A stretch of 64,000 nucleotides of DNA, taken from positions 93,186,001 to 93,250,000 of the forward strand of contig OZ024742.1 of assembly GCA_964016885.1 (NCBI GenBank), read 5' to 3'. The position numbers were made by a program, and so were the translations under genes. Source of the DNA: Eledone cirrhosa (Eukaryota). A model generated the notes under the pieces. It was not told where the DNA came from, ran no database searches, and saw nothing but the letters and a program-made list of their open reading frames with translations. Shown one piece after another: positions 1-64,000 of this stretch; the first letter of the stretch is position 1; each line of letters begins with the position of its first letter.

Positions 1-375
1 CTTGTTTACTCATTACCCTCATTCTATCTTCTTGTAAAATAATAACATTTGTTTTTGACATTTTGAATATTCATCCGCAATCATTATTATTTTTTCTCTC
101 TATCATAAATCTTTTTAATCTCAATTTCATCCTTAATTTATTATTATTTTTTTCTCCCCATCAACGAACTCATTATTAATACATATCAATTCAATATACA
201 AACTTTAACTTCACATTATTTTTCTCAAATCCTTCTACACTTCTCAAATCCTTCTACCTTAACAATTTTTCTCTTCGCTAATTTTGAAATTGCCACAATA
301 CATACATTTCTTCTTTTGACGTTAGAATATTCACCCACAATTATTATTTTTTTCTCTCTATCTTCATACATAATT

Positions 376-785
376 TCCCTTCGTTAATTTTCAAATTCCT
401 TTAATTTATACATTATCTTCCAACGGTTCCCAACCTCTCTATATTAAAACAATATATCTTTTTCTCAGTTATAAAAACTATCTCTTTCTCTCTATCACCC
501 ATCTCTCCCTCTCCACCTTCACTCTCATCTCCTCCCCCCTTTTTTTCATCCTCTCCACCCCACCCTCCCTAAATAAAATATTTTTTCCTCGCACATATCC
601 TCCCTTCGTTAATTTTCAAAATTTTTAATTTATACAGTATCTTCCAACGGTTTTCAACCCCTCTATGTAAAAAATATATCTCCTCTCAGTTATAAAAACT
701 ATCTCTTTCTCTCTATCACCCATCTCTCCCTCTCATCTCCTTCCCTTTTCATCCCCCCCCCCCTCTCTAAATAAAATATTTTTCC
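376..785. repeat. Diverged ~225-bp tandem duplication in pyrimidine-rich DNA
   Basis: 376-600 and 601-785 both begin tcccttcgttaattttcaaa and share ctcagttataaaaactatctctttctctctatcacccatctctccctctc. Confidence 0.8.
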
Positions 786-880
786 CAATATCACACATCA
801 ATCTAAAACCACTTTTCATATGTTGATTTAAAACTGCACTATCAACAAGTGTTTTTTTAGCCTTCATATCATGTTCTCCT

Positions 881-949
881 GTTTTATCTGATGAAAACAC
901 AAATATTATTGCTTGATGATGTTTGTTTTTGAAATGCGCATAATAAAAT
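881..949 (+). ncRNA. Minimal type I hammerhead ribozyme motif (Penelope-like)
   Basis: Stem I ttttat/ataaaa; CTGATGA 888-894; stem II includes caaatatta/tgatgtttg; GAAA 931-934; palindromic stem III atgcgcat; AUA cleavage triplet; ~35 nt upstream of a (TA)n tract. Confidence 0.75.
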
Positions 950-980
950 ATATGGAACTCCTTTAACCATCTTTTGATCT

Positions 981-1078
<98 letters not shown>

Positions 1079-1079
<1 letters not shown>

Positions 1080-1260
1080 ACAAAGGAAATGTGGTAAGGA
1101 ACCAGGTGGACTTTAACGCACCAAAGTACTCAATACTTAGGGTAGTAGAGTGGGTAATAGGAATGAGTAGGACCCCGACGGCTAATTCTGGACGGCTAAT
1201 TCTAAGTCCAGAATTAGCCGTCGAAACGGCTTGAGCTCAGCCGTCGGGGTCCTACTCGTT

Positions 1261-1262
<2 letters not shown>
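1079..1262 (-). mobile_element. Fold-back element in (TA)n, copy 1 (Penelope-like non-autonomous, half-hammerhead)
   Basis: (TA)n on both sides; inverted arms; GAAA-CGGC-ttgagctca-GCCG-TC at 1223-1245; homologous to 19089, 33010 and 46866 copies. Confidence 0.8.
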
Positions 1263-1342
<80 letters not shown>

Positions 1343-2189
1343 TATATACATATACACCCACACACATATATATACACACATATGTATAAATACCTGATAA
1401 CATATACAAACATGCTACATAAAATACACGCATGCATGCATATGTACATACAGATGTGAATATGAATATACAAGTTCCAGTTCATGCCTACATACATGTG
1501 AAGGGCAGTTTGGTGTATAGGTACTGTGGTGATGGTAGTGTCAATAGTGGTGGTGACAGCGGTGTTGTTGGTGTAGTGGAAATGAGTGAAGAATATAAAG
1601 TAATGTAGTTTAAAAATCAAAGAATTACGTATGGTGAAGATTATGGGAATATATAATTATAGAAGCTATGATGGGTGAATGAGTGAGAGGTGGTGGGGTG
1701 GTATTGGTGTTAAGTAAATATGTGAAATATATAAGATATATAAATATAACTTATGGAGATATAACTACAATGAAGATTATGGCAATATAAATATTATGGA
1801 ATTACATAAGATGATGATAGTTGTAGTGGCAGGGTTGTGTGGGTGTTAGGTACATATAAAGTATAAGGTATGAGGAATAAAGAAAGTAAGGAGAAAATGA
1901 AAAAGCTGAAAATATGAAAAATGGAGAAAGGGAAATGAAAAATGGAAAAGTTGGAAAGATGACAAAAAATGACAGAATTACAAAATGAAAGAAAAGAAAT
2001 TAAAAATTAAAAAACAAAATTTTTTTTTAAATTTAAAAATTAGATATTCAAAAATTATAATAATGATATATGAAGTAAATTAAATGTAAGGATTAGAAGA
2101 ATATAAGGATGGTGAATGTCGTGAAATTATAGAGTATAATATATAGCATATGATATATAACACATAAGAGTGGTGAAATATATGAAACA

Positions 2190-2747
2190 TTGTTTCCTGT
2201 GTGCAGGAGAGGAGGGTACGTTGGTATGGACATGTGATGCGTATGAAGGATGATAGCTGCATAAAAAGGTGCAGAACACTAGAAATCGATGGAAGTGGGG
2301 AGACCTAAGAAGACTTGGGATGAGGTGATAAAAGCCGACCTTACCCAATTGCACCTCTCAAGGGCGATAACACACGACCGTGACCTCTGGCGTCACGCAG
2401 TAATACAGAAGACCCAACTTCCCACAGGAACAAGCTGAAGCTGAAGCATATAGACAATATGCCCCCATACCCTCCCACTGCAAGGTGGTCGTGGAGGTGC
2501 CACAGCAAAAAAGCACCCAGCCCACACTGTAAATGAGGTTGGTGTTAGGAAGGGCATCCAGCTGTAGAAATCAAGCCAGAATCAGTTCCTGTATGAGCAA
2601 GACAAGGTCAGCCGACCGGACACTGCCCACAACAGGACAACCCGCCTAACCCATGCTAGCGTGGAAGAACGGATGTAAAACGGTGATGGTGATGGTGATG
2701 ATGATGATGATGGTGATGGTGATGATGGTGATGGTGATGGTGATGAT
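2190..2747 (+). mobile_element. Older RTE LINE 3' fragment with (GAT/GGT)n tail
   Basis: Encodes ...RVRWYGHVMRMKDDSCIK...; 3' UTR motif gttaggaagggcatccagctgtagaaa; GAT-rich tail. Confidence 0.85.
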
Positions 2748-3239
2748 GCAAGACTCACTATTTAGCCTTAATAAAATGAATACATATATACAATATATTT
2801 ATACATATACACATACACACATTTATATACACATATATATGCACATATATATACACATATATATACACATATATATACACATATATATATATACATATAT
2901 TTATATGCACATACATATACACATATATACACACAAATACACATACACATACATATCTACACACACATACATATATATGTATATCCATCCTTTTGGACCC
3001 ATCAGCCCCACCATGTACCAATGACCATACTTCAAACCTTTACAGAAACAAACAAACAAACCTACACATGCACACACACAGTCATGTACATCCATATCTA
3101 CTCAAAATATACAATGATTACCTTCCTTTCTAAACCTCTCTAATATCTAAGATACCCACTGACCACTATTTGTTTTAAATGACTGACTGAATACACACGT
3201 ATTTTGTCTCAAAATTTTTTTTCTGATCCTTACTCTGCA

Positions 3240-3400
3240 CCCTCTGCCTTTCTATTTCATCTTTTATTTCTCAATCTATCTTCTGTTGAAGGACTAGTGT
3301 TCAAAACGTTAAGACTCTTTTCCTACTATATCAAGCGCTATATTAATATATTTCTTGATTCTACTGTCGTTTGCTTTGTTTTTTCTGTTTACTTTTAGCA
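3240..3400 (+). mobile_element. Penelope-like terminal fragment with decayed hammerhead
   Basis: ctgttga-aggac-tagt-gttc-aaaa-cgtta; homologous over ~160 bp to 50412-50578, which has CTGATGA...GAAA. Confidence 0.55.
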
Positions 3401-4664
3401 TACATACATATATACACACACACACATACACACACACATATATATACACATTTATGTATACACACACACACATATATATTAAATTTATATTGAATCCCAG
3501 AAGACAGCTGATGAGCAGGAACTGTTTATATCTCTGGTTTTCTGAACTTTCTGTGCCTTTTATTTGTCCCACATGTTATTTCTTATAGATATTTACACAC
3601 ACACACACATGCACATGTGTGTGTATATACATGTTTGCGTAGGTGTATACTTGGATGTGTATATAGATAATTATATATAAATATATTTTTGTTTATATAC
3701 ATGAACAAATAAATGCATATAGATACCTTACACACACATTTTCCCTTCAAAATTCCTTCTTTTCACCCTCTTTACATTTGGTGCCTTCCTCCTGGCAGTT
3801 GCCATGCGTGACAGTAAAGCAGTGGTCTTGTTTAATAAACATATAGACGCAAGGATTTGGAAACTCTTTCTTAAACAGTATCAATATACTATACTCCAAT
3901 CTTTTTGTTATCATTTTCATTAGTATGAATAGTGCAAGTTGTTGTAGTTGTTGTTCTTGTTCCAATGATGGATGATGTACGTGGCTATTTTTCTATGAAT
4001 AGGATTGAATTGGGCATGATAATCACTGATATTTTACAAAAGCCTCCAAAGAGATGGATTAGTTGCTGGATCAGATGACAGGTAAGATTGATCACAGTGG
4101 GGAACAATGAAAATGGTGGTGGGAGGTGAAGATTATCATAATGATGATAATGATAATAATAATAACTGCAATAAGGATAACAATATAGAGAAATAGAAAC
4201 CGAATGAAAATAAACTAGATATAAATTAAAGAAACTTTCAGTCAATCTGAAGCCAAAATAGAAGACAATCAAACAATTCAATAAATATGTAAACAGACAA
4301 ATGGTTTGAGTGATAGACAGACAATCAGATGGACTATATAGAAGGAAAGACAAAACAAGAAAACATAGAGAGGATGGGAAAAGTAACGAAAATATAAATG
4401 GAGAAAAGATTAGAAAAATGAAGAAGAAATATTTTTATTGGAATTTAAGAAGAGAGAATATGCCCTAAATTCTTTAAAACAGATTAATTATGGAGAGAAA
4501 AGTAAAGACAGTAGAGAAAAAAAAAATCTAGTGCCAGTGTTAAGGTAGTTCTGATCAGACATTTGGCGCTAGGATGTTGTGTTGGAGTGCAGGGAGAATA
4601 TATTTATTGGAAATTTTTACTCTTTGGATTGAAAGATAGCCTGTTACTATTGAAGCTAACTACT

Positions 4665-5010
4665 TCATCATCATCACTGTTTAATATATATTTTCCATGC
4701 TTGCATGGGTTAGACAGGCTGTCACATACTGAGGCTTGACTGGTCAGGTGATTATGCCTTGCTCATATGCCCCTTTTTTGGATTGGTTTTTATGGCTGGT
4801 TGCCCACACTAATGTTAATCACTTTACAGCATGTACAAGGAACATTTTATTATGACTTCAGCACTACTGTCTTAAAGAGTAGGCTGGGTGCTTTTGTCAT
4901 GGCACCAGCACTACTGTCTTACAGTGTGGACCAGATGCTTTTTATTGTAGCACCAGCACTACCATCTTACAAGGTGGACTAGGTGCTTTTTATCATGGCA
5001 TCAATACTAT
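4665..5010 (-). mobile_element. Degenerate RTE/SINE 3' UTR with ~45-50-bp internal repeats
   Basis: (CAT)n, tccatgcttgcatgggttagac, then repeated gtgctttt...ggcaccagcactac modules. Confidence 0.6.
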
Positions 5011-5031
5011 AAATATATACATATATATATA

Positions 5032-6282
5032 TAGAGAAGAAATTCCAAACATGGAAGCATGGCCTAGAATCAAAAGGCCTTAAAGTTAACTTGTCTAAGA
5101 CTAAAGTTCTAGTTTGTAGGAAGGAAAATAGGGCACCGGTCCCATCTGGGAAATGGCCATGCTCAGTGTGTAGGAAAGGAGGAGCCAGAAACTCCATTTT
5201 ATGTCCCAAATACAAAGTATGGGTACATAAAAGATGTAGTGGGATCACAGGTAAGCTAACTAAGAATATAGATTTTATATGTGGCCGGTGCTCTGGTGCA
5301 ATAAGTAGCAGCAAGTGCCCACAGAATACTAGCTCATTCCATTGCACAGATGGTTCTATAGAAATAGTGGACACCTTCCGTTACCTGGGTGACAAAATCA
5401 GCAGTGGGGGAGGGTGCTCTGAAAGTACAGTAGCTAGAGTCAGAACGGGATGGAAAAAGTTCAGAGAGCTTATACCACTATTGGCCGCTAAAGGGTTCTC
5501 TCTAAAAATGAAAGGCAGGCTGTATGATGCCTGCATATGAACAGCAATGTTACATGGCAGTGAGACCTGGGCATTGTGTGCAGAGGATATACGCAGACTG
5601 GAGAGAAATGAAGCCTGCATGCTCCGCTGGATGTGTAATAGTAATATACGTGAACGGCAAAGCATAAACGAACTAAGGGAGAAATTAGGAATAAGAGGGA
5701 TCAGATGTTGTTTACTCGAGAGAAGACTACGTTGGTACGGTCACGTGATGCGCATGAAAGACGACAACTGTATAAAAAAGTGCAGAGCGATAAAAATAGA
5801 CGGTAGCCACGGAGTAGGCAGACCCATAAAAACCTGGGACGACTTGATAAATTCCGACCTCACACACTTACACCTCTCCAAGACAATGTCACTGGACCGA
5901 GATCTTTGGCGCTACGTAGTAATACAGAAGACCCGCCTTGCCTAAGTACAAAGCAAAACCTACAGTCAGTAGGCACCTCTAACAAAAATACCCCCCCCCC
6001 CCCCCTTAAATGTGAAGTTATGTTGGTACCACAACATCCAGTCTGAAACAAATGAGGTCCTGTAGGTGTCACGACAAAAAAAAACAGACAGTCCACACTG
6101 TAATATGGCCGTGTAGGTAACACGGTAAAAACCTCCCAGTACACACTGTAAACGTGGTTGGTGTTGGGAAGGGCACCCAGCCGTAGAAAACCCGCCAGGC
6201 AGTCCTGAGCAAGACAACCAATCTTGCCTCAAGTGGGACAATTCCCGTCCAGACCCATGCTAGCGTGGAAAATGGACGTTAA

Positions 6283-6320
<38 letters not shown>
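5032..6320 (+). mobile_element. Young RTE LINE, 5'-truncated, inserted at (TA)n
   Basis: ORFs 5091-5540 and 5547-5945 are split by CGA>TGA; near-identical to 33627 copy; (GAT)n tail. Confidence 0.95.
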
Positions 6321-6569
6321 ATGTATATATTTATTTATGTACATACTACTATTCTTCATTTGTATTAACTAATACATCAAACCATCTATCTGTTTAAATA
6401 TCTATTAATAAATCTACTATTGTGAAACAGCAGGGGTATTTGATTGTAAAATATTGATTTCTAATTGAGACATAAGGCCTACAAATTTGTCGGAAGGGCA
6501 AAGTTGATTAAATTAACTGCAGTATTTGACTGGTAGTTATTTTATTAGAATGTAAAGAGCCAGAACAAA

Positions 6570-6820
6570 TAATGGTTTCTAATTTAGGCACAAGGCCAAC
6601 AATGTCTATTGGACGAGGGTAAAGTCGATTAAATTGACCCCAGTGCATTACCGGTAGTTTATTTTATTGACCTTGTAAGGATAAAAGGCAAAGCTAACAT
6701 CAGCAGAATTTGAACCCAGAACATAAAAGGCCATAACTCAATGCCATAAAGCATGTTGTCCAATGTTCAATGAAATGGCATTTTACCTGGCACTCTACCA
6801 ATTCTGCCAATTCACAGTCC
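6570..6820 (-). mobile_element. tRNA-derived SINE (Meta-domain-like family A); many further copies in window
   Basis: Reverse of gttcaaat...gccttttatccttacaaggtcaataaaataa...ggccttgtgcctaaattagaaacc; similar copies near 11575, 16470, 23170, 26575, 27160, 38165, 43633, 55955. Confidence 0.8.
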
Positions 6821-7068
6821 TTATGATGAATATAAAGTTTATCATACAGGCTGCTCGACTAACCTCAGCAAAGAATATAGCCTAAAAATATTTGTTTTAC
6901 TCTAACAATAGTGTTTTACTCAGAATATGGTCACTTTCTAGGAACACTATTGTTTAAATTTCTATCAAACTATTCAGCTGTGGTTTTTCTTGGTTTGAAG
7001 ATTGAATTACAAAGTTTTTTGCTCTTTTATTTCGCTGGTTTCAATCATTGGACTGTGGAACACCACCA

Positions 7069-7257
7069 TTAACCCTTTAGCATTTACATTACTCTATATT
7101 TATTGTTGTATTTTTGTGGTAAAGGCTTTATCTTACATAATTATCTCACATAATATCGAATATATGTGATTTTAATATTATTTATTTTGAGAACAATACT
7201 TTAACTGATTTGAACAGAAAGAGCTGGATACGGCCGGTTTAAATGTTAAATGGTTAA
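7069..7257. mobile_element. piggyBac-like MITE (TTAA-CCC...GG-TTAA)
   Basis: ttaaccctttagcatttac ... ttaaatgttaaatggttaa inverted termini with TTAA; related relics at 7262-8135, 10270-10432, 23647, 56090-56202, 57730. Confidence 0.55.
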
Positions 7258-7411
7258 GGGTTTTAACACTTTTGATACTAACCAACCAGCATGAAACTAT
7301 TTCTAGTTCTATGATACCATGCTGTTTATTTTTAAATGTATTTATTTAAAACCTTCTGTCATATTTTCATGTAAGAATCTTTAAGTCATGTTTCAAACAT
7401 CATATTAATAA

Positions 7412-8023
7412 CTAGCTAAACTACACGTCCTTTGGACGGTTCAAGTAGCTTTCGATGTAGCACATTAAACTAAACAAAGTAAATTTGAATACATAGAAGA
7501 AAAACGTACTTTATGTAAACATGAAAACCTTAGGCACTATTCCAGCGAAATAATTTTAGATAAATTTAAGCATAATATTGTAAAAGTTATGACATCATTT
7601 AATGTATGAACATCAAGCTTGAAACGATAAATTATACAATGTCAAATCTATAACTTAACTTAGTAATCTGTTAGAAATTGCTGGTTGTGAAATATACAAA
7701 ATGATATTGTTAGTCTCTTTCTTTCAAGTACAAAGAGTAAATTAAAATCCGAATGAGCCGAATTACGAAAGATAACTCTTGTCTTACTTAATCACGAAAA
7801 TTCACACAAATAACCGAAACTTTTTTTAATGTCTCCAAAGGCCCCAATATCGATTTTTGAAAGCCTTTGTAGATCATGTACAGGTTTTGTGCAAGGAGAA
7901 GCTCTGTAAAAAATTTCAAAGAAATCGCATGAATGGGTTAGAATATATGAGCCCTCATTAAAAATTGTCCATACACATATACACATGCATACACAAAACT
8001 ACAAATTTATATATATACACAGA
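7412..8023 (-). mobile_element. Non-autonomous Helitron
   Basis: Minus strand begins TC (8023) and ends CTAG (7412); subterminal hairpin cgtcc-ttt-ggacg at 7426-7438; inserted between A and T with no TSD; host repeat resumes on both sides. Confidence 0.8.
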
Positions 8024-9977
8024 TAAGAAAGTTAGTTATATAACTAAATTCTTTCAAATTCTTGATTATTTTCGAAATGATTTGAAAATCATAGTGAGTG
8101 TGTTTCATTAGAAATATGCTTATGAATGGGTGAATCAAACCCCATATGCATTTTATTGATCCATATCTATACAAATGGCTCAGTTACATTTTGTCATAAA
8201 GGAATGCAACTCAATAGTTGCACACACACCATCATCACACACACAGACCATGCCTCATCATTACACACACACAATGAGGTACCACACAGTATCTATCAAC
8301 CAAATTTCATTCACAAAGCTCTGGTCTACAAGAAGCTGTAATAGAAGACACTTGTCCATGGTGTCACACTGTGTGATCAAACCTGAAACCATGAGGCTCC
8401 AAAGCAAACTTCTTAATCACATGGTTATATATGCAGCTACAATTCCCAATAGTTCAGATTTATGACTGAATGGTGTAGACTAATGAGAACTAATTCAGTG
8501 TAATCACTGTAATTAGTGAACTTTAAAGTGGTTTACAATTGGTATAAGTCAATAAAGAGAAGCAAAAGAAATGAGATTATGTTAGCAATCTCTAAGGAAA
8601 TAGAATATCTAACATTTCAACAGATAACTTCTACATTATTAGACTTTGTTTTAGATTATTTACCATTGTGGATACAGCATGGCCTAAAGATTTAGGTTAA
8701 GAAATTTGCTTCAAAACATAAGGTCCAAGGTTCAATCCCACTGTGTGTAATTTTGGGCAAGTGCCATTTTGAAGACTGTTTGAAAGCCTGTCAGATGGAC
8801 TGTATCTGAATTGAAAGGAGCAGTATTGTCTTAGACTGTGTGACTCTGAATCCTCACCAAGAATTTCATTAAGAGTACACTTAATTGTGGAATACTCAGC
8901 CACTTGCAGATTAATCTCATGAACAGGCTATTCTGTTGATCAAACAACTGGAACATTCATCATTGAAACCCATAGGGACTGACACTATTCTATATTCCTT
9001 TATTCTTACAATGTCTGATGAAATGCTTTGTTTAGAACATTACATTTTCCTTTTCTCATGCCAATTTAATCTAAACTCTTCCCCTTGAAGTTCAGCAGAC
9101 CTATGATGAGAGGACATGAACTAAGGAACCTTAGAATTATAGGATGATGTGATATTAATTCTATATATCTACTACACATTGACTATCTCATTGTTTTGAT
9201 GAACTAATTTACTTTATTTTCAAAATTCTTTTGACACCAAACTTTAAGCTGTTTATTTGAAAGTGTTTATATTTATCTAAAAATAATTGTCATCAGAATT
9301 TTATGTATGGATATTTTAGCTATGTCCCAAACACCACATAAATAAAAGAATATTAGTAAAAAGTTATTTGAAAATCATAGAAGGTAACCTTTTTTAGAAA
9401 TAAGATAACAAAAGTTAATAAAGTCCTAGTACTTTATTTCTGATAAATACAACTGCTTACACATTATCTACACCACAGTCTGTGATGCCAGTGTAATGTT
9501 AATGTTGTGGTATTGCAGGATATTTGCTTACTTGCACATGCTTAGGACTATTTAATGTGTCTATCAGTTTGAGGTTTGGATAGTGGTCATGGTGGAGGGG
9601 GGGGGGGAGTTTTTATAGTATGCCACGAAGATAATGCGGGCGAATCACAATACCTAGTTAGAACAGACATCTAAAGATTTGAACTTACTGCTTTAGACTT
9701 ATTTTTTTAATGTTATATCTATGATAAAAATATATGAATTCCTTTACCCTTAAATCTGCCATTGTGAACACAATCTAATATATTCCTTTTGTTATCAAAT
9801 TTTTGATGAATGACAATTCTTATAATTTTCAAATCATTTTCAAAATAAACAACACTTTCAAGGGATTTAGTAAAATATAACTTTTTCATTATCAAACTGA
9901 TGTTAGAAACATAACTTAACAAAGGTTCATATATAACATTCTAATGAAATATTTTTAGATAAATATAAACATTTTAA

Positions 9978-10163
9978 TTGAGCAGTTTTTCTACATAATC
10001 ATAAGGTTCTGTATCTAACTGCACTGCATGGCATATAGAGCAAGCCTCATTTACCATAATCATAGGTAGGTCTACCTGTGGTTATGGTAAATGACGCTTG
10101 CTCTATATGCCATGCAGTGCGGTTAAATACAGAACCTTATGATTATGTAGAAAAACTGCTCAA
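9978..10163. repeat. 186-bp spacerless near-perfect palindrome
   Basis: ttgagcagtttttctac...ggtagg|tctacc...gtagaaaaactgctcaa; centre 10070/10071; about 5 mismatches. Confidence 0.95.
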
Positions 10164-12241
10164 CTATTTTGTGATGATACATTGACATATAACAGTACAC
10201 TGTGTCCATAAATAGAGCAAAAAATGTGCAACAAGTAGAACACTGTTAAGCAGATCAAGAAAATCTAATTGTAAAACACATCAACCTTTAGTTATGCTAT
10301 ATTCCAAACGTCAGTTTAATAAAAAGAAAGCCAATTATATTACTAACTCCCTTCTAATTCTTGATTATCTTAAACTGATTTGAAAATTGTAGTGAAAGAG
10401 TTTCATTAGAAATATGGTAATTAAATGGTTAAAGCCATGTTTATATTTGCTTAAAAATCGTCTATCATAATTTTTTGTAAGAACGTTTGTTATATTAAAC
10501 AATCTTCCTTTTTTTGTACCTTCGCTGCCAATCTCACGGTGAGTTTCTGAGCCGCTGTCATGCTGTCAACAATTTCGTTTCATTCAGTAGGCTGTTAATA
10601 ATACAAAGCAAGAGTTCATCTCGTAGAAATGTTGTAAACATTTATAAAGTATAATAATCAAGAAAATAGTAATTTATTTAAGGTTAAGTTAATTAAATCA
10701 TAGTCAGCGTGTGCAATAGCAGTACGCACTTAGCTTGAACGCATGCAGCTGCTGTGTGTAATTTTATTCATAAACATCACAACTGAGTAATTCTAGAAAT
10801 TGAAGTAGTGGAGCCAAAACTTAGTTTAGCTGGCATTTAACTGACAAATTACTGAAATATTTGTACCAGAATGAAATAAAGTTATAAACAAGCAAACAGA
10901 AGTGAAATATATTCTTGGAATTCTTAAATGGGGAAAAAATGAACCCCCTCCTAAAAAAAAACACCTCCAAAAAGCAACAAAAAAAAAAAAGTAAAACAAC
11001 AAGAAGAAAACACAGTATGATAATTTTACATCATAGACATAAAACTAAAATTAAAAGAAGATGAGGCAAAAAATCCCCTAAAGAAGCACTACTGATGGTA
11101 GCTTTTATTTTTTTTTTTTTGACAGAAGTTTGACTCTATGAGTGAACATGAAAGACAGGATGTGTGTTAAGTTTGTAGCCTTCTTCTTTTGATTAAAATG
11201 TTTCTTATTTTCTTGTTAATAGTTGACACCTGCCTGTAATTTGTGGAGACAGAACAACAATTTAACATAGACAAGTTTGTTTGTTTGTGTGTATGTCTGT
11301 GTGTACATATATGTGTGTCTATGTATGTAATTATGTGTATGTAAGCAAAGCAGTGTAGTTAAGAAGTCGACTTCACAACCATAGAGCTTCAGGATCAATC
11401 CCACGACAGTGCACTATCTTTTTTTTTTTTTTATTTTGTTTATAGTAGATTGTCCCCTTCCTGCGATTTGTGGAAAACGGAACAACAGTTTAATATAGAC
11501 AAGTTTGTTTGTGTGACTGGTCATGTCTGCTATATATGTAAATGTATATGTATGTATGATAATATTGTTAATTTATGCACAAGGCCAGCAATTTGTGGGG
11601 AAGAAAAGTTGATTATGTCAATGTTAGTTCATGACTGGTACTTTATTTTATCAACTCTGGAAAGATGAAAGGCAACGTGGACATTGGCAAGATTTGAACT
11701 CAGAATATGAAGGGCTGTAACTAAATGCTGCAAAGCATTTTGTCTGACACTCTATCAATTATGCCAGTCCACTGCCCTTAAATGTTTGTGTGTAACAATG
11801 TATATGTAATTATGTATATGTATAGAGGTGATGAATTGGCAGAGTTTGTACTTATTTTGGTTCTTTGTGATCTGAGTTCAAAGCCCACTGAGGTCAAATT
11901 CACCTTTCATCCCTTCATGGTCAATAACGTAAAGTACCAGTCCAGAGAGGATTTGCAAAATCTGTCTTCTAGGTGTCCACAATCTGCAGAGTCATTCAAA
12001 TCCCACTGAAGGATGGGGTGAATCACCTAATTAAAGGACCACAACTGATTATAAAAACAGCAATGGGTGGAGGAGGATTGTGGTTATCTGCTACTGCAGT
12101 CAAATAATGATGATGTATGTGCAGTGGGGTTAAGAAATTTGGTTCCAGGTTCAATCCCACTGTGGGATGCTTTCTACTGTAACCAGAGGTTGACTAATGC
12201 CTTGTGAGTGAAATTTCATACAGAAACTGTGCCAAAGATTG

Positions 12242-12287
<46 letters not shown>

Positions 12288-13141
12288 TATATGTAATATA
12301 TTGATAATCTGTGGCACTGTGACTAGGAAGACCAGAAGACATAACTGGCCGAAAAGGCCAAGCTCATGGTTGATCCTCTGCTTTTACTAATATAAATATA
12401 CTATAATCAGGTCAGGCTTCTGCTTGCTACTTATATCATGTAATCCAGTACAACCTGCTTCATGGCCGAGTGGTCAATAACTAAGCTGGCTCGTCCACCA
12501 GACCCTGGTCTGGTGAGAAGGGTAAGTGGAACCCCAGCAGCTCAAAAATCAAGGGTGGATTAACTCCTCAGAGTCAGCAACTATACAACAATGGGTTAAG
12601 TAATCTTACCAACTGGCAACTGCGAAGTGTGGTGAGTATGGCTTCACCCTTAACATGACCAAAACAAAATAGAAAGTGGTAGAAGTCAACCAGCGAGGAG
12701 TTCCTCTAATAAGAGTGAGAAGGCTCTGGATTAGATTGGATGCATGAGAACTCTTTATTTGTGTCAAAGGCATGGCAACCTAACTAGTGCTGGTTCCATG
12801 ATAAAATGCACCCAGTATACTATGTAGAGTACAGGAACATATGTAAGCAAGATGTGGCTAGCCTATCTGAGAAGTCAGTGCCTTCAATTAATTAATGATT
12901 TGGTCTATGATGACATGTCTAAACTTTGTTATATAGGAAAAATAATAAAGATTTGAAGATCCCCCTGATGTTTCTTTTATATATACATACAAATTTACAG
13001 TACACAAAGAAGAGAAATTGGTTCATATGAAATAAATTATATATTTTTTTAAATTTTAAATAGGGCAGGCAGAAATAATCATGATTATCTTATTTGTTTT
13101 TGATGTTTTCAAATATTATCAATGTTTTATTTTCATATATA

Positions 13142-14770
13142 TCATCATTATCATCTCAGCGTCCACTTTCCCTGCTAGGAAGGGTTGGACGGGTCCATGT
13201 AGACCATGTCAGTACTGAAGGGGAGCCACTAATCTCCCAGGCAGGCCAGGCACCTGTGCATTTATATATGGTTTCACGTTCCATTGAGTGCTCAGGAGAG
13301 CTTGCCATGTCTTTGACACAACTGAGGGTTCACCCAATCCCTTTGTTTAGCATGATTGCTATGGCTGGATGCCCTCCCTATCCCCAACCACTTTGCAGTG
13401 TGTACTGGGTGTGTTTATCATCTAGATCACCAACACTAGAGAGGTTGTCACGTCCTTGATATGACTGGAGGGTCCTCTGTGTTAAGGGAAGTGGGTAAGG
13501 TAGGTTAGGTCACATAGTAAGCTGCAGGTCAGATCTTCTTCAGTACTGCATAGCACCAACCCTCATGGTCTTTAGTAATTTCTGTCGTATGATTTAGCTT
13601 TCTAAGGTCAATCCTTACAACCCCGTCCCATGTCTTCCTGAGTTTGCCTCTTCCATGGGTTTTCCCTGCATTTATTTATGCCACTGGGGTTTCCCTGCAT
13701 TTATTTATGCAGCTACCATCTTCCATGTGCATCACATGGCCATACCAACACAGTCTTCTCTCTTGCACACTACAACCAATTCCTCTTATGCTAAGTTTTC
13801 CCTCAGTTTGCTTATGCTATGTTGCTCATTCACACTAACATTGCACATCCATCAAAGCATACTTGACACATTCTTTTCTAGCTTTTGCAGGTTTTCTGCA
13901 GTGAAGGCTCATATTTCACTGCCATGTAACATTGCAATTTGCATAGAGGTTTTATACAATTTTGTTTTATCTATTATACTGCTGTGAAATTTTATAGCTG
14001 GTCTCTTGGTCGGGTCTTCATGGTATAGACCCTCACTGTCCCATTAATTTTCTTCATCTAGCATTCTCTCATAGTAAGTCTTCCATGCCTCTTTCTTTTC
14101 ATCATCAGACAGGGCAAGTGCTCTGTTACCATTTCAGACACTTTTCTCCAACCACATCACGATTTTCTCTAGCATACTCTCTCACAATCCTGAACATTTC
14201 ATGCCTCTGATCTTTATAATGCAGAACACATGGAAACTTCTTCTTTACTGCCTCTCCCCATGCTAGATATACTTGGCACCTAGCCTCCCTTCTTGCTATC
14301 TGGTATTACTTTCTGTCCCCTCTATTCCCCCATTTTCTCCAGGCTTGTTTTTTGTTTTAATGGCTCTTTCTACCTTTTCCTTCCACCACCATGCCACCCT
14401 CTATTTTGGTGGAACCTTGCTCCAGCTGCAGACCTGGCTTGTGGCTTCCAGCAGGTTGTCCCATAGAAATTTCCAATTTTTTTCGAAGTCATATGTCCCC
14501 ATCTCTTCCTTACTGTCATAAGCGTCAAGAAGGACTTTTCTAAATTTCTTAACTACCGAGGGCTCTCTCAACTTCCAAGTCTTCCTTCTCCATACTGGCT
14601 TTTATCTCTTGGTTCACCTAACTCTTACTCTAAGGTCCCTGACAACTAATCTATGTTGGGAGGTACATTCCTCCCCAGGGAAGGATTTGGTATTTATGAC
14701 CAATTGCTTGTTTTGTTTCCTGGTGAGGGTAAAGTCTAATTGGCTTATACGTTCCCTGATTGGTAGGTGA
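13142..14770 (-). mobile_element. Old degenerate RTE LINE with internal deletion
   Basis: Reverse strand has LHGSEIWAFTAENLQKLE- and RLCWYGHV-like segments, APE-to-RT linker sequence, RTE 3' UTR and (GAT) tail at 13142. Confidence 0.75.
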
Positions 14771-14789
14771 CCCTATAGTCTTACAAAAC

Positions 14790-16346
14790 AGCTAGGAGGG
14801 AACTTGGCTTCTGGTGTTCTGTGATGCTCTTGACTTAATGATCTATAATATAAACTTAAAAGAACCAGCCAACCACCTGATCAACAACAATAATAAACTT
14901 GAAATAGAAAACACATAAAAGCAAATTATGATAAAACTTCTTTATATACATTATGAGTTTTTCCTAATGGAGTATAAATGAAAAGTTTTTTTGAACTTCC
15001 AACATGTGAGCATCTGCATTATTGTACTTTTGGATATTTTGAAAAAAGTATTTTGATTCATTAGTTGCACAAATCAGCAGTCTCCTCAAGGGTTCTGGTA
15101 ATATTTTCAACTTGATCTTTCCATTTGAACAGCATAATCCACTTGACTCACCTTTCCATTTTTTAGCACCCCAATTTGGACAAATCTTGTGCATTCTGGT
15201 TTGTAATTAAAAGCAGCTAAGTTCCATCTGGCAACATTTTAAAATTGTAAATCTTCTGTTCTTGCTATCTGTTCACATATCCTTTCAGTTGTTTGAGCTT
15301 TAGTTTCTTCATGCTGCTTTTGAGCTGCTCTTTTCTCTCCATTTGTGATTTTCGTACATCTGACTCCTCTTGACAAATAGTTGCTTCCTTGTCCTATCAT
15401 CAAAGGGGCTTTTTGATCTTTGTTCTTCTGATTCATTCCGCCTATATTTTGCTGTTGTTTTTCTTTGTTTTTGGAGTCTTTCTTGTCACTACTCATTACC
15501 TTCATTCTCCCTTGGCAGTTGCTTTGCCATAGCTTTATGAGACTTTCTTCCAAATAAAATTCTATTCTTTGGTGGGCATTTTTGCTTGTAGCTTCCAAAA
15601 TCAATATTATTTGTCTAATAATTTAAAATTTTTCTGTTAATGATGGCTCTAAGTTGAGTCTAATTTTGTTGAATAAGTACTCACTGCATTAACTTTGTTA
15701 CCTTTCGGAAGCAGCAACAAAAATTTAACATAAATGAATATGAAAAAAAATGTTACAGGTTTCACAAATGTTACTTTCAACAGAATTTCCATAAATCAAA
15801 ATGTGTGCCACTCACTTTCTTCACTATTTTTATCTCTATTTTTTTCCTCTCCTCAGTCATTCATTGCTTAATTGCATCTTTCAGAGCTATATATGAAGAT
15901 GTGGAATATATATATATATACACATACGGAAATGATATTTAGAAAATATATATACTTATGGGCTAAATATGAAGTAGATATGACCATACAGAAGAGATAT
16001 AAATAATATATGACCACATGTTCCACTGCAGATAGAGGAGAGGATGGCTAATATGTTAATTGAATGCAGGAAAAAAAGTCAGACATTTGAACGACTTGAT
16101 TGGATTTTTGAACACGTATTGCTCACTTTCTTCACTTTTTTTATGTTTCTTTCTCTCCATGACTGCCAACATTTTATTCCAGACTCAGACAAACAGACAG
16201 ACAAACATATAAACGAATGAAAATGCTGCAGATCCAAATGTGAGGAAAACCCATTCCTGAGTCTAAAGAACTCACATGCCAAGTTTAAACATGATTGGTT
16301 CACTGGTTTTTAAGTGCATAGGAGACAAACAAACAAACAACTTTAT
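14790..16346 (-). mobile_element. Degenerate Helitron with RepHel N-terminal fragment
   Basis: ORF 14964-15194 ICPNWGAKKWKGESSGLCCSNGKIKL...FFQNIQKYN matches the Helitron Zn-finger motif (CxxCxAxxWxxE...CCxxGK...FxxNIRxYN); Helitron-type GTTT/GTCT-repeat 5' end near 16180-16346; ends approximate. Confidence 0.75.
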
Positions 16347-16991
16347 ACCCCCCCCCCCCCACACACACACACGTGCATACACACACACTCAGTCACGTAA
16401 ATTCTTGTTCATTTTGCTGATTGGATCATTATTATAGTTGTTATTATGATAGTGATGGTAATGGTAATAATTGTTTCTACTTTTGGCACAAGGCCAGCAA
16501 TTATCCCAGTGTATTACTGGTACTTTATTTTATCAACCCCGTAAGGATGAAAAGCAAAGTTAACCTCGGCTTGATTTGAACCCAAACCGCAAAGGGCCAT
16601 AACTCTTTGCTGCAAAGCATGGCGTCCGAACCTCTACCGATACTGCCAATCCACTGCCCTGGTAATGGTAATAATAATAATTGTTTCAATTTTGGTTGTA
16701 GTCACGTGAACTTCCTTAACATCTCAAATTGTACTTCAAATATATAGAAATCTGAGACACCTTTTTGCATAAAACTGAAAGAAATTCCCAACATCTGTTA
16801 GATGCAAGTTACAAGTCAGCATAGCCACATATCCCTCCATCTATTTTAAGTTTTGAAAATCATGAAACTTGTGAAACCGCTAAAGTTATAAGTTATTGTA
16901 AATAAACCCTCTTAAAGATTCCAATATCATTTTCAAACTCTTTTTCCTATATTTTTACACATGTGGGATATAATAAAAAAAATTACTTTCA

Positions 16992-17039
<48 letters not shown>

Positions 17040-17040
17040 T

Positions 17041-18440
17041 TCCTGAAAACTTGCTGTCCCAGTCCGTTGTCCCAGTCTTCAAAAAGGGAAATAAGTCCCT
17101 TGCAGTGAACTACCGTCTGATCTCACTGACCTCTCATATTATCAAGGTATTTGAGAGGGTGGTGAGATCATGAATAACCCACTTTCTTGAAAGCAAAGAC
17201 CTGCTGAACTCCAACCAACATGGTTTCCGTAATGGAAGGGACTGCCTAATGCAGCTCCTGCGTCACTTTGACGATGTTTTGAGAGCCTTGGGAGAGGGCT
17301 CCAACACTAATGTCATCTACCTTGATTTCAGCAAGGTCTTCGACATGGTTGATCATAAGATTCTACTGAAAAAACTATCCAATGTTGGTGTATCTGGAAG
17401 GTTACTACAGTGGATCAAATGTTTCCTGACCGACATAACCCAGCATGTTGTAGTCGAAGGAGTAAAATCAAGCCCTGCCAAAGTCAGCAGTGGCGTCCTA
17501 CAAGGCACTGTGTTGGGCCCACTTCTTTTCATCATCTACATTAATGACATTACTGACATCATCAAGCACAGCAACATAAGAATCTTTGCAGATGATTACA
17601 AGCTCCAAAGGATCATCAACGAGGCGGGTGACCGGACTTGCCTTCATCAGACCTACTGGCTGTTATCCAATGGGCAGAAAAGAATAATATGCTGTTGAAT
17701 GAGGATAAGTTTGAATTAATCCACTTTGGAAAAAGGATGCTCTGAAACTACCATACTCTCTTCCTTCAGGTGAAACTCTGGTGGCATCCAACAACATCAG
17801 AGACCTGGGAGTAATTGTGGACAGCAACATAAGCTGGGTCACTCATATAAACAGCAAAGTTGATATGGCCCACAGAATGTGTTCCTGGATTCTCAGAACT
17901 TTCCAGTTGAGAGATATCCACACTGTTATCCTTCTCTTCACTTTTGTCTGACCCTACCTTGAATACTGTTGTCCACTGTGGTCTCCCCACACGAAACAAA
18001 GTATCATGAAAGTTGAAGCACCCCAAAGGTCAATTACAAAAACGATAGATGGCATGACAGGCCTTGACTATTGGAGTCGATTAGAAAAACTCAAACTTTA
18101 TTCTCTCCAATGTCGCCGTGAGCGCTACATTATCTGCATGATGTGGAAAATATTCCATCAGCTTTGCCCAAATGATGTTGGCATCACCTTTAATGTACAC
18201 CCAAGGCTTGGGCCCTGTGCTATCCGCCCACGACAAAAATCTCACTCGCATCTCATAACAACAATATGGCACAATTATTTCACCTCAATTGGCCCTGCTC
18301 TCTTTAACATTACACCAAGACACATCAAAGCAGAAACAGACCCCATCAAGTTCAAGAAGTCTTTGGATAAATTCCTTCAAGAAATCCCGGATAAGCCTCC
18401 TACACCCGGATATGCCTCCGTAAACAATAACTCTCTGCTC
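17041..18440 (+). mobile_element. CR1/L2-group LINE RT pseudogene fragment
   Basis: NYRLISLTSHIIKVFERVV, VIYLDFSKVFDMVDH, GVLQGTVLGPLLFIIYIND, FADD, LYSLQCRRERY; stops and frameshifts; 5' end abuts (TA)n. Confidence 0.9.
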
Positions 18441-18805
18441 CGTTCTTCCACGCTAGCATGGGTTAGACGGGTTGTCCTGTTGTGGTCAGTGTCCAATCGG
18501 CTGACCTTGTCTTGCCCATACGGGAACTGATTCTGGTTTGATTTCTACAGCTGGATGTCTTTCCTAACACCAACCTCATTTACAGTGAGTGCTGGGTGCT
18601 TTTTTGTATGGCACCTCCACAACCACTTTGCAGTGGAATGATAGGGACCCCAGTCCTATCATCTCATTTCTACAGCTGAGTAAACTAGAGCAATGTGAAA
18701 TAATGTGTCTTGCTCAAGGAAACAACACATCACCCGGTCTGAGAATTGAACTCACAACCTTTTGATTGCAAGCCCAATGCTCTAACCACTAAGCCATGCG
18801 CCTTC
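18441..18805 (-). mobile_element. tRNA-headed SINE with RTE-derived tail (family B)
   Basis: Reverse complement of the 35825-36152 copy; box A/box B head at the right end. Confidence 0.85.
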
Positions 18806-18833
18806 ACACACACATATATATATATATATATAT

Positions 18834-19037
18834 GAAACTTTTCGGACTTTCACAGTTATCTCCCTTACACCTCTCGCACGCATTTTAGCATTTCCTGTGT
18901 GAAGTGACCGGTTTCTGTGCATGCGCGTTGATATGGTTGTCCTTCCTGTTCCGTATAACCATGTCCATTACGAGCTGAAGATCCGCTAAGGTGAAACAAT
19001 TGTTCTCGGTATGGTGAACTAACTGTTGTGTAACCAC

Positions 19038-19040
<3 letters not shown>
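18834..19040 (+). mobile_element. 207-bp insert in (TA)n carrying a minimal hammerhead
   Basis: (TA)n both sides; cgag-CTGAAGA(18975)-tccgctaaggt-GAAA(18993)-caattg-TT-ctcg; palindromic stem III acaattgt; stem II weak. Confidence 0.6.
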
Positions 19041-19088
<48 letters not shown>

Positions 19089-19090
<2 letters not shown>

Positions 19091-19279
19091 AAAAAGTATG
19101 ACTCCGACGGCAGAGCTCAAGCCGTTTCGACGGCTATTTCTGGTCCAGAAATAGCCGTCGAAACGGCTTGAGCTCTGCCGTCGGGGTCATACTTTTTCCT
19201 ATTTCCCACTCTACTACCGTAAGTATTGAGTACTCTGGTGCATTATGGTCCATCTGGTTCCTTACCACAATTCCTTTAT

Positions 19280-19280
<1 letters not shown>
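19089..19280 (+). mobile_element. Fold-back element in (TA)n, copy 2
   Basis: 57-bp arms 19087-19143 and 19145-19201 with one mismatch; GAAA 19160-19163; GTC 19180-19182; ~80-bp unique tail. Confidence 0.85.
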
Positions 19281-19361
<81 letters not shown>

Positions 19362-19392
19362 TATGTATGTGTGTGTGTCTGTGCATGAGGAG

Positions 19393-19483
<91 letters not shown>

Positions 19484-21692
19484 ATCAAATGCTGAATATT
19501 TCAGATACAAAACTTTCAAGCAATACAAATGTTTGTTAACATTTTGAAGTTTATTCCCACATTTATTTATCTTATTTATTTTTAAAATTTAGATATCTGT
19601 TTCTTTATTTTCAAATACTGTACTTGTTTTTACTGTTAGTGGTCTTGTATTTTTCAACTGCATTTTAGATAATTGTATGTGTGGCTGCTTTTTTTTTTCT
19701 TTAACACCTTTTCAGACTGATTTAATTAGCTGCTTCTATCGACCCTTTAATTAGACAAAAAAATAAAGAAGAAAATCCCAGCTGTTTATCTAGCCACTTA
19801 GTATAAAGTTGTGTTAAAAAATATATTGCAGAAACATAGTTTGTGTTTTTATTTCCCCCTTGTCATCATACTGAGCAAACCACTTGTTAAATGTAAATGT
19901 GATCTGTATAGTTGTAATAAAACTAGTCAAGCTGTTTTACTGTGTGGCTTATTGCTGGGCTCATGATTGTAAGGTTGTGAGTTCAATACTGTATTTTATA
20001 TTGATCCACTTCCATCAGCTGGAAAATAAAAATGAGTACCAGCAGCAGTAGTTGCTAGTACTCTGTAGTTGCGAATTAACCCTGTGATGGACTGTTGATG
20101 CCGGCATGGCTGAGTTTATATTGTAATCATAAGTTTATATTGTAATCATGAGGTCTTGGATCTTTATCATAGTCTTGGGTTATGCCAAGACTAGTGAGTA
20201 TAATTTGATAGATGGAAATTCTTTGGAAGCCAGTCAGATGCACTATACCTGTAAATCAAAGATCCACTCATGTCACATGTGTCATGGTGATTTTGTCTGA
20301 AAATTATCGTGTCTGTAGAATACTCCACTACTTACATCTTAATTCATAAGTTGGATAATCATTTGTTTTGATAATAAAATTATCATAGTTAAAAGCAACC
20401 ATAATTAGTTAAGCTATTTGTCAAGGGTTACGACCAGCATATGTTATCAGCAATAGAAAGACCAATAGAAACATAGTTTCCTTAGTCTAATTTGATGATC
20501 AGCTTCTTTTCTATAACAGTACTATAATACAGTTATAGATGTACAAATATTAAATTAAATACACGAAATCATAGGTCTGACCAAAAGGGAGAGTATGTAG
20601 GACATTTGGCACGGGCATATGATTTTTAGGGGTCACCTAATCTGAAGTTCAAGCTCTTTTATTCTGTTTTGTTTCTTGTAAGTACATCATTTACACTATG
20701 TGTTCATATATATAGTCATAATTCATACATAAATCATATATAATTAGTACTGATAACTAAAACATTTAGTGAGCAGTTTTAAATATGATGTACATCTTAT
20801 ATCTGGCTTGGGTCTATTACCAGTGGGAGGGTGGGGGAGGAACTATATTTTACATCTGGCCTGAACCTGTTACCAGCTGGTGGATGACTACATTTTACAA
20901 CTGGCTCAGATATAATTCCAGCTTGGTGGTGTGGGGCTGCTTTTTACATCTGGCCTGGACATATTACTATCTTCAGAGTGGAGGGTGTAGAATTATATTT
21001 TACATCTGGCCCAGACCTATTACTAGCTTGAGGGTGAAGGGAGGTGAACTATAGCCACCACCACCACCACTATTATAATTGCCACCCCTATTACCACCAG
21101 TATCATTGAAGCCATAAACACCATTACTATTACTAACACCATCACCACCACCACACCACCACCATTAAAACCATCATCACCATTACAACTAGCGCCATTG
21201 TTTGCCACCCCCACCTCATCAACCCTTACCAATATAACTACCATCACTATTACCTTTCGCCTCAGCTTACCACCACCACCATCATCATCTCCATACCTCC
21301 ACCTATCATCATTACAATCATCATCATAATCATTAATGACAAAAATCAATAAGAAAGATAACAGCTACAGATAGACTCACTCACTAAATAAAGTTAACTA
21401 AAAACATTGAATAAAACAAAAAAAAACAACAAAGAGCAACAACAAAAGTTATGAAAAACATGAAAAAGATAAAACTCGAACACTTTTTGAAAATAGAAAA
21501 TATGAGAAAACAACAAAACCACCCTATAAAAAACAAACAACTTGGTTCCGATGTTATCAGATTTTCTTTGATTTTTGCATTTTATATTTTATTCTATATT
21601 TTTTTATAATTTATTTTATTTTATCCGGTCTGTTTAAATATTGAAGGTAATGTCGTGTGAGTTTTCACAGTTTCAGTTGCCACCTTGTAACT

Positions 21693-21824
21693 TGTGTATA
21701 TGTGTGCATGTATGTGTGTGTGTGTCTGTGTGTGTGTGTGCATGTATGTGTGTGTGTCTCTGTGTGTGTGTCTGTGTGTATCTGTCTGTGTGTGTGTGTC
21801 TCTCTGTGTGTGTCTGTGTGTGCC

Positions 21825-21864
<40 letters not shown>

Positions 21865-21873
21865 TCTGTGTGT

Positions 21874-21941
<68 letters not shown>
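21693..21941. repeat. (TG)n/(TC) compound microsatellite
   Basis: Direct inspection. Confidence 0.95.
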
Positions 21942-21943
<2 letters not shown>

Positions 21944-24057
21944 ATGCAGGTTTTTTTTTTTTTTTACCTGTGCAGGAATAAGTTTAAATAAATAATAATT
22001 CTCTCAGAGAATTTCTGTAGCAATTCTTGAATCAACTACAGTGGAATTGTGTCAGAGGAGATGAGGAGGCAAGGAGAAGGAGAAAACAAATAAACAGAAA
22101 GAGAAGAGGCAGAAGTTGATATGAGATAGAGAAAAAAAAACATAGGCAAATATTATAATACACCCCCCTCTCACAAACAAAAGTTAAACAAGTAAACAGA
22201 AAAAGAAGAGGCAGAGGATGATAAAAAAAAAGAGATAGAGAAAAAAACACATGTAGGCAAACAAAAAAATATATATATCAAAATAACTTAAAAAATAACA
22301 AAAAAACTCTTACTCTTCAGTGAAATTCCAATTATTGAATACATAGTGTGAATTATTGAATAGCTTCAATGGGGATATAAAATTACATTCTAACTGCAAA
22401 TCTCGGATATACTTAGGTGTTAAGTTAAATATCATCTATTCTGTGTTATTTGGTCTGAAAGAATAGCAGCTATGTGTGTAGTAAAACTGTTGTACTTCTT
22501 GTGTTTTAGCTTGTTTTCTTGTTAATGTAAATTCTAAGTATCACATGTGCCTACTTGGTATTTCCCTTACTTCGGGCTGAATGTGATATCATCTCTTCAA
22601 GTGGCTGACTGTGCGTGATATATTCAGGTGTGGAGGAGATATCTGGAGATACCTGCACAGACAGTTAATAATGATTGCAGTCTTTGATAGATGTAAATCT
22701 GGCCGGTCTGCCGCAGAGCATAGATGAGATTGTCTGTAGTGTGGGGTAGCACTTGGTACAACGGAAATCTCTGACTGTCTATTTGTTTGTATCTCTCTGT
22801 TTCTGTGTTTCTAAGTCTCTTTGTTTGTCTCATTGACTCATTAGAAATAAACTTTGATCTCACTGCTTGGAAAGATGGTCACATGTTACCATACCATAGA
22901 TTAACCCAAGTAGCCTGATGAGTGTAATTAGATAAAGAAACTGTGTGGCAGCTGATCAAATGGACTGTACTTATAATCCAAAGGCCCATTTGAGAATTAC
23001 ATTAAGTGCACATGTGCCTGTTGAATATGCAACCATTTACATTATAATTCAAAGCAAAAAAATTTATAATTCCATCTTTTTATAAGATTTGAAGCCTATA
23101 GCCAGAACCATAATAAAGCAGTTGACTTAAGAAGCATTGAAAAATGTACAAAGCGAATAATTTTGGGAGAGGGGAAAGCCAGTTAAATCAACCCTAATGT
23201 TTAACTACGACTTTATTTTATCAACTTTGGAAGGATGAAAGGCATCATCGATTTTGGTGGGATTTCACCTCAGAATATAAAAACTGAAATTAATATTGCA
23301 AGGAATTTTGCCTGAAATTTTACAAATTCTGCCACCCATCACTTTCATAACAACAACAATAACAATAATAATTTTTAACATGTACTTGGCTACAGATTTG
23401 TAGGAAGGGACTACATGATTATATCAACTCCAGTACTTGACTAGTATTTTAATTGATCTACCCAGAGAGGCAGAAAGGCAAAGTTGATTTTGACTGGATT
23501 TCAACTCAGAATGTAAAGAGACAGAGCAAATATCATGAATCATATTCTCTGGTGTTCTAACAACAATAATAATAATAATAATTTTTAACATATTTTTGTG
23601 AAAGACCAAAGGAGGGAGATAAGAATTTGTGACACTCATTGTTTTCTTAACCCTTTCATTACCATATATCCAATGAAATACACTATACTTGGATTAATTA
23701 TTGAAGAATTTGAGGGGATTTACTAAAATTATTATTTCATTACTAAAGTAGTAAATTAACGTATGGTTTATCATCATCATCATTTTTACATCCCTTTCTT
23801 CCACACGCTTGCATGGGTTGACAGGTACTTTTTAGCACACCATCACTTCAGTCACTGCATTCCTTTGTCATCTCTTTTGTGAGTCTCAGTGTTTGAGATC
23901 AGTTCTCACCATTTCTGCCCAGGTTTTTCTTGGTCTAGCTCTATTGCAATGTGACATGCAATATACTTATACTTTCAACAAAACTTAATGCTTAGCTATA
24001 GCTATTTAATGCTCACTGAATTCTTCCTGTTGAGCATTTAAGGTTTAACAGGTGATG

Positions 24058-24235
24058 TATGAGGGTTGGCTGAAAAGTTCATAAGCTGACCAAGATATTC
24101 TCATGAAATGACCAAATGAGGTTTATTTTTCAACATAGTCCCAGGAAAAAACAATGCAGTTATTAATAAGAAGAGTTGAAATTAATGCATGCAAGATTTC
24201 ACAGCTCTAGCATTACTCCTTCATAGAAATGAGAC
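24058..24235. mobile_element. Tc1/mariner-type MITE relic
   Basis: ta|tgagggttggctgaaaagttcat terminus; homologous to 53536 and 58197 copies. Confidence 0.65.
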
Positions 24236-25768
24236 AAGCATGCTCTGATGGATGAGTAATAGTAGTATACCTGAGTGACAAAACACAAATTAACTGAGAG
24301 ACTGGACATAAGAGGAATCAGCTGCTGTGAGCAGGAGAAGAGACTACAATGGTATGGACATATGAGCCATATGAAGGTTGCCAGCTGCATAAATAAATGC
24401 AGCATGCTCAAAGTCAAACAAACCATTTGCAGCTTAACCACACAAAAGAGATGACCCAAGGTCAAGAAAATTGTTGATATTCCACCATACAGGGGATTCA
24501 CCATCCCATGCAAGTGAGATGGAATGAGCACAAGGAAGATGACCTCCACCTGCTAGTAAGCTCCTCACCCCCAACCTTCACCTACCTCCTTATATAAGCC
24601 TGACTGAGCAGAGAGGTGATATAAACACTCAGGTTCTTCCTCCCATTCACCTGCCAGTATACTCCTGAATTCTCTGCCAGCATGCTCCTGATTTCCTTCT
24701 GCTACCCTAAAACCAAAGAAACAGATAGACGGATCAACTCTTATGGCCTTACCTTCCAATATACTATTGACTTCCTTGCCAATCCCATGTTAGCATGGAA
24801 AGCTAAGACAAAACTTGACTGATTAACCTTTCCTACTAAACCGTTGTCCTCCCCTCCTCTGACACATGTTTCCTGTCCAACTGTGGCCACCGCAGAAAAC
24901 CACACACATTTGCTCCAAGGCCACCCTTATCATCCAACAAGTAGCATATAAATGGAAGCGAAGCCCCTCCCCCCATCAAATATCATCAAGTTGCTTCAAA
25001 GCCACCCTCATGATCTGACACTCATCTCCCTGCAGCACGATGTTTGTACTTCAGCAAGCTGCAACAACCATCAATGGCTCCTCAGCGATACCAAGGACAC
25101 TGAGAACCTTAACGTTCTAAGGAGGTTGTGCTTGTGCCATGAGGAAATACACCCAGCTCAGCCTATAAGGTGGTAGTTTTGGTGCCATGACAAAAAGCAA
25201 CCAGTCTACCTTGTAAGGTGGTAGTTCTAGAGTCACAACTAAAAACTCCTAGTACATGCTATAAAGTAGTTAGTGTTAGAAAGTGTCTCCACCTCTAGAA
25301 ACCATGCTCTCAGTACACACTGTAAAGTGGTTGGAAACTATGTTCTCAGTACTTGATGTAAAGTAGCTGGCATTAGGAAGGGCATTCAGCTGTGTTAAAC
25401 TAGTCACCTGACCATCTGGCCTCAGCAGCTAACCCATGTAAGCATGGAAAATAGGCATTAAATGGTGATGATGATGGTATATACACATACACACACACAT
25501 ATACACACATATATATATATGTATATGTATATATATATGAATGTATATCTATCTATATATATCTATCTATCTCTATATATATATATGCATGTATATGTAT
25601 ATATGTATATCTATCTCTATGTATATAGTATTTAATTAGAGCTACTGTTTCCCAGTCCTTCTAGGAGAACAGTAGCTGCAATTAAGTAGTGATTTCATCC
25701 AACCCATGTTAGTATTGAAAAACAGATGGAAAACGATGATATATATATATATATGAGAGAGATAGAGA

Positions 25769-25864
<96 letters not shown>

Positions 25865-28271
25865 TGCATACAAGCATACACATGTCCAGAGTAACATAAT
25901 ATATATACATTAATACACATGAGTGAACTGCTGTAGGTAGAGAAACAAGAATAGCTGATCATTATAAGATTTTAAGTTAAACATTGTTTTATCAAATAAA
26001 TGTAATGCTTAAATAACAGTTTACTAGTAGTATGTTTATAATGCTTGCAGATATTGGAAAATTGACAGACACAGCAGAAGAGGAGTGTTTTACTTGTGCT
26101 ACTCACTGACTATATACACCCAGATTGAATACATTTATTAAGCTTCATGGATGAATAACTTTCCTTATTTAAACCACCCCAAGGGCATAGCCAGATTTTC
26201 TGTTTCACATAACATCTATTTAGTTTCAGCAGAATAGATAAGTTGAATTTAGTGGGTAATTAACCATTTGACTTCTAGTCGATGAGAAGAGATCATTGTT
26301 CTCTAAGCCAGTATTGATTGAAAAACCAACATATGCTTTCTGTGCTCCTCTACATAATACATTTTAACTGCTATATTCTCCAACAGTTTTCGGGTGCTTT
26401 AGATTTGAAGGTTTTATATTTCCTATGGCTATGACTGAACTTACAAATTCATAATGATTAAATATATTTCTAGGATTAAACTTAAAATTCTATAATGATT
26501 CAATATGGTTTGGGAATTAAGCTTACAAATTTATTATATGATTCAATGTTTTGGGGAGATTAAGTTATTAAATAATTGTTTCTACTTTTGGCACAAGGCC
26601 AGCAATTACCCAGTGCATTACTGGTACTTTATTTTATCGACCCCGTAAGGATGAAAGGCAAAGTTAACTCAGACCATAAAGGACCGTAACTCTTTGCTGC
26701 AAAGCATGGCGTCAGACCCTCTACCGATACTGCCAATAATGAAGATTACTAGGGCATTATTCTCATTTTTTATGATGTTTTTCTTTCCCACTAATTGATG
26801 TATTCTGTCTTTGTGTTTATGTGGTCATATTTTTACATACATTCCTTGTCACAACATTGTACCGATGTGTCTTTTGTTACTTTATCAAACCAGTACTTTT
26901 GTGTCACAGCATTGATGTGATTCAATTCTTATCACACCATTGAAGAAATACATTTGTGTTGCAACATTCAGGTGATATAATTTTTATCACACCATTGAAC
27001 CTAAACATTTGTGTCACAATATTGAACCAAAATATTTATGTCATACAATTGAACCAATACATCTTTTGTCACAACATTGGACCAATATATCTGTCACATA
27101 AATTAACCAATAGATTTCTTGTTAATGATTTCAAACAGAAATATATACATATTAATGATTTCTGATTTAGGCACAAGGCCAATAATTTTTTTGGGGGGGG
27201 GGGGGGGGGGGGGTCCATTAAATCGATCCAAGTGCATTACTGGTACTTTATTTTATCAAAGTAGTAAGGATGAAAGGCAAAGATAACCTCGGCAAGATTT
27301 GATCTCAGATTGTAAAGGACCATAGCTCTATGCCATAAAGCATGTTGTCCAATCCACCAGCCTAATGATGCAGAAATATTAAAACTTTAAATGTGCATTT
27401 TATGTCCATTTTCTATGTCCATTTGGGCCATGTATAAATTTTAGTAGTAGAGATATTCAAATCTTATGGATAAATTTTACAAGTAAGGAAATTCAAATTT
27501 TAATGATACATTTATGTATAAATTTTAATAGTTGACATTCAAATTTCAATGATACAGAAATGTATACATTTAAATATAATAATTTTAATGGTAGAAATAT
27601 GTATGAATTTTATTAGTGGAGAGATATTCACATTTTAATGGTACAGATATGTAAAAAATTTAATAATAGACATAGATATTAAAATATTTTTGGTATAGAT
27701 TTTTATCAAATAGAAAAATATTCAAATTTAATGGTACATAAATTATTTCAATATTACTGAAATGCTGCCCCTTTTAATTGTGCAGTAATAAAAACATTTA
27801 ATGGTATATAAATATATAAAAATATAAATATATAAATATAAAAAATAATATATATAGGCAATTTTAGAATCAAAGAGGCTATTTAATAAAATAATATATT
27901 TATCATTCCTAACACCATACATATATACATTTTAAAGGTACAAAAATATTTCTAAATTTAGTAGTACAGAATTGCATAAAGTTTATAGAGTACTCTATAC
28001 TGAACTCACAGTATAGGTTTTCTATTAGCAAGAATTGTGGGTTCAATATTAATTTGATAGCAAAATCAAAATAGTATAAGCTTAGCCACCGGGCAAAGAA
28101 TACTTATAATAATATCTACACTCTACTACTCTGTTCAACTCGTAATATTTCTTCCATATGTATATATATGTGTGTGTGTGTGTATGTGTATGTTTGCATA
28201 TATATTATCATCAATCATCATCATCTCTATATATATGTATACATGTATATATATATATAAAATGTTGAATC

Positions 28272-28365
28272 ACCAGTCTGATGAGCAGATTAATACTGGA
28301 GTTGGGTCCATGACTTCCATGGGAGAGCTTGAGCCAATCCTCTGTGAAACACGAGGATACATAAT
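28272..28365 (+). ncRNA. Decayed hammerhead-like motif next to (TA)n
   Basis: CTGATGA 28278-28284; stem II gcaga/tctgt with inner ccatg/catgg hairpin; GAAA 28346-28349; stems I and III not recoverable; related start at 3488-3520. Confidence 0.45.
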
Positions 28366-28519
28366 AAAAACAAATAAATGTATATGAAACTTCATAATTT
28401 TTCTTGTTATATACACTCTGCTTGAGCATTGAATGCTCATATTGGTACCACTACAAGTAATTCACTGAATCACATATACTATATGAATATATGTGTATAT
28501 ATATATATATGTGTGTGTG

Positions 28520-31500
28520 TATAATACAGAAAACCTACCTTCCCATGTGTAGAGGCAAAGGCATACATCTAGTATGTGCCAACTACCCTTCCACCACCCC
28601 TCCCATATACCTCCCATGTTGTAACATCTCACTCACGCCCGAACATCCCACCCTCACCCATGCCTCTAGATCTACCTTTCCAATCCCCATGCATCTGCCC
28701 CACCAAAGTTGCCAGGTCGCATTGTAAAGTGGTCATTTTGGTGCCACAGCAATGAGTGTCTAGTTCACACTGTAAAGTGGTCATGTAGGTGTCACAACAA
28801 GAAGTTCTCAGTCCACACTGTAAAGTGGTCATGTAGGTGTCACAACAAGAAGTTCTCAGTCCACACTGTAAAGTGGTCATGTAGGTGTCACAACAAGAAG
28901 CTCTCAGTCCACACTGTAAAGTGGTCATGTAGGTGTCACAACAAGAAGTTCTCAGTCCACACTGTAAAGTGGTCATTTTGGTGCCACAGCAATGAGTGTC
29001 TAGTTCACACTGTAAAGTGGTCATGTGGGTGTCACAACAAGAAGTTCTCAGTCCACACTGTAAAGTGGTCATGTAGGTGTCACAACAAGAAGTTCTCAGT
29101 CCACACTATAAAGTGGTCATTTTGGTGACACAGCAATGAGTGTCTAGTTCACACTGTAAGGTGGTAATGTAGGTGTCACAACAAGAAGTTCTCAGTCCAT
29201 ACTGTAAAGTGGTAATGTAGGTGTCACAACAAGAAGTTCTCAGTCCACACTGTAAAGTGGTCATGTAGGTGTCACAACAAGAAGTTCTCAGTTCACACTG
29301 TAAAGTGGTCATGTAGGTGTCACAACAAGAAGTTCTCAGTCCACACTGTAAAGTGGTCATGTAGGTGTCACAACAAGAAGTTCTCAGTCCACACTGTAAA
29401 GTGGTAATGTAGGTGTCACAACAAGAAGTTCTCAATCCACACTGTAAAGTGGTAATGTAGGTGTCACAACAAAAAGCTCTCAGTCCACACTGTAAAGTAG
29501 TCATGTAGGTGTCACAACAAAAAGCTCTCAGTCCACACTGTAAAGTGGTCATGTAGGTGTTACAACAAAAAGCTCTCAGTCCACACTGTAAAGTGGTAAT
29601 GTAGGTGTCACAACAAAAAGCTCTCAGTCCACACTGTAAAGTGGTAATGTAGGCGTCACAACAAAAAGCTCTCAGTCCACACTGTAAAGTGGTAATGTAG
29701 GTGTCACAACAAAAAGCTCTCAGTCCACACTGTAAAGTAGTCATGTAGGTGTCACAACAAAAAGCTCTCAGTCCACACTGTAAAGTGGTAATGTAGGTGT
29801 CACAACAAAAAGCTCTGTCCACACTGTAAAGTAGTCATGTAGGTGTCACAACAAAAAGCTCTCAGTCCACACTGTAAAGTGGTAATGTAGGTGTCACAAC
29901 AAAAAGCTCTCAGTCCACACTGTAAAGTAGTCATGTAGGTGTCACAACAAAAAGCTCTCAGTCCACACTGTAAAGTGGTAATGTAGGTGTCACAACAAAA
30001 AGTTCTCAGTCCACACTGTAAAGTGATCATGTAGGTGTCACAACAAAAAGTTCTCAGTCCACACTGTAAAGTGATCATGTAGGTGTCACAACAAAAAGCT
30101 CTCAGTCCACACTGTAAAGTGATCATGTAGGTGTCACAACAAAAAGCTCTCAGTCCACACTGTAAAGTGGTAATGTAGGCGTCACAACAAAAAGCTCTCA
30201 GTCCACACTGTAAAGTAGTCATGTAGGTGTCACAACAAAAAGCTCTCAGTCCACACTGTAAAGTGATCATGTAGGTGTCACAACAAAAAGTTCTCAGTCC
30301 ACACTGTAAAGTGATCATGTAGGTGTCACAACAAAAAGCTCTCAATCCACACTGTAAAGTGGTCATGTTGGTGTCACAACAAAAAGCTCTCAGTCCACAC
30401 TGTAAAGTGATCATGTAGGTGTCACAACAAGAAGCTCTCAGTTCACACTGTAAAGTGGTCATGTGGGTGTTACAACAAAAAGCTCTCAGTCCACACTGTA
30501 AAGTGGTAATGTAGGTGTCACAACAAAAAGCTCTCAGTCCACACTGTAAAGTAGTCATGTAGGTGTCACAACAAAAAGCTCTCAGTCCACACTGTAAAGT
30601 GGTAATGTAGGTGTCACAACAAAAAGCTCTGTCCACACTGTAAAGTAGTCATGTAGGTGTCACAACAAAAAGCTCTCAGTCCACACTGTAAAGTGGTAAT
30701 GTAGGTGTCACAACAAAAAGCTCTCAGTCCACACTGTAAAGTAGTCATGTAGGTGTCACAACAAAAAGCTCTCAGTCCACACTGTAAAGTGGTAATGTAG
30801 GTGTCACAACAAAAAGTTCTCAGTCCACACTGTAAAGTGATCATGTAGGTGTCACAACAAAAAGTTCTCAGTCCACACTGTAAAGTGATCATGTAGGTGT
30901 CACAACAAAAAGCTCTCAGTCCACACTGTAAAGTGATCATGTAGGTGTCACAACAAAAAGCTCTCAGTCCACACTGTAAAGTGGTAATGTAGGCGTCACA
31001 ACAAAAAGCTCTCAGTCCACACTGTAAAGTAGTCATGTAGGTGTCACAACAAAAAGCTCTCAGTCCACACTGTAAAGTGATCATGTAGGTGTCACAACAA
31101 AAAGTTCTCAGTCCACACTGTAAAGTGATCATGTAGGTGTCACAACAAAAAGCTCTCAATCCACACTGTAAAGTGGTCATGTTGGTGTCACAACAAAAAG
31201 CTCTCAGTCCACACTGTAAAGTGATCATGTAGGTGTCACAACAAGAAGCTCTCAGTTCACACTGTAAAGTGGTCATGTGGGTGTTACAACAAAAAGCTCT
31301 CAGTCCACACTGTAAAGTGGTAATGTAGGTGTCACAACAAAAAGCTCTCAGTCCACACTGTAAAGTAGTCATGTAGGTGTCACAACAAAAAGCTCTCAGT
31401 CCACACTGTAAAGTGGTAATGTAGGTGTCACAACAAAAAGCTCTCAGTCCACACTGTAAAGTAGTCATGTAGGTGTCACAACAAAAAGCTCTCAGTCCAC

Positions 31501-32095
31501 ACTGTAAAGTGATCATGTAGGTGTTACAACAAAAAGCTCTCAGTCCACACTGTAAAGTGGTCATGTAGGTGTTACAACAAAAAGCTCTCAGTCCACACTG
31601 TAAAGTGGTAATGTAGGTGTCACAACAAAAAGCTCTCAGTCCACACTGTAAAGTGGTAATGTAGGTGTCACAACAAAAAGCTCTCAGTCCACACTGTAAA
31701 GTGGTCATGTAGGTGTTACAACAAAAAGCTCTCAGTCCACACTATATAGTCATCATGTAGGTGTCACAACGAGAAGTTCTCAGTCCACATTGTAAAGTGG
31801 TCATGTAGGTGTCACAACAAAAAGCACCTAGTAAAGTGGTTGTATAGGTGTCACGATAAAAAGCACCCAGCCCACACCACACTGTAAAGTTGTCGTGTAG
31901 GTGTCACTACAAAAAGCACCCAGTACACTCTGTAAATGTGTTTGGCGTTGGGAAGGGCATCTAGCCATAAAAACCAAGCCAAAATCAGTTCTATATGAGG
32001 AAAATATGGTCATCTGACCTGGCTTCTCTCACAACGGGAAAGTTTATCTGACGCATGCTAGCATGGAAAATGGATGTTAAACGGTGATGATGATG
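28520..32095 (+). mobile_element. RTE 3' end/UTR hosting the satellite
   Basis: Starts taatacagaaaacctacctt (cf. RTE ORF end); resumes after the array with aaaagcacccagtacactctgtaaa...gggaagggcatc...(GAT)n. Confidence 0.7.
28721..31827. repeat. 48-bp tandem satellite, about 65 units
   Basis: Unit cacactgtaaagtggtcatgtaggtgtcacaacaaaaagctctcagtc; 16-aa periodicity in the ORF track. Confidence 0.97.
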
Positions 32096-32136
32096 TGTGT
32101 GTATTTATATATATATATATATATATATATGAATAT

Positions 32137-32914
32137 ATACTTTAGGAGGGTCATGCTGCCAATAAAAACATACACAGCTGTTGGTTTTCACTTCAATTCA
32201 TTATAAACTCTCAGTCTAATAACTGGGTGGTTGTTTAGTTGTTGATTGACAACATGGCCAGTCTGTGGAACCAACATTGCCAGCAACTACAGACTCTCCT
32301 ACTTCCTCTCCATGATCTTATGTCCTATAATTGAAATATCCCCAGACATATGTGACTGCATGGAAGACCTCCTCAACAAAATCAATGAATGCAACTTGTC
32401 TGGGGACCTGACAGGCGGTACAATAGGTAACCCAAATACTCATTTCACAAAAGCAAGATAGTGTAGGACAGAACAAAAAAAAAAGAACAAAATATCAACA
32501 AAGTTAGTCACTAAGGAGGTCACAGAATGTGTGACAAAAGAACATTGACAATCAACAACTAAACAATCATCTGGTTATTAAACTAACTGACTGAGAGCTT
32601 ATAATAAATTGAAGTGAAAACCAAATGTGTGTTGAAACAGATATTTTTATACTTTGGGAGGGTTATGCTGCTGGTTGGTTTTTCACTTCAATTTATTATA
32701 AGCTCTCAGTCAGTTAGTTTAATAACCAGATGATTGTTTAGTTGTTGATTGTCAATATTCTTTTGTCACACATTCTGTGACCTCCTTAGTGACTAACTTT
32801 GTTGATATTTTGTTCTTTTTTTTTGTTCTGTCCTACACTATCTTGCTTTTGTGAAATGAGTATTTGGGTTACCTATTGTACAGCCTGTCAGGTCCCCAGA
32901 CAAGTTGCATTCAT

Positions 32915-32918
<4 letters not shown>
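32137..32918 (+). mobile_element. Internally deleted Penelope-like (Neptune-type) element with inverted arms, in (TA)n
   Basis: RT fragment PVCGTNIASNYRLSYFLSMILCPII...CMEDLLNKINECN; 244-bp inverted repeat 32381-32624/32675-32918; terminal motif atactt..ggagggtcat shared with the 62220 element. Confidence 0.75.
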
Positions 32919-32992
<74 letters not shown>

Positions 32993-33009
32993 CAAGAGCA
33001 AGAGAGACA

Positions 33010-33189
33010 GAGAATTCAGGACTCTGATGGCTGAGCTCCTGCCATTTCAACAGCTAGATAGCTAGCTGTTGAAACGGCAGGTGCTCAACTGTCAGGGTCC
33101 CAAATCCTTCATATTACCCACTCTACTACGACAAGTATCGAGTACTCTGGTGAGTAATGGTCTAACTGCTTTTTACTGCAACCATTCTG

Positions 33190-33192
<3 letters not shown>
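33010..33192 (+). mobile_element. Fold-back element, copy 3 (diverged)
   Basis: tttcaacagctag-atag-ctagctgttgaaa hairpin; GAAA-cggc-aggtgctca-actg-TC; tail attacccactctactac...gagtactctggtg. Confidence 0.75.
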
Positions 33193-33249
<57 letters not shown>

Positions 33250-33251
<2 letters not shown>

Positions 33252-33537
33252 TCATCATCATCATCATTTTACGTCCGCTTTTCCCTGCTTGCAAGGGTGG
33301 GACGGGAACTGATTCTGGCTTGATTTATACAGCTCATTTACAGTGAGTGCTGGGTGCTTTTTTGCCGTGGCACCTCCACAACCACTTTGCAGTGGAATGA
33401 TAGGGACCCTAGTCCCTATCATCTCATTTCTACAGCTGAGTAAACTGGAGCAATATGAAATAAAGTGTCTTGCTCAAGGAAACAACACATCACCCGGCCT
33501 GAGAAATGAACTCACAACCTTTCGATTGTAAGGCCAA
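33250..33537 (-). mobile_element. SINE family B (partial)
   Basis: Homologous to 18441 and 35825 copies; (CAT)n at left end. Confidence 0.85.
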
Positions 33538-33543
33538 TGTATA

Positions 33544-33626
<83 letters not shown>

Positions 33627-33630
<4 letters not shown>

Positions 33631-35252
33631 ATATGAAGACGGGTAAGGCGGCTGGGCCTTCGGAAATAGTTGCTGAGATGCTGAAGGCCTCTGGAACGGT
33701 GGGACACACCATGGTCACCCGGATAGTAAACCAAGTCATACAGAATGGGGTTGTTCCGAAGGACTGGCGTAGCAGCATCATCATTAACTGTTACAAGGGT
33801 AAAGGAGATGCTCTAGATAGGAGTAACTATAGAGGCATTAAATTAATCGACCAGGTCATGAAGGTCACGGAAAAAGTAATAGTGCAACTAATCAGAGAGA
33901 GAATCGATCTAGATGAAATGCAGTTCGGGTTTGTGTCAGGCAAAAGTACCACAGACGCTCTTTTCATTGTACGACAACTACAGGAGAAGTACCTAGCTAA
34001 AAGTAAACCCCTATACTTAGCCTTTGTCGACTTGGAGAAAGCCTTCGACAGAGTCCCCCGTTCCATTATCTGGTGGGCTCTTAGAAAACTAGGTGTTGAC
34101 GAATGGCTTGTGAGAGCTATACAAGCCATGTATAAAGAAACAGTGAGCAAGGTTAGAATTAACAACGAATATAGTGAAGAGTTTAGCGTAAAACTTGGTG
34201 TCCATCAGGGCTCTGTTCTTAGCCCCCTACTATTTATTATTGCTCTTCAGGCTATAACAGAGGAGTTCAAGACTGGCTGCCCATGGGAACTCCTATACGC
34301 AGATGACCTAACGCTCATAGCTGAATCAATGGTCGAGCTAGAGAAGAAATTCCAAACATGGAAGCACGGCCTAGAATCAAAAGGCCTTAAAATTAACCTG
34401 GCTAAGACTAAAGTTCTAGTTTGTAGGAAAGAAAATAAGGCGCCGGTCCCTTCCGGGAAATGGCCATGCTCAGTGTGTAGGAAAGGCGTAGGTAGAAACT
34501 CCATTTTATGTCCCAAATGCAAAGTATGGGTGCATAAAAGATGTAGTGAGATCACAGGTAAGCTAACTAAGAACACAGATTTTACATGTGGCCGGTGCTC
34601 TGGTGCAATAAGTAGCAGCAAGTGCCCACAAAATACTAGCTCTTTCAACTGCGCAGAGGGTTCTATAGAAATAGTGGACAGCTTCTGTTACCTGGGTGAC
34701 AAAATCAGCAGTGGCGGAGGGTGCTCTGAAAGTACAGTAGCTAGAGTCAGAACTGGATGGAAAAAGTTCAGAGAGCTTATACCACTATTAGCCGCTAAAG
34801 GGTTCTCCCTAAAAATGAAAGGCAGGTTGTATGATGCCTGCATACGAACAGCAATGTTGCATGGCAGTGAGACCTGGGCATTGTGTGCAGAGGATATACG
34901 CAGACTAGAGAGGAACGAAGCTTGCATGCTCCGCTGGATGTGTAATAGTAATATACGCGAACGGCAAAGCATAAACGAACTAAGGGAAAAATTAGAAATA
35001 AGAGGGATCAGATGTTGTTTACTCGAGAGAAGGCTACGTTGGTATGGTCACGTGATGCGCATGAAAGATGACAGCTGTATAGCAAAGTGCAGGGCAATAA
35101 AGATAGACGGTAGCCATGGAGTAGGCAGACCCAGAAAAACCTAGGACGAGCTGATAAATTCCGACCTCACACACTTACACCTCTCCAAGACAATGTTACT
35201 GGACCGAGACCTTTGGCGGTACTCAGTAATAGAGAAGACCCGCCTTACCTAA
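33627..35252 (+). pseudogene. RTE reverse transcriptase with embedded PHD-type finger
   Basis: NYRGIKL, QFGF, FVDLEKAFDRV, GVHQGSVLSPLLF, YADD (34296-34307), C4HC3 at 34467-34598, YLG; single premature TAG (TGG in sister copies) at 35142; no APE domain or start (5'-truncated). Confidence 0.95.
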
Positions 35253-35754
35253 ATACAAAGTAAAACCTACTACAGTCAGTAGGCATCTCTAACAAAATAC
35301 ACCCTCGTCCCACCACCCCCACCCCATCCACACCGCCCCTTTCAATGTAAAGTTATGTTGGTGCCACAAAATCCAGGCCGAAACAAATGAGATAGTGTAG
35401 GTGTCACGACAAAACACAGAGTCCACGCTGTAATGTGACCGTGTAGGCAACACGGTAAAAACCCTCCAGTCCCACACTGTAAATGTGGTTGGTGTTAGGA
35501 AGGGCATCCAGCTGTAGAAAACCCGCCAGACATCCACGCTGTAATGTGGCCGTGTAGGCAACACGGTTAAAACCTCCCAGCCCCACACTGTAAATGTGGT
35601 TGGTGTTAGGAAGGGCATCCAACTGTAGAAAACCCGCCAGACAGTCCTATGCGAGCAAGACAACCACTCTTGCCTCAAGTGGGAAAACTCCCGTCCAAAC
35701 CCATGCAAGCGTGGAACATGGACGTTAAACGATGATGATGATGACGATGATGAT
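33627..35754 (+). mobile_element. Young RTE LINE, longest copy, 5'-truncated, in (TA)n
   Basis: Full RT domain; 3' UTR with internal duplication at about 35420-35640; (GAT)n tail. Confidence 0.97.
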
Positions 35755-35824
35755 ATACACACACATATTTACATACATATATGCATGTAATATATATATT
35801 AGTGGTTTAGTGGTTAGAGCAGAT

Positions 35825-36152
35825 GGAGGCACATGGCTTAGTGGTTAGAGCATTGGCATTGCAATCGAAAGGTTGTGAGTTCAATTCTCAGGCCGGGTGA
35901 TGTGTTGTTTCCTTGAGCAAGACACTTTATTTCACATTGCTCCAGTTTACTCAGCTGTAGAAATGAGATGATAGGGGTCTCTATCATTCCACTTAAAAGT
36001 GGTCGTGGAGGTGCCATGGCAAAAATGCACCCAGCACCCACTGTAAATGAGGTTGGTGTTAGGAATGGCATCCAGCTGTAGAAATCAAGCCAGAATCAGT
36101 TCCCATCCCACCCTTGCCAGCAGGGAAAAGCGGATGTATGATGAAATGATGA
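35825..36152 (+). mobile_element. Full-length SINE family B (tRNA head + RTE-derived tail)
   Basis: Box A tggcttagtgg 35834-35844; box B gagttcaattc 35877-35887; tail shared with RTE 3' UTR; GAT repeats. Confidence 0.9.
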
Positions 36153-38689
36153 TATATATATATATATATATATATGTACATAGATACATATATATATATA
36201 CATATATATGCATGTGTGTATATGCATGTATTATATATAAACAGCTGACACCTGAAAAAAAAGAAACCTGGAGAATATTCTGATGAAAAATTTAGTAGAC
36301 AGAAGCTCAAATGATTGGGTTAATAGACCAATCAATCCAATCAGTACAGACAACTGTATGTTTATTAAAGTTTCCAGCTGAGTAGCTTTTCTTATTTGAA
36401 CCCTCCAAGACCACAACCATTGCCATACCACATCAGATTTTCTGCTTCACATCACATCCCATCACATCCATTTGGTGTTCAGCAGAACTATTCAGTTCAA
36501 TTTCAGTATTTAATTAGTTGTTTCACTGCTTATCTGCAAGATGAGGGCGACCATGTAGATTGGCAGGCTGGTTGGCAATTTACTGAAATTATTTTATTAT
36601 ATTCTTCACTCTCCTCCTCCTCCTTTTTACTATCACCCATGCTGCACTTTTAATATCCACATTGAGTTCATTCAAATACCAACATCTACCACTCCTTCCC
36701 CTCTCTCCCCATCCATCCATTTTCTCTCTTTACCTCTTCTTCTATCTACCTTTTCTCTCTTCCTCTTCTTCCACTATGTCTTCTCTCTCCCTCCAACTAC
36801 CCCTCTCTCTACCTCCAACTACCTCTCCTTCTATTTCTACTTTTTATTTCCCCTCCCTCCATCTATTTCCTCTCCCTCTCCCTCCAATCATATCCATTTC
36901 TATCTACCTAACATTTCTCTCTTTTCTTCTCTTTCCTCACACCTCCCTCTTTACTTATCCCATACCTGCTGTGTTTCTCTGTTACTCTCTGTTTTGATTT
37001 ATCATTCTATCTTTCTATCCCTATTTTATCTCTCTCCTTTTTAAATCCTTTCTTCTCTTTCTTTATTTTCAATTCTTTACTTACATTTTCTGCTGTTCTT
37101 TCTCTCTTCTCTCCCCCTCTCTCACTTCATTTTCTTTTTGATCTCACATTATATTACACTCTCTTCTCTCACTCTGTCTGTGTGTGTATCTCGCTTTGGT
37201 CATTGTGACGCCACCAATGGCTATGTCTTCCTATAGCCATATAGCAGGAGCTCTTCCCCTCCACTTTCCAGTCTATTATCTATGACAGAATTGGAAAAGT
37301 AGCAGACAAAATGTCTTGTGACATTTAGTTACATATCTTCACAGACAAATGAAGTGGAATGAAAATTGGTTCAATCTGGGATTGAAACTATATCAAACAC
37401 TCAACTAACTGGGAGTGTCCCATCACTAATGGCACTAAGGCACCAATCAAGGAAATTGAATTTGTTTTCAGACATTCTTGTCTTTTATTTTTTGGCACTC
37501 AATCTTTATCAATCAGTTTGTGCTGATCTCACTTCTCTTATTCCCATTCTCTTTCCTAATCTGTCTATCTCACCTTTCCACCCCGTCTCTCTATTCTGTC
37601 TCTTTTTTATTTTCAAACTCTCTCCCCATTACATTCTTCCTCTCATTCTCTTTCCACACCATCTCTCTTGTTCACTTTCTTCCTCACACCCATTCTCCAA
37701 TACACTCCCACTCCCACTCCTCACTCTCCTGCTTTTTTTACTTCTCCCCACTCACACTAACATCTTTCTCTTTCACTCTCTCTTTTCTTCTTCTCTACCA
37801 TTCTTACCTCTCTTTTTCTTTGTTCCACTATCTCTATCACTCATTCTTCAACTCGTCCTACCTTTTCTACTTCCTTCACTATCCTATTTTCCTCAACTCA
37901 CACCTCTCCTCTCTTATCCACCAACTTTCTCTCCCTCCCTCACACAGTTAAACTATATGAAGGAAAAAGTAACCCCCCCCCCCCTGCTAAAATGAAAATA
38001 ATGGTTTCAATAATAGACATATTTTTGGTGGAAGGTAGGAAAGAATGTAAGATGATTAAATTGGTGATTATTTTAGTAACACCTGAACTCACAAAACTGT
38101 GGGACATGACTAAATATTACTAGTGCTCCACTCATTCTGCCATCCACTGCCCTATTAATAATAATAATAATTGTTTCTACTTTAGGCACAAGGCCAGCAA
38201 TTTGAAGGGGAGGGGAAAGTTGATTAAATCAACCCAGTTCATTACTGGTACTTTATTTTATCGAGCCCATAAGGTTGAAAGGCAAAGTTAACTTCGGTGG
38301 GATTTGAACTCAGTACGTAAAGGGCCATAACACTATGCTGAAAAGCAAGGTGTCTGACGATCTACCGATACTGCCAATCCAGCAACAAGGGCCAACGAAA
38401 AAGGGAACAATACAATAGACAGGGACAGTGGAGGTCTACACTGAAATCAAGTAGAAAGAAATTAACAAACAAATAACAATGAACACAATGAAAATTCCCT
38501 AATAGGGAAGAGGACCTTCTAGAGGTGACCCAAGAACCCAACAAATCCTATACCATCCGACTCGAAGAACAACCTAGGAACATACCCCTCTTCTCTCTAA
38601 ATCAACTAGCCTACAGGCTCACGCTGAACATTTATTTATTTTAAAATATTAATTAATAATAATTAGTAAAAGGAAATGAAAAGAGCATT

Positions 38690-39242
38690 TGCAAAAGAAT
38701 ATTTCAGAAGAATATTTCAGAAGTATATTTCAGTTGATCCTAAAACACAAATTGAATGGAAAAAATGCGATTATGGTAATAAAAATGTGGGCTGTTTCAA
38801 TGATATGGTACAAAACTAGGGTTATCAAGTAGAGCAAAACATAAAATACAATGAACACAAATGATGTACTACATCTAAAAAATGACAACAGAAATTATTT
38901 ACCTTGAACCAGATGTTGATAAGCTGTGAAAACTATATAAATAGCGAGGAATATAATCTTGGTTGATATGTAAAAAACAATGATGAACCATGACTGATGG
39001 AACTAAAACAATGTAGTACTTAATAGACAAGAAAGTTGCATTGAAAAGTATGATTATAAAAAAGAATAATAGAAGAGATGAAGGAAAAGTGGTTGGATAA
39101 ATTGATGCATGGTCAGTTTATAAGAAACATGCAAAGTGGAGTAGAGAAACAAGTATTAGTGGGATAGATGCAAAGATAAGACCTTAATATTGAGGGTGAA
39201 ATCTCCTATATATATATAGCAGAAGAGCTAATTATGTGAAAC
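38690..39242 (+). mobile_element. Highly decayed R4/Dong-like non-LTR retrotransposon fragment
   Basis: NGKNAIMVIKMWAVS (cf. NGGNLIKAINTWAVS), KWLDKLMHGQF, RANYVK; cut off by the RTE insertion. Confidence 0.6.
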
Positions 39243-40211
39243 AATGCAAAGTATGGGTGCATAAAAGATGTAGTGGGATCACAGGTAAGCTAACTAAGAA
39301 TATAGATTTTATATGTGGCCGGTGCTCAGGTGCAATAAGTAGCAGCAAGTGCCCACAGAATATTAGCTCATTCCATTGCACAGATGGTTCTATAGAAATA
39401 GTGGACACCTTCCGTTACCTGGGTGACAAAATCAGCAGTGGGGGAGGATGCTCTGAAAGTACAGTAGCTAGAGTCAGAAGTGGATGGAAAATGTTCAGAG
39501 AGCTTATACCACTATTAGCTGCTAAAGGGCTCTCTCTAAAAATGAAAGGCAGGCTGTATGATGTCTGCATACGAACAGCAATGTTACATGGCAGTGAGAC
39601 TTGGGCATTGTGTGCAGAGGATATACGCAGACTAGAGAGGAACGAAGCTTGCATGCTCCGCTGGATGTGTAATAGTAATATACGTGAACGGCAAAGCATA
39701 AACGAACTAAGGGAAAAATTAGGAATAAGAGGGATCAGATGTTGTTTACTCGAGAGAAGGCTACGTTGGTATGGACACGTGATGCGCATGAAAGACGACA
39801 GCTGTATAACAAAGTGCAGGGCGATAAAAATAGACGGTAGCCACGGAGTAGGCAGACCCAGAAAAACCTGGGACGACTTGATAAATTCTGACCTCACACA
39901 CTTACACCTCTCCCTGGACCTCTCCTTGGACCTCTCCCTGGACCTCTCACTGGACCGAGATCTTTGGCGCTACACAGTAATACAGAAGACCCGCCTTGCC
40001 TAAGTACAAAGCGAAACCTACAGTCAGTAGGCACCTCTAACAAAATGCACCCTGTCCCACTACCCTCACCCCATCCACACCACCCCCTTCAATGTGAAGT
40101 TATGTTGGTACCACAACATCCAGTACGAAACAAATGAGGTTGTGTAGGTGTCACAACAAAAAAACACAATCCACACTGTAATGTGGCCGTGTAGGTAACA
40201 CGGTAAAAACC
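39243..40211 (+). mobile_element. Young RTE LINE copy, truncated at both ends
   Basis: ORF 39236-40003; internal 12-bp tandem (LSLD repeats); 3' UTR replaced by (CTT)n at 40211-40260. Confidence 0.95.
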
Positions 40212-40499
40212 TTCTTCTTCTTCTTCTTCTTCTTCTTCTTCTTCTTCTTCTTCTTCTTCTTTGCTCCCTTATTCATGAGAGAGTTGATGGGTAGAGATTT
40301 CAAGCATGCCTTCCAGTGGGTCTTGTAAGAAACAACTGTCTGAAATTGATCTGCCTGAACCCCCCAACAACAGCAGCTGAGGGCATGGATATTATCCTGT
40401 CAGTTGGTTTTTGCCCATAAAATCTGTTCAGCAATTCTTTTCTGGGACATTCTGACAATTTGTCTGTAGTATCAGAGCTGTGATTTCTCAATTCAGAAA

Positions 40500-40860
40500 A
40501 GTAGTGGCTCTACCTGGAATGACTCCCTAATCTCCAAGTTATGTACTCTATCGAGTAACATTACTCCAAAGACCCTTCAGAGGAATCCCATTTTGGGTGC
40601 TTGTATTCTTTAGTCATTACACACGGTTCATGCCCATAGGTAAGTGTTGGCATGAATACTGAATTGAAGATAGTGAGTTTGGCTTTTATATCTATCTTCC
40701 TTCTTCTGATGACCAAATGCTGAAGCTGGTGCAGTAATGCACCAGCTCCTGCCTTTTTTTGTGCTTTATTCAATCTCCTGCTTTCCATCACTCATGAAAA
40801 TGGCCCTAAGATACTTGAACTTCTCCACCTGCTTCAATGGAACTCCACTCACATGCAAAG
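40500..40860 (-). mobile_element. Rex3/Expander-like RTE fragment
   Basis: VEKFKYL..., KAKLTIFNSVFMPTLTYGHEPCVMT. Confidence 0.7.
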
Positions 40861-41387
40861 CTGTTCTGCTAAAGACCAGATATGATGGTTAGTTGTGATG
40901 CAAGTGGGCTACTGCCAGACAAATAAGCAGCCCTGAGCCAACAGTAGTAAGCTATTAAGGGAGATGGTGTAATGGGTAATACTGTTAGCTGCTAAGAAAA
41001 TTCTCCCAGTCCAGTGATGTAGCTATGACAAGGCGAGTAAAGGCTGCCTCTAAAAAACTAAAATCTTTGTGGGTCTGAGAAAAGTACCAAATTGGTGACT
41101 AGTGTGAATAAAACCAGTAAAAACTGAAATATGGTGAGGTGCAATAAATGTATTCATACTGTGTTGTCCTTTGTGTGGGATAATAAAAGACATGGTCTGG
41201 CTTTCGGTAGAGGGTTCTGTTCCTAAAATATATTGCAATCTCCAGCCAACACTGCAAGAACTGGTAATGGGCCTGTGATCTCTCTTGGAAGGCATGCAAT
41301 AGATACACAAAGGTTGCATATCCCAAGACCCCATAGAGGGTCCAGAAGGAAGCAAATCTTAACAGTTGGAAACAGGAGAAAGTTAAA

Positions 41388-41895
41388 TCTATATATCTAA
41401 AACAGAGAATGTCTGTCTGTCTGTCTGTCAGCTCAATAAAACTTGAGAACCACCCAACCGATTGTTTTCAAACTTTACACATGTAATACTTATTGCCTTG
41501 TGAGTGTTTTGAGAAAAGAAAATTTCAAATTTTCAATGCCCTAGGGACCGCATTAGGTGATTTAGCGATCTCTCTCTATAATTCTTAGTCATTCTTTTTA
41601 GATAGATTCATAGATATAACGTTGTGCCCTTATAATATCTGTCTGTATGTCTGGCTGTCTGAATTGGATTGGCAGTATCGGTAGAGAGTCGGACGCCATG
41701 CTTTGACGCATAGTTACGGCCCTTGCCATTCTGAGTTCAAATCCCGCCGAGGTTAACTTTGCCTTTCATCCTTACGGGGTCGATAAAATAAAGTACCAGT
41801 AATGCACTGGGTAATTACTGGCCTTGTGCCAAAAGTAGAAACAATTATGATCCTGTGTGTGTGTGTGTGTCTGTGTGTGTATATATGTATATATA

Positions 41896-41945
<50 letters not shown>

Positions 41946-42231
41946 TGTGTAACGTTTTTCGAAATATTTACTTCTGTGTTTACAGATTGATTTTTTTTTA
42001 GTTTCAGAAGATCCCATTAAGGGTGAAAGCAGCGATTCTTTGCTTAAACTTTAATCTGTTATTTTAATATATATATATATAATTATATATTCGTGTACAG
42101 ATATTTTTGCATACACAATAACAAAATATAAACAAACGTATTTATTTCATGAGGCTCGATAAGGATAAATATATATCAAATATATAAGAACCCTAGAGCA
42201 AATCCTGAGCAACGCCGGGCCATTCTGCTAG
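41388..42231 (+). mobile_element. Non-autonomous Helitron with nested SINE
   Basis: A|TC start, (GTCT)n near 5' end, 3' cctgagcaacgccggg hairpin then CTAG|T. Confidence 0.85.
41665..41849 (+). mobile_element. Well-preserved SINE family A
   Basis: tggcagtatcggtagag...gagttcaaatcccgccgagg...gcctttcatccttacggggtcgataaaataaagtacc...gtagaaacaattat. Confidence 0.9.
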
Positions 42232-42333
42232 TATATTACTAAATTCTTGATTACATTGAAAGTTAACTGAAACAGACTGGCATTATTTTTGTTTGGAAAT
42301 ATGGTAACAAAATTGGTTAAACAATTTTAACTA

Positions 42334-43184
42334 CTCCCTAAAAATGAAAGGCAGGTTGTATAATGCCTGCATACGAACAGCAATGTTGCATGGCAGTGAG
42401 ACCTGGGCATTGTGTGCAGAGGATATACGCAGACTAGAGAGGAACGAAGCTTGTATGCTCCGCTGGATGTGTAACAGTAATATACGTGAACGGCAAAGCA
42501 TAAACGAACTAAGGAAAAAATTAGAAATAAGAGGGATCAGATGTTGTTTACTCGAGAGAAGGCTACGTTGGTATGGACACGTGATGCGCATGAAAGTCGA
42601 TAGCTGTATAACAAAGTGCAGGGCAATAAAGATAGACGGTAGCCACGGAATAGGCAGACCTAGAAAAACCTGGGACGAGCTGATAAACTCCGACCTCACA
42701 CACTTACACCTCTCCAAGACAATGTCATTGGACCGAGACCTTTGGCGGTACTCAGTAACAGAGAAGACCCGCCTTACCTAAATACATAGTAAAACCTACT
42801 ACAGCCAGTAGGCATCTCTAACAAAATACCCCCCCCCCCCGTCCCACCACCACCACCCCCGCCCCATCCACACCACCCTGTTCTATGTAAAGTTATGTTG
42901 GTGCCACACCATCCAGGCCGAAACAAATGAGATCGTGTAGGTGTCACGACAAAAAAACACACAGTCCACGCTGTAATGTGGCCGTGTAGGCAACACGGTA
43001 AAAACCTCCCAGACCCACACTGTAAATGTGGTTGGTGTTAGGAAGGGCATCCAACTGTAGAAAACCTGCCAGACAGTCCTATGCGAGCAAGACAATCACT
43101 CTTGCCTCAAGTGGGACTACCCCCGTCCAAACCCATGCAAGCGTGGAACACGGACGTTAAACGTTGATGATGATGATGATGATG
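42334..43184 (+). mobile_element. Young RTE LINE copy, 5'-truncated
   Basis: ORF 42344-42781, 3' UTR, (GAT)n tail. Confidence 0.95.
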
Positions 43185-44420
43185 AATGAAATCTAAGATA
43201 TAATCCAAATTTTGAACATAATGAAATAAGTTTGATTGTTAGGTTTTAAAGAACCTTAACTATGGAATTAAACTAAAGACATAATCGACATCTTCAACAT
43301 AATGAAACAATAGTATGAAGAGCTATAATCTTATGCATTAAAACAGAAATATGAGCATTTATAAAACTTAAAATTTTTATAGGTCCCACTAATAATAACA
43401 AATAAGAATTCTTATTTTAGGAGTTTGGGGTGAATGATTGACAGATATTTAAGGTTTAGTAAAATGTTATTTTGCAATAGAAGTTTAATGATGGGAGTAT
43501 TGCAGTGGTAGCTTTTGTGACAACATTTCTAACAAGAATATGCTGTCTTTGTGTTTTCATCATCTAAAAATTCAGGAATTATGAGAGGTTTACTCCCATC
43601 ATTAAACTTCTATTTTCTATTTTCAATTTAATAATTGTTTCTACTTTTGGCACAAGGCCAGTAATTACCCAGTGCATTACTGGTACTTTTATTTTATTGA
43701 CCCCATAATGATGAAAGGCAAAGTTAACCTTGGTGGGATTTGAACTCAGAATGGCAAGGGCTGTAATGGTTCTATTTTAAGCAGAAAGCCTGCAATTTCA
43801 GACAGTAAAAGTCAATTAAAATGAGTTTAGTACTCAGTTGGTACTTTAATTTATCAATCCTAGAAGAATAAAAGGCAAAGTTATGTTCAGAAAATAAAGA
43901 GATGCAGCTAAATACTGTATTATACTCTAATGATCCTGTCTCTCCATTGCCATAAATTTCAACTTAATAATAAAAGACAAATATTTAAGTAATGAAATCA
44001 AATATTATCTGTCATGTAAGAATGAGATTTCAGTCCAAGATTGAACACTTTAATGGGAGCAGTTTTCTGGGAGGTTGGTGCTTAAAGGGTTAAGGTATAT
44101 GTATATGTAAGAAAATAATTAGAGTTGAAGAACAGACAGACAGAAGGTATGGATAGGTATTCAATAGCAGTAGATGTCTGATGGCAGAAATACTATAGGT
44201 AAGTGTAGATGGGAGGGAGTGTAAAAAGGGAGAGAGAGAGAGAGAGAGAAGAAGAAGCAGACAGGACTGACTGTACATCGATCAAATTATCCAAACAAGT
44301 AACTTAACAATGTTGAAACCTAGAGGTAGATTGCCGGTGAGGAGGGGAGTGTAGTGGTAGCGATGGTGGTTGTGGTGAGTTTGCTTTCATTGTGCTTTAG
44401 AATGATAGATAATTGAGACA

Positions 44421-44459
<39 letters not shown>

Positions 44460-44491
44460 TATATATGTGTGTGTGTGTGTGTATTTATATG

Positions 44492-44540
<49 letters not shown>

Positions 44541-44569
44541 TTATATATATACATTTATATATATAAATG

Positions 44570-44605
<36 letters not shown>

Positions 44606-44612
44606 TATATAA

Positions 44613-44695
<83 letters not shown>

Positions 44696-44795
44696 CATTT
44701 ATATATATATACATTTATATATATATATATATATATATACATTTATATATATATATATACATACACATACATTTATCATTTATATATACATATAT

Positions 44796-44826
<31 letters not shown>

Positions 44827-44924
44827 CACATTTATATATATATATAAATCTGTATATATATATATATATATATGCATATATATATATATACAGATTTATA
44901 TATATATATATACACACACACATG

Positions 44925-44961
<37 letters not shown>

Positions 44962-45000
44962 ATGTATATATATGCACATGTATATTTATACAGATATATA
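44421..45000. repeat. ~580-bp interrupted (TA)n microsatellite
   Basis: Direct inspection. Confidence 0.95.
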
Positions 45001-45924
45001 CATAACATGAAAAAAATAAAAAATAAAAAATAAAAAAGTAAAACAAAACAAATCAAGAATGCCAATAAATATCCAATATAAAACAACAGTAAAACAAACA
45101 ACACTAACAATGCCTCCATACCAAACCAAAATAACAATAATATAAACAACAATGAATTAAAAAGGAAATGGTAAAGATCGATGGTTGTTTGGCATGTCAA
45201 CTTTTCTCATTAAATTTGTTTGAAAGATGGAAAAAATAACAAAAAACTAAAAAAAAAACTTGAAAAAAAACATGAGTAACTTAATTCAAAAGAAAGATTT
45301 GGAATCTTACTTTTGAATTAAAAAGATATATATTCTCTTATTTTTTTGTACTGATTTCAGTCATTGGACTGTGGTCATGCTGGAGTCTGGGCCATATTAA
45401 TCTATGGTCAGGCCACCGAGGGTTTTAAATATTTTGAGCCCCCTCTGGCAATTCAATATTTCACACCACTACAGCAATAACAACTTCTTCATCTTTGTGA
45501 GACTCCACCCCCTAGACTTCAGCTGAGTTAACCTTATGATGGTTGGTACACTACTTGAAATAAAGCAGTATTTTATTTAAAGATGGTTGATTTTGGAATA
45601 AATTGAAGGCAACAAAGACGTTGGTGTGTTACCTGTTATTTTATTTACCTGGCCTAATATTTCGGGTCTAAAACCTTTTGTCAGAAGACTATAATAAGAA
45701 ACTGTGTGGGAGTTTGTGCTATTGTTTCTGTTACCAGTATGCTATTTAACTTAGTTGATTTTACCAGTCAAGTTATAGTGTAGCTATAATCAACATATCT
45801 TTTACCCCACCAAACTATTTTCTCATCACGTGTCTATGTAAAGAAACTTTGTCATTTCTGTTCTTTATTATCAGATCTTAGCTCTAGTGGTCGGTAAGTG
45901 GCTGAAATAGTCAGATAACAGATT

Positions 45925-45992
<68 letters not shown>

Positions 45993-46813
45993 CTATCTAA
46001 GGCGGGTAAAATTCCCGAGATCCATGGACGAGTTCTCTCCAGCGGTCTCTGTCCCTCATTATCGCTGCCATATCCTGCATCTCCAACAGACCAGTCTCTG
46101 TCCTTAGGGCATCAACATATGTTAACCTTGGTCTTCCTCTTCTAGTGTGTCCATGTAGGGGCTCCCAAAGGAGCACTGAGTGCAATGTCAACTCTGGATG
46201 TCGGTGAGCATGTCCAGCCAACCTCAGTCTCCTCTGTGTCACTTTTGAGCTGACTTTTGGGATGCTCCCATAAAGCTCTGAGTTTATCATCCTCAGTGTA
46301 TACTGATTAATGTTCAGAGCCATCCTCAGCATTCTGGTGTAGCACCCATCCACCATCTGGAGAAACACCAGGACTCTGGCTTTACTGTAGCACCGGCTCA
46401 GAGCAGGAGAGTTGGGGCGAAAAAGGTATCGGATGCTGAATTTGCCGACGACATAGTTTTGGTGACAAATACAGTGAAGGAGGCAGAGGATTTGATGCGG
46501 GAGGTTGAGACTGTGTCGATGAGTGTGGGGCTGAGAATGAATGAGACTAAAACAAAATATCTGGTAGAGAATGTTGAGAAGCCAGAGGGGATCACTAATG
46601 TAGGCGGGAAGCCGCTGGAATTGGTTGAGGACTTCCTGTATGTGGGAGCAAAGATTGGGAATACGGAAGATGATGTGGTTGAGAGGAAGAGCAAGGCCTG
46701 GGCGGCGTGTCACAGCTTGAGATCGGTGTGGAAGTCGGACCTTCGTAGAGACCTGAAAATCCGCCTCTTCATTGCTGTAGTGGAGTCTGTGCTGCTGTAT
46801 GGGTCTGAGACTT

Positions 46814-46815
<2 letters not shown>
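45993..46815 (-). mobile_element. RTE-clade LINE (second family) with 5' inversion, in (TA)n
   Basis: Minus 46358-45997: VDGCYTRMLR...RLRLAGH...RGRPRLTYVD...RDRWR; plus 46360-46815: EFADDIVL...FLYVG...LLYGSETW. Confidence 0.9.
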
Positions 46816-46865
<50 letters not shown>

Positions 46866-46867
<2 letters not shown>

Positions 46868-47050
46868 CGAAGGAAATGTGGTAAGGAACCAGATGGACCA
46901 TAACGCACCAAAGTACTCAATACTTAGGGTAGTAGAGTGGATAATAGGAACGAGTAGGACCCCGACAGCTGAGCTCAAGCGGTTTCGACGACTAATTCTG
47001 GACTAAAATTTTAGTCCAGAATTAGCCGTCCCGTCGGAGTCCTACTCGTT

Positions 47051-47052
<2 letters not shown>
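46866..47052 (-). mobile_element. Fold-back element in (TA)n, copy 4
   Basis: Hairpin centre ctaattctggactaaa-at-tttagtccagaattag; same termini as copy 1. Confidence 0.85.
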
Positions 47053-47088
<36 letters not shown>

Positions 47089-47093
<5 letters not shown>

Positions 47094-47452
47094 GACGTAA
47101 ATAAGAAAGTTATGAAAATTGACTTACTTACTAAAATTTCACTCCAACTAATTAGTTTCTGTAAGGGGGTAAATATAGTTACGTAATAACTATAGAGAAG
47201 CCTTACGTCATCAGGGAGTCTATTCTCAGCTAAGTTTCCAGGCAATGCGGGGACACTGGGAACTTATATAAAAATAATTCAGTGGATGGAAAAAAGCGAG
47301 CGGGGCTAGATTCCAAGCCATTGAAATATTCACTAATTAGTTGGAGTGAAATTTTAGTAAGTAAGTCAATTTTCATAACTTTCTTATTTACGTCTTTCAT
47401 ATAATTGTTCTGCATTCCCCTGCATAAACCACAAAGTTACTAAGACAAAACA
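47089..47452. mobile_element. Penelope-like inverted terminal insert in (TA)n
   Basis: Inverted repeat ~47086-47156/47332-47402; ~50-bp tail on the right arm; hammerhead on the left arm. Confidence 0.8.
47141..47219 (-). ncRNA. Apparently intact minimal type I hammerhead ribozyme
   Basis: Minus strand actcc-CTGATGA-cgtaagg...tatagtta/taactata...ccttaca-GAAA-ctaattag-TT-ggagt; stem I actcc/ggagt; 10-nt palindromic stem III; GUU site. Confidence 0.85.
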
Positions 47453-48037
47453 TATATATCTGCTAGCATAGGTATGCATCTGTATACATATGTCGGTAGA
47501 TATATTAATTCTTTATATATATATATATATATATATATATCACCCCTTTCTAGCTAGGAAAATTGACATTAAATAATAATGTTTGTGATATCATCATATT
47601 CATCATCCCCATTTTATATCTACTTGCTACGTGGAAATAACCAACAAATTCAACTGATTTTCAAACACCTTAATGTGATTTATATAATTTCTTAATCTTT
47701 TCTTTTTCTTCACTTACATAATACAATACGCCAAACTATTCTGCTCCATACCTTAATAAATATTACCATCTCTATAATACATACCATTACATAATATCAT
47801 ATATTTGCAATAGCACAAGAATACTAACAAGTGTACAGCTTTGCAATTTCAAATTTACATCTTGGAGTTATTTTCCTTTGTGTGTGTTTTTTTTTGTAAA
47901 CTAGCGTTTTAACATGCTATACTTTTAATGGCATCCCAATCTGAATAATAGGTCACAATTTTGATTCCTCTTAGGATCTGGAGATATGGTCAATATTGGG
48001 ACTAGAAACCTTATGTAGTGCTTTTGTTCCATATATG

Positions 48038-48152
<115 letters not shown>

Positions 48153-49124
48153 GTATATGAATTTTCATAAAATTGTACGATTCTGAGCATGAAGGGTAGT
48201 TGTAATCAGCTGAATACTGTATCTATAGCAAAAGGTCAGGTTAAGATATAACCACATATTGAATGGAGAGCAGGAGAGAAAAAGAAGAAAGAGAGTCTAA
48301 AGCATGAGATGATAAATGAGAGGGGTATATATATATAAGTATATATATATATATAGAGAGAGAGCAGAGAAGAGGAGAGCAGAAGAGAAAAGTGGGAATG
48401 AGATCTATGGAGAAGAACATTTGGAAAATATATAAAACTAATGGTGAAAGGATGAAGAAAGTAAAATAACAAGGAAAATAGAACTTTAGCATCATATGAA
48501 TCATCAGTTTCCTTCTAGACCAACATGATTTCTTGCAAGAAAGGACGATGTATATAAGGCTAGCCCATGCGACAAAACCTAAATTTCTGTTGTTCTGACA
48601 CTGGAATAGACAAACAAGAGAGCAGTGGAGCATGTCTATACTAAGCCGTGGTTGACAGGAAAAGGGGCTGTCTGTTATTCTGACGGGAACAGCAGCATCA
48701 GTAGGCAACAAGAGAGAAGTATCAGCCACAGCAGTAGTAATAACTTTGGAAAGTTAACAGGAGAAGGAAAAATAGATATATAGGGGAGGGGGAGAAAGAG
48801 AGACAAAATAGGTAAATAGATAAAGATATAAAGAGTTACCTGTTAATGTTTACATACATAATTTGAGGCATGTTGGCTTTTTAAATTAAACAGATATGGT
48901 GCCAGTGACAGCTGGCTTGCTCTCATCCTCCCATACCACTTGTTGCTGAGAATCGATGCTTGGCTGTAGAATGTCACTGCTCATTAAGGCACAACTGCAG
49001 CCAGGCCAGCAAGTCTGCTGTGCACAAGGCAGCATCTTATCTCAATAAACATCTCCACATTCACACATTCACTCTCAAATTTAAATATATTTCAACAAAA
49101 TGCTTTCACTGGTGCCTCCCTTGT

Positions 49125-49433
49125 TGTGACGATCACATCACCAGTAGCGCTCTCTAGACAGGAAGTAGCTGGAGTTACTTCCCATTGAGGTTGCAGAGCC
49201 TGCTTTGTCACTTCCGTCCAGAGACCCTATAAAGGAGAGAGCTGAAAGCTATCTCCCTCTCTTTTAACCTGCCTGGCCCTTCGGCCAGGCGCGTTCTGCC
49301 AGAGGGTATACTCTCTGGCAACCTGAACATGGTAATGTAAAGACCTCTTGGTCTAATACGCGATGACTTCAAAACGGTAACAAATAACTTTAATTCATCC
49401 TTTCATCTCTCTTGGCATGTCAACATAACTCAA
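49125..49433 (+). mobile_element. Candidate solo LTR or structured insertion
   Basis: Starts TGT, flanked by ccttgt direct repeat; TATAAA at 49228; several GC-rich hairpins; lacks a clean CA end. Confidence 0.4.
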
Positions 49434-49740
49434 CCTTGTTAAATAAATATTGTACATACAACCCAGTGTTGCTGTTATATATTAAAATCAGTATTTGGTT
49501 TACCTTGTTTGTATGTCTCAATTCATCAGTTTTCAACCCCACCAATAAATACATACAACACACTACAACAATTAACAATACAACTATCAGCATAAACACA
49601 ACAACAATCAACCACATGTCTAGACAAAATGGTAACTAACACATACTAAACATTTCCGGAAAATATAGGAACATATATGTATATGTTTAAATATATATAT
49701 ATATATATAAATGCAGGCATACATATTTTTCTTTCTTAAT

Positions 49741-49789
49741 TGTACTCAAGAAACTCTGATTACTCAGTGAAACTGCAGCAGTCGGGACA
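49741..49789 (+). ncRNA. Decayed hammerhead-like motif
   Basis: ctcaaga (cf. CTGAAGA)-a-act..ga/tcagt-GAAA(49769)-ctg-cag-cag-TC; GUC at 49781-49783. Confidence 0.4.
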
Positions 49790-50411
49790 TAAAAGTAAAT
49801 AGGTAAAGATTTTTTCTTATCTTTTTTGCTTTTCCTAAATATAATTATATATACATATATAAAATGAATTGGAAAATTTTTATTCAAAATGCAAAATACA
49901 GAATAATAGTGAAAGTGAGAAGAGCCCCAAAGCCAAGAGAAGATAATCTGGATGATCTAAGGGAAACAATTTGACAGAAAAAATGCGAACTAATGGTAAA
50001 TTAGCTAATAATTAGGAGGTGCTAGAAAAATCGATAGATTAAGAAAGATATAAATCAATATTAAGGAGGACAGTTTTTTAAATGGAACTTAGAAACATGA
50101 GAACATCATCAGAATAACATTGCAATGATGAGAAATGGTGGATATTGAATAATCTCCACAGCAATAACAAACCACTTGACACACGCACAGAGTTCTTCAA
50201 TAACAAAACACACATACACATGCACATGCACACGCAAATGTATATGCTCTATATATAAAATTATTTGTTTTCCTTTTGAGCTCTGGATCACTGCCCTTTA
50301 AAACAAGATCATCTTACACAACAATGCCAGCATCAACATTTTCCAAGAGATGGCAACATGAATAGACCTAGGTTTTACTCTAGAAATTTATTTTTCTGCC
50401 ACTGCCCAGTC

Positions 50412-50578
50412 TTCTCTATCTTTCTATTTCTTCTTTAATTTCTCATTCTATTTTCTGATGAAGGACTAATGTCGAAAATCTTAAGACTCTTTTCCTACAA
50501 TATCAAGCGTAAAACTAATAATATATTTCTTAATTGTACAGTGTCATTTGCTTTGTTATTCCTGTTTGCCTTTTGCAT
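50412..50578 (+). mobile_element. Penelope-like terminal fragment with decayed hammerhead
   Basis: CTGATGA 50455-50461, gac-taat-gtc, GAAA 50474-50477; homologous to 3240-3400. Confidence 0.55.
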
Positions 50579-50600
50579 ACATATATATGTATACATATAT

Positions 50601-51447
50601 ATCCAAAATTAAATTAAGGGTGTCATGTCCGAGAGACATGCACCATATCCACTGTAGAATATGCTCAAAGATTCCAATGAATAGATCCGAGCATTTTATA
50701 CGAACTAGAAATTAATTCACATATATATATCTAAAATAAATATATGAAACAATCACAGGGGATAATTTGTAAAGGTAGGTAACTAATTAAAGTTTAACTG
50801 GAATTTCAAATATAGATACCTTTTAAATTGATTAATCTTCCTTGTATATATTTCATTAAAGAAATATATTTCACAATTAATTGGTAAATCACAGTAGTCA
50901 AATCCGGATTTTCAACAAGGGAGAAGATTTAACTATCTGTGTTTACACAGCAAATGCAAATCTGTGAATGACCCGTAGCACGTGTTGCATTTTTAAAAAT
51001 ACATACATCGTACCAGCGTCATCCCAGTGGCGTGAATAGGATTATCGACAGCTAGAAATAGCAGCCAAGTCCTTTCATCTGAGTTAGCTCTACAATTAAG
51101 GGGCCGTATATATATCCAAAATTAAATTAATTGTGTCATGTCCGAGAGACATGCGCTATATCCACTGTATCAAAGATTCCAATGAATAGATCCGAGCATT
51201 TTATATCAACTAGAAATAATCTGGGATTTGACTAGTGATTTACCGATTAATGGTGAAATATATTTCTTTAATGAAATATATACAAGGAAGATTAATCATT
51301 TTAAAAGGTATCTATATCTGAAGTTCTAGTTAAACTTTAATTAGTTACCTACCTAGCTGTGTGTGCTTACACACTTTACAAATTATCCCCTGTGTTTGTT
51401 TCATATGTTTATTTTAGATATATATATGTTAATCTATTTCTAGTTGA

Positions 51448-51450
<3 letters not shown>
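50601..51450. repeat. Direct plus inverted duplication (A-B ... A-revB)
   Basis: A at 50601-50712 and 51114-51217; B at 50697-50905 is inverted at 51224-51450; TA-rich flanks. Confidence 0.85.
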
Positions 51451-51514
<64 letters not shown>

Positions 51515-51545
51515 ATGTATATATATATATATGTGTGTGTGTGTG

Positions 51546-51576
<31 letters not shown>

Positions 51577-52607
51577 GTGGGCGACCCATCTAACCCATGC
51601 AAGCATGAAAAATGGATTTTAAACGGTGATGATACATACACACATATATATGTATATATGTATACACACACATGTACGCACATACACACAGATATATATA
51701 TATATGGAATAAAAATAGATACATAAATAAATGTATAAGTATGTAATTATGATGATGATAGTGATGTTGGCAGTAGTGTAAAACTGAGGTTAGTGATTAG
51801 TGACAGATAGAAACACTGCCTAACATGAGCAAATGTGGAAAATATAAGATGTTGAGGATGGTGATGATAATGAGGTTGAGGATGGTAACTCTGGCTAAAA
51901 CATAGACAGCTATAGTATTGACAGTGACCACAGAGTCATGCCAGCCTAGCAATGATGGCACCATTTTTCTGTCAACATTGATGATTCAAATACAATTGTT
52001 TTAAGATATAACAGGTCATATCCCCTTATGTGGTATGATAAATCTCATTTTATTCCATCTTCAGATAGAGAAAGAATTTGAAATGCACACACCTATGGTA
52101 TATACATACACTGCTCATATATATACACAGTATATATATATGCACATAATACATACATACACTTGTGATGCATACACATGCCCACAGCAAACAGAAACAT
52201 ACAGTCTGTACATACACACAGCAGATACATTCACTCAGCACATACACTCACACAGCAGATATATACAGCACATACATACACACAGCCCAATCATATGCAT
52301 AGCAGATATATAGTACATATATAAACACTGCACATACATACACATGACATATACACATACACGCACTCAGTATGTACATACATGCACATCACAGTACATA
52401 CACACAACCATCACAGTACATGCACACACACACACACACATACATTTCAGTACATACACACACATATCACAGGACATGCACACACACACACATACACACA
52501 CATCACACTACATACACACACATCACACTACATACACACACACACATCACACTACATACACGCATACATCACAATACACACATACATCACAGTACACACA
52601 CACATAT

Positions 52608-54871
52608 AATCTTTTTACTGCTGTTGAGATCGACTTCCCCCACATCCTGAGAGTAGTTACTGTCCTGCATGACCACTCCCAGGTCTTCACACCCATTTTA
52701 GAGTCCCTAAATATGGTACCAGGATAAGTCAGTTCATGAGATTTGCAGTTGGCTGGTTCCAGTTACCAGAGGATAAATTGTGACACTACACCATTGGCGG
52801 CTCTATGGCAGGGGCCAGAAAATTGCATTCTTCTTGCTTTAACAATCTGTGAAACTCTTGGAAGTTCACCATAGATTTGTTGGAGCATTAAGTATCCCCT
52901 CCAGGATAAATTGTTAACATGCATTAATAGTAGTATGTATGTCCTGTCAAAATGCTTTTGTTGGTTTCATGTCAAGGTTCAAGTTTCAGAACCATAAAAG
53001 AAAAATTTGTTCATTGTTTTGAAATTTTTGACTTCAATTTTATCATTAATGTTTGAAGTTCAGATTTTATTTTCGTCAATACAAGCTGTCCAGTCCATGC
53101 ATTTTCTTGTTTACAATTCTTTCTCCAAGTTAGAGATGAAAGAATCCAAATATCTATAGTCTTAATTGTGGAGAATGGATTAATAGTTTAGCAACAATCC
53201 TTGTATTCAGTTTTTGTCTTGGTCAGGTAGTCTGACACAATTTGCAGCCATCTGAGGGGACGTTACTAGATATTGGGCAATCACAAGAGAATTACTTATC
53301 AAAGCAATATCATCAACAACATCAGTATATGTGAGATATTGATCAGAATCACGAGAGCTCCTTCTAGGTTGAATTTTTAGGTCTACAGACATATGCAGGA
53401 GGTAATCAACAATGAAAAGAACAGGAACCATGGTGTCTTCTTGAAGAATACTAGCTTTGGTGTCTATGGGTTGTATCTCTCTATCTGAGCAAAGGAACTC
53501 AGGAGATTCAATGGCCATCCAATAGTGTATACATATGAGGGTAGGCTGAAAAGTTCAAAGACTGACTATGAAGATATCATGCTAGTGCTGTGGAATCTTG
53601 CATGCATTAATTTCAACTCTCCTTATTAATAACAGCGTTGTTTTTTTTTCAGAGACTATGTTGAAAAATAAACCTTTTTTGCTTATTCCATGCAAGGATC
53701 TTGGTAAGCCAACCCTCATATATATATATCTTTATATACTTTTATATGCATATTTTTCTATAAATATATTAAAATTTTTTTTAGCGATCACATTTTTGAA
53801 CTTGCACAAATATATACATTTGATGTTCGTATATATCAATCATATTTTAATATTGTAAATATTTTAATTTGATATAAACGATTTTGTAAATGTTTTAAAT
53901 TAATATTTAATTGTTTTGTAGTACTGTTTGTCGACCATATATTTGAACTTGTGAAAATACATTCTGTTGAAGAGACTGAAGATTTTTACACCTCCCTTAG
54001 GTCTGTCTTAGACCAAGAACTCAAACATAACTATCTTGCTATTCGTGGGGATATGAATTCAAAACTATGGCTGATGATGAAAAATTCACATTTGATGACC
54101 ACACAAGCTGAAATGGTGAAATGCTTTTAGATCTAATGGAGGAATACAATCTTTTCTTTACCAATAATAACTTTACGAAACCTAAATATAAATTGTCGAC
54201 ATTTGAATATGTATTCAGAAAACACTCTTAGCTTGACTATTTCTTTTTTTGTAAGAAATAGCACAATAGCTTCAAGTATTCAATAGCATATTTCTCATTC
54301 AGCTCAGTTAGCTCAAATCACTGTATAGCATTAGCCCACATTAAGCTCAGTCTCAGAACATGAAAAAAGCACCATGAAATTGCATGAAAAACATAGACTG
54401 GAAATGAGTCTCAATGGATCTCTAAACCCTTTTGTTTCGAAGTGAACAACAGATACCAGAATCTTTTGCCTGAAGCTGAGCTTCTGCCTGAAAATACTGA
54501 TGAGATCTATTCTAATCTTTCAACTGTCACTGTTGCCACAGAAATGCTTCTTAAAAAGAAATCCATTACAAACTAATATTAAACATGTCCTTCCTAGAGT
54601 TGATCCATTTTAAAAGAAAAATCAGAATGACTTTCAAGCAGGTTGTTCAATTATTTTACGTAGTGTGAACATTTGGCTAAAAGTTGAAGAAACCAAATAT
54701 TGTAATCTAAACTCAGTTTTTATTTTTGTTAACTTCAGAAAAGCTTTTGATTCTGTTGATAAAAGTTTCATGTAAGAAAATCTTGATCTCTGTGGTATTT
54801 CTCAAGATATAATCGAAGATATCATGGTCTTATATACTAACATTTCTGCAACAATCTACACCCCAGATGGA
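52608..54871 (-). mobile_element. Old RTE-clade LINE with inverted 5' part
   Basis: Minus 53500-52608: ILQEDTMVPVLFIVDY...VVDDIAL to C-terminus; plus 53930-54871: GDMNSKL, LDY, FRKAFDSVD, TPDG. Confidence 0.7.
53536..53718. mobile_element. Mariner-type MITE with TA TSD
   Basis: ta|tgagggtaggct ... agccaaccctca|ta. Confidence 0.8.
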
Positions 54872-57800
54872 ATGCACACACACACACACACACACACACA
54901 AACATCACACTACACACACACACACTAGGTATATATAAACACAACACATACACACTGTACACATTGATCTTACACTACACATATACACATACATTAAATA
55001 CACACAGCATTACAGACTCACACCCAACGTAACCTATATTCAGTATACAACACACATAACCTGCGCACACAGCATATAGACGTACATAATGTACATACAT
55101 ACAAATAACCTATAAATACAGTGCACACATACAAACACACAGCATAGAACACATATTACTTATACATACACAGTACACACATACACATAACCTTCACACA
55201 TTGTACACACACATTACACACACACAAATGCATAACCTATATACACAGCACATATACACAGATAACCTATACGTAGAGCATGCAACACACAACCTACATT
55301 CAGTACATGCATACACACACACATGTCTTTGAATCTCATGACTATCCAGCAATGGCTTTTATTAAGACATACGGTAAGCCACATGATAGCATTCTATTAA
55401 AACTTTTGATATCAAACTGGTTTTAACTGCCCCTGGGTTTACAACACAAAACCACTGATTTTAAGGTGTGTATATATATCTAAAAGTCTGGTGATATACA
55501 CCTGACATGACTAAAAACAAACAGAAAGCATGGAAATCAACCAGGGAAGGGTTCCTCCAATATGAATGAGATGGCCCTGGATTGGATTTGATATTTATCT
55601 AAAGAGTAGGTGGCAAATTGGCAGAGTCATTAGAATGTTGTATAGAATGCTTAATAGTATTACTTCTAGCTCTCTGACTCTGAGTTCAAATCCCACCGAG
55701 GTTGATAAAAAAGTACCAGTCCAGTCCAGTCCTGGGGCTGGTTCTTCCTTTATATCTCTTTCTCACTTCTCTCTCACTCTCCATAAGAAATCAGCTGTAT
55801 TCAGAACTAGAGATGGATGGGCTCTGCCAGGTTTGAAATGCTCAATATATGCTGTATATCACTATAGCATCCCTACAACTCTACCATGAGTTACAGGTCT
55901 ATATATATACATTTATCTAAACACCTTCTATTATAAGGTCATTATAATTTTTAGGTCTGAGTTTAAATCCCACCGAGGTTAACTTTGTCTTTCATCCTAA
56001 CGGGGTCGATAAAATAAAGTACCAGTAATGCACTAGGATAATTGCTGGCCTTTTTATAATTATAATTTTAAGGCTTTTCTTAAGTTAGAATAAGAAACTT
56101 AGTTATATTACTAAATCTATCCACATTTTTGATTAATTTAAAGGCTTATTTGTAAACCAGAAACAATGTCTTCCATGAAAAATATGGTAATGAAAGGGTT
56201 AATAACATAATAGTATAAAGCCAGCAAGCAGGCAAGTCACTAATTGATAAGGAATCCTGCACCGAAAGAACATTGAAGACAGTAAGAGTATGACAAAGTT
56301 TATTAATCTTAACAAATCATTGGCAATTGTCATTGAGTGGAAGAGAACAACTATTACACATTTATTGGATGAACATTTTTCATTGTCATGAAATCATGAG
56401 AAGCCATTCTTTATTCCAATGTGAAATCAAAATTATCATAATTATTATCATCTTCGTTGTTGTTGCCATTGTCATTCTTCTTATTATTGTTGTAAAGATC
56501 AGCCTCCTCCTCCTTTCTTCTTCTTCTTCTTACTATTATTATTATTGTTATTATTATTACTGTCAGTATTGTTATTTTAAATGGTTGGCAATAAGCCTGG
56601 GTTGATAGTGTCAGCTTTCTGTTCCTACAAAAGGTTAGCTGTAGATGGGCACCAAGAATAAATTCCATTATCGGCATATCGGCAAGGTGAACAGAGGTTT
56701 ATTGTTGTATTAAGGAAGTGTGAAACCTCACGTACATGTATTGACCATTAAAGAATGGTAGCAGAGATAAAGAATTTCTTTCTGTTTATTCAACACTTAG
56801 CAAGATGAGAATGGGATTTATTGTGACAGAGTGGATAGTTTTATTCTCTCAACACCTGGAACATGACTTACAATTCCCTGCCAGGGAAGGGGGATGTCCA
56901 TTCAATATATTTATTCATTAATTTCATTATTTATTTAGTTATTTATTCATTTCCTTATTTAATTCTTACTTATTTACTCTAAAACTGACTCTACGTGAAT
57001 CCAGTTTAGAATCACACAATCCCTGGTTGTCATACTGGGTGACAAAAACAGTTGGTATAAGGAAAGGCATCTGGCTGTAAAATATTGACATTGAAAGGAC
57101 CCCGTGAACAGCATGAAGTCTATCATGGGACTCTGCTTCCTCTTCCTCCTCTAGCTCCTCCTTTACCTCTTCCTCTACCTCCTCTTTTACCTCCTCTTCT
57201 ACCTCCCCCCTCCTCATCTATAACCCCCTCTTCCTCATCATCCATAACCCCCCTCCTCCTACGCTATCTCCTCTACCTCCTTCTTCTCCTCCTCCTACTC
57301 TATCTCCTCTACCTCCTTCTTCTTCTCCCCCTCCTACTTTATCTCCTCTTCCTGCATGTTATAAGAGGTGATCCCTGCAGGTGTGGTGCACCATTCCTGC
57401 AGGTTGGAGTACCAAAGATGAATTCCATGGTGAATATGAAGTTTATCATGGGACTGTCTATGTGTATCCAGTTTAGAATAGGTACACCATATACTACATA
57501 TTGTAAAATGTGATTAAAAGGGTTGTTACCAGAAGGGCATCTGGTTGTAAAAAATTTCCTCAAGAAAGACACCATGATGAGTATGAAGTTTGAAATGGGG
57601 CCCACAAGATTAACTCCTTCATTAGCAGGGAAAGTTACCTAAAAACACTTGTGTTAATACCAACCTGTATGAGATCACCTCTGGTTTCATGATACAAAAC
57701 CTCCCATTTTAAGGTATTCATAGATAAGTTAACCCTTTAAGTAGCAAACAAACTGAAACTGTTCTTGGTTCTATGATACAAAAGTATTTATTTTAAGATG

Positions 57801-58045
57801 ATTATATTTTTCTAAAACCTTTCCATCATAATAAGTTTTAAGTTGTTTCAAGCACCAGCTTGATAATGAGGATCTAACTGTAAAAAACCATGCCAAAATA
57901 TGATTTGTAATAACCCATCCAGCCCATCCCAGGATGGGGAATGGATACAAAATGATGGTAATGATGATGATTAAGATCATCTTTCAGATAGTTCCGATGT
58001 AAACTGCTTGACATATCAGTTTTGGTGAAATTTCATCTCTTAGGT

Positions 58046-58562
58046 CAGGGATTCCCAAACTTTTTAGTCCATTGCCCCCCCCCCCCCCATCTGCAAGGAA
58101 TCCTTGACCTGCTCATTTATTCCAGTCATATACAAAAGAAAAAAAAGTAAATAAAAAAAATAGTAAACAGAATATAAAATAAATGGCAATAAAGATGAAG
58201 GTCGATTGAAAAGTTCATAGGCTGACCAAGATTCTCTCGTGGAATGATCAAATGAGATTTATTTCCAACATAGTTCCTGGAAAGAAACAATGTGGTTATT
58301 AATAAGTAAAGTTAAAATTAATGCATTCAAGATTTCACAGCTCTAGCATCAATCCTTTATAGTGAGCCTATACACTTTTCAGCTAACCATCCCATCATAT
58401 ATGAATCAGAAACCTGTATAAGCAAATTATATTTTTTTAAATTATTCTATGTATTTTCATTTTTTATACAAATATACAATTTATGTTTAAAAGTTCAATC
58501 AGGTCCTTGGGTAGTCCCACTGACTACTGGTGGTTGATATCAACCACTTTTAGGAATCCCTG
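58046..58562. mobile_element. Old hAT (Charlie-like) MITE with nested mariner MITE (about 58197-58395)
   Basis: TIRs cagggattcccaaa / ttaggaatccctg; degenerate 8-bp flanks tcttaggt/atttagat. Confidence 0.65.
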
Positions 58563-59025
58563 ATTTAGATACTCCATTCCCATATTTATTATGAAGGTGT
58601 TGTTTTCTAATTTAGAATTAAAAACATAAAAAAAAATTTAAGAAGTAAGAAATCTGTGTGCGACTTGGCTTCAATGTTGAACAAGTTTCACAACCACGTT
58701 TTCACTGTTTCTTTACTGACTCATAACACTGAGATAATTGGATGTTGTTCTGTGTAAGTTGATATATATTTTCTGGACATGCAATTATGATATTTCATTT
58801 CATGTCAGCAGATCTTGTGGCATGACTTTGCGAAAAAATAGCCCCTCCCGCCAAAAAAAAATATTTTATGGAAATGTTGCACCATAGAAGATGATATTTA
58901 AAGCTGTAAAAATAATTGCCTTGAACAGTGGATAGAAAATCAGAACCTCTAAATTCAGTGATGGAAAACATCATTATCTAACAAAAATACTTTCGCTGGC
59001 AGTAATATACAGAGTGGGGCTAATG

Positions 59026-59392
59026 CAGTGTTTCTCAACGGTGAGCCAAGGGCCCACTCAGTGGGCCCAGGACAATTTTGAGTGGGCTCGGAGAAATTTC
59101 AGTGGGCCTGGAAATTTTTTCAGACTTTCTTGGAACATAAGATTACACAAAATTTAAATGCAGTCGGGATCATATGGGGGTAAGTGTTCCAGAATGCTCT
59201 TTGAGCATTGACCCTGGCAATTTCTAGGGAGTAAAGTGGGCCGAGAGAACAAAAAGATTGAGAAGCACTAGTATATATATCATGTGGGAGTTATAGTCCA
59301 GAATAGTTTTTGAGCACTGTAAAATAAGTGGGCCCGGACATTTTTTGGGAGCTAAAAGTGGGCCCGGGGGTCAAAAAGGTTGAGAAACACTG
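59026..59392. mobile_element. hAT MITE
   Basis: 14-bp TIR cagtgtttctcaac/gttgagaaacactg; perfect 8-bp TSD ggctaatg; repeated agtgggcc motifs. Confidence 0.92.
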
Positions 59393-61689
59393 GGCTAATG
59401 GTTGGTAACATCTGAATCAGCTTAACTTATTGAAGTATTTTTAATGCAAGGCTCCTTCACTCATTGGTTTTTTTAATTTGAAGTGCTGGACTGTATGTAA
59501 TCCCCCAAAGCAAGGACAAAGAATTCATGTTATCCTCCTCCTCCTCATCATCATCATCATCAGCATCAGTATCATCATCATCATCATCATCAATACCCCC
59601 TCCTCTTCTTCATCATCACCACCCTCTTTCCCCTCCTCCTCCTCCTCCTCCTCCTCCTCATCATCATCACTCACCACAACCACAACTACATCCACTGTAT
59701 TGAGTACATTCTATCATGGCACCAGCACTAGAGAGCTGTCATGCTTCCTCTAATAATAAAAGGTCTTCTCTATCCCACATTGTCTTTTGTTCATTTACCA
59801 ACCACTTTTCTGTTGTGGCACCACCACTTTACAGATTATATTGAGTGAATTTTATTGTGGAACCAGCTTGAGGTTGCCATGTATCTAAAGAGTATGCCTC
59901 TACTCTACACTGTTCAAAGAAACATGGTCAAATGGGAGAACAAAAGAGAGAGCAATCTTACAAGAAGAGCCAAGGCAAGAGGGTGAAAGGAGAGTATGAT
60001 GGGAGAAACAGTGACTAAGGCTACTATATATGAAATTACTCAAAATATTAATCAACAATATTTCTCAAATGCAACAATACATATTTCTGCTGAAAAAAAA
60101 AAATGTGGTGCTGGTGGTAGTGGCAATAGTGGCAGTGACAGCAATGGTGGTCATAGGGATTTTATTGTGAGGGTAATGGTGGGAGTTGATGTAGAGTGAG
60201 GGTAATTATGGGGATTGTAGTGGTTGTGAGGGTGATGGTAATGGTGGGGAGGATGATGATAATGGTGGTTTGGGAGAAGGTAATTGTAGCAGTAATGGTG
60301 AGGATGATGATGGCGAAATTCATAACCAATATTTGGAGTGAAGAATTATGAAATTTCATGGAAGCTTACACACATATACAAACTCTATAGTGAGAAACAC
60401 AATTGAGTCAAATGATAACAACAATTCAAAAACTACAAAATGCTATATACAAAAAAAAAACAAAAAAACCCAAACAAACTAACTAAAACTAATAGAAAAC
60501 ATTTCATGCTCTTCTACCCTCTCTCTTTCTCTTATTCTTTCACTGTTAGAACACAACATTTCATTTTGTTAAAGTTTTCCACTACTGCAAGAATACAATA
60601 GAAATATTTAATCAAGTGTCTGATACATCATCAGTAAAACCTTTAATGCTCAACAGGAAGAAGAATCTTGTAAGCATTAAATAGCAAAGTAGCAAACATT
60701 GTTTGTTTGTATTAAAGTTTTGTCTTGAAAGAACAATAATACAGAAGTCATCGTCACATGGCAGAAATTTATTGATATTGTTGGAATTAATTTTAATCTC
60801 TGTTCATTTATTTTAATTAATTGTTTATTTGTTTGTTTGTTTATTTGTCTATTAATTTATTCAATGTTTGTTTCCATGTTAGAGCATTGGATTAAAAATA
60901 CCTCAGTATTTTCTGCAACTTACTACACTCTGAATTCAAATTATGCTGTAGTCACCATTGCCTTTCATTCTTTTGGGGTTGATAAATAAAGTACCAGTCC
61001 AGTACAGGGTAGGTTTTTACTCTATAGATCTTTCTCACCACCTCTTTCTCACTCCTCTCCTTCTCTGGATTCCAATCATGCCATGATCAACTTCATCCTT
61101 CATCCTTTGGAAGTCAATAAATAAAGTACTGGTCCAGTACTGGTGATCGATTCTTCCTCCATATCACATTCTCTCTCTCTCTCTCTCTTTCTTTCTCTGG
61201 AAGAAATCAAATGTGTACTGACCTGGAGAGAGATTGGTCCACCAGGTTTAAAATACCCAAGATATGCTGTCTGTCAAGCTGACATTCCTAGAATTCCATT
61301 AGGAGTTAAAGGCCCTGTTAACTTTTTTTATTTTCCTTATTATATGATGGTAGATTGCCAGAAGTGTTAGAGCATCAGACAAGATGCTTTGTAGTATTTG
61401 CTCCAGTTCTTTACATTGTGAGTTAGAATCCCACTAAGGTTAACTTTACCCGTCATCCTTCTGAGATTGATAAAATAAAGTGCCAAGGCATCACCTAAAA
61501 GAACAAGGACATGTGCCCCTAGAGATAGCATATGCTAACTAAAGCTGCCACGTTTCAATGAAAAGATGGCTGCTACCATCTGACAAGCCATAGGGAGGCA
61601 GTGAACATACAGCTGGCACTACTCTACAAAACCTGATTTCCATATGCATGCACATATCCTAACTGTCCCTTCAACAATGCAGAAGTATG

Positions 61690-61980
61690 CATGAAAGTGT
61701 ATGTGGTCTACAGGATCACATGTAGATGATGTGGTTCCTAATTCATTGAAAGCACTGTCCGTATATTACACATAAAGATCAAGGAACGCATGGCAACAAG
61801 AACTTCATCAGCCAAAAATCACCTTGACAAATGTTGCAACCAAGACATTGAGATTGCCATAGAGGTGATGGAAAGGAATCTGGGGCATTTAAGGATTAAA
61901 AAAGCTTTAATCATCAATACACAGAAGTCACAAATAAACAATAGACCAGAACAAGATGGAGCAGAGTGGCTTCTATGACT
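61690..61980 (+). pseudogene. Decayed Penelope-like GIY-YIG endonuclease fragment
   Basis: VVYRITCR*CGS*FIESTVRILHIKIKE then LRIKKALII...INNRPE. Confidence 0.7.
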
Positions 61981-62171
61981 GGTCATGCATGTATAATCTA
62001 CACACTCAGGCTAGTTAAGGAAGAATACAACGTGTTGGTTTTGTTTTATTTGTCATCCTTTGTCCTTTATATATTTCTGCCACATTGTACTGGCATTCTG
62101 AAGTTTTTATCAGTTACTACACACACACATATATATATATGTATATATATATACAGCTGCATGTATATATA

Positions 62172-62219
<48 letters not shown>

Positions 62220-62481
62220 GCGGCGGTGAATTAGTTTTGCGAGGTTTTTTATATGAAATCGTGTGTCGAAACAAATATTGTTATACTTGGGGAGGGTCAT
62301 ATTTGTGTAATATTGCCAGAATTAATAACAGAACACACTCACTGTTTGGTTGGTTTTCGCTTCTCGCTTCTGTGTCTTTTATATCAGTAATCTAACTTAC
62401 TCGGTCCTCAATGTTGCCATTAACTTGTTGTTATTGTGCTTGTGTATGTATTTATTTATTTATTTTATTTTATTTACTTAT

Positions 62482-62830
62482 TTATACTTCTCTTAGGTCA
62501 GTGTTGTTTGTTTGGGTGTTGTTGTTATTCCATTCATTCTTTCTGTTTAGCCTTGGTCTTCTAATTTCTATTTCACTGGCCTCTCTGATTTGCCTATCTG
62601 CTGGGTCATTTCTATGTTTAGATATTATTCTAATTTCTATGTTGTCCATGTTACCGTCATGTTGTTGTCTAGCATGTTCGTATAGTACTGACCCGTTTTT
62701 TCGTCCTTTTAGTTCCCCCCAGTGTTGGTCTATCCTTTCACCTATGCTACGAGCTGTCTCACCTACGTATGTTGTTGTCATGTTTCTGCAAGTACCCTCT
62801 GTACATCTTATGCTATAGACTACGCTTTTA
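62482..62830 (-). pseudogene. C-terminal GIY-YIG endonuclease of a Penelope-like element
   Basis: KSVVYSIRCTEGTCRNMTTTYVGETARSIGERIDQH...LYEH...H...RQIREA...LNRKNEW; open frame but 5'-truncated. Confidence 0.88.
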
Positions 62831-63017
62831 GTTTATAAAATAAATAAATAAATAAATACATACACAAGCACAATAACAACAAGCACATAAACACACACTA
62901 GTCAACAAAACACTATACACACACGCAAACGCATGCGCAAAGAAGACAAAATAAAATAAACAAACAAGCAAATAAATAAATAAATATATAGACAGACTGA
63001 ATAAAAATGGCGTAGAC

Positions 63018-63105
63018 ATACAATATAACACGACTGACGATGTTGCAGATGTGCAACGAAAGATTTATGATAAACTATATATATGTGTTTGTGTCTATAT
63101 TGTAT
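63018..63105 (+). ncRNA. Hammerhead core in the Penelope pseudo-LTR
   Basis: CTGACGA 63034-63040, t, stem II gttgca-gatg-tgcaac, GAAA 63058-63061; long stem I atacaatata/tatattgtat; stem III imperfect. Confidence 0.6.
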
Positions 63106-63272
63106 CTGTATTATTTTTGACCGTCGGTCAGTCAATGGCAACATTGAGGACCGAGTAAGTTAGATTACCGATATAAAAGACACAGAAGCGAGAAGCGAAA
63201 ACCAACCAAACAGTGAGTGTGTTCTGTTATTAATTCTGGCAATATTACACAAATATGACCCTCCCCAAGTAT

Positions 63273-63350
<78 letters not shown>

Positions 63351-63352
<2 letters not shown>

Positions 63353-63873
63353 CAAAGGAATTGTTGGCGTTTATAACATATGTTTATAGTTCTGGTTTTT
63401 TAAACTATGGACTGCTTGCCAGCATGACTCTGAATTTGCGTTACGTTTCGCTTTTTCTACCCGACTAAATGCGATTCTCGCTGAATTTATATTTGTATTA
63501 ATCTCCCGAGTCTTACAATTAACCTGTTAATAATTCTATTGAGAGATTAATTGCATAAGTTTATTTTAAAAACTACCTGGTTGAGTGGTTATTCGATTTG
63601 TGCTATTTATGCAATTTCTTGCATGATTTACACATACTGAATTCATTTGCCAAAATCTGGGGTTTTTCCCCTTGTGAGTTACACATGTGCTTTTACAAAA
63701 CACTACGTCATTCACAACACTGGCACAGAACAAAATACCTGTAGATAACGTGATATTCCTTGTTCGATCATAATACCAAAAGCTTATAGTTTTAAGCAGA
63801 CAATATTATTGATTTAGGTGTCATAGAAACTCTGTATTTGGATTTTACCATCAATTCCAATGGTCCAGGTTTG

Positions 63874-63875
<2 letters not shown>
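63351..63875. mobile_element. Unclassified 525-bp insert in (TA)n
   Basis: (TA)n both sides; aacaaa.../...tttgtt ends; left end aacaaaggaattgt resembles the fold-back family tail. Confidence 0.5.
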
Positions 63876-63904
<29 letters not shown>

Positions 63905-63909
<5 letters not shown>

Positions 63910-64000
63910 TACCTGGGTGACAAAATCAGCAGTGGGGGAGGGTGCTCTGAAAGTACAGTAGCTAGAGTCAGAACTGGATGGAAAAAGTTCAGAGTGCTTA
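63905..64000 (+). mobile_element. Start of another young RTE copy at (TA)n
   Basis: Matches the RYLGDKISSGGGCSESTVARVRTGWKKFR segment of the other copies. Confidence 0.9.

Follow-up and report, generated by a model that had tools for sequence, protein, structure and literature searches.

The window, a 64,000-nt stretch of the 3.0-Gb genome of Eledone cirrhosa (OZ024742.1, positions 93,186,001 to 93,250,000), contains four mutually homologous hairpins, two on each strand. Copies 2 (19089..19279) and 3 (33010..33192) have their long arms on the forward strand, and copies 1 (1080..1262) and 4 (46867..47052) lie on the reverse strand. All four copies described in the earlier note are present, foldable and homologous. 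The arm layout that it gave was also confirmed, with a short arm ending at site A, a tail of about 80 nt on the long arm and apices that differ between copies. Positions within the repeat are counted from the base that directly follows the GUC triplet of the hammerhead ribozyme, which is numbered 0; on this scale U3, G10.1 and G12 of the parent lie at -86, -79 and -23, and the two element ends, site A and site B, at +17 and +97.

Copy 2 is the only one in the window that is whole on both arms, and its long arm matches the parent from -40 to the tail end at B. The short inverted arm (19089..19143, reverse strand) matches the parent from site A back to -38. The two arms meet head to head at the apex (19141..19145), where -40 joins -38 with one base shared, at an initiator-like motif of loop II that may mark an RNA start. 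On the long arm follow the 3' strand of stem II (19149..19159), whose natural 5' partner and core strand are missing, and then the G12-A13-A14 box, a 5-bp stem III with a 9-nt loop and the GUC triplet (19160..19182), as read from the sequence and from pairing counts; cleavage would fall after 19182. The 3' strand of stem I (19183..19199) runs to site A, the first preferred element end, one of the two places where parent loci stop and a place where short-read contigs turn into TA repeats. The 80-nt tail (19200..19279) extends to site B and corresponds, in long copies, to the start of the leader before the open reading frame (ORF). A (TA)n target flanks the copy on the left (19041..19088) and on the right from 19280.

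The other copies are less complete. Copy 1 belongs to a second subfamily; a deletion between short direct repeats removed the G12-A14 box and stem III from its long arm, and its apex carries a templated duplication. Copy 3, from an older diverged subfamily, has shorter arms and a damaged stem III, and it adjoins a GA-rich repeat. In copy 4 both arms reach about -44, and it is the short arm from which the G12-A14 box and stem III are missing. The claim that each copy keeps GAAA, stem III and GUC therefore holds only arm by arm: the long arm of copy 1 and the short arm of copy 4 have lost them, and stem III in the long arm of copy 3 is damaged and without the palindrome. The claim that the copies always lie in (TA)n was overstated, as a TA-rich flank was found at 90 of 100 tail ends and 50 of 68 short-arm ends, and copy 3 abuts the GA-rich repeat. 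The description as half a hammerhead was borne out: the core strand and the 5' strand of stem I are absent in cis from all four copies, and an Rfam scan of the window gave no hammerhead match, only sub-threshold hairpin matches.

Several unrelated repeats share the window. A 48-bp satellite (28766-31825) comprises 63.8 copies with 93% match. A tRNA-like repeat, probably a SINE, occurs at 18739-18796 (Rfam tRNA, 31.6 bits) and at about 33430-33500. Broken LINE reverse transcriptase (RT) fragments, which we take to be RTE-like and CR1-like from the likeness of their translations, lie at 5013-5537, 33510-35141, 39200-40000, 42308-42778 and 46282-46817, and at 17174-18527; copy 4 is located at the end of one of these fragments.

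The parent element and its hammerhead

A 26-mer from the tail has 31,706 exact matches in the genome, and its reversed control has none. An adjoining inverted arm was recognized automatically at 77 of the first 100 matches, which are consecutive, lie at one chromosome end and include one locus counted as two rows; the parse missed at least two hairpins and made one doubtful call. Forty evenly spaced 10-kb stretches contained four hairpins and two further arms. The hairpin total is estimated at approximately 25,000-40,000. The arms within hairpins differ by 3.5%, and the same joints occur in short-read contigs, which together rule out an assembly artefact; the contigs come from four public runs of one study, of which X1-X3 represent one sample, possibly the source of the assembly, and X4 a second sample. 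A possible tandem array of the unit, with five arms in 1.3 kb, three of them at 257-bp spacing, was seen at G000:C1:27009485-27010720.

At two of the first 30 tail loci there is no inversion and the sequence continues upstream. When this upstream sequence was used as a query, all 30 loci carried a 3' UTR of about 850 nt, preceded in most by the end of a GIY-YIG ORF, and they end at A or B, mostly followed by TA repeats. Locus L076 consists of an inverted 0.8-kb pLTR from B, followed by a unit running from -79 through the tail, the ORF and the 3' UTR to A. Tandem or inverted pLTRs with an optional tail were likewise seen in L076, L078, L063 and L069. Because extended loci such as L076 have this Penelope-like element (PLE) layout, the tail is identified as the start of the leader.

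The single ORF of the parent encodes both RT and GIY-YIG domains, as the frame in L076 contains YRDD and a GIY-YIG motif. The protein has 980 homologues of about 700 aa, and a search of a local copy of Pfam gave no significant family. The motifs RWR, SDKTG, YRDD, CNCPDRSTC and CNLC...CKH were read from the copies, and CCHH was not seen by eye. The Hydra clade of PLEs is described as having RW[K/R], DKT, a CxCX5C linker, CxxC and CxH around the E/N, no CCHH, and insertion into (TA)n (PMC8557442). Judged by these protein motifs, the (TA)n bias and visual likeness to the Hydra-1_Obim protein, the parent is an EN+ PLE of the Hydra clade. The PLE origin proposed for the hairpins is thus upheld, since their sequence is continuous with the 3' UTR of a PLE and parents with RT and GIY-YIG were found. 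GIY-YIG and RT fragments about 1.2 kb beyond the hairpin at L018 belong to other PLE families; the GIY-YIG fragment there was considered as a parent and rejected as unlinked.

In the parents, the half known from the window is preceded upstream by stem I, a core and the strand forming the 5' side of stem II. In 29 of 30 parents the core is UUGANAA, with a covariant U3-A8 pair; N7 is its only base that clearly varies. In the first 100 of 4,380 matches, A8 is present in all, with U3 in 73 and C3 in 27 (hand count). A broader search that included diverged subfamilies gave, in the first 100 of 311 matches, U-A in 67, C.A in 14, U.G in 11 and C-G in 8 (hand count). The canonical CUGANGA is confined to some diverged copies and accounts for 8 of these first 100. 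The earlier note had proposed to look for CTGANGA upstream of the stem; the direct parent of copy 2 does not have it, for the sole reason that its core is of the U3-A8 type, and those eight matches do. A CTGATGA about 600 nt upstream at L026 was considered as a distant core and rejected, being a private change missing from other copies. The same U3-A8 covariation is described for the pLTR of the Schistosoma PLE Cercyon (PMC4209133). Compared with minimal dimer-type motifs, the present hammerhead has a 5-bp stem III and a long stem II, and all four 3/8 combinations coexist.

By its sequence, with a canonical or 3-8 covariant core, G12A13A14, NUH and stems I-III, the parent is a type I hammerhead. 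In an alignment of 20 parents and five window arms (one of them misaligned), 91.6% of the stem cells were paired and 17 double changes were counted against 7.4 in shuffled controls, mainly in stem II; the search pattern had fixed several of the columns and the rows are related. The fold z-scores of five parents were weak (-2.56 to +0.25) and about a quarter of the cores are mispaired at 3/8, so cleavage activity is uncertain. The subfamily with C3 opposite A8 is widespread (for example, L119 and L220), which suggests a relaxed need for cleavage. At G000:C2:338328830-338461864, four parent hammerheads that are nearly identical follow one another at intervals of about 44 kb, likely through a segmental tandem duplication.

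Arm ends and junctions of the hairpins

The arm ends do not clearly accumulate where the ribozyme would cleave, with 8 of 177 at -1 to +5, and cleaved RNA was therefore rejected as the main template. Instead, 51 of the 177 ends lie at -42 to -40 and 120 at -48 to -34, with none at -55 to -49 and 9 beyond. Of the arms that reach -40 in an unbiased set, 72 of 80 end at -40 to -48 and 8 continue. The arm ends are thus not random, clustering 40-48 nt upstream of the cleavage site. Single arms stop at the same place, and in a diverged subfamily the stop was seen in four examples. Genome-wide, 4,840 loci have two arms that match exactly as far as -41 and are separated by no more than 14 nt, and position -42 is occupied by T in 17,065 arms and by another base in 10,886. 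When short-read contigs were compared with parent L041, in which -41 is position 2357, the depth changed more than tenfold at 2350-2369; 11 of the 13 strand-switch joints listed lie at 2352-2360 and loose ends at 2357/2358. Contig ends at A and B run into TA repeats.

The motif TYAGTY is conserved at the stop, in loop II, across subfamilies with otherwise unlike loops, and we take it to match the initiator consensus. No downstream promoter element was seen by eye at the usual spacing. Among the first 100 cases with a base other than T before -41, 43 have G, 47 C and 10 A (hand count), and another set has G 13 versus A 6. The G excess is a weak hint of a copied cap; the opposite arm can account for part of the extra G, and one subfamily has a templated C at -42. 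The apices of L127, L217 and L130 contain 13-17 nt of poly(T) or poly(A), as if RT had jumped onto a poly(A) tail. We infer that an RNA begins at about -41. An internal promoter has been shown in the pLTR of Drosophila Penelope (PMC2377424). None of the public RNA runs was listed as containing the parent sequence when its upstream part, with the ribozyme left out, was the query. A branch point as the cause of the stop is unlikely, because a GC-rich subfamily has no A at -45, and this candidate was set aside.

Copies that carry the ORF start behave differently: 0 of 30 end at -48 to -34 on that arm, 18 extend beyond -56, the other 12 stop at -25 or further downstream, and no sharp start site was found among them. 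Simple run-off at -41 thus does not hold for the ORF template, and an additional step is needed, either a separate short RNA, a template in circular form or a jump to the 3' pLTR.

The two arms of a hairpin pair in a fixed way. Among 24 hairpins picked by their -41 arm, a selection that overlaps the tail sample, 23 combine an A-ended with a B-ended arm and none is A+A or B+B. The random set and the window together gave six A+B hairpins and three unclassed rows, and two B+B loci occur among the 100 tail matches. Both arms belong to the same subfamily in 56 of 64 hairpins, with at least one clear chimera (row 50). The short arm extends further by at least 4 nt in 25 of 77 hairpins and the long arm further in 17 of 77. 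In several hairpins the short arm holds sequence wholly missing from the long arm, which stops near A so that nothing is shared. The A+B combination is likewise seen in long inverted copies, in which the A arm is often the longer, for example 2.9 kb where the B-ended arm measures 0.8 kb. If one strand had been copied from the other, it could not extend past its template; therefore, both arms must have been templated separately, unless later deletions are common. Of the 77 junctions, 32 contain insertions, 21 show microhomology and 24 are blunt. The varied apices agree with the earlier view that each apex was formed anew. Some arms with a tail end at site A or close to it (L084, L090, L099, L184 and L196, and sample rows 17, 28, 33, 48 and 91), as expected if a B-primed enzyme met an A-primed one.

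Origin of the hairpins

The hairpins are the shortest inverted-insertion class of a Hydra-clade PLE, probably produced by two-end priming at A and B of one RNA, run-off about 41 nt upstream of the cleavage site and end-joining. The element protein, as a dimer, would cut the (TA)n target; the two target DNA ends would prime on a single RNA, one of them internally at site A and the second at site B; both cDNAs would be copied to the RNA 5' end at about -41, running off; and the two cDNA ends would then be linked by end-joining repair. In LINE-1 twin priming, two primers on one RNA give rise to an inversion joined by microhomology, whereas in the hairpins the cDNAs usually overlap the same stretch, forming a palindrome, and the primers would be target DNA ends. 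Retroviral minus-strand strong-stop DNA is a short cDNA generated by run-off at an RNA 5' end. Transcription starting at the stop would yield an RNA that lacks the 5' half of the ribozyme and is predicted to be unable to cleave in cis. The ORF-bearing copies would require an upstream start, a circle or a jump to the 3' pLTR; a circular template has been proposed for PLEs (PMC4209133).

Two-end priming and joining might also operate with a stop of another nature, that is, an RT block (by the folded hammerhead, a contact between loop II and stem I, or a bound protein) or an RNA processing site. The stop falls in distal stem II and loop II, in most subfamilies three conserved bases at the stop could, as judged by eye, pair with three in the bulge region of stem I, and the conserved motif could be a tertiary contact of loop II instead of an initiator. 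We nevertheless consider this unlikely, since an RT would hit the base of stem II near -24 and not -41, the ORF-bearing copies traverse an upstream hammerhead with none of the 30 stopping, the fold z-scores are weak, and the G excess and poly(A)-derived runs match a free RNA end. Self-priming, in which a B-primed cDNA would fold back and serve as template for a second strand reaching A, with later deletions of the centre, would account at once for the A+B pairing and for arms of the same subfamily, and perfect palindromes are present at some apices. Its chances appear slimmer still, as the short arm exceeds its supposed template in a third of the junction sample (the 25 hairpins above), kilobase A-ended arms stand beside shorter B-ended ones, the insertions at junctions are both non-templated and templated, and at least one hairpin has arms from two subfamilies.

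The specific form in the earlier note, a fold-back on the ribozyme's own stem II, is not supported by the data, because it requires the 5' strand of stem II and the arms stop before this strand is copied, in addition to the greater reach of the short arm and of the 2.9-kb A-ended arm. The "stem II" noticed in the window, inside which the apex was placed, is a mirror image resulting from the inversion; the real stem II of the parent has a different, though similar, 5' strand. It is very improbable that the hairpins were copied ready-made from a few masters, MITE-like or SINE-like, or that long palindromes were later trimmed at their centres. Some junctions do recur (for example, -41/-35 in rows 42, 45, 62 and 66) and long head-to-head pairs are common, but the apices are highly varied, and random deletion of centres would not produce the abrupt limit at -41 or explain why single arms end there too. 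Two features of a DNA-transposon MITE, terminal inverted repeats and a uniform internal sequence, are not found either: the right end lies 80 nt past the stem, the apices vary, and the sequence is continuous with the 3' UTR of a retroelement.

The preferred reading, two-end priming with run-off, has a counterpart in PAc, a Poseidon PLE of Anolis (PMC11167929). In vitro, both target strands were extended from two internal RT starts bounding the tail at an AT-rich target, a dimer was predicted and ribozyme cleavage was unneeded; separately templated arms fit this behaviour. PAc belongs to another clade, and joining of the cDNAs and paired use of the starts were outside the scope of that in vitro work (PMC11167929). 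Hydra-1_Obim (PMC8557442) resembles the present parent in its C-terminal GIY-YIG, RW[K/R], DKT, CxCX5C linker, CxxC/CxH around the E/N, (TA)n targets, 3'-end hammerhead and a unit of less than 3 kb. It represents a separate family: as presented there, it has a canonical core with other stems and is given without a pLTR, whereas the present family has a mostly U3-A8 core, a tail of 80 nt instead of 30-40 nt, and copies most of which are hairpins of about 190 bp.

Inverted, 5'-truncated copies of Penelope, Naiad and Adineta Pen2a/Pen3a have a head-to-head repeat, a one-sided tail and a junction palindrome, as here (PMC8557442; PMC3846280; PMC2377424). Those copies vary in length and are read as self-priming, which was proposed earlier for palindromic PLE junctions (PMC3846280), whereas here both arms stop at one ribozyme site and the data favour separate templating. 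In Schistosoma, opposite-strand hammerhead pairs lie 100-700 bp apart (PMC4209133). Non-LTR retrozymes, which derive from pLTRs, are likewise non-coding, PLE-derived, hammerhead-related repeats, but they form tandem units with whole hammerheads and not head-to-head halves (bioRxiv 10.64898/2026.07.22.740005). Inverted truncated copies, tails and (TA)n bias (PMC8557442), as well as the U3-A8 core, are already in print. The literature searched, which left most subscription journals, Repbase and Dfam outside its scope, so that the family may already be catalogued, yielded no description of a stereotyped PLE hairpin class, a sharp stop or start inside the ribozyme, or obligate A+B pairing.

As a more tentative and rather doubtful extension, the ribozyme may hide a promoter. 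Transcription would start in loop II, and solo pLTRs and hairpins would make short uncleavable RNAs on which the PLE dimer primes obligately at A and B. Hairpins would then beget hairpins with fresh apices, constituting a self-renewing non-autonomous element that is never copied as such, and full elements would arise when a strong-stop-like cDNA jumps to the 3' pLTR. The origin of the tandem or inverted ends and one-sided tail of PLEs has been stated as open (PMC8557442, PMC11167929); if true, a promoter in the ribozyme would explain the tail, the partial tandems and the inverted pLTRs by one mechanism. CUGANGA-based ribozyme searches would miss such halves and U3-A8 cores. The genome is seeded with near-perfect hairpins of about 55 bp, which would be dsRNA substrates if transcribed. 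The hairpins predict an exact RNA 5' end, and they are likely a large natural record of PLE insertion, in which junction statistics separate self-priming from two-end priming.
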